In this document: piece after piece, positions 1 to 31,798 of the stretch | How positions within the stretch are numbered: the stretch's first letter is position 1 | How the letters are laid out: each line of letters opens with the position of its first letter | From: Candidatus Sericytochromatia bacterium | Lineage (GTDB): Bacteria > Cyanobacteriota > Sericytochromatia > S15B-MN24 > UBA4093 | Direction: 5' to 3' | DNA: 31,798 nt | NCBI GenBank assembly: GCA_044235265.1 | Contig: JBIIHZ010000001.1 | Coordinates: forward strand, 1-31,798 | Translations under genes and position numbers: made by a program | Notes under the pieces: model-generated | What the model was told of the DNA's origin: nothing | Databases searched by the model: none | Seen by the model: only the letters and a program-made list of their open reading frames with translations

Positions 1-1
1 C

Positions 2-628
2 GTGCGGGCCGGTGAGCCCGAGGCGAAGCCCGCCAGCAAGAACCGTCGGGACAAGCTCAAGGTGGCCATCCGCCACGAGGACACGAGCATCCAGGCGGAC
101 CGCATGACCTACTGGTCGGGCCGCAAGGATGCCGAGTTCGACGGGAACGTCGTGTTCTTCCAGCGCGAGAAGCGGGGGGAGGCGCGTCATGCCTTCATGG
201 ACCATGCCCGCAACCGGACCGTGATGGACGGAGACGTCGTGCTCACCCAGATCAAGGGTGACTGGCTCGTGCGGGAGGATCTGGTCGACACCTCGAAGCC
301 GGATGCCGAGCGGGACAAGGCGCTCCGCGAGGCGATCGTCGCGCGCGGACAGAAACTGGAAGTCGACCAGGTCACGAACGATGCCGTGCTGACCGGTCCG
401 CTCGTCACGGTCGATCAGAAGGATCGACACGCGACCGGCAAGCGGGCCGTCTTCTCGGACCGGGACCAGACGCTGGTCCTGACCGAGAATGTCCGCATCC
501 GGCGTGATTCCGGCGACTGGATGGAGGCCGATCGGGCGGTCTTCCACACGGACTCGGACCGGTTCGAGGCCTTCGGGAACAAGGGGAACCAGGTCCTGAC
601 CGAGTTCAATCTCGAAGAAAATCGCTGA
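2..628 (+). CDS. LptA/OstA-like beta-jellyroll LPS-transport family protein, 5'-partial
   Basis: Repeated OstA-type beta segments (IQADRMTY..., AEFDGNVVFFQ, ATGKRAVFSDRDQTLVLTENVRI, MEADRAVF). The frame is open at the window edge, so the true start is probably upstream. Confidence 0.75.
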   Translation: MRAGEPEAKPASKNRRDKLKVAIRHEDTSIQADRMTYWSGRKDAEFDGNVVFFQREKRGEARHAFMDHARNRTVMDGDVVLTQIKGDWLVREDLVDTSKPDAERDKALREAIVARGQKLEVDQVTNDAVLTGPLVTVDQKDRHATGKRAVFSDRDQTLVLTENVRIRRDSGDWMEADRAVFHTDSDRFEAFGNKGNQVLTEFNLEENR

Positions 629-653
629 CCGCCGCGAGCTGCGACGGTCAGCG
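623..653. terminator. GC-rich hairpin between convergent genes (possible bidirectional terminator)
   Basis: Perfect 9-bp stem CGCTGACCG (623-631) / CGGTCAGCG (645-653) plus an inner 3-bp CGC/GCG. It overlaps the stop codon of the LptA-like gene. No U-tract. Confidence 0.45.
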
Positions 654-676
654 GGTTCAGGTGGAAGGCGCTGGCT

Positions 677-1255
677 TCAGCGGGTCCAGCGACGTTCGGC
701 GAAGATGTCCACCGCGTGGACGTTGACGGGGCGTCGCGCCGCGCGATTTGCCGCCGAACCCAGCTGGACCGCCACGACACCGGCCCCGATGGCGGTGCCG
801 GCTGCCACCCCGATCCCGAGTCCCGTGGCCGCGCCGGTGCCGATGGTCGCCAGCACGGCACCCAGACCGGCTCCACCGGTCTTCACGGCACCGGCGATCG
901 CCGTCCCCGTCCCGATGACTCCACCGCCCGTCGTCACGGCGATCGCCGTGTTCCGTGCGTTCCGCATCGTCTGGTCCCAGCGGTCCCGGATGGCCTCGCG
1001 CCGGGTGTTCACCTCGTCGTCGATCTCGGTGACCACGCCCTGCTGGCCCATGAAACGCACCGGGGTCTGCGTGCGGACGCCGTCCAGCCTCATGCCCCGC
1101 TGCGAGGCGATGTAGGTTGCGTTCCCCACCCGGAAGGTGACGTTGTCGGCCCCGTCTGACATCGTGGCCCGGCGAGCTTCCCAGTCGTTTCCGACACGCA
1201 GCCGCACGACGGAGTCCACGTTGCGCACCTGGTTACCGAGGGTGAGGGTCGGCAT
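677..1255 (-). CDS. Hypothetical protein with C-terminal glycine-zipper hydrophobic region (192 aa)
   Basis: ATG with GAAAGGA RBS upstream. C-terminal GxxxG-rich stretch (GGGVIGTGTAIAG...GAGLGAVLATIGTGAATGLGIGVAAGTAIGAG). Confidence 0.8.
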   Translation of the reverse strand: MPTLTLGNQVRNVDSVVRLRVGNDWEARRATMSDGADNVTFRVGNATYIASQRGMRLDGVRTQTPVRFMGQQGVVTEIDDEVNTRREAIRDRWDQTMRNARNTAIAVTTGGGVIGTGTAIAGAVKTGGAGLGAVLATIGTGAATGLGIGVAAGTAIGAGVVAVQLGSAANRAARRPVNVHAVDIFAERRWTR

Positions 1256-1362
1256 GACACATCCTTTCAGGACCGGTTCGAGTTTCCTGTTTCCCTTGTC
1301 GGGCCGACACCGCGGCTTTTTCTTAAAAAGCGTATATCTTCAGAGTAATAATTGTTGAAGCT

Positions 1363-1452
1363 GTGATCCGGGGCGGCAGCTTGACCGGGCCATCTGACAT
1401 GTGTCATCTCAGATCGGGATGGTCATGACCTGTATTCGGGCCGCCGGATCGC
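1363..1452 (+). ncRNA. Candidate structured RNA (long interrupted hairpin), family unknown
   Basis: Nested pairings 1363-1369/1446-1452, 1372-1377/1440-1445, 1382-1386/1421-1425 and 1392-1397/1409-1414. Lies just downstream of an AT-rich patch (1315-1360). Strand is uncertain. Confidence 0.3.
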
Positions 1453-1504
1453 ATAAGGTCGGGTTCACATCGTCTCGTGACCGCATGGACGGGGGGATCG
1501 GGTC

Positions 1505-1906
1505 GTGGAGCTGGACGCTCGGTGGCTGGGGCAATTCTTGCTCGAGGAGGGGGACACGCGCCCCTGGTTGGCCTGTCTGCTCGACCTGTACGAGCAGGCT
1601 CGGCGTTCCGTGGCACGCTCGGCTTCCCGGTGGCTGGAGGACGGTCTCCGGTTCCAGGTCTCGCTCTCGCCCGTGGAGGGTGAGGAGGCCTGGCTCGAAT
1701 GCTGGCGTTTCGAGCGCAGCCGCGGATACCTCGATCTGGCCGACCTGCACGGGGTGCTGTCCGCTCTGCGGCTCGGGCCACATCCCGTGCGCATCGTGAG
1801 CTGTGGCCAGACCGCCGAGATCAGCATCACGCGCAAGACCTTCACGCCCCGGACGACCGGGGACGAGGTGACGGGCCTGCGTCCCGTCACCGTCGAGCTC
1901 GTGTAG
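1505..1906 (+). CDS. Hypothetical protein (133 aa)
   Basis: GTG start with G-rich RBS about 8 nt upstream and protein-like composition. It fills the gap before the convergent ABC-F gene. No recognisable motif. Confidence 0.6.
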   Translation: MELDARWLGQFLLEEGDTRPWLACLLDLYEQARRSVARSASRWLEDGLRFQVSLSPVEGEEAWLECWRFERSRGYLDLADLHGVLSALRLGPHPVRIVSCGQTAEISITRKTFTPRTTGDEVTGLRPVTVELV

Positions 1907-1950
1907 CCGGCTGACCGGCCGGGTGCGACCGGGAGGCGTTCTCCCCGGCC

Positions 1951-3591
1951 TCAGCCGATCCGGATCGTGTATTCCGAGCCCGGCATCTTGTGTCCGGACT
2001 TCTCGAGGAAGTAGCCCAGCCCGCCCGGGAAGTCGGTCGTGGTGCCCCGATCGACGAGCACGACGCGGTTCGCGAGGTCTCGCAGGAAGTGCCGGTCGTG
2101 ACTCACGAAGAGGATCGTGCCATCGAACTCCTGGAGCGCCTCGAGCAGGATGTCCCGGCTGCGCATGTCGAGGTGGTTCGTCGGCTCGTCGAGGATCAGG
2201 AAGTTCACGGGGCGTGACAGGATCCGCGCGAGAACCACGCGCGTCCGTTCGCCTCCCGACAGCACCCGGATGGGCTTGTCCACGTCATCACCGGAAAACC
2301 TCATCGAGCCCAGGATGTTCATGACGACACCCCGTCCGGCCGTCGGGATCACCTCCTGGACGCACTCGAAGACGCTCCTGTTTCCATCCAGGATCTCGGT
2401 GTGATGCTGCGCGAAGTAGCCCACCTGGAGGCTCGCACCCAGCTTGAGATGGCCCGCGTCGTTCGCCACTTCACCCGCGACGATCTTGAGCAAGGTCGAT
2501 TTCCCGGCGCCGTTGATGCCGAGGACCGCGATGCGGTCGAGGCGCTTGATCTCGAAGGACACGTTCGAGAGGACGTGGCGATCGCCGTAGGACTTGCCCA
2601 CGCCCTCGAAGCTGGCGACCTGGTCCCCGCTGCGCGTGCAGGGCGGCCACCTGAAATCGACGGCCTTCGCCTCGCGAGGCACCTCGATGCGGTCCATCTT
2701 CTCGATCATCTTGACCCGGGATTGCACCTGGGCGGCGTGCGAGGCACGGGCCTTGAAGCGGGCGATGAACTTCTCTTCTTTCTCGAGCAGGGCCTCCTGT
2801 CGCTCCGCCGAGGCCTCGAGGTTCGCGAGGCGGAGCGCCGATTCGCGCTCGTAAAAGTCGTAGTCGCCGCCGTACGTCCGGACCTCGCCCCACTCGATCG
2901 CCACGATCTGCTTCACGAGCCGGTTCATGAAGTCCCGGTCATGGCTGGTCATGAAGATCGTGCCCTTGAACTGGTCGAGGAATTCCTCGAGCCACACGAT
3001 CGATTCGACGTCGAGGTGGTTCGTGGGTTCGTCGAGTACGAGGGCATCCGGGCCGGAGAGCAGGACCCGGGCCAGTTCGATCCGCATCCGCCAGCCGCCC
3101 GAGAAGGCCTTGACCTGCTTCTGCTGGTCCTCCGGTGAGAAGCCCAGGCCTCCCAGGACGATCGCGGCCCGGGACTCCAGTTCGTAGCCTCCAGCCGCCT
3201 CGAAGGCCTCCTGCGCCTCGCCGAGTTCCTCGAGCAAGGTCGTCATGGTGTCGGCATCGAGCTCCGGGTCTCCTAGGCGCTCGGAGAGTTCCTGGATGCG
3301 CAACTCCAGCGAGCGGACGCCGCCCTGTCCGCCCAGGGCCGCTTCCAGGACCGACAGCTCCACTTCGGAGGCCGGTTCCTGGGAGAAGTACCCGATCCGG
3401 AAGCGCTCGGGGATGACGACGTTCCCCGCATCGGGCTGGTCCTCGCCCACGATGAGGCGAAAGATCGAGGACTTGCCTGCGCCGTTCGGGCCCACCAGGC
3501 CCACGCGATCGCCCGGATTGATCTGGAAGGCGGCGTCCTTGAACAGGATGCGGCTGCCGTGGGAGCGGGTGACGTTCTGGAACGCGATCAT
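1951..3591 (-). CDS. ABC-F family ATPase (YheS/YbiT/Uup-like ribosome-associated factor)
   Basis: Two NBDs (GPNGAGKS...FSGGWRMR...LVLDEPTNHLD and GINGAGKS...LSGGERTR...LILDEPTNHLD), a helical inter-ABC linker, no TM segments, GGAGG RBS. Confidence 0.95.
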   Translation of the reverse strand: MIAFQNVTRSHGSRILFKDAAFQINPGDRVGLVGPNGAGKSSIFRLIVGEDQPDAGNVVIPERFRIGYFSQEPASEVELSVLEAALGGQGGVRSLELRIQELSERLGDPELDADTMTTLLEELGEAQEAFEAAGGYELESRAAIVLGGLGFSPEDQQKQVKAFSGGWRMRIELARVLLSGPDALVLDEPTNHLDVESIVWLEEFLDQFKGTIFMTSHDRDFMNRLVKQIVAIEWGEVRTYGGDYDFYERESALRLANLEASAERQEALLEKEEKFIARFKARASHAAQVQSRVKMIEKMDRIEVPREAKAVDFRWPPCTRSGDQVASFEGVGKSYGDRHVLSNVSFEIKRLDRIAVLGINGAGKSTLLKIVAGEVANDAGHLKLGASLQVGYFAQHHTEILDGNRSVFECVQEVIPTAGRGVVMNILGSMRFSGDDVDKPIRVLSGGERTRVVLARILSRPVNFLILDEPTNHLDMRSRDILLEALQEFDGTILFVSHDRHFLRDLANRVVLVDRGTTTDFPGGLGYFLEKSGHKMPGSEYTIRIG

Positions 3592-3771
3592 GGCGGGTCC
3601 TCCTGGGGCGCGAACGGTTCAGCCATGCTCGCACGGACGGGCGAGGAGGGCCAGAACGACAGGTGTCCTCGATCCTCGTGATGTCCAGAACTTGTGAGGT
3701 AGGACCTGTCAAGGTAGGGTCGTCATGGAGTCACATCGGTGCGCCTGCTATGACCTGAAAGGGAGCCTCCC

Positions 3772-4740
3772 ATGAGCAACGAGACCCTGATTCGCTACCT
3801 GGGCAGCTTGCTGGGCCTGGCTGTCGGTGATGCGCTGGGCTCGACCAACGAGTTCAAGGCGCCGGGCTCCTTCGAGCCCATCACGGACATGACGGGCGGC
3901 GGTCCGTTCGGCCTGAAGCCGGGCGAGTGGACCGACGACACCACCATGGCGATGTGCATCGCCGAGAGCCTGGTGACGCAGGAGCGCTACGACGCCCACC
4001 ACCAGATGACCCTCATGATGCGCTGGTATCAGCGGGGGTACCGCAGCGTGAAGGGGTTCTGCTTCGACATCGGCCAGACGGTGCGTCTGGCCCTGAGGCA
4101 GTTCGAGCTCACGGGCGACCCCTATGCCGGGTCGACGGCGCCGGCGACGGCGGGGAACGGCTCGCTGGTGCGCATGGCCCCCATCGTGATGGCTTTCGCC
4201 TCTCACCCGTCCCGGGCGATCGCGCTTGCTGCCGATCACTCGCGCACCACGCATGCCGCTCCCTTGGTGGTGGATGCCTGCCGTTACTTCGCGGGGTTGC
4301 TCGTCGGAGCCCTCCGGGGGGCTTCTCGCGAGGAGTTGCTCGCTCGCGGAGGGTATCAGCCGATCCCCGGCATGTTCGAGCGCGACCCCCTGCACCCGGC
4401 CGTGCAGACGGTGGTGGCCGGCTCCTTCCTCGACCGGGAGCCCCCGGAGATCAAGGCCTTGAGCGCTGCGGCGAGTTCGCTGGAGGCCGCGCTCTGGGCC
4501 TTCCATCGCAGCAGTTCCTTCGCCGAGGGGGCCTTGCTCGCGGCCAACCTCGGGGACGATGCCGATTCGGTCGCCGCCATCTATGGCCAGCTCGCCGGCG
4601 CCTATTACGGGCGCGACGGGATTCCCTCGACGTGGCGCGAGATGCTCGTCGGACGCGAGGACATCGAGGGCCTGGCCGCTGCCCTGTTCGAGGTGAACCA
4701 CAAGGTCACGGCCCGCACCACGCTCTCCGGAAGGAGCTGA
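3772..4740 (+). CDS. ADP-ribosylglycohydrolase family protein
   Basis: Motifs GLAVGDALG, WTDDT, GNGSLVR and NLGDDADSVAAIYGQLAGA. GGGAG RBS. Confidence 0.93.
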   Translation: MSNETLIRYLGSLLGLAVGDALGSTNEFKAPGSFEPITDMTGGGPFGLKPGEWTDDTTMAMCIAESLVTQERYDAHHQMTLMMRWYQRGYRSVKGFCFDIGQTVRLALRQFELTGDPYAGSTAPATAGNGSLVRMAPIVMAFASHPSRAIALAADHSRTTHAAPLVVDACRYFAGLLVGALRGASREELLARGGYQPIPGMFERDPLHPAVQTVVAGSFLDREPPEIKALSAAASSLEAALWAFHRSSSFAEGALLAANLGDDADSVAAIYGQLAGAYYGRDGIPSTWREMLVGREDIEGLAAALFEVNHKVTARTTLSGRS

Positions 4741-4760
4741 GCCCGCGCTCGATTGACGGA

Positions 4761-4790
4761 ACCCGTCCGCCCGTGCCACGGTGGACGGGT
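4761..4790 (+). terminator. Hairpin downstream of ADP-ribosylglycohydrolase gene
   Basis: Perfect 8-bp stem ACCCGTCC (4761-4768) / GGACGGGT (4783-4790), 20 nt after the stop. No U-tract. Confidence 0.4.
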
Positions 4791-4865
4791 CCGGGAGGGG
4801 CCGTGGCTCGGCTCACCATCGCGTCATACGGCGAGGTCCCCGGAGGTCCACCCGAGGAGCGTCGC

Positions 4866-5489
4866 ATGGTCCCCGTCAGTCCCCCCGTCACCCTGTCCGC
4901 GCCTGCCGCCGCCGAGCGCCGCCGTTCGATCCGCCAGTATCGCGACGAGGCGGTATCCCCCGAGGTTCTCGAGCAGTTGCTGAATCTCGCGGGCCGGGCC
5001 CCCTCGGCGTTCAACATGCAGCCCTGGCGACTGGTGGTCGTCCAGGACTCCGCCCTGCGCGAACGCCTGTGCGAGGCGGCCCTGGGGCAGCCCCAGGTGA
5101 AGTCGGCTCCCGTGGTCCTGGCGCTTTACACCGACATGGTCGATACCATGGCGCGTCTCGACGAGGTGGTTCCCGCCGGTCTCGAGGGTGCGGAGCGGGA
5201 GGCACGGGTGAACCGGATCCGCGGCAGCTTCGACGGTCAGGATGCCGCGGCGCTCGAGGAGTGGGGCGCCCGTCAGGGGAACATCTATCTGGGATACCTG
5301 CTGCTCCTGGCCGAGTCCATGGGGCTCGGCTCGTCGCCCATGCTGGGCTTCGTGCCGGAGCAGGTACGCACCCTCCTCGAGATTCCCGGACATGCTCCTG
5401 TCGTGGCCCTGGTCGCACTGGGTTGGCCCGGACAGGACGGGGTTCGCTCGGATCGGCACGCGCCCGGGGCGATCGCCCGCTTCCGCTGA
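4866..5489 (+). CDS. Nitroreductase family protein (207 aa)
   Basis: RRRSIRQY, APSAFNMQPWRLVVV and LLAESMGLGSSPMLGF motifs. ATG at 4866 follows a GAGGAG RBS. The long upstream extension in the ORF track (3927) is a shadow frame. Confidence 0.92.
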   Translation: MVPVSPPVTLSAPAAAERRRSIRQYRDEAVSPEVLEQLLNLAGRAPSAFNMQPWRLVVVQDSALRERLCEAALGQPQVKSAPVVLALYTDMVDTMARLDEVVPAGLEGAEREARVNRIRGSFDGQDAAALEEWGARQGNIYLGYLLLLAESMGLGSSPMLGFVPEQVRTLLEIPGHAPVVALVALGWPGQDGVRSDRHAPGAIARFR

Positions 5490-5497
5490 GGTCCTGA

Positions 5498-5950
5498 TCA
5501 GGGCTGGGGATGCCCCTCCTCGGCACAGATCAGCTTCGAGAAGTTATCGATGGCCGAGAGGTCGAGATCGGGTCGGGCCGCTGCCAGCGCGGCTCTGGCT
5601 CCGGTGAAATACCCGGCGTTCTCGGGGGCAACGGGGCCACGCTGACGGGCCCGGTAGCCCACGAGGCGCTCCTCGGCATCGTCGGCCCAGTTCTGGCGCA
5701 CCCAACCGGCGATCGCCTCGTCCTCGGCGCCGTCTGCGATCACCTGGCGCAGCGCCTCCGGGGCGATTCCGACCGTCTCCAGGAATCCCCGGTCTCCCCC
5801 GCAGGGATACGGGATGTATTCTCCCAGGGTGCCGGCCTCCATGGCGCGCGCCTTGTCGATCAGGCGGGCCAGCCAGGGGATTCCGGCCAGCTCCTCGTAG
5901 GGGCTGCGGGGGACGTCGCGGGTGAGGTCCTTGGCGGCGATCGGGGGCAT
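5498..5950 (-). CDS. DUF5069-like protein (150 aa)
   Basis: N-terminal KDLTRDVPRSPYEELAGIPWLARLIDKARA and YPCGGD match my recollection of DUF5069. ATG at 5950 has a GGAG RBS; 5962 is an alternative start. Confidence 0.7.
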   Translation of the reverse strand: MPPIAAKDLTRDVPRSPYEELAGIPWLARLIDKARAMEAGTLGEYIPYPCGGDRGFLETVGIAPEALRQVIADGAEDEAIAGWVRQNWADDAEERLVGYRARQRGPVAPENAGYFTGARAALAAARPDLDLSAIDNFSKLICAEEGHPQP

Positions 5951-6000
5951 CTGAGTCTCCATGTCTCGAACGGGTCCGGGGCGGGGAGGTCGACCGGGGC

Positions 6001-6816
6001 TCACTCGCCGTCCCAGTCGTCCTCGGAAAAGATGGGATCGTCATCGAGCCCGTCGTCGGGGAGGTCGTCCATCGACAGGTCTTCGAGCAGGTCGTCGAGA
6101 TCGCTGTCCTCGAGCAGTTCCTTCGACAGGTGCTCCTCGATGTCGTCTTCATCCCAGAGGTCTGGTACGTCGTCGGAATTCAAACCATCCACGAGGTCCG
6201 ACTGGATCCGCCTGATGGTGTTCCAGTCCAGATTCAGGCGCCGCGCCTCGGGCTGACGCGCCGCCATCGCGGCGACCATCGTGCTCGGTACGTTGACCGT
6301 GAGCACCTGCTCCGCCAGCCCCGGGGTGGCCCGCACGAAGGCCTTCAGGTGCAGCACCTTGCCTGCCCCGTGGTCGACCTGGAGGAACAGCGGGACGTTC
6401 CGGGGCAGGTCGAGCTTGAAGAAACCTCGGTCGTCCGTCCGGACGGAGGGGATGTCGGTGCGTGGACGCATGTCATGGCCCAGGACGCTGACCGTCGCGC
6501 CGGGGATGAAGGCCATCGCGCCGAGGTCGATCGATCTGGATGCATTCTGGATGCCCCAGGGGGCGACGGTCGTGAGCGGAGCCACCGTGGTGAGCGGTGC
6601 GACCGTCGTGAGATGGGCGAGCGAGTTGCCTGCCAGGGGGGCGACGGTCGTGAGCGGAGCGACGGTCGTCAGCTGACTCACCGGGGCGATCGCGGCCCCC
6701 GTGATGGCAAGCCGCGAGGCCGAATCCGGGATCGTGGCCATTTTCGGGGCGGGGCAGCCCAGCAAGCTGGCCGATGCCAGCGCGGTCAGGGGCATGAAGA
6801 GCGACGTGGCACGCAA
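6001..6816 (-). CDS. Putative lipoprotein A with 5 LTTVAP repeats, transthyretin/carboxypeptidase-regulatory-like beta domain and very acidic C-tail (271 aa)
   Basis: TTG at 6816 follows a GGGAGA RBS and gives signal peptide MRATSLFMPLTALASASLLG-C21 (lipobox). ITG..AP [repeats] ..PGATVSV..TDDRGFFKL pattern. Paralogous to 7984-8757. Confidence 0.8.
   Translation of the reverse strand: MRATSLFMPLTALASASLLGCPAPKMATIPDSASRLAITGAAIAPVSQLTTVAPLTTVAPLAGNSLAHLTTVAPLTTVAPLTTVAPWGIQNASRSIDLGAMAFIPGATVSVLGHDMRPRTDIPSVRTDDRGFFKLDLPRNVPLFLQVDHGAGKVLHLKAFVRATPGLAEQVLTVNVPSTMVAAMAARQPEARRLNLDWNTIRRIQSDLVDGLNSDDVPDLWDEDDIEEHLSKELLEDSDLDDLLEDLSMDDLPDDGLDDDPIFSEDDWDGE
6559..6672 (-). repeat. Coding 18-nt repeat, LTTVAP x2 + 8-aa spacer + LTTVAP x3
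   Basis: Units at 6655-6672, 6637-6654, 6595-6612, 6577-6594 and 6559-6576. Amino acids are identical; differences are at third codon positions only. Confidence 0.95.
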
Positions 6817-6872
6817 GGTCGGTTCTCCCGGGAAAGACAGGGCGCCCATGTTGTACCCGCCAGGCACTCGTT

Positions 6873-7970
6873 TCAAGATTTCCGGGAGGGCGAGGGAGCC
6901 TGGATCTCGGCCCAGGGTATCCCGAGTTGCAGGGCCTCGAACCGGATCTGACGGACGCTCGCGCGGGCACGGATGGCGGCGATGCGACTGGCGACCGTCG
7001 GATGGTCACTGAGCCAGGCGGGCATGCCGCGTCCCCGGTGGCGCTGCTCCATGCGCTCGAACAGGTCCACGAGCGGAGCGGGATCGATGCGGGCGCGCAG
7101 CAGCAGGTCGACGCCCTCGCGGTCGGCCTGCCGCTCGAGGTCCCGCCCGTACGAGGTCTGCGCCAGTTTCTGGAGAAGGTCCAGGTCGCCCAGGTGCGTG
7201 GCTTCCAGGAACAGCGCCAGGAACAGGGCCTGCAACATCGCCGTCGTGCCATGGCGATGCTCGACGTGCTGGATCTCGTGGGCGAGTACGCCCGCGAGGG
7301 CCTCGGCCGAGGGGGCGAGCGACACGATGCCCTGCGATACGACCACCTCGCCGCCCGGCAGGGCAAAGGCGTTCACGAGCTCAGGGTCCGTCAGGAAGGT
7401 GAGGCGATACGTGAAGCCGCGAGGCTGCTCGAGCTGTTCCGTCAGCTTCGTGAGCAGTCCCTCCAGGGCCCGGACACGCCGTGACCTGACCTCGAACGTC
7501 CCGGGCTCGCGCAGGGACCCGATGGCGAACCGGCCCAGCGCCCGGTCCGCTGCCAGGGGGACAAGGGGCAGGTACACCCGTCCGAGAGCGGGCAACCCCT
7601 TCGCGATCAGGAGGACGGTCAGCGCGATGGCCACGACGATGACGATCGAGCGCCGGCCGTCTCCGGGGTCCAGGATCGGACGGGCTTGGCCGGAGCGTCG
7701 CCCCAGACGCTGCCAGGCCTGGACCAATCGCCGATCTTCCAGCACCACGGAGGGGTTTCCCTCGCCGTCACCCCGGTGAGCCAGGATCAACCCGCTCCCG
7801 GCCTCGGCTCCGGACGCGGAGGTCAGGACGTGTTCCCGGAGCCAGAAGGCTGCGGAGCGATCCTCGAAGGTGAGCGCGATGCCCTCGGCCCGCACGTCTA
7901 CCGCGACCTCGCGCGCCTCGGCGCGCAGGCCATCGAAGTACGTGGCTTTTCCGCTGACGACGGCAGACAT
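6873..7970 (-). CDS. M48 family zinc metalloprotease with N-terminal domain and one TM helix (365 aa)
   Basis: VNAFALPGG, HEIQH (HExxH), downstream ERQAD and LSDHP motifs. AGGAGG RBS. N-terminal ATYFDG motif typical of the YjgN-associated M48 subtype. Confidence 0.92.
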   Translation of the reverse strand: MSAVVSGKATYFDGLRAEAREVAVDVRAEGIALTFEDRSAAFWLREHVLTSASGAEAGSGLILAHRGDGEGNPSVVLEDRRLVQAWQRLGRRSGQARPILDPGDGRRSIVIVVAIALTVLLIAKGLPALGRVYLPLVPLAADRALGRFAIGSLREPGTFEVRSRRVRALEGLLTKLTEQLEQPRGFTYRLTFLTDPELVNAFALPGGEVVVSQGIVSLAPSAEALAGVLAHEIQHVEHRHGTTAMLQALFLALFLEATHLGDLDLLQKLAQTSYGRDLERQADREGVDLLLRARIDPAPLVDLFERMEQRHRGRGMPAWLSDHPTVASRIAAIRARASVRQIRFEALQLGIPWAEIQAPSPSRKS

Positions 7971-7983
7971 GGGACCTCCTCGA

Positions 7984-8757
7984 TCAGCGACTCAGGAGGG
8001 TCTCGATCGTTTTCAGCAGAGCAGCGAGCAGCGGAGCCCGGGTCTTGAGGGCCTGCGAGTGGGCGAGGACGTCCCCTTCGCTGGACAGGTCCGGGATCGT
8101 GTCGAGCGGGATCTTCTCGGTCAGCTGGGTCATGAGGTCCCAGTCCAGGCGCTCGATTCCGGGGGCATCCTTGAACTTGTTTCGCACGAGGGTCGCGGCC
8201 AGCGTCGTCGGCACGTTGACATGGATGCGCCGGGTGGAGCCGGGGTCGGCCTTCACGTAAGCGAACAGGCAGAGCCGCTTCACCGTTCCGAAGTCGACGT
8301 TCAGGAACAGGGGGCGTCCGGCCGGGATCTCGAGACGGAAACTGCCGCTGGCGTCCGTCCGGCTCAAGGGGAACGTGGCCAGGGGTTCGAAGCGCGTGGT
8401 GAGGACGCTGATGGTCGCCCCGGGCACGTACGCATGCCGGGGCGGGGCGTCTTGAACCCGGAAGGGGGCGACGGTGGTCAGGGGGGCCACCGTGGTCAGC
8501 ATGGCCGAATCGCCCGGGGCGACCGGGGCGACGGTGGTCAGGGGGGCCACCGTCGTGAGCTGGTCGATCGGGGCCACGGCCACACCGGTGATGGTGGCCC
8601 TGGAGGTCGTGTCCGGGGTGCCGGGATCGGACGGCCGGGGTGCCTGTGTCGAGACGGGTGAGGCCGGACCGGGAGCCGTGGCTGCCTGGGTGCAGGCCGT
8701 CAGCGTCGCGACGGTCGCGATCATGGGAACCAGGTATCTGGAGGTCGGCAGGGGCAT
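7984..8757 (-). CDS. Putative lipoprotein B with 4 LTTVAP repeats (257 aa), paralogue of 6001-6816
   Basis: Signal MPLPTSRYLVPMIATVATLTA-C22. Shares ITG.A.AP..Q-LTTVAP, PGAT(I/V)SVL, RTD..G.F.L..P...PLFL.VD.G, VNVP.T and PDL motifs with lipoprotein A. Start is uncertain (TTG at 8802 is in frame). Confidence 0.8.
   Translation of the reverse strand: MPLPTSRYLVPMIATVATLTACTQAATAPGPASPVSTQAPRPSDPGTPDTTSRATITGVAVAPIDQLTTVAPLTTVAPVAPGDSAMLTTVAPLTTVAPFRVQDAPPRHAYVPGATISVLTTRFEPLATFPLSRTDASGSFRLEIPAGRPLFLNVDFGTVKRLCLFAYVKADPGSTRRIHVNVPTTLAATLVRNKFKDAPGIERLDWDLMTQLTEKIPLDTIPDLSSEGDVLAHSQALKTRAPLLAALLKTIETLLSR
8464..8559 (-). repeat. Coding 18-nt repeat, LTTVAP x2 + 8-aa spacer + LTTVAP x2
   Basis: Units at 8542-8559, 8524-8541, 8482-8499 and 8464-8481. 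Confidence 0.95.
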
Positions 8758-8940
8758 GGAGGTCTCGCTCGTCACGTCCGGAAGTGTCGCGTCAGTCGCC
8801 AAGTTCCGTCAGGATGGATGGCCCAAATATACCCGCGCGAGGGGCCCTCAATCAGGCTTTCCCCCCCTGCCTTGCCGCGGGACCCGTCAGGCGCGTAGGC
8901 TGGAGTGCCCCGGCCCTTTCGCCAGGAGGAGAGGTCGTCC

Positions 8941-10095
8941 TTGGAAAACTTCGTCCATCGCAATCCCGTGAAGATCCGCTTCGGCCGCGGGCAGATCGCC
9001 CACCTCGCCCAGGAGGTGCCCGCGGGAGCCCGTGTGCTCATGACCTGCGGGGGCGGCAGCATCCGGGCCAACGGGGTGTACGACCAGGTCATGCAGGCTC
9101 TCGAAGGCTTCGAGGTCCTCACGTTCGGCGGCATCGAGCCCAATCCGCGATACCCCACGCTCATGCGCGCCGTCGAGCTCGCCCGGGCCGAGCAGGTCGA
9201 TTTCCTGCTGGCCGTGGGGGGCGGGTCGGTCCTCGATGGGACCAAGTTCATCGCGGCGGCCATCCCTTTCGAAGGAGACCCCTGGACCATCTGCTCGGAA
9301 CAGGCTCCCATCCGGTCGGCCGTGCCGCTCGGCGCCGTGCTGACGCTCCCCGCGACGGGGTCGGAGATGAACCGCGCCGGGGTGGTTTCGCGGGACGACA
9401 CCCGTCAGAAGCTGGCGTTCTTCAGCGAACTCCTGTTTCCGAGATTCTCGATCCTGGACCCCGAGACGACGTTCTCGCTCCCGCCCCGTCAGGTCGGCAA
9501 CGGGATCGTGGACGGGTTCACCCACGTCATGGAGCAATACCTGACGTATCCCGTCGGGGCGCTCCTGCAGGACCGGATGGCCGAGGCCATCCTGCAGACC
9601 CTGATCGAGGTCGGGCCGCGAACCCTGGCCGACCCGACGGACTACGAGGCACGCGCCTCCTTCATGTGGTGCTGCACCGTCGCCCTCCAGGGTCTGGTCG
9701 GGGTCGGGGTGCCCCAGGACTGGAGCACGCATGCCATCGGGCACGAGCTCACGGTCCTTCACGGCCTCGACCACGGTCAGACCCTGGCCGTGATCTTGCC
9801 GGCCGTCCTGGAGGCGCAGCGCGAGGGCAAGCGGGCCAAGCTCTTGCAGTATGCCGAGCGGGTGCTGGGCATCCGGGACGGCTCCGACGACGAGCGCATC
9901 GATGCGGCGATCGCCGGAACCCGCGCCTTCTTCGAGTCGGTCGGGGTTCCGACGCGTCTGTCGGCGTATGGCCTCTCGGAGAATCCCTCGGAGGAGGTCG
10001 TCCGGAAACTCATCGCTCGAGGCGTGCTGCCGCTGGGCGAGCGAGACGATCTCGATGCCGCTCGCATCGGTGCCCTCGTCTCCGCGGCTTGCTGA
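8941..10095 (+). CDS. yqhD: Iron-containing NADP-dependent alcohol/aldehyde dehydrogenase, YqhD-type (384 aa)
   Basis: Close resemblance to E. coli YqhD throughout (FGGIEPNP, AVGGGSVLDGTKFIAAA, TLPATGSE, PQDWSTHAIGHELT, GLDHGQTLA, AKLLQYAERV). TTG start after AGGAGGAG RBS. Confidence 0.92.
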   Translation: MENFVHRNPVKIRFGRGQIAHLAQEVPAGARVLMTCGGGSIRANGVYDQVMQALEGFEVLTFGGIEPNPRYPTLMRAVELARAEQVDFLLAVGGGSVLDGTKFIAAAIPFEGDPWTICSEQAPIRSAVPLGAVLTLPATGSEMNRAGVVSRDDTRQKLAFFSELLFPRFSILDPETTFSLPPRQVGNGIVDGFTHVMEQYLTYPVGALLQDRMAEAILQTLIEVGPRTLADPTDYEARASFMWCCTVALQGLVGVGVPQDWSTHAIGHELTVLHGLDHGQTLAVILPAVLEAQREGKRAKLLQYAERVLGIRDGSDDERIDAAIAGTRAFFESVGVPTRLSAYGLSENPSEEVVRKLIARGVLPLGERDDLDAARIGALVSAAC

Positions 10096-10110
10096 GCCGG
10101 GGTGGGAGCT

Positions 10111-11004
10111 TCAGGCCTCGGGGGCCGGCCCACCCATCGCGTGATACCCCCGATCCACGTGCAGCACCTCGCCCGTGATGCCGGCAGCCAGGGGGCTGCA
10201 CAGGAAGGCTGCGGCGTGGGCGACGTCGTCGGCCGTGAGCGGGGTCGTGAGCGGCGACTGGGTAGCTGCATGGTCGATCATGGCCTCGATGATGCCGATC
10301 GCCGAGGCCGCTCGTGAAGCCAGCGGGCCCGCCGAGATCGCGTTGACCCGGTGTCCCCAGCGCCGGCCGGCCTCGTAGGCCAGTACGCGCGTGTCGCTCT
10401 CCAGGGCAGCCTTCGCCGAACTCATGCCGCCGCCGTAGCCCGGGATGACGCGCTCGGCTGCGAGGTAGCTCAGGGAGACGAAGGCTCCCCCCGGCCGGAC
10501 GAGCGGCCCCAGGCGCTGGAGCATCGAGACCCACGAGTAGGCACTGACGCCCACGGCCACCTGGTAGCCGGCTCTCGAGGTCTCGAGGAGGGGCTTCTTG
10601 ACCTCGGGGCCGTTGGCCAGGCTATGGACCACGATGTCGAGGACGGGTTCGCCAGCGGGGCCGGCGAGGCGGTCGGCCAGGCCCTGCATGGTGAAGTCGC
10701 CGTGTTCCCGGTAGCGACGGTCCTCGCGGAGCGTCTCGGGCACGTCGTCCCAGGTGTCGAAGCCGGCATCGAGCGGCAGCACCTCCTGGAAGGTCAGCAG
10801 CCGGCCGTCCGGCAGCTTCCGGGACCCGTCCAGCTTGCCGCGCTCCAGCAGCTTCGTGAAGATACCGAGCGCCGGAGGCCAGCAGGCCACCGAGACCTCG
10901 GCACCGGCCGCGGCCAGCGCCCGGGCGATCGCGAAGCCATAGCCCGCGTCGTCCGCCACCCCGGCCACGAGGGCTCTCTTACCGGTCAGATCGAGATTCA
11001 GCAT
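10111..11004 (-). CDS. fabI: Enoyl-ACP reductase, plant-plastid/chlamydial type
   Basis: ALVAGVADDAGYG, WPPAL, HSLANGPEVKKPLLETSR, ERVIPGYGGGMSSAKAALESDTRVLAYEAGR and NAISAGPLASRAASAIG. Confidence 0.93.
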   Translation of the reverse strand: MLNLDLTGKRALVAGVADDAGYGFAIARALAAAGAEVSVACWPPALGIFTKLLERGKLDGSRKLPDGRLLTFQEVLPLDAGFDTWDDVPETLREDRRYREHGDFTMQGLADRLAGPAGEPVLDIVVHSLANGPEVKKPLLETSRAGYQVAVGVSAYSWVSMLQRLGPLVRPGGAFVSLSYLAAERVIPGYGGGMSSAKAALESDTRVLAYEAGRRWGHRVNAISAGPLASRAASAIGIIEAMIDHAATQSPLTTPLTADDVAHAAAFLCSPLAAGITGEVLHVDRGYHAMGGPAPEA

Positions 11005-11728
11005 GGGGGCATTCTAGGGGACCGGGCAGGGCTCGCGCCAGCGCCACGAAGGTCAGGTCCGCCACTCCTGCCTCGCGCAGGGTCCCGAGAACGGCCCGGG
11101 CAGTGGCTCCCGTCGTCCAGACATCGTCGACGAGGACGACGCTCGCGGGGGCTGATTTCCCCGGCGCCAGGCGGAAGGCCCCCAGGACGCGGCTCTGGCG
11201 AGCCGCTCGACTCTGGTGGGGGGAAGACGGAGCCGAGCGCGTGCGCTCGAGCAACCGGCCGTCCGACGGGAGGCCCCGGTGCCGGGCGAGCTGCCAGGCC
11301 AGCGGGGCGACGTGATCGAAGCCTCGCTCGCGGCGACGGTCCACGTGCATCGGGACGGGCACGATCACGGCTCCTTCCGGGAGCAGGTCGTCCGGAACGG
11401 TCTCGGCCAGACGTCGACCCAGCGCGTGAGCGAGTTCCAGGGCGCCCTCGAATTTCAGGGCGCGGATGCACCGACGCAGCCGTCCCCGGTAGGCACCCAG
11501 GCTCCATCCCCGGATGGGAGACCCGGGCAGGAGCACCTCGTCCCCCACCGCCCGTCGGGTCTCGCGCCAGAGGCCCCGGTGGCACTCGGGACAGAGCGGT
11601 CCGTCCCGGGGGACCCGACAGACGGCACAGGCCGTCTGGTAGAGGGTGCTCAGCAGGCGATGGTGGACCAGGCGTCCCGGGTCGGGCGGTGGGGTCACGC
11701 GGGCCAGGATTCGTTGCCATTTGATCAT
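10979..11728 (-). CDS. comF: ComF family protein (double zinc ribbon + phosphoribosyltransferase-like)
   Basis: CAVC...CPEC zinc ribbon, IRALKF, IVPVPMH...RERGFDH, VVLVDDVWTTGAT. Start chosen at ATG 11728. Overlaps the fabI start by 26 nt. Confidence 0.88.
   Translation of the reverse strand: MIKWQRILARVTPPPDPGRLVHHRLLSTLYQTACAVCRVPRDGPLCPECHRGLWRETRRAVGDEVLLPGSPIRGWSLGAYRGRLRRCIRALKFEGALELAHALGRRLAETVPDDLLPEGAVIVPVPMHVDRRRERGFDHVAPLAWQLARHRGLPSDGRLLERTRSAPSSPHQSRAARQSRVLGAFRLAPGKSAPASVVLVDDVWTTGATARAVLGTLREAGVADLTFVALARALPGPLECPHAESRSDR
11011..11016 (-). promoter_or_regulatory. Putative -10 element TAGAAT, 6 nt before fabI ATG (leaderless type)
   Basis: Minus strand reads TAGAAT-gccccc-ATG. 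No SD is visible. It lies inside the comF 3' end. Confidence 0.5.
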
Positions 11729-11734
11729 GAATAC

Positions 11735-11740
11735 ATGGTA
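11735..11740 (-). promoter_or_regulatory. Putative -10 element TACCAT, 6 nt before comF ATG (leaderless type)
   Basis: Minus strand reads TACCAT-gtattc-ATG, with an AT-rich upstream tract (11741-11763). Confidence 0.45.
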
Positions 11741-11866
11741 ACGCAATTATTTCTGATAAAAAAGACGTGCTGCTTCCTTGGCCGACCGTGTCCCCCCGGG
11801 GCCGCCCCCTGCGCTAGAATAAGGCAAGGCCCTCGGGGGAGAGGCCGGGCGTGGACGGAGGACGGG

Positions 11867-12703
11867 ATGGCGCGCATCTGCATCGTGGGACTCGGAGCCA
11901 TCGGGGGTTCGCTGGCTCTCGCCCTGCGCGAGGCGCACGACGTCGTGGGCGTGGATGTCGCTCCGGAGGTCGTGGAAGAGGCTCGCGCGCTCGGTATCGA
12001 GGCCACCTCCGACCTGTCGGCAGCCCTGAAGAAGGCGGACGGGGTCGTCCTGGCCGTCCCGCTGGGGCGACTGTCCGACGTGCTCCGGGACGTTGCCCGT
12101 CAGGCTCCGGCGAAGGCCCTCATCACGGATGTAGGCTCCGTCAAGGGACAGATCTGCAAGGTGGCGACCCAGATCCTTCCCCAGGGTCGATTCGTGGGCG
12201 GGCATCCGATGGCCGGCTCCGAGTTGCGGGGCCTGTCCCACGCCTCGGCGGACCTCTTCCAGGGCTGCACGTATGTCTGGACGCCCGAGCGCGAGGCTGA
12301 ACGGAAGGCCATGACCACGTTCCGTCGCTGGTTCGCGCCGCTCGGGGCCCAGTGGGTCGAGATGGAGCCGTCGGCGCATGACCTGGCCGTGGCGTACACC
12401 TCGCATCTGCCCTTCCTGATGGCCACGGCCGTCGCGCGGGTCGCGCAGGGCTCGATGAAAGAGATCCCGGATCTCCGCAAGGTCGCCGCGGCAGGGTTTC
12501 GGGACACCACCCGCCTCGCGATGTCCAATCCCATCCTCGGGCGAGACATCTGCATCGCCAATCGGGATGCCTTGCTGCATGCCATCGTGGCGATGCGTTA
12601 CCAGCTGTCCCAGTTCGAGATCATGCTCCAGAGCGAGATCTCGGTCGGGCTCGAGTCGATGTTCGAGAGCGTGGGCAAGTGGCGCGAAGAGCTGATGTCC
12701 TGA
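11867..12703 (+). CDS. tyrA: Prephenate/arogenate dehydrogenase (278 aa)
   Basis: Rossmann IVGLGAIGGS, ITDVGSVK, VGGHPMAG, HDLAVAYTSHLP and GFRDTTRLA. GGAGG RBS. TAGAAT -10-like element at 11815-11820. Confidence 0.93.
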   Translation: MARICIVGLGAIGGSLALALREAHDVVGVDVAPEVVEEARALGIEATSDLSAALKKADGVVLAVPLGRLSDVLRDVARQAPAKALITDVGSVKGQICKVATQILPQGRFVGGHPMAGSELRGLSHASADLFQGCTYVWTPEREAERKAMTTFRRWFAPLGAQWVEMEPSAHDLAVAYTSHLPFLMATAVARVAQGSMKEIPDLRKVAAAGFRDTTRLAMSNPILGRDICIANRDALLHAIVAMRYQLSQFEIMLQSEISVGLESMFESVGKWREELMS

Positions 12704-13986
12704 GCTGGACCGTCGCGCGCGGCAAGCCTCTGATGGGGACCCTCGACGTCCCACCCGACAAGTCCATCACGCATCGGGCCCTGCTCCTGGGGGCGATCGC
12801 CCGCGGGACGACCCGTATCATCAACGGTCTGGCCGGTGCCGACTGCCTGGCGACCCGGACCTCTCTCGAGGCTCTCGGCGTGTCCGTCCGCCTCGACGGA
12901 CCGGACTGGCTTGTGGACGGGCAGGGGCTCGAGGCCTGGCACGAGGCCGGGGACGTGCTCGATGCCGGCAATTCCGGCACGACGATGCGCCTGCTCTCGG
13001 GACTGCTCGTGGGGGTACCGGGATTGCACGTTCTCTCGGGCGACGGGTCGCTGCGCGCGCGTCCCATGGCGCGCATCGTCGAACCGCTGCGGGCCATGGG
13101 GGCCCGGATCACGGGCCGGCGAGGTGGGCGACTGGCTCCCCTCGTCATCGAAGGAACGGCCCTGACGGGGGTGGATCATCCGGCCCCCGTCGCCAGTGCC
13201 CAGGTGAAGAGTGCCCTCCTGCTCGCAGGTTTGCATGCGCGAGGCGAGACCCGCGTGCTCGAGCCCGTCCCCAGCCGCGACCACACCGAGCGCATGCTGC
13301 TCGCGATGGGGGCTTCCCTCCGGCGCGAGGGGCAGACCTGGTGCCTGACGGGGGGCGATGAGCTCCGGGGGGGCGATGTGACGGTCCCGGGCGACGTGTC
13401 GAGTGCGATGTTCTGGATCGTCGCGGCCACGCTCGTGCCTGGCTCGGACTGCCTGCTGCGGAACGTGGGGCTGAACCCGACCCGGACGGGCGGGCTGGAC
13501 GTCCTGCGGGCCATGGGGGCAGATCTCACCGTGCTGAACGAGCGCGAGGTGAGCGGCGAGCCCGTCGGGGATCTCCGGGTCCGGGCCGCCCACCTGCGCG
13601 GAACGCTCATCGCGGGCGGACTCGTGCCCCGGTTGCTGGACGAGATTCCGGTGCTCGCCCTCGCGGCTGCCTGTGCCGAGGGCTCCACCGTGGTGCGCGA
13701 TGCCGCCGATCTCCGGGCCAAGGAGTCGGATCGGCTTCATGCCGTCGCCCGGGAGCTCGGGGCGCTCGGGGCTCGCCTCGCCGAGGCCCCGGATGGTCTC
13801 GTCATCGAGGGTGGGGGGAGGCTCACGGGCGGCGAGGCGACCAGCCACGGTGATCACCGGATCGCCATGATGGCGGCGATCGCCGGGCTGGTGGCCGATC
13901 GCCCCGTCCGGATCGAGGACGTCGCGTGCGTCGAGACCTCGTATCCCGGCTTCGAAAGCGAGCTCCGTCCCTGGATCATCGGGTGA
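12679..13986 (+). CDS. aroA: 3-phosphoshikimate 1-carboxyvinyltransferase (EPSP synthase, class II-like)
   Basis: PPDKSITHR, DAGNSGTTMRL, RPMARI, ASAQVKSA, SRDHTE, DEIP, KESDR and DHRIAM. Start is uncertain (GTG 12679 or CTG 12700). Confidence 0.96.
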   Translation: MARRADVLSWTVARGKPLMGTLDVPPDKSITHRALLLGAIARGTTRIINGLAGADCLATRTSLEALGVSVRLDGPDWLVDGQGLEAWHEAGDVLDAGNSGTTMRLLSGLLVGVPGLHVLSGDGSLRARPMARIVEPLRAMGARITGRRGGRLAPLVIEGTALTGVDHPAPVASAQVKSALLLAGLHARGETRVLEPVPSRDHTERMLLAMGASLRREGQTWCLTGGDELRGGDVTVPGDVSSAMFWIVAATLVPGSDCLLRNVGLNPTRTGGLDVLRAMGADLTVLNEREVSGEPVGDLRVRAAHLRGTLIAGGLVPRLLDEIPVLALAAACAEGSTVVRDAADLRAKESDRLHAVARELGALGARLAEAPDGLVIEGGGRLTGGEATSHGDHRIAMMAAIAGLVADRPVRIEDVACVETSYPGFESELRPWIIG

Positions 13987-14029
13987 GCGTTCCGGCGCTC
14001 CGGTGGCCGGACCACGGGGGGGTGGCGGC

Positions 14030-14059
14030 TTGCCATGCGTTCTGATCGGATGATACGAT
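14030..14059 (+). promoter_or_regulatory. sigma70-type promoter for rpsA
   Basis: TTGCCA (14030-14035), 18-nt spacer, TACGAT (14054-14059) with extended -10 TG at 14051-14052. Confidence 0.6.
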
Positions 14060-14148
14060 CTGATTTCCGGTTTCAGGTTTGCAGGTCGCGGTCATCGCGT
14101 TCCCGGGGCCCGGGCCGGCCAGGTGCAGGTGATTAGGGGATTCATTTC

Positions 14149-15231
14149 ATGACGCAAGCGGGTCAGTTTGCCACGATCGAAGCCGACGTGGAAGTGCCCA
14201 ACTACGAGAGCACGTTCCGTGACGTCCAGCCGGGCGACATCATCAACGGATACGTCGTCTCGGTCGAACGGGACGAGGTCCTGGTCGATGTGGGGGGCAA
14301 GACGGAAGGCACCATCTCTCGCAAGGAGCTGTCGGCCATTCCGGTCCAGGATGCACGCCAGGTGGTCAAGCCTGGTGACGAACTCGAAGTGTTCGTCATC
14401 CGCATCGACGACGAAGAGGGCATCTCGCTCTCGAAGCGTCGCGTCGATCAGGCCCGCGGCTGGAAGCTCGCCATCGACGACTACGAGAACGAGCGCATCA
14501 TCGGCGCTCGCGTCACGGGTGTCGTCAAGGGCGGCGTGATCGTCGATGCCTACAAGCTCCGTGGCTTCGTCCCCGCGTCGCAGCTGCGCACCAAGGGCCA
14601 GCACGAGGAGCTCGTCGGCGAAGAGCTGCAGCTCAAGATCATCGAGGTCGATCAGCGTCGTAACAAGCTGATCCTCTCGCACCGCCAGGCGCTCCAGCAG
14701 GAGAAGGGCCTCAAGCGTGCCGAGATCCTGGCCAACCTCGAGGTCGGTCAGATCGTCACCGGCAAGGTCGTTCGCATCGCCGACTTCGGCGCATTCATCG
14801 ACCTCGGCGGCATCGATGGCCTGCTGCCCATCTCCGAAATCTCCTGGGAGCGCATCAAGAAGCCGGATGACGAGCTGGCCATCGGTGACGAGCTCACGCT
14901 CAAGGTCCTCAAGGTCGACCGCGAGGCCCACAAGATCTCGCTGTCGCTCAAGCAGCTCAAGGAAGATCCCTGGACGACCCTCAGCGGTTTCTCCGAGGGC
15001 CAGGTCATCAACGGCCGCGTGACGAAGCTCGCCAGCTTCGGCGCGTTCGTCGAGATCGTCCCCGGCGTCGAGGCCCTGCTGCCCACCGCCGAGATGTCCG
15101 AGCGTCAGGTGAAGCCTGAGGACGTCGTCACGGTCGACCAGACCGTCCGCGCCCTCATCAAGCGCTTCCGCCCCGAAGAGAAGCGGATCTCGCTGTCGCT
15201 GCGTGACCTCAACGAGGGGTCCGAGGAGTAA
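14149..15231 (+). CDS. rpsA: 30S ribosomal protein S1, short form (360 aa, about 4 S1 domains)
   Basis: Repeated S1 OB-folds (VLVDVGGKTEG, GFVPASQL, DFGAFIDLGGIDGLLPISEISW, SFGAFVEIVPGVEALL). Strongly biased codon usage. Confidence 0.93.
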   Translation: MTQAGQFATIEADVEVPNYESTFRDVQPGDIINGYVVSVERDEVLVDVGGKTEGTISRKELSAIPVQDARQVVKPGDELEVFVIRIDDEEGISLSKRRVDQARGWKLAIDDYENERIIGARVTGVVKGGVIVDAYKLRGFVPASQLRTKGQHEELVGEELQLKIIEVDQRRNKLILSHRQALQQEKGLKRAEILANLEVGQIVTGKVVRIADFGAFIDLGGIDGLLPISEISWERIKKPDDELAIGDELTLKVLKVDREAHKISLSLKQLKEDPWTTLSGFSEGQVINGRVTKLASFGAFVEIVPGVEALLPTAEMSERQVKPEDVVTVDQTVRALIKRFRPEEKRISLSLRDLNEGSEE

Positions 15232-15238
15232 GCGCCCG

Positions 15239-16639
15239 GTGGCCCGAGGCGGAATCGTCACTCAGGTCATCCCCGGAAGCCTCGCCGACCAGGCGGGGCT
15301 TCTCGCTGGGGACATCCTCCTGTCCATCAATGGTCAGGAGCTCTCGGACCTGATCGACTATCGGTACCAGATGGCCGACGATCGGCTGGAGCTCGTCTTC
15401 CAGAGGGAGGGCGAGCACCACACCCGTCAGATCGAGAAGGACATCGATGCCGATCTCGGGCTCTCCTTCCAGGACGCGGTCTTCGACCACATCCGCGTCT
15501 GTGCCAATCGCTGCAACTTCTGTTTCATCCTGCAGCAGCCCGAGGGCATGCGGGAATCCCTCTACATCATGGACGACGACTATCGCCTGTCGTTCCTGCA
15601 GGGCAACTTCGTCACGCTCACCAACCTTCCCGAGCGCGAGTGGCAGCGCATCGAGCGCCTGCGACTCTCGCCGCTCTACGTGTCAGTGCATGCGACGGAT
15701 CCCGAGCTGAGGGCGCGCATCCTCCAGCAGCCGCGCGGGCGGCTACTCTTCGAGCAACTCGATCGGATGCAGCGCTCCGGGCTCCAGTTCCATGCCCAGA
15801 TCGTCCTGATGCCGGGCATCAACGATGGCCACCAGCTCGACCGGACCGTCCGGGAGCTGACGGAACGCTATCTCCCGGACCTGCTCAGCATCAACATCGT
15901 GCCCGTTGCCCTGAACCGCTATCGTGAGATCCTGGGGTTGCCCCACATCGATGCCCCCACGCCGGAGTGGTGTCGGGATGTCATCCAGCAGATCAAGCCC
16001 TGGCAGAAGCGGCTCAAGGCCGAGTGGGACGAGGCCATCGTCCAGCTCTCGGATGAATTCTACGTGCTCGGGGAGGTACCGCTCCCGCGGGCTTCTCACT
16101 ACGGGGACTTCGAGAACGTCCAGGACGGCGTCGGCGGTGGGGCACTCCTCGGCTGGGAATGGAAAAAGCTCGCCCGCAAGCTGCCGGCGGTCCTCCCCAG
16201 TCCCGTGCGGGCACAGGTCGTCACGGGCAAGGCGGCTCGGCATCTCCTGGCTCCGCTCTTCGAGGACCTCACCCGGGTCGAGGGGTGCGACCTGCAACTC
16301 GTCGACGTGCCCAGCCGATTCTGGGGGGATCTCATCACGGTGACGGGTCTGCTCACGGGGCAGGATCTCATCGACGAACCCCGGCTGCGAGAGGGAGCCG
16401 GCGAGCTCTGGATCCCGGACATCATGCTCAAGGCCGGGACGGAGGTGTTCCTCGACGACCTCTGCGTGCGCGACGTCGAGGACGCGCTGGGACGCCCGGT
16501 CCGCATCCTGCCGACCACGGCGCAGGGCCTCTTCGACGCGGTCACGGGCACTCATCGCGCCAGTCGCGACGACACCCGGGCGCGGTTCGGTAATTACGAG
16601 CCCGATCTCGGCCTCCAGCTCCGGGCCCGACCTCGCTAG
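15239..16639 (+). CDS. PDZ + radical SAM DUF512 (TIGR03279-type) protein (466 aa)
   Basis: N-terminal PDZ (PGSLADQAGLLAGD), CANRCNFC cluster motif, DDDYRLSFLQGNFVTLTN, LYVSVHATDP and QLSDEFY. GTG at 15239 follows a GAGGAG RBS overlapping the rpsA 3' end. Confidence 0.92.
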   Translation: MARGGIVTQVIPGSLADQAGLLAGDILLSINGQELSDLIDYRYQMADDRLELVFQREGEHHTRQIEKDIDADLGLSFQDAVFDHIRVCANRCNFCFILQQPEGMRESLYIMDDDYRLSFLQGNFVTLTNLPEREWQRIERLRLSPLYVSVHATDPELRARILQQPRGRLLFEQLDRMQRSGLQFHAQIVLMPGINDGHQLDRTVRELTERYLPDLLSINIVPVALNRYREILGLPHIDAPTPEWCRDVIQQIKPWQKRLKAEWDEAIVQLSDEFYVLGEVPLPRASHYGDFENVQDGVGGGALLGWEWKKLARKLPAVLPSPVRAQVVTGKAARHLLAPLFEDLTRVEGCDLQLVDVPSRFWGDLITVTGLLTGQDLIDEPRLREGAGELWIPDIMLKAGTEVFLDDLCVRDVEDALGRPVRILPTTAQGLFDAVTGTHRASRDDTRARFGNYEPDLGLQLRARPR

Positions 16640-16725
16640 GCAAGATTGCCTACGCCGGCAGGCGAATGATCTCCAATCGAGCCGGGTTTAAGGTAACCAT
16701 GTTGCCGCTCGAAAGGAGTGCTTCC

Positions 16726-17649
16726 GTGAAATCTCGTCTGGTATCTCGCTGGGTCCCCCTGCTGGCTCTGGCGCTCATGACCTCGGCCTGCGAGGGCCTT
16801 CCGTCCTCGAACCTGCTCAGCGAGGCCAAGCGCCTCGCGGGCAGTCAACTCGCCCAGGACCTGCTCGCCAACCTCCAGACCGTTTCCACCTTCGACTACA
16901 ACTCGCTTGATGGCCTCAGCTTCACCACCCAGGCCCTTCCGGGGCAGATCGGGCCATCCGCGGCCGGAGGCCCTGGCGCTCGCGTTCCCATGAAGCCCGG
17001 CGCACCCAAGCCTCCTGCCTTCCAGCAGGGGATCGCGAAGATGAAGCAGGGCATGGAGAAGCTCGATCGCCTCAAGAGCCGGATCAAGCCCGGTCCCGAA
17101 CAGGACCTGGAATCCGAAAAGCAGATCGGGGGCCAGAAGGTTCGCGAGCAGCTTCGCAAGCGTGCCGTACCGCGGGGCAAGTCGAGCGAGGCGCACGAGC
17201 TGACGCGCACGCTCGATGAGGATGGTTCGCCGCTCAAGGTCGAGGGGAAGGCCTCCCGCGAACTCGACAAGGGCGCCTTCAAGGCGGACTTCGAGCGCGT
17301 CTTCAACGAGGACGGTTCGGTCGATTCGACCTACAGCGCGGTCGTCACGCGCAAGTCGGATGGTGCCACGCGGAAGGTCGTGTGGGTCCGGCGTCACGAG
17401 GCCGACGGCTCGATGAGCGGGACCGGCACCATCACCAAGTTCGACGGGACCCAGGTGACGGTCAACCTGTCTCGCGATGCCGCGGGCAAGCACTCGATCG
17501 AGGCCTCCGACGCGAAGGCAGGCGTCGGCGTGGCGCTCGGTCAGGACGATTCGAGCTCCCGGGCCACGTCCGTCGTGACCGACCTCGAGAGCAAGAAGTC
17601 GGAACCGTCCGAACTGGATGCCGACGCGGCCGAACCCGCCGTGGAGTGA
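16726..17649 (+). CDS. Putative lipoprotein of unknown function (307 aa)
   Basis: GTG after AAGGAG RBS. Signal MKSRLVSRWVPLLALALMTSA-C22. Charged middle region and beta-hairpin-like C-terminal half. Confidence 0.8.
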   Translation: MKSRLVSRWVPLLALALMTSACEGLPSSNLLSEAKRLAGSQLAQDLLANLQTVSTFDYNSLDGLSFTTQALPGQIGPSAAGGPGARVPMKPGAPKPPAFQQGIAKMKQGMEKLDRLKSRIKPGPEQDLESEKQIGGQKVREQLRKRAVPRGKSSEAHELTRTLDEDGSPLKVEGKASRELDKGAFKADFERVFNEDGSVDSTYSAVVTRKSDGATRKVVWVRRHEADGSMSGTGTITKFDGTQVTVNLSRDAAGKHSIEASDAKAGVGVALGQDDSSSRATSVVTDLESKKSEPSELDADAAEPAVE

Positions 17650-18488
17650 GCCGAGGCGTCGGTCGACCGGATCTCGACGGGACGACCGGCCAGTGCACGA
17701 TAAGGAACGACCAGCAGGCCCGTGGGCGTGCGGAGGCGCATGGTGGTCGGATCGAGATTTTCGATCCGACCACCGGAAACCTCCCCGTCCCGGGCCTGCC
17801 AGCTCAGGACGTCTCCCACCTGGCAGTTCCGTAGCCAGGTCCGGCCCTGGATCAGACTCGCCAGACTCTCTTGCAGGGCAGCCCCTGCGGCGATCGCCAG
17901 GCCGAGCCCGGCCGTCGCGAGCAGGATCGCGACGATCACCTGGAGCAGAGGTGGCACGAGCCTCAGCTGGCTCAGGCATGCCAGCCCCACCAGGGCGAGG
18001 ATGAGGCGCCGGAGCCAGGTGGTCAGTCCCGGTGGTCCCGGTATCCCCGATTCCCGCACCGTCTCCTCCACTGCCCGGGCAAGCGTCAGGCCAAGGATCA
18101 GCAGCAGGATGGCGCTCGCCGCGCCCGGCAGGTAGGTGGCCAGCGTCGTGAGGGTGCTGGCCAGACCGGAGATCCCCATCACGTCCATCGCTCCCGCGGC
18201 TGCCAGCAGGAATGTGCCCCAACGGACGAGACCGGCGAGGAGTTCCCGCGGTTCCAGGCGCATGCCGGAACGGGCGATCGCCGTCTCGATCCCGCACCGG
18301 GCCAGCCAGTCGGGTAGCCGGAGGGCCTCGAGGCCCCGGTCGGTCGCCCGGGCCACCAGCGCCGACAGGAACCAGCCCGCGACCAGCAGGAGCAGGGCTC
18401 CGGTCAGCCGGGGCAGGGCGGCTATCGTCTCGGCCATGGCACCCGTCAGGGCCATCTCGAGGGCATCTTGCCAGCTCGTTTCGGGCAT
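17541..18488 (-). CDS. MscS-related / CmpX-like membrane protein (TM_helix repeats)
   Basis: ALPRLTGALLLLVAGW, ARSGM...LAGLVRW and YLPGAASAIL motifs, C-terminal beta domain (VGDVLS...GRIENLD). ATG after GAGGAG RBS. The 3' end overlaps the convergent lipoprotein gene by 109 nt. Confidence 0.78.
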   Translation of the reverse strand: MPETSWQDALEMALTGAMAETIAALPRLTGALLLLVAGWFLSALVARATDRGLEALRLPDWLARCGIETAIARSGMRLEPRELLAGLVRWGTFLLAAAGAMDVMGISGLASTLTTLATYLPGAASAILLLILGLTLARAVEETVRESGIPGPPGLTTWLRRLILALVGLACLSQLRLVPPLLQVIVAILLATAGLGLAIAAGAALQESLASLIQGRTWLRNCQVGDVLSWQARDGEVSGGRIENLDPTTMRLRTPTGLLVVPYRALAGRPVEIRSTDASAHSTAGSAASASSSDGSDFLLSRSVTTDVARELESS

Positions 18489-18502
18489 CCGGGGGGCTCC
18501 TC

Positions 18503-18781
18503 TCAGGATCTCGGTCGAGGGGGGGGACGGTGCGTCACCCACCAGCCGAACAACCACTCGGCCAGGGCTGCGCCGGCCATGGTCGGGATCACGGCCAGCG
18601 AACCGATGACGGGGCCCCAGTGCCAGCCCAGGTGTCCCGCCCCGTACCCTCCGAGGAGGGCGCCGGGCAGCGCGGCGAGTGCCCCCCCGCCCCATCCCCC
18701 CGGCAGCCTGGCCGGGATCAGGGCCTCGCCGAACAGTCCGGCAACGGTGGCCACGATCAGCACGGTCAGCCAGCCGACCAA
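18503..18781 (-). CDS. GlsB/YeaQ/YmgE family stress-response membrane protein (92 aa)
   Basis: Small Gly-rich 3-TM protein (PGGWGGGALAALPGALLGG...WGPVIGSLAVIPTMAGA). TTG start. Confidence 0.72.
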   Translation of the reverse strand: MVGWLTVLIVATVAGLFGEALIPARLPGGWGGGALAALPGALLGGYGAGHLGWHWGPVIGSLAVIPTMAGAALAEWLFGWWVTHRPPPRPRS

Positions 18782-18812
18782 CGCCCCGTCCCTTCTTCGG
18801 TGTCCACCCTGC

Positions 18813-19859
18813 TCACCGGTGGCTCTCGAGGAGCTTGTGATAGGCCTGGAGGTAGCCGAGGGCCATGCGGCCGGCGCTGAAGCGGCTCTCGACCCACTCC
18901 CGACATTCCCGGGCGGACAGCGTGGCGGTACGAGTTACCCCCGCCACGAGACCGCGCACGTCCCGGGCGATCCAGCCGCTGATCCCGTGGGCCACGACCT
19001 CCCCCACCGCCCCTGCCGCGAGCGCTACCACGGGGGTTCCGCAGGCCATCGCCTCGAGCATCACGAGACCGAACGGCTCGGGCCAGCGTACGGGGAAGAG
19101 CACGCAGCGGGCACGGGCCAGCCACCGCCACTTGCGTGCCCCTCCGACCTCACCCAGCCACCGGATGCGACGCCCGTCGATGTGCGGGAGGACCGTCTCC
19201 CGGAACCAGGTGTCGTGAGCAGGATCGACCTGACCGATCAGCACCAGGGGCAGGGCCATGCGCCGGGCGACCTCCACCGCGAGATCGGGCCCCTTGTCCG
19301 GGCACAGGCGCCCGAGGAAGAGCAGGGGCCCGCGGCGAGGGCCGGACAGGGCCCCCGGTACCGGGATCTCGCTCAGATCGAGGCCATTCGGGACGACCTC
19401 GACGATCCGCAGCGGGGCGGCCCGCAGGGCCTGGAAGCGCGACAGGGCGACGAAGGCATGGCCGGGATGCGCCTCGTAGATCTCTCGCCTCCCCGGCGTC
19501 AGGTCGTTATGCAGCGTCGTGAGGACCGGCGCCCCGGAATTCCCGGCCAGCAGCACCCCACTCGTTTTCGTGTGGTCATGGATGACGTCGAAGTTCGACG
19601 ACTGTTCGAGGACCCAGGCGACGTGGCGTCGTTCGAGGTGCTCGTAGCCCTCGCGATCGCGGCGCGCCAGATCGGCCATCGAGCGGGGCACATAGGATCG
19701 AAGGGGCAGGGTGGTCCTGGAATCGCCCGCCGCGTAAAGCGTGACCTCGTGTCCCAGGGCCTGGAGGGCCCTTCCCAGCGTGTCCACGACCCGTTCGGTC
19801 CCACCGTATCCAGGGGGGGGGACCGGGTGCACCAGCGGGGCGAGCAGGGCGATGCGCAA
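18813..19859 (-). CDS. GT4 family glycosyltransferase (348 aa)
   Basis: TTG start after GAGGAGG gives MRIALLAPLVHPVPPPGYGGTERVV. FLGRLCPDKG and EPFGLVMLEAMACGTPVV motifs. Confidence 0.92.
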   Translation of the reverse strand: MRIALLAPLVHPVPPPGYGGTERVVDTLGRALQALGHEVTLYAAGDSRTTLPLRSYVPRSMADLARRDREGYEHLERRHVAWVLEQSSNFDVIHDHTKTSGVLLAGNSGAPVLTTLHNDLTPGRREIYEAHPGHAFVALSRFQALRAAPLRIVEVVPNGLDLSEIPVPGALSGPRRGPLLFLGRLCPDKGPDLAVEVARRMALPLVLIGQVDPAHDTWFRETVLPHIDGRRIRWLGEVGGARKWRWLARARCVLFPVRWPEPFGLVMLEAMACGTPVVALAAGAVGEVVAHGISGWIARDVRGLVAGVTRTATLSARECREWVESRFSAGRMALGYLQAYHKLLESHR

Positions 19860-20031
19860 ACGGGCCTCCTCCCGCCCCGGTGCCGGGCTGCGCCGTGGCG
19901 GCACGGAGCCATTGCGGCGACCGCGACCCTCATCCTGGCTCCCGTGGGGCCTGCGAGACGAGCGCAACCTGGACCGGATGTTTCGTCCGTGGTCGATGAC
20001 GGGTCCGTGCCTTGTGACCGGGGCGAGGGGG

Positions 20032-20040
20032 TGCTAGGGT
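20032..20040 (+). promoter_or_regulatory. Putative extended -10 (TGcTAGGGT) upstream of the GT20 gene
   Basis: TGnTAnnnT match 40 nt upstream of the TTG start. Confidence 0.3.
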
Positions 20041-20080
20041 CCAGCGGGCTCCATCCAGAGGGGCCGGATCGGGGGGCTGC

Positions 20081-21676
20081 TTGCATCGCATCACCCGCGA
20101 ATGCCGGGATGCCGTCAGGAGGCTCTGGCGCCAGGAACTCGCCGACACGCACCTGGTGATCGTCTCCAACCGGGGTCCTCTCGAGCGCACCGAGGGGAGC
20201 GCCGGCTCGAGGCGAGGCCAGGGCGGACTGGTGACCGCCCTGGCTTCCCTGACGAGTCTCGTGCCTGTGACATGGGTGTCCTCACGGCTGGGGCTCGAGC
20301 CCGGGGTCGAGGAGGCCCGGGGGAGGCTGTCCGATTTTCCTGCGAGGCTCGTGAGCGTCCCGATCGAGGGCGAGCGCTTCTCGGCCTACTATGACGGGTT
20401 CTCGAACTCCTTGCTCTGGTTTCTCCAGCATGGACTCACCCACGCCCCCGTGCATCCGGACTTCGATCCCGCGACGTGGCAGGCCTGGGAGGCTTACCGG
20501 GAGGTCAATCTGGCCTTCGCCCGTGCGATCGCTGCGCTGTTGCGGCAGGACGGCCGCCAGCCCGTGGTGTGGATCCACGACTATCACCTGTACCTGCTGC
20601 CCGGACTGTTGCGGGAACTGGTTCCCGAGGCCGTCTTGCTCCACTTCACCCATGTAGCCTGGCCCTCGGTGGACGCGTGGCGCATGCTCCCGGATGCCGT
20701 GCGACGTGCCCTTCTCGGCGGTTTGCTCGCGAGCGACATCGTGGGATTTCACGTCCCGCGCTTCGCCGAACAGTTCCGGCAGGCCGCCCGGGAACTCGCA
20801 GGTGCCATCGGCCACCCGGGCTCTCCGGAACTCGTCTGGGCGGGGCGGCCCGTTCATGTCCGGGCGTATCCGATCTCGGTGGATCCCGAGGCCCTCTGCC
20901 GGGAGGCCCGTGGCCCGGCCGTCCGGCGCCTCGAATCCGAACTCGTCCAGCAGGGGCTCGGGACCGGCTACAACGTCGTCCAGGTGGCCCGGGTGGATCC
21001 GAGCAAGAATCTGCTCCGCTCCCTGAGAGCCCTGGAACTCTGGTTCGAATCCGTTCCCCCGCGGGCCGGGGAGGTAAGGTTCTGGGGAGTCATGCCGGCA
21101 TGCCGGCTCGGGGCGAGTCTCTACCGGGACCACCTGGCCCAGGTGCAGGAACTCGCGTCTCGCATCAATCGCCGTTTTCCGGGCAATCCCGTGCGCCTGT
21201 CCCATGTTCACAGCCCGGAACGCGCCCTGGCCTGCCTCCGGCACTACGATCTGCTGCTCGTGAATTCTCTGGCGGACGGCATGAATCTCGTCGCCAAGGA
21301 GGGACCGCTCGTCAACCGTCGCGACGGCGTGCTGCTGCTGTCGGAGGCGGCCGGTGCCTTCCATGAACTGGTTCCTGGCGCCTTGCCCGTTCACCCCTTC
21401 GACCTCGTCGGGATGGTGTCCCGGATGGAGCAGGCCTTCCGGATGTCCCGCCGGGAGAGGAGGGCGCGTCAGGCCTGGCTGCGCGCGCGGATCCGGGCTA
21501 ACCCCGTCCAGCGCTGGGTCGCCTCCCATCTGGCAGACGTGGCCGAGGTCATGCGTAGCCGCGCCTCGAACAAGGCGTCCTGGTTCCCGCAGGAGGGTTC
21601 TCGTGATGGATCGAACGGTGTGGCCGCAAGCACTCGAGCGGGCAGGTCTCGCGGGGTGGGTCCCGAATTCCCGTGA
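20081..21676 (+). CDS. GT20 family sugar-phosphate synthase (trehalose-6-P synthase OtsA / glucosylglycerol-P synthase-like)
   Basis: IVSNRGP, GGLVTAL, YYDGFSNSLLWFLQH, WIHDYHL, YPISVD, RVDPSKN and DGMNLVAKE. Product is not assignable from sequence alone. Confidence 0.88.
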   Translation: MHRITRECRDAVRRLWRQELADTHLVIVSNRGPLERTEGSAGSRRGQGGLVTALASLTSLVPVTWVSSRLGLEPGVEEARGRLSDFPARLVSVPIEGERFSAYYDGFSNSLLWFLQHGLTHAPVHPDFDPATWQAWEAYREVNLAFARAIAALLRQDGRQPVVWIHDYHLYLLPGLLRELVPEAVLLHFTHVAWPSVDAWRMLPDAVRRALLGGLLASDIVGFHVPRFAEQFRQAARELAGAIGHPGSPELVWAGRPVHVRAYPISVDPEALCREARGPAVRRLESELVQQGLGTGYNVVQVARVDPSKNLLRSLRALELWFESVPPRAGEVRFWGVMPACRLGASLYRDHLAQVQELASRINRRFPGNPVRLSHVHSPERALACLRHYDLLLVNSLADGMNLVAKEGPLVNRRDGVLLLSEAAGAFHELVPGALPVHPFDLVGMVSRMEQAFRMSRRERRARQAWLRARIRANPVQRWVASHLADVAEVMRSRASNKASWFPQEGSRDGSNGVAASTRAGRSRGVGPEFP

Positions 21677-22403
21677 CGCCAATCTGCGTGCGGTGCGCCA
21701 GATGCTCGAGGGGGTGTCGTTCTACACGTTCGGCATCGGTCTCGTGCACCGGGCCCTGGCGCTGGGGATGCTCGACGAGGAGGGGGTCGTGGCCCTGATG
21801 GCCGAGTCGTGCGGCCTCGAGGGGGCGGAAGCCTTCCGGGAACGGGACGGCTTCATCGCCCCGGAACGGACCGTGGCCGGGATCTGGGCCGCAGCCGCCC
21901 TGATCGAGCGCGTCCTGAGAGCCCGCCCGGGAGCCCGGATGGCTTTCGGGACCGGGCATCCCGGGGCCCTACTGACGTGCTATCAGCGGCTGGCCGCTCA
22001 TCTCGCCGCCCTGGGGGGATGTCCGGTGGCCGGGCCCGTGGGGGCGACGGTGGGAGTCGACTGGGTGCTCGACATGCTGGGAGACGTGGCGGTCACGAGT
22101 GACACCTGCGGCATCCTGCATGGCCACGGTACCCGGGCGATGGAAGCCCTCCTTTCCGCCCGGACGGGGACTGTCGATCTCGTGATCGCCGACCACGGTC
22201 ACGCCGGGGCGGCGATCAATGCCGGTCTCCCGACCATCGCGCTGATGGACACCAACGATCCCGCACTGGCCGTCGCCGCCCGTCTCGGGGCGCGCGATCT
22301 GGTCGTCATCCCTTGCTTCGACAATCGCCCGAATGCCGTCTCGGTTCTCGTGGCCGACCTGATCCACCAGGCCGTGGCGCACCGCCTCGGCGTGCTAACA
22401 TGA
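21606..22403 (+). CDS. Putative non-HAD phosphatase (resembles the Pfam 'Phosphatase' family, PF15698 as I recall) (265 aa)
   Basis: Motifs FGTGHPGALL, LHGH, DLVIADHGHAGAA, DTNDPAL and PCFDN. ATG after GGAGG, overlapping the GT20 3' end by 71 nt. Family assignment is from memory. Confidence 0.7.
   Translation: MDRTVWPQALERAGLAGWVPNSRDANLRAVRQMLEGVSFYTFGIGLVHRALALGMLDEEGVVALMAESCGLEGAEAFRERDGFIAPERTVAGIWAAAALIERVLRARPGARMAFGTGHPGALLTCYQRLAAHLAALGGCPVAGPVGATVGVDWVLDMLGDVAVTSDTCGILHGHGTRAMEALLSARTGTVDLVIADHGHAGAAINAGLPTIALMDTNDPALAVAARLGARDLVVIPCFDNRPNAVSVLVADLIHQAVAHRLGVLT
22393..22401 (+). promoter_or_regulatory. Extended -10 promoter for tRNA-Val (TGcTAACAT)
   Basis: TGnTAnnnT ending 8 nt before the tRNA 5' end. 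Confidence 0.55.
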
Positions 22404-22409
22404 CGGCAC

Positions 22410-22482
22410 GGGCGGTTAGCTCAGCTGGTAGAGCGCCTCGTTTACACCGAGGATGTCGCGGGTTCGAGTCCCTCACCGCCCA
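22410..22482 (+). tRNA. tRNA-Val (anticodon TAC), CCA not encoded
   Basis: Cloverleaf: acceptor GGGCGGT/ACCGCCC, D-stem GCTC/GAGC, anticodon stem CCTCG/CGAGG with loop TTTACAC, T-loop TTCGAGT, discriminator A. Confidence 0.97.
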
Positions 22483-22544
22483 CTTCCTTTTCCCGGATGA
22501 TCGATGGGGCTTCCATCCACCGGTGTTCATCCAGGAGGGCAGAC

Positions 22545-24341
22545 GTGCCGTCACCGACCTTCCAGACCCTGGAAGCCCGCCTCGAACACCTCAGGGCACG
22601 GGATCCGGGTCCTGAACTCGCCCGGGCCCTGGTCGAACTGGCCTGGGAAACCGCCATCGAACCGCGATCGGATGCACTCGTGCGCGAAGCCCTCGCGCTG
22701 GTGAGCCAGTTCGATTGCCTGGACGTCGAGGCCCACGCGCACGGTGTGCTGGCCTTCCGGGCCCGGATGCGAGGGGCCTGGCACGACTGTCTGGACCACG
22801 CAGAAGCCGCCCGGATCCGCTTCGAGGTGCTCGACGATCCGACGGGTCTCTCCCGGACCTACGAGATCCTGGTGAGCGTCCACGACCAGTTCGAGGACCA
22901 TGCCCGGGCCCTCGAGTATGCGCATCTCGCCCTGAAAATGGCGAGACGATCCGGGGAGCGTCGCGCCGAGGCCTGGGCCATCCATGCGATCGCCTATGTT
23001 CAGGGCGTCGTCGGCGATCCGGAAGCGGCGATCGCCGGGGTGGAGGAAGCCTGGCCCCACTTCGAGGCACTCGGGATCCTGAACGGTCTCGCGCGCTGTG
23101 CGATCACCCGAGGCTTTGCCCTGCTCGACCTGGGGCGCCTCACCGAGGCACGTGACAGTTTCCTCCGAGCCCGGCAACAATGGGCCGCCGTGGGGTCGAT
23201 GCGTGGGGTGGCCGGTGTGAGCCGCACCCTGGCCGAGTTGAGTCTCCTCGAGGTCGACGGGCCAGCCGACCTCGAGGCGGCGCTGGCCCACGCCACGGAG
23301 TGTGTCGAAACCGCACGCACGCACGGGGTGGCCGACATGCTCGTCCAGGGGTTGCTCATCCAGGCACGATGCCACCTGGCGCGGCGCGAGGCGGCGGCAG
23401 CTCGGGAGGTCTCCGGAGAAGCCCTGAGGCTCGCCCGGCAGGCCATCTCGCCATCCTCCGAACTCGAGGCCCTGGAACTCCAGGCTCGTGCCGCGGCCGA
23501 GCTCGGGGATCAGGAGCGGGCCTACCACCATTTCCTCGAGCGTCTGGACCGTGACCGGGCCTGGCAAGCCGACCTGAAAGTCATCCGGCGACGGGACCTG
23601 GAGATGGGGGTGAAAGCGGCGGAGGCCGTGGCGACGGACCGGATCTTGCATACCGTTCTGCCTGCCCCGGTCGTGCAAGAGCTCAAGCTGCACGGGGCGG
23701 TTCGTCCCCGTCGGGTCGAGGCGGCCACCGTGCTGTTCACGGATCTCGTCGGCTTCACGGCCGTGGCCAGTCGGATGCCGCCCGAGGTCCTCGTCGAGGA
23801 ACTGGAACGCCTGTTCGGTGCGTTTGACGCGGTGGTTCGCCAGACCGGCCTCGAGCGGCTGAAGACCATCGGCGATGCCTACATGGCCGTCGCGGGCGTG
23901 CCCGTATTCGATCCGGCCCACGTTTTCCGGGCCGTGGTGGCGGCCCTCGGATTCCGCGAGGCGGTCGTCCGGCTCGCCGCGGACGCGGCCCATCGGGAGG
24001 GGGGAGCCGTCTGGCAGCTCCGGATAGGTCTGCACTCGGGCCCGCTCGTGGCGGGCATGATTGGTCGCGAGCGGACGGCCTTCGATGTCTGGGGCGATAC
24101 CGTCAACATCGCCTCGCGCATGGAGTCGAACGGCCAGCCGGGGCGGGTCAACGTGTCCGAGACCGTGTTCCGGGTCATCGAACCGTACTTTCTCTGCGAG
24201 GATCGGGGAAAATTGCCGGTCAAGAACCGGGGAGACCTGGGCATGGCTTTCGTCGATCGGCTGCGTCCGGAGTGGTCGGATGACGATGCAGGAGTCGTGC
24301 CGAACGAGGCATTCTGGAAGGCTGTGCGCGGCGAGGCCTGA
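22545..24341 (+). CDS. Soluble class III adenylate cyclase with N-terminal TPR-like helical region (598 aa)
   Basis: TVLFTDLVGFT, LKTIGDAYMAV, LRIGLHSG and FDVWGDTVNIASRMES. Lys/Asp specificity residues indicate ATP. GTG after GGAGGG RBS. Confidence 0.92.
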   Translation: MPSPTFQTLEARLEHLRARDPGPELARALVELAWETAIEPRSDALVREALALVSQFDCLDVEAHAHGVLAFRARMRGAWHDCLDHAEAARIRFEVLDDPTGLSRTYEILVSVHDQFEDHARALEYAHLALKMARRSGERRAEAWAIHAIAYVQGVVGDPEAAIAGVEEAWPHFEALGILNGLARCAITRGFALLDLGRLTEARDSFLRARQQWAAVGSMRGVAGVSRTLAELSLLEVDGPADLEAALAHATECVETARTHGVADMLVQGLLIQARCHLARREAAAAREVSGEALRLARQAISPSSELEALELQARAAAELGDQERAYHHFLERLDRDRAWQADLKVIRRRDLEMGVKAAEAVATDRILHTVLPAPVVQELKLHGAVRPRRVEAATVLFTDLVGFTAVASRMPPEVLVEELERLFGAFDAVVRQTGLERLKTIGDAYMAVAGVPVFDPAHVFRAVVAALGFREAVVRLAADAAHREGGAVWQLRIGLHSGPLVAGMIGRERTAFDVWGDTVNIASRMESNGQPGRVNVSETVFRVIEPYFLCEDRGKLPVKNRGDLGMAFVDRLRPEWSDDDAGVVPNEAFWKAVRGEA

Positions 24342-24344
24342 AGC

Positions 24345-24782
24345 TCAGGGTTCCTGGAGCCGGGATCTCGCCCGCAAGCTCGTGACCAGGTTCTGCTGGA
24401 AATGCTGGCGCCGGCGGCCCCACAGGCGCTGAAAAACCGCCCCCGGTGCCCACAGGGGACTCGTCACCAGGCGCAGGATCGAGCGGGTCAGGGGTTCGTG
24501 GGGGCCCGGGTCGGGCCATGCCAGCGCGTCGAGGAGCGTGACGTCGAGTACCCACCGTCGGTGAACCTCATCCCAGGTTCCGGGCTGATCGACGGGCACC
24601 TGAAAACGCCGCGGCAGATGTCCTCCCCGGAGCACACACCACGAGTCGCTCCGGGCTCCGACGAGGCGCCCCAGGCTGCCGTCCCGGAGGAGCACTTCGG
24701 CCCCCAGGCGTTCGGGATACCCCTCGGGATGGCGCGAGGGGGGGGCAGGGATTTCGGAGTTCGAGGCCTCGGGATGCGACAC
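24345..24782 (-). CDS. Hypothetical protein (145 aa)
   Basis: GTG start with AGGA RBS. Fills the gap between convergent cyclase and divergent gltX. No family recognised. Confidence 0.55.
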   Translation of the reverse strand: MSHPEASNSEIPAPPSRHPEGYPERLGAEVLLRDGSLGRLVGARSDSWCVLRGGHLPRRFQVPVDQPGTWDEVHRRWVLDVTLLDALAWPDPGPHEPLTRSILRLVTSPLWAPGAVFQRLWGRRRQHFQQNLVTSLRARSRLQEP

Positions 24783-24840
24783 GTTCCCATCCTGAGGCCG
24801 CCTGCGCGGCCCTGCAAGGGACGCCTGGTGGTCCGTCCCC

Positions 24841-24849
24841 TGGTAAGAT
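24841..24849 (+). promoter_or_regulatory. Extended -10 promoter for gltX (TGgTAAGAT)
   Basis: TGnTAnnnT 34 nt upstream of ATG 24884. Confidence 0.5.
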
Positions 24850-24883
24850 GAAGTGTCGATCGTCGTCCAGCGAGGTTCCGTCC

Positions 24884-26332
24884 ATGCGTGTCCGTTTTGC
24901 TCCGAGTCCCACCGGTTACCTGCACGTCGGAGGGGCCCGCACGGCCCTGTTCAACTGGCTGCTCGCCCGGCAGGCCGGTGGTCAGTTCATTCTTCGCATC
25001 GAGGACACCGACGTCGCCCGTTCGACCGAGGAATCTCTGGAAGCGATCCTCGTCGGGATGCGCTGGCTCGGCCTGACCTGGGACGAGGGCCCGGACGTGG
25101 GCGGGCCGCACGCACCCTACGTTCAGTCCGAGCGGGGCGCCCTCTACCGCGAGCATGCCGAGCGCCTCATCGCCTCCGGACACGCTTACCCCTGCTTCTG
25201 CACGAAAGAAGAACTCGACGCGCTGCGTGAGCAGGCGGCCGCCCGCAACGAGATTTTCCGGTATCCCGGAACCTACCGGGACTTCGACCCGGCCGAGGCC
25301 CGGCGGAGGCGCGAGGCCGGAGAGCCGCACGTCATCCGCTTCAAGACGCCCGGCGAGGGTGTGACGGTCGTCGAGGACCTCGTCCACGGGACCGTGACGT
25401 TCCAGAATGCGGGGCTCGATGATTTCGTCCTGCTCAAGAACGACGGGGGGCCCACCTACAACTTCGCCTGCGTCGTCGATGACGCGCTCATGGAGATCAC
25501 GCACGTGCTGCGAGGTGACGACCACCTGTCGAACACCCCCAAGCAGATGATGATCTACGAGGCGCTCGGCTACGCGTTGCCCCGGTTCGGCCACATTCCC
25601 ATGATCCTGGGCCAGGATCGCTCGCGCCTCTCGAAGCGCCACGGGGCGACCTCCGTGATGGCCTACGATGAGGACGGCTACCTGGCTCACGGGCTGCGCA
25701 ACTACCTGGCGCGGCTGGGCTGGGCCCACGGCGACGACGAGGTCTTCAGCATGGAGGACCTGATCGCCAAGTTCAGCGTCGAGGGCATCAACGACACCGC
25801 TGCCGTCTTCGATCCGACCAAGCTCAAGTGGCTCAACGGGGTCTGGATGCGCCAGACGCCGGCCGACGAGATGGTCGACTGGTGCCGTCAGCGCTGGGCC
25901 GAGCGCGGCTGGCTAGGGGTACGGCATACCGCGGACTGGCAGGTGGGCGTCGTCAAGCTCCTCCAGGAGCGGACCCAGACCCTGCTCGAGCTCGTCGAGG
26001 CCTCCGCCTTCTGTTTCGAGACTCCTGAACTGGTCACGCTGCCCGAGTCGGCCACGAAGTTCCTGACCGCGGCAGCGGCTCCGGCGCTCGAGAGCCTGAA
26101 GGAGCGCCTGGCGGCGCTCGAGGAATGGACGCCCGAAGCGATCGAGGCCGTGTTCCGGGGTCTGGCCGCCGAGCGGGAGGTCAAGCTCGCGGCCATCATC
26201 CAGCCGGCCCGGGTCGCCCTCACGGGCAGCCACGTGAGCCCGGGCATGTTCGAGACGGCGTATCTCATCGGGCGCGAACTCGTCGTGACCCGGCTCGAGG
26301 CGGCGATCGCGCGGATCGCGAGCCCGGTCTGA
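24884..26332 (+). CDS. gltX: Glutamate--tRNA ligase (482 aa)
   Basis: MRVRFAPSPTGYLHVGGART, LRIEDTD, THVLRGDDH, RLSKRHGA and a C-terminal anticodon-binding domain. Confidence 0.98.
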   Translation: MRVRFAPSPTGYLHVGGARTALFNWLLARQAGGQFILRIEDTDVARSTEESLEAILVGMRWLGLTWDEGPDVGGPHAPYVQSERGALYREHAERLIASGHAYPCFCTKEELDALREQAAARNEIFRYPGTYRDFDPAEARRRREAGEPHVIRFKTPGEGVTVVEDLVHGTVTFQNAGLDDFVLLKNDGGPTYNFACVVDDALMEITHVLRGDDHLSNTPKQMMIYEALGYALPRFGHIPMILGQDRSRLSKRHGATSVMAYDEDGYLAHGLRNYLARLGWAHGDDEVFSMEDLIAKFSVEGINDTAAVFDPTKLKWLNGVWMRQTPADEMVDWCRQRWAERGWLGVRHTADWQVGVVKLLQERTQTLLELVEASAFCFETPELVTLPESATKFLTAAAAPALESLKERLAALEEWTPEAIEAVFRGLAAEREVKLAAIIQPARVALTGSHVSPGMFETAYLIGRELVVTRLEAAIARIASPV

Positions 26333-26342
26333 TCCCGGCGCT

Positions 26343-26756
26343 TCAGGAGGCGGGAGGCTTCCTGCGCGACAGGGCCTCCCGTTCCATGGCCTGGGGGGTG
26401 TCCTGCAAGGCTCCCGTGGCGTAGAGCAGGGCCATGAAAGCCCCCGTCGCGTGGCGCTGGAACCCCAGCGGAAAGGCGATCGCGAAGCCGATCCAGAGCA
26501 CCAGCTGGGGGATGACGTCCCACTCGAGGACGAGTTCGGTCACGAGGAAGCCCGGGATGAAGATGAGGGCCGCCACCCCGTAGCAGAGGTACACTCCCCC
26601 GGTGAACTCCCCTTCCTCGAGGGTGAAGCTCAGCCCGCAGTGCTCGCAGGCTGGAAGGGCTCTGAGCAGGTGACGATGGGTGGTGCCCACCCCGCAGCGC
26701 GGGCAACGGAGCCCGAGGCCACGTGCAAGGGCTCGAAGACGTTCCGGGAGCGTCAT
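26343..26756 (-). CDS. DUF983 family membrane protein (137 aa)
   Basis: RCPRCG...CEHCG zinc-finger-like motif followed by two TM helices. AAGGAGG RBS. Confidence 0.85.
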   Translation of the reverse strand: MTLPERLRALARGLGLRCPRCGVGTTHRHLLRALPACEHCGLSFTLEEGEFTGGVYLCYGVAALIFIPGFLVTELVLEWDVIPQLVLWIGFAIAFPLGFQRHATGAFMALLYATGALQDTPQAMEREALSRRKPPAS

Positions 26757-26869
26757 GGCGGTCCTCCTTCCGGAAGCTCGATCATACGACGCCCCGGGGC
26801 GCATTCGTTAGAGGTTCGGGCACCGCGGTATATGAAGAAGCGGTCACCGGGCGGTTCTCAGGTGGTGCC

Positions 26870-28564
26870 ATGACACACATCCCGGCTCCGGTCGGTCCCG
26901 TACGCTTCGATCCCCTGTCGCATGGCATGGCCCTCGGGCGTGACCGGGTGGAAGAGATCCTGGCGCCGCTCGACACCTGGTGGGCCAGGATCGACACGCT
27001 CCATTTCGACAGATACCGTCAGGATGTTCTGGAAGGTCGTATCCATTCGGTCTTCGGGGTCCAGATCGAAGGTGAGCTGCCTGCCGCGCATCCGATGGGG
27101 GCGGTCTCCGGTTCTCCGTTACCGGGCAACGGGGGCGCGGCGCCAGCGAGCTCGGTCCCTCGGCCTACCACGATGCTGCGTCGGTACGAGCTCCCGAGGC
27201 TGGTGCCGGTCAAGGTCGTCCGATCGACGGGGGAACTCGATCCGGACTGGATCCTGCTCGGTCCCTCTTCTCAGGGGATGGCTCACGTCTTCCGGCTCAC
27301 GCCTGCCGGTCCCGTTCACAAGCGCATTTCCGTCGAGGAGCTCCTGGCCTGGAACGCCTCGCTCCTTGCTCCGGGGACGATCGTGCGCGTGCCCCGGAGC
27401 AGCGGTGAGGCCGAAGACGGCTGGGTCGTCCTGGCCAGTCAGGATGATCGTCTGCTCGTCGAGAAGGGCGGGGTCGGACGCAAGCAGATCCTGGCAGCCC
27501 AGCTGGCGCCTCTGGTGGCGCCCCTCTGGGGGCACCTCCCGCTACAGGCGCCTGAATCACCCCGCCCACAGCCCCTTTCGGTGGCAGTCGGGACGGACCT
27601 GCGCATCTACCGCAGCGAGGGCAATCTCGAGCCCGGATGGACGGTGGTGCGTCAGGAGGGAAATCAACTGCATCTGCAGCGCGAGGGCGCCCACGGCATG
27701 CTCCAGAAGCGCTTGCGCCTCGAGATGGCGCTGATCTGGAATCCAGACCTCCTGCCGACCGGCACGACCTTGCGCCTCGAGATCGACGGCACGGTCGTCG
27801 ATGGCTGGTTGCTCGTGGCGGCCAGCTGGGATGGGCTCGAGGTGGTGCATGTCCTGCATGGCACGCGCATCGAGCCACTCGAGGTGGCGATCCGCCTGAA
27901 CCGCGATCGTCTCCTCGGGGAGGGGGAGCCCCCCTTTCGCTTTCCGTCTCCGGAAGCTCGTGCCCAGCGTCTGGCCTATGCTCGCGACCACCTTCTCGAG
28001 GGATACGTCTGGGATGGCTTCGTGGACGGGGGCCGCCATGCGGCGCTCGATACCGACTACTGGCCGGTGGCGACGCAGCGCGAGGTGCTCGTGGTGGACC
28101 GCGCCTGTGACCTGTCCCTGCGCGCGCACATCCAGCGGGTCCAGACCACCCTGGAGGCCCTGGAACCCGTCTCGCGACTCCAGGAGCTGGTGAAGTACGT
28201 GCACGAGCAGATGGGGGGGCCCATCTCGCGGGTCGAGGAGCGCGTGGCCCTCGCGGCGGCCCGCATGCGGCAGCAGCCCCTGCTCATCGGGGACGTCCCC
28301 CGGGTGCTCGGGGGCGGGATCGTCCGTCACCGGACCTTGCTCTTCCAGGTCCTGGCGGAAGAGCTCGGTCTCACGTCAGCCATGGTTCGTGGCGATGCAG
28401 GGACCTTCTGTCCATCCCCGCATGCCTGGAACCTGGTCGATCTGCCCGACATGCGGGTCGCCGTGGATCTGTCGCGTCCGGCTGCCCAGGCCTTCGCGGC
28501 CCTCCAGCATCCCTGGACCCAGCGCTATTACCATCCCCATCCCCCTCGCGGAGATCTCGCATGA
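26870..28564 (+). CDS. Four SH3/Tudor-like repeats + C-terminal EDR1-type (transglutaminase/papain-like) domain with Cys->Val (564 aa)
   Basis: EDR1-type motifs DGFVDGGR, REVLVVDR, GIVRHRTLLFQVLAE, MVRG, HAWNLV and VDL. Repeats VxVxRSxGxxExGW. ATG at 26870 after AGGTGG. Confidence 0.8.
   Translation: MTHIPAPVGPVRFDPLSHGMALGRDRVEEILAPLDTWWARIDTLHFDRYRQDVLEGRIHSVFGVQIEGELPAAHPMGAVSGSPLPGNGGAAPASSVPRPTTMLRRYELPRLVPVKVVRSTGELDPDWILLGPSSQGMAHVFRLTPAGPVHKRISVEELLAWNASLLAPGTIVRVPRSSGEAEDGWVVLASQDDRLLVEKGGVGRKQILAAQLAPLVAPLWGHLPLQAPESPRPQPLSVAVGTDLRIYRSEGNLEPGWTVVRQEGNQLHLQREGAHGMLQKRLRLEMALIWNPDLLPTGTTLRLEIDGTVVDGWLLVAASWDGLEVVHVLHGTRIEPLEVAIRLNRDRLLGEGEPPFRFPSPEARAQRLAYARDHLLEGYVWDGFVDGGRHAALDTDYWPVATQREVLVVDRACDLSLRAHIQRVQTTLEALEPVSRLQELVKYVHEQMGGPISRVEERVALAAARMRQQPLLIGDVPRVLGGGIVRHRTLLFQVLAEELGLTSAMVRGDAGTFCPSPHAWNLVDLPDMRVAVDLSRPAAQAFAALQHPWTQRYYHPHPPRGDLA
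27209..27905 (+). repeat. Four degenerate ~50-57-aa protein repeats arranged as two pairs
   Basis: Units start at aa 114 (VKVVRSTGELDPDW), 171 (IVRVPRSSGEAEDGW), 244 (LRIYRSEGNLEPGW) and 301 (LRLEIDGTVVDGW). Both pairs have a 57-aa period and a shared WN..LL..GT junction. Confidence 0.75.
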
Positions 28565-29520
28565 AGTCCAGGACGACCATCCAGCGGCTGGCCGTGGGCG
28601 ATCGCATCGACGGCCTCGAGATCCTCGGGATCGCCGGAGAAGGGGGTATCGCGCGGGCCTACCGGGTTCAGGTGCCCGAGGGACCGTCCATCCTCAAGCT
28701 GGCCAAGCGGACCTTGCCCGATGCCTACGGAGAGGCGACGGTCGCCGAGCGATTCGCCCAGGCCGTTGCCTTCCATACCGGTGGCATGGGGCCCGGGCAA
28801 CTCTCGGCCAACGATCTGCTGGAACGGGAGGCCATGCTCGTCAGGGGGCTCCAGGATCCGATCTTTCCGGTCATGCGGGCAGCCGGGCGCATCGGCGATC
28901 GCGCCTACGTCCTCTACGAGGACCTGGGTGACGATCACCTGCGCGCGCGACTCGACCGCCGCGAAGGAGTCCCGGCTGCCTGGATGCTCCGGCTCGCGTC
29001 AGAACTGTCGGGGCGGCACGTCGACGGTCGTCTCCCCTTTCACGGTGACCTGAAGCCCGAGCACATCTTCTTCGATGCCTCCGGAGGGGTGCGGCTGATC
29101 GATCCGGCCTGTGCCGCGGCCGAAGGGCGTCCGCCGGGTAGCCGGAGTCTGCTCACGACTCCGGCATACAACCCCTACATGCAGGCAGACGATCGGACGG
29201 CTTTCGCGCTGGTCTGGCTGGAGGTCCTGGTCGGAGAAACCCTGCTGGGAGAGGTCCCCCAGCGCGAACGGGCGAGCTTCGCCCCCTCGTTCCGGAAATG
29301 GCTCGAGCTGATGGAGTCAGGAGCTCGTGGCCGTCACGTGCGCCTGCTGACCCGGTTGCCGGCCGTGAGCGTACTGCAGGCGCGGGTACCCCATGCCATC
29401 CTGGTCTGCCTGTTACGTGGCCTGGGGCTCCAGATGGACGATGACGGAGCCCTCGATCTGGTGGCAGGGTACCCGGGATGGCCGGATTTTCTCGGTGCCC
29501 TCGAGAGGGCCGCGGCATGA
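28561..29520 (+). CDS. Atypical Hanks-type Ser/Thr protein kinase (319 aa)
   Basis: G-loop GEGGIARAY, beta3 ILK, alphaC LEREA, catalytic loop HGDLKPEH, LIDPA in place of DFG, TPAY. ATGA overlap with the upstream gene. Confidence 0.82.
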   Translation: MKSRTTIQRLAVGDRIDGLEILGIAGEGGIARAYRVQVPEGPSILKLAKRTLPDAYGEATVAERFAQAVAFHTGGMGPGQLSANDLLEREAMLVRGLQDPIFPVMRAAGRIGDRAYVLYEDLGDDHLRARLDRREGVPAAWMLRLASELSGRHVDGRLPFHGDLKPEHIFFDASGGVRLIDPACAAAEGRPPGSRSLLTTPAYNPYMQADDRTAFALVWLEVLVGETLLGEVPQRERASFAPSFRKWLELMESGARGRHVRLLTRLPAVSVLQARVPHAILVCLLRGLGLQMDDDGALDLVAGYPGWPDFLGALERAAA

Positions 29521-30278
29521 ACCTCAAGACCGTCAAAGTGCGGGTCGAGCAGGAACTCCAGGCCGGTCGCTTCGATGAAGCGGCGCGGATCGTCCGGCAG
29601 GGCATCTACACCGCTCCCACCTCCGTCGACCTGCATCGCCTGCTGGCCCATATCCTCGCCCGGGCGGGACATCACGACCTCTCGTTCCAGGAGCTGGCTG
29701 ACGTGCTCCGGCTCGATCCGGATCAATCCGGGGTCCGCTTCCTCATGGCGTTGCTCTTGCTCAGGCACGGGGAGACCCTCGAAGCCCTGTACGAGTTGCA
29801 GGCCGTCGTGCAGCAGGAACCGCAGCGCTCGGCGGCCCGGCTCGTGCTCGCGGCCGTTCTCGAGAGGGCGGGGGATCTGGCGGGGGCCAGGGCGGCTTAC
29901 CTGGAACTCGTCCGTCTCGAGCCGGGCATGATCCCGGCCCTCGTCAATCTGGCCGTGCTCACCGAGCGCATGGGAGACCCCGTCGAGGCGGAGCGACTGT
30001 ACCGGGAGGCTCTCGCGATCCATCCCGATGACGTGGTCAGTGCCCTGAACCTGGCCCGGTTGCTCGGGCAGCGAAATCTCCTGGAGGAGGCCCGGAGGAT
30101 CCTTGGCCGGATCCTGGATCGGATTCCGGGGCAGCCCGAAGCGCTCGCCTTGCTCGGCTGGATCTACCTGCTGGGTGGACACCCCGATCCTGCGCGCGCC
30201 TATCTGGAGGAGGCCCGTCGCGCGGGTATCGATACGCCGCGGTGGCACGCATGTCGTGCTGCGCTGACCCCCGGTTGA
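29517..30278 (+). CDS. Tetratricopeptide-repeat protein (253 aa)
   Basis: About 6 TPR-like units (e.g. ALVNLAVLTERMGDPVEAERLYREALAIHPDD). ATGA overlap with the kinase stop. No signal peptide. Confidence 0.9.
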   Translation: MNLKTVKVRVEQELQAGRFDEAARIVRQGIYTAPTSVDLHRLLAHILARAGHHDLSFQELADVLRLDPDQSGVRFLMALLLLRHGETLEALYELQAVVQQEPQRSAARLVLAAVLERAGDLAGARAAYLELVRLEPGMIPALVNLAVLTERMGDPVEAERLYREALAIHPDDVVSALNLARLLGQRNLLEEARRILGRILDRIPGQPEALALLGWIYLLGGHPDPARAYLEEARRAGIDTPRWHACRAALTPG

Positions 30279-30286
30279 GGCGTCGA

Positions 30287-31798
30287 TCAGGCCAGAGATT
30301 TCCGGGTGCCCGACCGGGTCAGTCCCCCTTCACCTTCCGTGGAGTTCGCTGTCGCGGCTTCCCCGGCCGCAGCGACCCAGTGTGCAGGCACGGTTGCCCG
30401 GACGAAACGCATGGCAAAGTCCAACGCGTTGACGTAGGTGATGTTGTTGCCCTCGATCGGGTCCCAGAGGCCTACCCCTTTCGCCGCGACGTTACCCAGG
30501 TCGAGCAAGACCATGGAGTGCAGCGATCCGTCCGGCATGCGCATCGAGATCTTGGGGACGCCATCGACCGATTCCCGCATGCCCTTCAGCACGGCATCCG
30601 CATCGGGATTCGAGGACAGGCTCAGCAGGAAGGCGATGACCTGATCCGGGCCGAGGGTGGCCCAGTCGCCGCCGAGAAGCTTCTCGTGCAGCATCTCGCT
30701 GGAACGGGGACCGATCGCCGTCTGTCCGTCCCAGCTCGTCGTACCCGCCGCCAGGGCGCCCAGGCTGGTCTGCAAGGCCAGATCGACCAGAGAGCGTCCG
30801 CCCGCCTCCGAGGGGTTGAATGAGGCAAGTGGCATCGTGGAGCCATCCGTCAGGGTCGCGCTGCCCCGTGTCACCAGCCCCACGGCGATGCGGGCGAAAT
30901 CCGAGGGGCGCGTGAAGGCGAGCTCGCCCTCGAGCGTTGCCAGCGTGCAATCGAGCGTTCCAAGTCCTTGACGCGTCTCCTCCGGGGCGACGAGGCGATC
31001 GAGGATCTGGCGGGCGATCTCCGGCTTTCCGACCGCCTCGAAGGCCGGGTGCAGAGGACTGCTGATCAGGCTGGCCAGGTGTTCGATGGCCAGAGCCCCC
31101 GAGGCATCGGGCCGGTAGGCATTCCCGGTGATGAGGTTGCCCTGGAACTCCTTGGAGTTTTTCAGGGCCATCGCCAGCTTGTCGGCAACGGCATCAGCCC
31201 CGGCGTCATCCAGGCCTTCCGAGGCCAGGCCGTAAACGTCGTAGACGGCCTTCTTCTGGGCCGCGCTGAGCGGAGAGCCGTCGGGTAGCCGGGCTGCATG
31301 GACGGCTTCCTGAAGACGGTCGAATCCGGACCGGGGGAGGCCCTCGAGCGGAGGAAGCATCGAGCTCATGTCCACGTTCACACCGGGACCGAGTTCGTCC
31401 AGAGGTGACGCCGGCGCCACGGGAGCGCCCTGGCCTGGCATCTCGACGGTCCTGGAAGTGGCTCCGCCGAAAGAGGGCATCTCGACGGTCCTGGAAGTGG
31501 CTCCGCCGAAGGAGGGCATCTCGACGGTCCTGGAGGTGGGGCCACCGAAGGAGGGCATCTCGACGGTCCTGGCCGAGGTCGGAATCCCGATCCCGGGAGG
31601 CAAGGAGACGGTGGAGGCGGGTTGCACGAGGCTCGGCCCAGGTGCAGGCAAACCGCCGAGGCCTATGGAAGTCGGGTCACCGCGCAGGTTTCCATCCACG
31701 AGCGGGTTCTGAACGGCAGCTTCACGTCCGTCTGCAGCCTGACCGGTCATGCCCGGCATGGAAACGGTGCTGGCAGCGCGAGGCATCTCGACGTTGGA
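30287..31798 (-). CDS. Pro/Gly-rich repeat protein with putative C-terminal papain-fold cysteine peptidase domain, probably 5'-partial
   Basis: Frame is open to the window edge beyond ATG 31786. Low-complexity N-terminus, helical middle, then Q273...C280 (RQGLGTLDCT), H423 (LHSMVLL) and D442 (WDP), numbered from ATG 31786. Confidence 0.7.
   Translation of the reverse strand, partial: SNVEMPRAASTVSMPGMTGQAADGREAAVQNPLVDGNLRGDPTSIGLGGLPAPGPSLVQPASTVSLPPGIGIPTSARTVEMPSFGGPTSRTVEMPSFGGATSRTVEMPSFGGATSRTVEMPGQGAPVAPASPLDELGPGVNVDMSSMLPPLEGLPRSGFDRLQEAVHAARLPDGSPLSAAQKKAVYDVYGLASEGLDDAGADAVADKLAMALKNSKEFQGNLITGNAYRPDASGALAIEHLASLISSPLHPAFEAVGKPEIARQILDRLVAPEETRQGLGTLDCTLATLEGELAFTRPSDFARIAVGLVTRGSATLTDGSTMPLASFNPSEAGGRSLVDLALQTSLGALAAGTTSWDGQTAIGPRSSEMLHEKLLGGDWATLGPDQVIAFLLSLSSNPDADAVLKGMRESVDGVPKISMRMPDGSLHSMVLLDLGNVAAKGVGLWDPIEGNNITYVNALDFAMRFVRATVPAHWVAAAGEAATANSTEGEGGLTRSGTRKSLA
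31437..31572 (-). repeat. 39-nt coding tandem repeat, about 3.5 copies, (S/A)RTVEMPSFGG(A/P)T
   Basis: Units at 31437-31475, 31476-31514 and 31515-31553, plus a partial unit at 31554-31572. In frame with the 30287-31798 CDS. Confidence 0.95.

Follow-up and report, generated by a model that had tools for sequence, protein, structure and literature searches.

A genome-specific repeated hexapeptide in lipoproteins of Sericytochromatia

Two paralogous lipoprotein genes with LTTVAP arrays

The window (the whole stretch of 31,798 nucleotides that was analysed), from a host assigned to the Sericytochromatia, relatives of cyanobacteria, contains nine units of the hexapeptide LTTVAP, split over two paralogous lipoprotein genes, both on the minus strand: five units in gene A (6001..6849; its start codon is ambiguous and may lie at 6849 or 6795) and four in gene B (7984..8757). 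The two products are 44% identical across 213 aa. Gene A encodes a lipoprotein with a transthyretin-like (CarboxypepD_reg-like) domain, a helical part and an acidic tail. Its sequence shows a lipobox cysteine (LLGC, 6754..6756), and the alignment a first, anchor-like beta-strand, ITGAAIAP (6682..6705), so assigned because the homologous segment is a strand in the gene B model. Next come a block of two LTTVAP units (6637..6672; units 6655-6672 and 6637-6654), the spacer LAGNSLAH (6613..6636), genus-specific according to sequence and orthologue comparison, and a second block of three units (6559..6612; units 6595-6612, 6577-6594 and 6559-6576). The array ends with a terminal motif, WGIQN (6544..6558), an instance of [YFWR]-x-[VIT]-Q whose arginine is lost here and kept in the orthologue of genome G001 (WRIQQ). 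The Asp/Glu-rich C-terminal tail extends approximately over 6004..6140.

Gene B encodes a transthyretin-like beta-sandwich, a helical bundle and a C-terminal helix. Its features, read from the sequence, are a lipobox cysteine (LTAC, 8692..8694), a first, anchor-like strand, ITGVAVAP (8569..8592), located within strand E3-13 of the model, two units (8524..8559; 8542-8559 and 8524-8541), the spacer VAPGDSAM (8500..8523), two further units (8464..8499; 8482-8499 and 8464-8481) and the terminal motif FRVQD (8449..8463), again an instance of [YFWR]-x-[VIT]-Q. An M48 metallopeptidase gene (6873..7970, minus strand; Pfam PF01435, E 3.6e-25) lies between the paralogues, and its linkage to them is confined to this genus. 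No promoter or useful terminator signal was found.

The unit coordinates given by a first-pass annotation of this DNA, the three codon strings that it quoted, both spacers and the ITG.A.AP..Q context are all correct. Its description of the word as exact in nine of nine copies applies to this strain, but orthologues carry LMTVAP, LATVAP and one LTNVDR unit. Similarly, the spacer of exactly eight residues is found in genes A and B, but it has 9 aa in two homologues and is absent from the g3 and g4 orthologues, and a fixed spacer rule is thus rejected.

Searches of Pfam, NCBIfam and PDB sequences assigned genes A and B to no family with a score exceeding the cut-off; matches in the ESM Atlas were unnamed lipoproteins only, and a word-index homologue search returned only two proteins. 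The repeats of gene B are predicted to fill a disordered loop that follows strand 1 in a transthyretin-like fold: the model (pLDDT 81) consists of the sandwich followed by helices (residues 132-206), and residues 22-54, which comprise the repeats and the following motif, have a confidence below 50. The model of a seven-unit homologue gives the same picture of a low-confidence loop beside a confident domain. Fold matches of gene B are CarboxypepD, CnaB and similar domains (Z 7-8, rmsd 2.1-2.6 Å over 79-92 residues), a likeness which reflects a common arrangement and says nothing on function. At the sequence level, 17 of 25 aligned members match CarboxypepD_reg (PF13620) at E up to 0.05 (best 6e-7), while gene B scores 14.5-15 bits against a curated cut-off of 32.3 bits, that is, a fold-level likeness only. 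CarboxypepD_reg, transthyretin-like and CnaB-type domains (PF13620, PF17802) have a short hairpin after strand 1, whereas a long repeat loop is found here instead.

Distribution, spelling and turnover of the word

LTTVAP had no match in 100 shuffles of the window, and the predicted proteome holds 23 copies versus 0.13 expected. In this genome, which is 82% complete, the hexamer or a variant differing in one residue is present in 11 proteins, each of which has a lipobox. Hexamer carriers across relatives form about ten sequence clusters, the passengers of which include kelch and NHL propellers as well as TIG and Ig-like domains. Arrays occupy at least three positions: they follow strand 1 (genes A and B) or strand 2, or they sit in the tether where a protein is devoid of the domain. 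Copy number ranges from 1 to 11, and single dispersed copies with arbitrary spacers are present in some proteins. The variants LRTVAP, LKTVAP and LSTVAP are present together in one genome, and so are hexamers and octamers. In the species-genome collection, 23 of the 25 tandem matches come from four MAGs (G001, G002, G004 and G007), and G003 (97% complete) gave no tandem hexamers. Repeats are missing from some homologues of the domain and degenerate in others. A single viral match and four low-GC metagenome matches (L326-L328 and L335) look unrelated.

A strict hexamer pattern matched all seven genomes of three genera and none of 40 others. We reject this apparent restriction as an artefact of the first pattern used, because other lineages fill the same slot with other words, as found in orthologues. 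The slot word is LTAVAP in G006, LANVTP or LTQVTP in G026 and G018, LTNASP in G016 and G022, LNNASP or LNNTSP in G014, and LNNTSA in G012, G020 and G024. All conform to L-x-x-[VAT]-[AST]-[PAG]; per-position word frequencies are not counted as evidence, since the search pattern itself imposes them in part. Hexamers were found in families f1 and f4 only, while octamers occur across the order: eight-residue Asn/Gly words fill the same loop order-wide, this genome included, and one protein carries both kinds in tandem. These octapeptide-repeat lipoproteins of Sericytochromatia share the loop, the domain and the terminal motif with the hexamer proteins, but their units have eight residues with Asn/Gly instead of six with Pro.

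Spelling is a property of the genome rather than of the single gene. In G012, G014 and G016 the word recurs, its synonymous codons scrambled, at four to six unlinked loci, and two ancient paralogue families share their word class in all eight genomes having both (permutation p 0.003; 0.04 over four lineages). The congeners G012 and G014 differ in spelling genome-wide. The first-pass annotation had considered that freely varying repeats in orthologues would speak against a selected peptide; spelling does shift between lineages, but in a concerted, genome-wide manner rather than freely.

The nine units of the window use eight distinct DNA spellings, and comparing them at synonymous and nonsynonymous sites gives pS 0.53 and pN 0, synonymous sites being near saturation. 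Units of different genes differ by 3.6 synonymous nt per unit (3.62), versus 3.44 for random codon encodings, and units of different genera are 3.58 nt apart, versus 3.62 for different genes of one genome. Units within one array are closer (3.19 nt; p=0.001 versus between genes). The proposal that selection acts on the peptide thus stands, as synonymous differences between genes agree with random codon choice while the word is kept. Its corollary, "rather than recent DNA slippage", was too strong: in one pair of strains whose flanks are identical, one strain has five units and the other eight, four of the eight being DNA-identical. In another pair of strains (95% flanks), the arrays are almost wholly re-scrambled. 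Units therefore arise and vanish fast while the peptide is held, selection and slippage both acting, which provides a route for a favoured new spelling to sweep each array. Old gene conversion between genes may have contributed as well, because arrays re-scramble fast and two small word sets have low between-gene distances.

The terminal motif and its operon context

A motif R-x?-[VITL]-[QLAM] occurs within 22 residues after the array in 54 of 69 arrays, versus 8 of 67 control stretches. A narrower motif is present in 42 of 169 lipoprotein N-terminal regions, versus 148 of 1710 other proteins (p 4e-9; shuffled mean 12, maximum 22), and its lipoprotein carriers are mostly without repeats; the motif patterns were chosen after inspection of the data. 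Alignment on the glutamine gives the shared form [YFWR]-x-[VIT]-Q, in which Gln is more constant than Arg. Judging from sequence, this form is probably a site of processing. The protease site suggested by the first-pass annotation has a better candidate in this adjacent motif than in the repeat itself. A second signal-peptidase-I site was considered and rejected, as there is no constraint on the residue that follows Gln.

Where two lipoprotein genes form a co-oriented pair, the C-terminus of one product, over roughly its final eight residues, is similar to strand 1 of the other, and this strand sits just before the motif. Examples are YGDINLEVM-stop and YGRLNLSVRWP in the L031 pair, GNLALEVR-stop and GYLFLKVRWP in the G000 C399 pair, and GQLDLGIN-stop and GRLDLVIRWP in the L285 pair. 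For the 30 pairs left after de-duplication, best scores average 9.8; permuted partners give 7.2 +/- 0.8 (p 0.002) and randomly chosen lipoprotein ends 5.8. Alternatively, this mimicry at the sequence level may be a remnant of gene duplication. An upstream lipoprotein gene is found for one of 16 word-bearing genes versus 13 of 26 plain-motif genes (p 0.006), on short contigs and with a few false members in both classes. In the one exception, and in similar swapped gene orders, the tagged protein still appears as donor. One three-gene chain leads from a tagged protein to an adaptor and then to an NHL propeller. Some chain starters have no repeat; together with the domain homologues devoid of repeats and the negative result in G003, they indicate that the tag is dispensable in places. 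Genes A and B, which end in the acidic tail and in a helix, respectively, have no donor-like strand. They would thus be stand-alone tagged proteins, which the chain model reaches through homology only. The repeat acting as its own donor strand was rejected, since its L and V are three residues apart rather than alternating.

The sequence layout of this surrounding system resembles that of type V pili (FimA/Mfa1), a likeness that does not establish membership. In type V pilins, cleavage of the loop that follows the anchor strand allows a partner's C-terminal strand to take the place of that strand, and anchor pilins stay attached as they escape cleavage (PMC13655056). As in type V pili, precursors here are lipoproteins with a lipobox encoded in operons, the predicted N-terminal sandwich is transthyretin-like with its first strand behind a lipidated tether, and the loop after strand 1 contains a conserved motif (its Arg being missing in gene A). 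C-terminal strands resembling the first strand of a partner are apparent in operon pairs, genes A and B excepted, and the last gene is often a propeller without donor strand, here as there. Differences are also apparent. Type V pilins have two sandwiches, whereas genes A and B have one sandwich plus helices, gene B lacking the second one; in the loop motif found here Arg is not invariant and Gln is more constant. Moreover, descriptions of type V pilins mention no repeated genome-specific word, and type V pili are regarded as exclusive to Bacteroidia (PMC13655056), a group to which the present host does not belong. None of these proteins matches a fimbrillin Pfam family, and solved type V pilins are absent among the fold matches listed. 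No gingipain-type (C25) protease was matched in five genomes, but control genomes gave none either.

A proposed tag read in trans, and other readings

The word is real, selected and undescribed in the literature searched: no paper was found with the hexamer or the octamer spellings tried, or on lipoprotein repeats of Sericytochromatia, in a coverage that mostly leaves aside subscription journals. A short word that changes in step at many unlinked genes suggests a single partner reading it. Our preferred reading, to which we give a probability of roughly 0.45, is that the word is a multivalent linear tag on lipoproteins, read in trans by one co-evolving envelope factor. LTTVAP would be this lineage's spelling of a portable, multi-copy tag on exported lipoproteins, which would lie unfolded in an exposed loop or tether, directly before [YFWR]-x-[VIT]-Q. 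The tag would mark starters of lipoprotein chains linked by strand exchange, or stand-alone proteins such as genes A and B. One shared factor, acting in export, docking or maturation, would bind the word, with extra copies adding avidity. Slippage would renew the units and selection for fit to the factor would keep one spelling per genome, so that spelling would shift across all genes when the factor shifts. We infer that there is such a reader, as well as cleavage, actual strand exchange and a surface location. Counting against this reading are the word variants that share one genome, the presence of hexamers beside octamers, the dispensability of the tag in places and the lack of a recurrent neighbour of tagged genes.

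Known lipoprotein sorting signals, such as the lipoprotein export signal of Bacteroidota, are also short portable motifs on many unrelated lipoproteins of one cell. They are single, charge-based and adjacent to Cys, whereas LTTVAP-type tags are tandem, uncharged and located 20-110 residues downstream, with a spelling that varies between genera. In a more specific and rather doubtful scenario, Sericytochromatia would assemble surface complexes by a type V-like, protease-triggered strand exchange which arose outside Bacteroidia, the base subunit of each complex being labelled by a repeated password whose spelling co-evolves genome-wide with a dedicated reader. If true, this would be an undescribed kind of sorting or self-recognition code. 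Sequence layout points to lipoprotein assembly by apparent donor strands in this non-photosynthetic sister group of the cyanobacteria. Such a system would account for a large part of the lipoprotein operons that lack annotation in these genomes. It could also supply protein engineering with orthogonal tag/reader or strand-exchange pairs.

Concerted spelling offers a handle for finding the partner, and nature has run a suitable experiment in the switch between the congeners G012 and G014. Clustering of gene neighbourhoods revealed no enzyme or transporter that recurs beside tagged genes. The M48 peptidase was rejected as a dedicated reader, being linked in this genus only, and no homologue was found at E 1e-20 in two array-bearing genomes that are 96-100% complete. 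By presence alone, candidates include three to six secretins per genome and the 18 S8-motif proteins of this genome.

The latter are relevant to the best-surviving alternative, an unlikely one in our view, in which the repeats act on a protease that cuts the loop, either as a recruiting exosite or as a decoy slowing cleavage so that the chain base stays attached. Repeats and terminal motif do move together as one cassette, and V-A-P followed by F, Y, W or L resembles AAPF, the standard subtilisin substrate. Type V anchor pilins, which remain attached since they are uncut (PMC13655056), also fit a decoy. However, arrays of genus g7 finish with SA-RR or SP-RR and thus lack an aromatic residue, the terminal motif remains much alike across changes of the word, and the absence of M48 matches in the two nearly complete genomes speaks against that neighbour as the protease.

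Less likely again, words may stack on each other as a beta-solenoid or beta-zipper, in which case co-assembling proteins would have to share a spelling and no separate reader would be needed. In-register stacking alone would favour one identical word throughout a genome, Asn, Gln, Thr, Val, Leu and Gly are abundant in the words, and LTTVAP read from V fits, in one register, the loose left-handed beta-helix pattern. The hexapeptide repeat of left-handed beta-helices (PF00132) has the same period of six; no Pfam match to it was obtained here, and the arrays are few-copied, spacer-broken and lack the long in-phase run expected of three-unit coils. The beta-zipper, one of three functions proposed by the first-pass annotation, is weakened by a proline at every sixth residue, by Arg/Lys variants, by isolated single copies and by copy numbers of 1 to 11 with no multiple-of-three rule. 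Moreover, monomer models of four-unit and seven-unit arrays are disordered, and no single register fits LTTVAP and LQQAAG alike.

Glycosylation or phosphorylation of the units at Thr/Ser (or Asn), put forward initially for Thr, appears improbable. Units on these lipoproteins are Thr-rich and, in the models, exposed and disordered; PMT-family (PF02366) matches exist in all five genomes tested, and f4 words contain N-x-S/T. Nevertheless, no Ser/Thr position is fixed across the words, which makes glycosylation unlikely: equivalent words have no hydroxyl position in common, three have neither Ser nor Thr, and one orthologous array has Ala at position 3 in six of six units. STT3/PglB was not found in five genomes (three of them at least 90% complete), while four control genomes gave matches.

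Finally, a nearly neutral spacer, that is, a tolerated loop filled by slippage, spread by occasional recombination and under loose compositional selection only, would agree with the exact duplications that change copy number between close strains and with the homologues whose repeats are degenerate or missing, but it is the least probable reading given that pN is close to 0 although pS is saturated, that unrelated scaffolds bear one and the same word, which also occurs in isolated copies, and that spelling switched in parallel in several families, whereas slippage arrays of other cyanobacterial genomes consist mostly of DNA-identical units at single loci.

Strand mimicry in lipoprotein operons

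Lipoproteins whose C-terminal strand mimics the first strand of the neighbouring protein are encoded in operons on eight contigs of the window's own genome (C399, C160, C178, C243, C258, C295, C114, and C103), and the same resemblance is found in lipoprotein operons at loci L031, L195, L196, L211, L213, L285, and L128. In some two-domain members, namely the first genes of C178, C243, and C258 in the window's genome, the C-terminal strand resembles the protein's own first strand as well, and these lipoproteins could self-polymerise.

Gene A tail and further repeat words

The C-terminal tail of the gene A protein (window 6004-6140) is Asp/Glu-rich, very acidic and contains DDW repeats; it is retained in the related genomes G001 and G002. 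Additional repeat words occupy the same slot as LTTVAP, the loop after the first strand of the domain, in the window's genome (C227, C342, C348, C334, and C337) and at loci L187 and L218. These words include octamers of the LLDSRGNP and LIDVGTGV types, LTAADP, and LQQAAG (six copies in the related genome G008). At L170 (G009 C45), three F/L-x-G-[IV]-A-P units, possibly related to LTTVAP, follow the signal region at the start of a flagellar L-ring-like protein.

Peptidases and envelope genes

An M48 peptidase gene (window 6873-7970, with a weak DUF7092 N-terminus) is placed between paralogues A and B in the window's genus only. The window's genome carries a second M48 lipoprotein (C302), whose gene lies in convergent orientation to that of a gene A/B domain family protein lacking repeats. 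The match of an M48 homologue at L314 (G014 C3) contains one in-frame TGA. S8 subtilisin-type proteins are unusually numerous in this 2.3 Mb assembly (18 loci), most of them with lipoboxes, and four secretins are also present. A putative signal peptidase II gene (lspA, identified by eye; C391 815-1378) lies directly upstream of the nine-unit lipoprotein gene, as does an lspA-like gene, likewise identified by eye, in G001 and G002.

Record title of one relative

The MAG DATNQJ01 (G007; loci L023, L024, L031, and L038) is titled Stenomitos sp., yet it is grouped here in the family of the window's genome, and its title therefore looks wrong.

Follow-up and report, generated by a model that had tools for sequence, protein, structure and literature searches.

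A PF15698 protein as a candidate non-HAD replacement for OtsB beside an OtsA-like synthase in a non-photosynthetic sister lineage of Cyanobacteria

Background

Which enzyme removes the phosphate from the product of a trehalose-6-phosphate (T6P) synthase when no recognisable OtsB accompanies it? The question is raised by a locus in the genome of a Candidatus Sericytochromatia bacterium, a member of the non-photosynthetic sister lineage of cyanobacteria, in which an OtsA-like glycosyltransferase gene of family GT20 is followed, at the place where otsB usually sits, by a small gene encoding a protein of family PF15698. To our knowledge, every characterised T6P phosphatase is a HAD enzyme. The build-up of T6P is toxic (PMC5148154). 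Since PF15698 follows the GT20 gene instead of OtsB, it probably does the job of OtsB, and we lean, if cautiously, towards the view that OtsB was displaced in this lineage, on a single occasion, by PF15698 acting as a metal-dependent sugar-phosphate phosphatase.

The synthase and its partner gene

The window, by which we mean the whole stretch of DNA analysed, comprises 31,798 nt. The features considered here are the following:

18813-19967, minus strand: GT4 glycosyltransferase, divergent from the GT20 gene, homologue of the cyanobacterial glucosylsucrose synthase TeGSS (tll1591), from Pfam and PDB matches
19968-20080, no strand: divergent intergenic region between GT4 and GT20, presumed from its position to be a shared regulatory region
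20081-21676, plus strand: GT20 glycosyltransferase, OtsA-like, probable T6P synthase (PF00982, TIGR02400, 5lqd, residues, tree)
21591-21596, plus strand: Shine-Dalgarno AGGAGG of the PF15698 gene, inside the GT20 3' tail, read from the sequence
21606-22403, plus strand: PF15698 "Phosphatase" family protein, 265 aa, proposed metal-dependent sugar-phosphate phosphatase
22410-22483, plus strand: tRNA-Val (TAC), conserved downstream neighbour, found with ARAGORN

The initial annotation had described a GT20 gene overlapping a 265-aa gene that is rich in His/Asp motifs and devoid of a HAD motif, and a Pfam scan bears out this description. PF00982 matches the GT20 protein with 286 bits (residues 25-487, profile positions 3-471 of 473, cut-off 32.5), the product of 21606-22403 matches PF15698 with 129.4 bits (gathering cut-off 28.4), and the two frames overlap by 71 nt. 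PF15698 is the sole Pfam match of the 265-aa protein even at E values up to 10, with no match to PF02358 or another HAD family; the protein has no NCBIfam match, and its sequence contains no DxDxT after a strand. The motifs GTGHP, HGH, DHG, DTNDP and FDN are all present. Across 34 family members, T116, G117, H118, P119, H174, D196, H197, G198, D215, D218, P219, P236 and D239 are invariant or nearly so, and the family-invariant patterns TGHP, HxH, DHG, DxxDP and P..DN are all kept in the window protein, which matches the family over its full length. The codon-position GC of its gene is coding-like, with a GC3 of 0.82. The conserved core of GT20 extends from 20153 to 21541, and its last ~45 codons form a non-conserved tail that overlaps the PF15698 gene and contains the AGGAGG, 9 nt ahead of the ATG at 21606; from this arrangement the PF15698 gene is predicted to be translationally coupled to GT20. 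A consensus scan found neither a sigma-70 promoter nor a terminator.

The family had been called poorly characterised, and this is correct in the sense that it is unstudied, but it is not unnamed, because it is already labelled "Phosphatase" in both Pfam and NCBI. The InterPro entry is presumably named after Streptomyces SCO2771. Our literature search found no report on PF15698, SCO2771 or a non-HAD T6P phosphatase and no biochemical data for any PF15698 member, and the Pfam name is a label only.

Distribution of the pair

To place the locus among its relatives, we considered a clade sample of 28 genomes, consisting of the metagenome-assembled genome (MAG) that contains the window (82% complete) and 27 relatives. 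GT20 and PF15698 adjoin in this order on one strand in 24 of the 28, or 24 of the 26 that carry PF15698, across four families of the order plus one further family (f5), with gaps between the two genes ranging from -71 to +128 nt. In 23 of 27 related loci, a gene for tRNA-Val or tRNA-Asp comes after the pair, and in the window the tRNA-Val starts 6 nt past the PF15698 stop codon. The GT4 gene is kept upstream of GT20 in L029, L030, L031, L035 and L037, as well as in the genomes G023 and G010, and the conserved unit consists of GT4 reading away from the intergenic region on one side and GT20, PF15698 and a tRNA gene on the other. No fusion of GT20 and PF15698 was found, nor any long homologue; in G025 an apparent 805-aa open frame, and in L016, L017 and L020 GT20 frames without a stop over the length of PF15698, are high-GC alternative-frame artefacts; GT20 and PF15698 lie in different frames.

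That the window holds neither otsB nor stpA had been noted before, and the observation extends to the genome and the clade for the former: PF02358, the HAD trehalose phosphatase, was found in none of the 28 genomes, the window's own MAG included. The StpA-type model PF09506 found no match in the MAG either, which is weak evidence, as a control search with the same model also matched nowhere. In two sister families of the same class (f6 and f7), 7 of 13 genomes have GT20 and PF02358 fused in one frame of 728-785 aa, and none of the 13 has PF15698, which is likewise absent from 174 genomes sampled elsewhere in the phylum. Two relatives, G023 and G010 (both 95% complete), have the GT4-GT20 part with neither a linked PF15698 nor PF02358; G023 has no PF15698 at all, and G010 has only an unlinked copy of a PfkB-type subfamily. 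The ~800 nt downstream of GT20 in G023 contain no recognisable family, and we rejected the idea that a HAD gene has naturally taken over in this genome.

The GT20-linked copies of PF15698 form one clade in the PF15698 tree, which indicates a single recruitment, and the window protein is a member of this GT20-linked subfamily, which is distinct and confined to the sister lineage of cyanobacteria considered here. The family itself is small (~500 clusters among 1.8 billion representatives), mostly actinobacterial, common in Streptomyces and mostly without GT20 linkage; a search of the ESM Atlas returned PF15698 clusters only. PF15698 has no GT20 nearby in Chloroflexi, Rubrobacter and Streptomyces; of five genomes of this kind that we checked, three also contain PF02358 and three lack GT20 altogether. 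The family overall is therefore not a dedicated T6P phosphatase. Outside the GT20 pair, PF15698 has sugar-phosphate genes as neighbours, a PfkB kinase gene abutting it in a MAG of Chloroflexi and standing next to it in G010. The Streptomyces setting, after a TetR gene and next to methylcrotonyl-CoA carboxylase, we set aside as uninformative about function.

Within the clade, a dephosphorylating role of the PF15698 protein, as the initial annotation had suggested, is the best-supported reading, because the linkage is conserved and no canonical otsB was found in the 28 genomes; it draws on gene context and complementary distribution.

Fold of the PF15698 protein

Neither phmmer nor profile searches found sequence relatives of PF15698 in the PDB. 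The AF2 model (pLDDT 96.7) predicts a three-layer alpha/beta fold in which strands carry the invariant residues at their C-terminal ends, and the model's top fold match by VIA-align is ribosomal protein uS2 (Z 13.5, 171 residues at 2.8 A), followed by SIS/GmhA (Z 10.2), by RpiR, GlmS and MurQ (Z 8-9), and by DHH/RecJ (Z 8.0-8.7, 22-23% identity). Aligned with hhalign, PF15698 and uS2 are collinear, with E values of 4e-4 against E. coli uS2 and 7e-4 against the uS2 profile, at a probability of only 26-34%, and the stretch ADHxH...IP...DTN-DP...IPxND(D/N) is 49% identical over 43 columns. D215, D239 and N240 of PF15698 align with D188, D204 and D205, the Zn2+ ligands of uS2 (PMC4288201), and five more invariant residues, three His and two Asp, are near them in sequence. 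Weak matches to PF00318 occur in 2 of the 34 members (best E 0.26). The shared fold, the collinear sequence and profile match, and the Asp residues of the metal pocket suggest that PF15698 is a probable remote homologue of uS2 that keeps the Asp residues of the Zn2+ pocket. The two differ in that the coiled-coil hairpin of uS2 is replaced in PF15698 by a beta-hairpin that carries the HGH motif, and the invariant His118, His174 and His197 are specific to PF15698. The PF15698 protein is not a ribosomal protein: the same genome has a separate rpsB (282 bits). Homology to DHH or SIS proteins gains no significant support from hhalign (1.2% probability against E. coli RecJ, with no PF01368 match; 1% against E. 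coli GmhA, with no SIS Pfam match), though the TGHPG loop of PF15698 does align with the GNGGS loop of GmhA.

The two closest folds are those of uS2, which is not an enzyme, and of the SIS proteins, which are isomerases. The protein could, then, act on a sugar phosphate as a metal-dependent isomerase or epimerase, or, as a subunit with a binding or regulatory function, supply or sense the acceptor or product of GT20, leaving the dephosphorylation of T6P to a generic HAD enzyme. The SIS isomerases are the best enzyme matches after uS2, and GmhA is itself a zinc enzyme; a Cof-type HAD (PF08282), which could dephosphorylate T6P, is present in every genome checked (5/5); G010 and G023 retain GT20 without a linked PF15698; and the PfkB neighbour seen elsewhere would suit a kinase-phosphatase pair and a catabolic kinase-isomerase pair equally. 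However, T6P lacks a free anomeric carbon on which an isomerase could act, and the glucose-6-phosphate (G6P) site of GT20 is orthodox, the hhalign probability against GmhA is low, and the exact complementarity with the fused trehalose-6-phosphate phosphatase (TPP) in one class is predicted by displacement of a phosphatase and by nothing else. We regard this explanation as unlikely.

Product of the synthase

The substrate that a phosphatase at this locus would encounter depends on GT20. Its motifs HFTHVAWP and RVDPSKN are present in the translation, but they are not the variants that they had been taken for, as they fall within the range of proven OtsA enzymes: S. venezuelae OtsA (5lqd), the top PDB match with 230 bits, has an H-T-P-W and an SKN motif. 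In E. coli OtsA, Arg9, Trp40, Tyr76, Trp85 and Arg300 bind G6P, and Gly22, Asp130, His154, Arg262, Asp361 and Glu369 bind the donor (PMC1769515). In a pairwise alignment, 10 of these 11 residues are kept in GT20, namely all but Trp40, where the alignment of E. coli LWFGW with TWV-- is ambiguous and the WV is as in S. venezuelae OtsA. The retention of the G6P- and donor-binding residues implies a phosphorylated product. In the GT20 tree, the window protein and the other PF15698-linked GT20s form one clade with 100% support, which adjoins OtsA-like proteins of Actinomycetota and Dehalococcoidia within the Terrabacteria OtsA radiation. A TreS-like gene is present in the genome (677 bits; ~890 bits in the relatives G008 and G004), so trehalose is a metabolite here. 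Given the ten binding residues, the grouping with actinobacterial-type OtsA and the TreS-like gene, GT20 is, judged by its sequence, an OtsA-type synthase with T6P, and not an exotic solute, as its likely product; the earlier suggestion of a non-standard solute is not supported for GT20 itself.

A different product would nevertheless be conceivable if the pair made and dephosphorylated a non-trehalose glycoside phosphate, with another phosphorylated acceptor, and GT4 then elongated this non-standard solute. GT20 scores far below the curated cut-off of the OtsA equivalog TIGR02400 (288.8 against 564.85 bits), GT4 is homologous to an enzyme that extends a non-reducing disaccharide, but its fructose-stacking Trp is lost; moreover, a genome search found no GH37 trehalase. 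Yet GT20 matches the OtsA model better than TIGR02398, the model for GgpS (188.9 bits), and OtsA structures better than VldE (155 bits), ten of the eleven binding residues are kept, the genome has its TreS-like gene, and same-clade relatives reach 330-373 bits on Pfam, so that the low score of the window protein is due to the long branch on which its genus lies in the GT20 tree. We consider a non-trehalose product quite improbable.

The conserved GSS-like GT4 neighbour had been missed in the initial annotation. A plus-strand ORF at 18468-20159 is not a gene upstream of GT20: it has no Pfam match, and the coding GC3 signal (0.85) belongs to the minus-strand GT4, which contains the domains Glycos_transf_1 and Glyco_transf_4. 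GT4 matches 7fg9/8x3q over its full length with 231 bits (residues 36-380 against 3-342 of 7fg9). It keeps the catalytic Tyr18 and Arg179, the UDP-binding Lys184 and the Glu of EPFG, and the fructose-stacking Trp10 of TeGSS is a Val (APLVHPV against APLWERV; residue roles from PMC9909042). Any non-standard product is more likely to come from GT4 than from GT20.

It is very improbable that GT20 and PF15698 adjoin simply because their order was inherited, with no functional link between them, PF15698 having landed once beside GT20 and a tRNA gene: the linkage has a single origin and kin are not independent, tRNA genes are common insertion points, and PF15698 has unrelated neighbours in other phyla (the TetR gene in Streptomyces, an MFS gene, AlaRS and others), but the order is kept across at least five families, with identities down to 35% for GT20 and 39% for PF15698, the flanks changed over the same span (tRNA-Val against tRNA-Asp; an adenylate cyclase gene only within the window genus), the gaps are operon-like, with a coupled Shine-Dalgarno in the window genus, and TPP is absent exactly where PF15698 is present.

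Proposed pathway

If PF15698 is indeed a phosphatase, the locus would work as follows. GT20, as its binding residues and place in the tree suggest, would join NDP-glucose and G6P to form T6P. The PF15698 protein, which gene context and complementary distribution cast as a metal-dependent phosphohydrolase, would remove the 6-phosphate in the role of OtsB. Its putative active site, drawn from alignment and model, would be the invariant Asp/His cluster at the C-terminal ends of the parallel strands, including the uS2-type Zn2+-binding Asp, together with the TGHPG loop at the position of the SIS phosphate-binding loop. More speculatively, the divergent GT4 may use the free disaccharide as an acceptor to form glucosyl-oligosaccharides, or may activate the synthase.

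Known systems resemble this arrangement in part. As in OtsA/OtsB (TPS/TPP), an OtsA-like GT20 is followed by a small gene where otsB usually sits, and the classical fused TPS-TPP occurs in sister families of the same class; the partner here is non-HAD, without PF02358 or DxDxT and with a uS2/SIS-like fold and a His/Asp cluster, and the order of synthase then partner reverses that of E. coli otsBA. In Thermosynechococcus, the gene for a disaccharide-phosphate synthase likewise adjoins a GSS-family GT4 (tll1590/tll1591; PMC9909042), and the TeGSS residues Tyr18, Arg179 and Lys184 recur in the window; but the window synthase is a GT20 of trehalose type and not a sucrose-phosphate synthase (SPS), Trp10 has become Val, and a separate putative phosphatase is part of the cluster. 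A glycosyltransferase gene is also conserved beside the T6P synthase in Thermoproteus tenax, where, in the TPSP-GT-MSC operon, the glycosyltransferase activates the synthase by complex formation (PMC3634074). There the synthase and a HAD TPP are fused and the glycosyltransferase is co-transcribed, whereas in the window GT4 reads divergently and the candidate phosphatase is not of the HAD type.

Conclusions

Taken to its full extent, the proposal is that PF15698 constitutes a hitherto unrecognised non-HAD class of T6P (sugar-phosphate) phosphatase, built on the uS2 fold and Zn2+ pocket, which took the place of OtsB through a single recruitment in Sericytochromatia-type bacteria, and that the cluster, together with the GSS-like GT4, makes glucosylated trehalose oligosaccharides as stress solutes. 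We offer this complete scenario tentatively and think it possible but doubtful as a whole. The conserved GSS-like neighbour points to trehalose-based oligosaccharides. The apparent uS2 kinship would connect a ribosomal protein with an enzyme-like family, which is unusual, and it bears on the past role of the conserved Zn2+ pocket of uS2. If PF15698 does replace OtsB, a small orphan family would acquire a function, the dephosphorylation of T6P would have a second, unrelated solution, a clean case of non-orthologous gene displacement, and pathway reconstructions that read the lack of otsB as the lack of an OtsAB pathway would be wrong for this lineage.

Layout of the locus

The initial annotation described a GT20 glycosyltransferase gene overlapping a 265-aa gene for a non-HAD, phosphatase-like protein, and both genes hold up: the GT20 protein matches PF00982, the two frames share 71 nt, AGGAGG lies 9 nt ahead of the ATG of the second gene, and the codon-position GC of that gene is coding-like, in a window of about 68% GC. 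A Pfam scan places the 265-aa protein in PF15698 ('Phosphatase'), with no match to a HAD family, an NCBIfam model or a PDB sequence. The source MAG is 2.3 Mb and 82% complete, and those of its relatives that carry a name, MAGs of 'Candidatus Sericytochromatia' and 'Tanganyikabacteria', belong to the non-photosynthetic sister lineage of the cyanobacteria.

Features of the locus
15203-16639, + strand: PDZ, radical-SAM-like and DUF512 protein
18813-19967, - strand: GT4 glycosyltransferase, the true gene upstream of GT20
20081-21676, + strand: GT20 protein (PF00982, 286 bits)
21606-22403, + strand: PF15698 'Phosphatase' protein, 265 aa (129 bits)
22410-22483, + strand: tRNA-Val(TAC), starting 6 nt past the PF15698 stop codon
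22497-24341, + strand: TPR protein ending in a class III adenylate/guanylate cyclase domain, just 3' of the tRNA

Directly 3' of the pair lies a tRNA gene in 23 of 27 related loci (L003-L037), tRNA-Val(TAC) in families f1 and f4 and tRNA-Asp(GTC) in f3; the 71-nt overlap, too, was seen in relatives. Among the short loci searched (1.5-kb flanks), the TPR-cyclase gene was found in the same-genus locus L014 only. A homologue of the PDZ/radical-SAM-like/DUF512 protein also occurs upstream of GT4 in the Tanganyikabacteria-type loci L037, L030 and L031.

Linkage and distribution

We searched the source genome and 40 relatives, 28 of these genomes representing the window's order plus family f5 and 13 the sister families f6 and f7. 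Within the order and f5, GT20 is present in 27 of 28 genomes and PF15698 in 26, and the HAD trehalose-6-phosphate phosphatase OtsB (PF02358) in none of the 28, the source MAG included. In 24 of the 26 PF15698-bearing genomes, GT20 and PF15698 lie side by side on the same strand, as judged from coordinates and tblastn, with gaps of -71 to +128 nt; in the two other cases the pair is split by contig ends (G021) or unlinked (G010). PF15698 is absent from all 13 genomes of f6 and f7; in seven of them, a single frame of 728-785 aa encodes, as a fusion, PF02358 and a GT20 of classical type and high score (480-505 bits). Such linkage, together with the complementary distribution of PF15698 and PF02358, is the pattern expected if PF15698 assumed OtsB's role. 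A generic Cof-type HAD phosphatase occurs in all five checked genomes of the window's order, and no GT20-PF15698 fusion protein was found.

Two genomes retain GT4-GT20 without a linked PF15698. In G023, PF15698 was found neither genome-wide nor 3' of GT20, and the roughly 800 nt at its expected position (L109, G023:C201, 4005-4810) hold no recognisable gene; PF15698 may have been lost there or have decayed. The sole PF15698 of G010 belongs to another subfamily, which adjoins a PfkB-family sugar kinase in G010, a Sericytochromatia-type genome, and in a Chloroflexi MAG (L036:3894-6065 and L112:1391-3147), and the two copies group in the tree.

Among 201 genomes sampled from the phylum, only the window's clade has PF15698 (0 of 174 elsewhere). 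All linked copies group in one clade (SH-aLRT 89), hence the linkage arose once. This clade is nested among Chloroflexia and Armatimonadota sequences, which suggests, though it does not prove, acquisition by transfer. No GT20 lies within 5 kb of PF15698 at about 70 Streptomyces, Rubrobacter, Chloroflexi and Armatimonadota loci, and among five PF15698 genomes checked outside the lineage, three also encode PF02358 and three lack GT20. About 70 Streptomyces loci carry the family; in Streptomyces venezuelae (L043:4263-5765) it comes directly after a TetR gene, without a gap, and is divergent from methylcrotonyl-CoA carboxylase genes. A literature search turned up no experimental study of the family.

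The GT20 product

The GT20 protein scores 289 bits on the OtsA equivalog model, under its 565-bit cut-off, and lower still on the GgpS model. Its closest solved structure is S. venezuelae OtsA (PDB 5lqd, 230 bits), with VldE at 155 bits. Aligned with E. coli OtsA, it keeps 10 of the 11 residues listed for glucose-6-phosphate and UDP-glucose binding (PMC1769515); the remaining one, Trp40, falls in the LWFGW/TWV segment, where the protein matches the S. venezuelae enzyme. In a 145-sequence tree, built from GT20 sequences other than GgpS and VldE, the PF15698-linked proteins form one clade with 100% support, with OtsA-like clades from Actinomycetota/Rubrobacter and from Dehalococcoidia as its neighbours; S. 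venezuelae OtsA falls outside them, with E. coli OtsA serving as outgroup. The long branch on which the window's genus lies accounts for its low scores and 'variant' motifs. A TreS-like gene scores 677.3 bits in the source genome (G000:C199:1918-3357), just below the 678.35-bit cut-off, and about 890 bits in two relatives. The preference for OtsA over GgpS and VldE, the retained residues, the tree position and the TreS-like gene together make trehalose-6-phosphate the most likely product. In the relative G001, the TreS-like equivalent lies on the same contig as the GT20 pair, about 27 kb away.

The GT4 neighbour

The GT4 protein aligns over its full length (231 bits) with PDB 7fg9/8x3q, the glucosylsucrose synthase of Thermosynechococcus; that enzyme transfers an alpha-1,2-linked glucose to sucrose, and its gene adjoins that of sucrose-phosphate synthase (PMC9909042). 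The GT4 protein keeps the catalytic Tyr18 and Arg179 and the UDP-binding Lys184, but has Val in place of the fructose-stacking Trp10, a hint that its acceptor differs and could be trehalose. Across the order, wherever the flanking sequence of a relative reaches far enough, G010 and G023 included, a divergent GT4 lies upstream of GT20. Two relatives (G001:C30:121496-123378 and G004:C23:43151-45575) encode an SPS-like GT4 next to a strong S6PP-type HAD phosphatase, and the two genes may represent a second disaccharide pathway; on the SPS model this GT4 reaches about 120 bits, far under cut-off. The pair was not found in the source MAG, G008 or G012. Since it occurs in some relatives only, the constant partner of the glucosylsucrose synthase-like gene is GT20. 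Speculatively, GT4 may glucosylate trehalose, or may activate the synthase, as a glycosyltransferase activates trehalose-phosphate synthase in T. tenax (PMC3634074).

Fold and candidate active site of PF15698

All motifs initially listed for the two proteins are present, and the cores of those in the 265-aa protein are invariant or nearly so among 34 family members (T116-G117-H118-P119, H174, D196-H197-G198, D215, D218-P219, P236, D239). In the AlphaFold model, a confident one (pLDDT 96.7), the invariant residues lie at the C-terminal ends of parallel strands. The top match in a structure search is ribosomal protein uS2 (Z 13.5, 171 residues at 2.8 A), followed by SIS sugar-phosphate domains (GmhA, Z 10) and the DHH domain of RecJ (Z 8.7). 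Profile comparison supports the uS2 link only: residues 166-211 of E. coli uS2 (rpsB, L115:875-1600) match PF15698 residues 193-243 with 49% identity (ADHxH...IP...DTN-DP...IPxND, E 4e-4), and a 28-sequence uS2 profile is collinear over the full length (E 7e-4), whereas RecJ and GmhA each reach about 1% probability. PF15698 looks like a remote homologue of uS2; it is unusual for a ribosomal protein to have an enzyme-like relative. At the positions of the uS2 zinc ligands D188, D204 and D205 (PMC4288201), PF15698 has D215 and D239, both invariant, and N240, which is nearly so. It also has further invariant residues (H118, H174, H197, D196 and D218), which suggest a larger site that may bind two metals. 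The TGHPG loop aligns where SIS domains bind sugar phosphate. Fold, metal-pocket residues and loop fit a metal-dependent sugar-phosphate hydrolase, although they do not prove one.

The initial interpretation is supported in part: on linkage and distribution, a role in dephosphorylation is the best explanation for PF15698, and we lean towards it being a candidate phosphatase in OtsB's place; the proposed non-standard solute finds no support in the GT20 itself, which looks orthodox in its binding residues. If the phosphatase role is true, the lineage would possess the OtsA/OtsB pathway in a variant form, its phosphatase being non-homologous and built on a uS2-like fold.

Follow-up and report, generated by a model that had tools for sequence, protein, structure and literature searches.

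[quoted passage not shown] The question is raised by three genes in a window of 31,798 nucleotides (the whole stretch of DNA analysed) from a Sericytochromatia MAG, a cyanobacterial relative from freshwater. In plants and Toxoplasma the two domains are joined, with EDR1 N-terminal to the kinase (PMC5874906, PMC9370073, PMC10318531), and this combination has been described as occurring in plants and protozoans alone (PMC5874906). What the EDR1 domain does is held to be unknown, a role in regulation or interaction being presumed (PMC5874906, PMC9370073), while its Pfam family, PF14381, is classed among the transglutaminase-like cysteine peptidases of the papain-like superfamily (PMC10318531). 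Our literature search, which covered few subscription journals, retrieved no description of a bacterial EDR1/kinase gene pair, in agreement with the preliminary description of the locus, where the system was not recognised as one described in bacteria. Since the pair of genes recurs in unrelated bacteria, it has the appearance of a bacterial signalling module not described before.

The three genes are co-directional and tightly packed (Table 1), and the coordinates of the two ATGA overlaps, reported earlier, hold. The homologues of gene 1 begin at the same Met in the alignment, and the Shine-Dalgarno-like sites of genes 2 and 3 are located 7-8 nt 5' of the respective starts; the scan for promoters and terminators gave nothing above chance. 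By sequence, the EDR1, kinase and TPR proteins are predicted to be cytoplasmic: as stated in the preliminary description, none of the N-termini is signal-peptide-like, and hydropathy stays below the Kyte-Doolittle transmembrane threshold in every 19-residue segment. Metatranscriptome contigs contain pieces of genes 1 and 3, none of them spanning a gene junction, which faintly hints at possible expression of the module, DNA carry-over being another possible source.

Table 1. Positions of the genes and features of the module in the window
Feature	Position	Strand	Description
Shine-Dalgarno-like AGGTGG	26860..26865	+	4 nt 5' of the gene 1 ATG; direct reading
Gene 1	26870..28564	+	564 aa; N-terminal family-specific region, four SH3/Tudor-like repeats, C-terminal EDR1/CTR1/ARMC3 peptidase-like domain
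Four repeats of gene 1	27182..27919	+	~57 residues each; AF2, Foldseek, repeat HMM
EDR1 domain of gene 1	27932..28561	+	Residues 355-564; Pfam, alignments, AF2
V485 in the EDR1 domain	28322-28324	+	Nucleophile position
H518 in the EDR1 domain	28421-28423	+	
D533 in the EDR1 domain	28466-28468	+	
ATGA stop/start overlap, gene 1/gene 2	28561..28564	+	Shine-Dalgarno-like GGAGA at 28550-28554
Gene 2	28561..29520	+	319 aa; stand-alone Hanks-type protein kinase (predicted), C-terminal helical extension
ATGA stop/start overlap, gene 2/gene 3	29517..29520	+	Shine-Dalgarno-like GAGAGGG at 29503-29509
Gene 3	29517..30278	+	253 aa; all-TPR protein

The assignment of the C-terminal part of gene 1 to the EDR1 family, made earlier from the sequence alone, is borne out by Pfam: residues 402-535 match PF14381 (EDR1_CTR1_ARMC3_pept) with 53.5 bits against a cut-off of 27 (E 3.6e-14), and the scan of the whole genome with this model returned the same single match. 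The domain is of the transglutaminase-like, papain-fold type, with the conserved motifs DGFxDGGR and REVxVVDR; sequence comparison with solved structures found none significantly similar to it. When the triad signature (G-x-C-R-H-R, H-A-W-N, V-D) was tested, gene 1 turned out to keep H518 and D533 and to have V485 in place of the Cys; in the AF2 model V485 is at the N-terminus of the helix 482-498, and the His and Asp are on the next two strands. The nucleophile Cys is missing in all four genera of the Sericytochromatia family, its position being occupied by Ala, Ser or Asn in the sister genera, whereas in most EDR1 homologues outside the family the Cys-His-Asp triad is intact, i.e., the loss is family-specific. 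Since the nucleophile has been replaced, the gene 1 domain, a member of PF14381 by sequence, is probably a non-catalytic pseudoenzyme. Purifying selection acts on each of the three genes (dN/dS about 0.10-0.13), and within gene 1 it is strongest on the EDR1 domain, which lacks the Cys (0.059). The region preceding it (residues about 105-350) consists of beta-rich repeats with the motif V-x-V-x-R-S-S-G-x-x-E-x-G-W, modelled by AF2 with pLDDT 75-90 in an SH3/Tudor/Agenet/KOW-like fold; Foldseek matched them to tandem Agenet/Tudor/KOW structures at E about 1e-4, as well as to Tudor/Agenet/SLA1-homology clusters, and with the repeat HMM almost every kinase-linked homologue showed 2-4 copies immediately before EDR1.

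As for gene 2, it scores below the Pfam gathering score for Pkinase (PF00069; 11.9 bits versus 31.7, E 0.15), which some of its homologues do pass. Despite this, its initial identification as a protein kinase stands: the profile of the gene 2 family (alignment A3) matches PknB in PDB at E 2.5e-21, and the AF2 model (pLDDT 91.5, pTM 0.91) gave Foldseek probabilities of 1.0 to PknB, PrkC, StkP and PknH in Swiss-Prot and to Stk1, PknB and B-Raf in PDB, where B-Raf only ties. Judged by sequence and model, gene 2 is a bacterial Hanks-type kinase and not specifically a Raf/TKL-like one such as the kinases of CTR1/EDR1, as its nearest relatives in both respects are bacterial Hanks kinases. The key residues are K46, E90, H161-G-D163-L-K165, H168, D181 (within IDP, which stands for DFG) and T199-T200-P in the activation segment. 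G28/G29, K46, E90, D163, K165 and D181 are invariant across 36 members of the family, on which grounds we argue that the protein would be a working enzyme rather than a mere binder. The catalytic-loop Asn168 is present in at least 90% of the family, including the other genera, and is replaced by His in the genus of the host; kinase activity in this genus may be altered because of this replacement.

Genes 1, 2 and 3 are adjacent and follow the same order in all nine other genomes of the Sericytochromatia family (four genera). Since this order is kept at protein identities going down to 31-35%, the arrangement is not due to chance, although the exact 4-nt overlaps are not universal, gaps of 9-30 nt being found in relatives. 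Beyond the family, the analysis covered seven kinase clusters at 27-35% identity to gene 2 (P0032-P0037, P0041) and a Myxococcota MAG (L119), and all distant homologues with readable upstream DNA are located directly behind a co-directional gene ending in PF14381, several of these pairs overlapping by 4 nt; P0198 (L169) is uninformative on the linkage, since the contig end truncates its upstream DNA. In the kinase tree a branch with support 90/79 separates all 17 EDR1-linked kinases, together with one whose upstream DNA is cut off, from the rest, and those of the Sericytochromatia family form a subclade (100/99), within which the module is inherited vertically. Its flanks are housekeeping genes, and in two genera it adjoins gltX.

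Viewed from the side of EDR1 the linkage is much rarer: among about 34 loci outside the family only L119 has such a kinase nearby, and the EDR1 proteins of low-GC picocyanobacteria-like genomes have no kinase within 1.5 kb. As most of the bacterial EDR1 genes surveyed lack a neighbouring kinase, the domain has no general need for one. The succession of an EDR1 gene and a kinase gene, noticed in the preliminary description, proved to be a conserved pairing when followed from the kinase. No EDR1-kinase fusion was found among the 10 multi-domain gene 2 homologues checked, and the protein search with the full-length alignment A6 returned the known family alone, with neither fused nor eukaryotic proteins among its matches, and is uninformative on bacterial fusions. 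Several candidates were rejected as members of the module. The gene-2-like kinases of Planctomycetota (L036-L069) match residues about 9-233 only (122-152 bits), have no EDR1 neighbour and form a separate clade in the tree; a canonical Pkinase/beta-helix gene 700 nt after an EDR1 gene (L111) was judged unrelated or coincidental; and P0048 (L170) is a tandem pair of kinase-like genes without EDR1.

The reading of gene 3 as a stand-alone TPR protein is confirmed by Pfam (TPR_19, 99.3 bits versus 25, E 1.5e-28; TPR_14, 76 bits; TPR_2, 71.8 bits). By tblastn it is present in L003-L011, L014, L015 and L035, and downstream of the pair in L119, L163, L165, L166, L167 and L034 a TPR gene was looked for and is absent. 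The TPR gene, taken earlier for an integral part of the module, is confined to the Sericytochromatia family and lies outside the conserved core.

We are inclined, with only modest confidence, to suppose that the two-gene core works as one cytoplasmic regulatory unit with the EDR1 protein as a non-catalytic subunit and the kinase as the output. In such a unit the protein consisting of SH3-like repeats and a C-terminal EDR1 domain (transglutaminase fold) and the translationally coupled Hanks-type Ser/Thr kinase would act together, as a two-gene counterpart of plant CTR1/EDR1, where EDR1 and kinase share one polypeptide. A functional link between them is suggested by the fact that plants and Toxoplasma fuse members of both domain families, likewise with EDR1 first (the Rosetta-stone argument). 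The reading also draws on the conserved linkage, the single grouping of the kinases, the invariance of their catalytic residues and the purifying selection, while the many EDR1 genes without a kinase, the one partner of Rhs type and the His in the catalytic loop speak against it. We infer the formation of a complex, for which the prediction with the EDR1 domain (355-564) and the gene 2 kinase (0.00 versus a mark of 0.32) is evidence neither way. As to the direction of regulation, the SH3-like repeats would serve as the input or docking part, the EDR1 protein as a regulatory or targeting subunit, and the kinase as the output enzyme. In the Sericytochromatia family the EDR1 domain would bind rather than catalyse, because its nucleophile Cys has been lost, and the TPR protein would be a third subunit, probably a scaffolding one. 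A resident regulatory function fits the vertical inheritance, the adjacency to gltX and the lack of signal peptides and transmembrane segments.

Alternatively, the genes could constitute a conflict module, where EDR1 is a toxic peptidase or transglutaminase effector, the downstream kinase is an immunity or neutralising factor or a co-effector, and the Sericytochromatia copy is domesticated or disarmed. We consider this unlikely, though several features of the distant pairs point in its direction. They are scattered across phyla, most EDR1 homologues outside the family keep the triad, and the N-terminal parts of the EDR1 proteins are hypervariable (395 to 3521 aa, the latter in a single partner) while the C-terminal domain and the next gene remain constant, which is the pattern of polymorphic toxins; moreover, L033 is a canonical Rhs protein, in which the C-terminal region behind the core (closing with RYYDP...DPxxL) contains EDR1 and the kinase occupies the place of an immunity gene, i.e., a toxin-type layout. 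However, a recognised delivery domain is present on only one of about 12 independent EDR1 partners, and no secretion or trafficking domain was found at the N-terminus of gene 1, Rhs repeats occurring in the homologue L033 only. Immunity proteins are normally small and have no catalytic residues, whereas the partner here is a kinase of roughly 310 aa with invariant catalytic residues; in the host the downstream gene is neither small, fast-evolving nor non-enzymatic in appearance (a 319-aa kinase, dN/dS 0.10-0.13). In addition, the module occurs in 9/9 family genomes, vertically inherited, the putative toxin has no nucleophile and yet is under the strongest constraint, and PADLOC gave no match for gene 1 or, above chance level, for gene 3.

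There is a broader reading, which we regard as quite unlikely: the SH3-repeat/EDR1 protein and the kinase would be a horizontally mobile unit of ancient origin, made up of two enzymes that act on one target (one a Cys-peptidase or transglutaminase, the other a kinase). Bacteria would employ it as a resident regulator and, when delivered by Rhs proteins, as an effector, and it would be a prokaryotic counterpart, possibly the source, of the plant CTR1/EDR1 architecture. If this were true, the function of the EDR1 domain would for the first time become tractable. It is very unlikely that the EDR1 domain of gene 1 is still an enzyme, employing another nucleophile (e.g., C514, four residues before H518) and switched by the kinase through phosphorylation. 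His518 and Asp533 are indeed invariant in a highly constrained domain, and the Cys of the CPS[PA]HAWN motif is seen only in the family genera g1 and g3, where the canonical site is Val or Ala, being absent where this site is Ser or Cys; but in the family genus g2 the canonical Cys, the RHR motif and part of HAWN are gone and no such Cys has been gained, the AF2 model is unreliable at residues 510-517 (pLDDT below 50), so that the geometry is not judgeable there, and no precedent is known in the family. A defence role was among the readings of the preliminary description; an anti-phage system, in which the kinase would sense or execute and the TPR protein or the repeats would detect a phage protein, is hardly credible. 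Although defence systems often contain sensors built of TPRs or other repeats, PADLOC-DB 2.0 gave for gene 2 only a weak match, to models of the PD-T4-6 defence kinase (E 1.6e-5), which amounts to generic kinase similarity, the neighbours are neither defence nor mobile-element genes, and the module is present in every family genome and syntenic, unlike typical defence islands.

The reading as a regulatory unit, to which we return, matters since the EDR1 domain sits in central stress and hormone kinases of plants (CTR1, EDR1, ARK) and in an essential kinase of Toxoplasma. The bacterial version consists of two small, co-translated, soluble proteins with natural variants with and without the catalytic Cys. 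It is therefore a simple system for studying how the EDR1 domain relates to its kinase (by binding it, regulating it or being modified by it), any enzymatic activity of the domain and the origin of the pseudoenzyme; the EDR1 protein would be a previously unrecognised class of partner in bacterial Ser/Thr kinase signalling.

Among the known systems, Rhs toxin/immunity pairs resemble the module in their variable N-terminal regions and in the constancy of the C-terminal domain and the next gene across homologues, with L033 being a true Rhs protein, but gene 1 has no Rhs or other delivery domain, its partner is a kinase with a conserved active site instead of a small immunity protein, and the module is stable and vertical in the Sericytochromatia family. 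With the transglutaminase-like cysteine peptidases (MEROPS C71, PeiW/PeiP; C93, LapG) gene 1 shares the topology, the nucleophile site at a helix N-terminus and the His and Asp on the following strands; it differs in having Val at the nucleophile position and in its predicted cytoplasmic localization, LapG and the Pei enzymes acting outside the cytoplasm. Bacterial Hanks kinases (PknB, PrkC, StkP; PknG, which carries its own TPR domain) share with gene 2 the fold, the Gly-rich loop, Lys46, Glu90, the HxDLKP catalytic loop, the metal-binding Asp181 and the activation-segment Thr residues, whereas gene 2 is below the Pkinase cut-off, has I-D-P for DFG and, in the host's genus, His for the catalytic-loop Asn, lacks a membrane anchor or sensor domain of its own, possesses a conserved C-terminal helical extension and is obligately linked to an EDR1-domain gene. 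Finally, with the group-B3 Raf-like MAPKKKs of plants (CTR1/EDR1), moss ARK and Toxoplasma TgTKL1 the module shares PF14381 placed before a Ser/Thr kinase, here as gene order: two ORFs with an ATGA overlap instead of one polypeptide, SH3-like repeats instead of PAS or the CTR1 N-terminus, and a TPR partner added. The pairing is thus the same in terms of domain families, with no common descent implied; since gene 2 resembles PknB, PrkC and StkP and not specifically the Raf-like kinases of CTR1, the parallel with the plant EDR1-kinases may be convergent.

The Sericytochromatia are the non-photosynthetic sister class of cyanobacteria, and the window, with a G+C content of 68%, comes from a MAG of 2.3 Mb and 82% completeness, in which it is contig C344; its DNA was found again in lake and freshwater metagenomes. 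The preliminary description of three co-directional genes joined by two ATGA overlaps, whose products have neither a signal peptide nor a transmembrane segment, was confirmed: each junction is an ATGA, preceded at 7-8 nt by a purine run similar to a Shine-Dalgarno site, no hydrophobic segment in the three proteins reaches the transmembrane threshold, and none of their N-termini resembles a signal peptide. Around the triad lie an adenylate cyclase gene, gltX, a DUF983 gene on the reverse strand and, in convergent orientation, a 499-aa gene. The 499-aa gene matches nothing in Pfam or PADLOC, its conservation is limited to the genus (loci L014 and L015), and in L035, from another genus, it does not adjoin the triad; X12 and X24, the metatranscriptome contigs of greatest depth, cover it. 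Pieces of genes 1 and 3 are also present in metatranscriptome contigs, none of which crosses a gene junction.

Coordinates of the triad, of neighboring genes in the window and of related loci
Feature	Position	Strand	Remarks
Gene 1 (repeats, EDR1)	26870-28564	+	564 aa; AGGTGG before ATG; start Met common to homologues
Gene 2 (kinase)	28561-29520	+	319 aa ORF
Catalytic-loop Asn to His, gene 2 residue 168	29062-29064		restricted to the window's genus (relatives P0016, P0017)
Gene 3 (TPR)	29517-30278	+	253 aa ORF
499-aa gene	30287-31786	-	converges on gene 3, gap 8 nt
Adenylate/guanylate cyclase	22497-24341	+	N-terminal TPR region; upstream of triad
GT20 glycosyltransferase gene overlapping PF15698 'Phosphatase' gene	20081-22403	+	farther upstream than cyclase
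Rhs-linked EDR1	L033:1-2778 (NCBI MAG contig JAUUZP010000573.1)		gene-2-type kinase next
3521-aa EDR1 protein	L165:1-5918		247-kb ENA/NCBI contig
Kinase-like genes in tandem	L170:233-2364		388 aa, then P0048 (322 aa), 4-nt overlaps; then unassigned 357-aa gene
Giant EDR1 ORF	L112:3-4460		>1480 aa; PLD-like domain C-terminal of EDR1
Giant EDR1 ORF	L114:675-5663		1663 aa

The domains originally assigned to the three genes (a C-terminal EDR1-type domain, a protein kinase and a stand-alone TPR protein) were all recovered, the kinase by a route other than Pfam HMMs. Residues 402-535 of gene 1 match PF14381 (EDR1/CTR1/ARMC3 peptidase-like) with 53.5 bits, the cut-off being 27. The AlphaFold2 model of the protein (mean pLDDT 59; 75-90 across residues 110-350) consists of four beta-rich repeats, similar according to Foldseek to tandem Agenet/Tudor/KOW (SH3-like) barrels, followed by a helix-then-strands domain; the C-terminal part resembles AlphaFold clusters named EDR1/CTR1/ARMC3-like (E 1e-7). 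PF14381 is grouped among the transglutaminase-like papain-fold peptidases (PMC10318531), and the family consensus in our alignments reads G-G-G-V-C-R-H-R ... H-A-W-N ... V-D. Judged by its sequence, gene 1 is a member of PF14381 that lacks the catalytic cysteine: the position is occupied by V485, at the N-terminus of the modeled helix 482-498, while H518 and D533 are retained. Gene 3 consists of TPR along its entire length.

Gene 2 remains under every Pfam kinase cut-off; however, a 36-member profile of its family matches PknB at E 2.5e-21, and its AlphaFold2 model (pLDDT 91.5, pTM 0.91) is nearest to bacterial Hanks kinases and B-Raf among PDB structures and to PknB, PrkC, StkP and PknH in Swiss-Prot. 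The Gly-rich loop, K46, E90, H161-G-D163-L-K165-P, D181-P182 and T-T-P-x-Y-x-P are invariant in the family, DFG being replaced in gene 2 by I-D-P (D181-P182). The catalytic-loop Asn (HGDLKPxN) is retained in the other genera and in 90% or more of the wider family; in the window's genus it is His. By its fold and most of its motifs gene 2 is a Hanks-type kinase, yet one below the Pfam cut-off.

The nine further genomes of the taxonomic family, from four genera, all encode gene 1, and genes 2 and 3 follow it there directly and in the same order at identities down to 31-37% (tblastn); in 17 genomes from the order's remaining three families it was not detected. Gene 2, used as query in an exhaustive search, retrieved 596 representative clusters at E < 1e-3, mainly stand-alone proteins of ~300 aa, and the genomic places of ten of these were examined. 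For seven of them (P0032, P0033, P0034, P0035, P0036, P0037 and P0041; 27-35% identity) a co-directional gene ending in PF14381 lies directly upstream, with a 4-nt overlap or a 14-60 nt gap, and the same holds for locus L119 of a Myxococcota MAG; in P0198 the upstream DNA is cut off by the contig end, and P0048 belongs to a tandem kinase-like pair without EDR1. The upstream EDR1 proteins vary from 395 to 3521 aa, and in nearly all kinase-linked ones an HMM of the SH3-like repeat detects 2-4 copies directly N-terminal of EDR1. The 3521-aa protein has a C-terminal EDR1 with intact Cys-His-Asp, its gene overlaps the start of a gene-2-type kinase by 4 nt, and the last 1667 residues, which were examined, contain no Pfam domain besides EDR1.

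In the maximum-likelihood tree all 17 EDR1-linked kinases, together with the cut-off P0198, are placed on one side of a branch with support 90/79, and the Sericytochromatia kinases form a subclade (100/99). Planctomycetota look-alikes of gene 2, a separate clade with no EDR1 linkage, were rejected as module members. Several other gene-2-like relatives are either tandem kinases in fused form (P0047, P0038, P0159, P0088) or an LRR-kinase (P0100). Conversely, of ~34 bacterial EDR1 loci from other groups than the family (Verrucomicrobiota, Planctomycetota, Thermoleophilia, Obscuribacterales and others), L119 alone has a gene-2-type kinase; therefore the kinase clade appears to be tied to EDR1, but not the EDR1 domain to the kinase. 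The expectation that EDR1 genes of other genomes adjoin kinase and TPR genes was thus borne out for the kinase, in the family, the seven clusters and L119, but not at the other EDR1 loci, and the TPR gene follows the pair solely in the Sericytochromatia family. Giant ORFs of two Thermoleophilia/Gaiellales MAGs (L112, L114) combine one or two SH3-like repeats with EDR1 and have no linked kinase. In the Obscuribacterales MAG SW_5 a kinase resembling gene 2 (261 bits) and an EDR1 protein lie on separate contigs (L062, L140), perhaps as an unlinked form of the pair.

Outside the family, Cys-His-Asp is retained by most EDR1 domains that are linked to a kinase. In all four genera of the family the Cys is absent, being replaced by Val, Ala, Ser, or Asn/Ser, and in the Asn/Ser genus the RHR motif is gone too; since the TPR gene is confined to the same family, nucleophile loss and TPR gain coincide in this lineage. 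Within-genus dN/dS is 0.10-0.13 for each of the three genes, and the strongest constraint within gene 1 falls on the Cys-less EDR1 domain itself (0.059); the domain therefore remains functional although its canonical nucleophile is missing. A Cys four residues N-terminal of His518, confined to the two family genera with Val or Ala at the nucleophile site, is a possible candidate for a relocated nucleophile; the model of gene 1 is poor in this region (residues 510-517).

The best-supported reading is that the repeat-EDR1 protein and its dedicated Hanks kinase form an obligate cytoplasmic unit of two proteins. This reading is supported by the retention across phyla of closely spaced, often overlapping gene pairs, by the single kinase clade and the invariant catalytic residues of the kinase, and by eukaryotic proteins in which these two domain families are fused in the same order (PMC5874906, PMC9370073). 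The main alternative, a conflict module made of a toxin and its neutraliser, is suggested by the hypervariable N-termini of the EDR1 proteins and by L033, a canonical Rhs protein whose core closes with RYYDP...DPxxL and is followed by a variable C-terminal region of ~370 aa holding an EDR1 domain in which Ser occupies the nucleophile position and RHG replaces RHR; in L033 the pair is deployed in the manner of a polymorphic toxin. However, the partner is a 310-aa protein that, by its residues, should be enzymatically intact, the pair is present in nine of nine family genomes and syntenic with gltX, and the supposed toxin is under strong constraint without its nucleophile, so that a conflict module fits poorly. 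The defence role proposed earlier found no specific support. In the two-protein unit of the family, the EDR1 protein would be the subunit that regulates or targets, without catalysis of its own, and the TPR protein would be an added scaffold.

In the published description only plants and protozoans combine EDR1 with a kinase (PMC5874906), and we found no description of a bacterial EDR1-kinase pair in the literature searched, most subscription journals being outside its scope. The likeness to the plant CTR1/EDR1 MAPKKK noted in the preliminary description, the same pairing divided between genes, stands as to the domain families and their order, EDR1 then kinase, but not as to the kinase, which is Raf-like in CTR1/EDR1 and not Raf-like in the window. 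As CTR1/EDR1 is, moreover, one polypeptide and the operon consists of split genes, we place the operon outside the CTR1/EDR1 MAPKKK family and regard it as a bacterial Ser/Thr-kinase module whose dedicated partner, the EDR1 protein, is undescribed.
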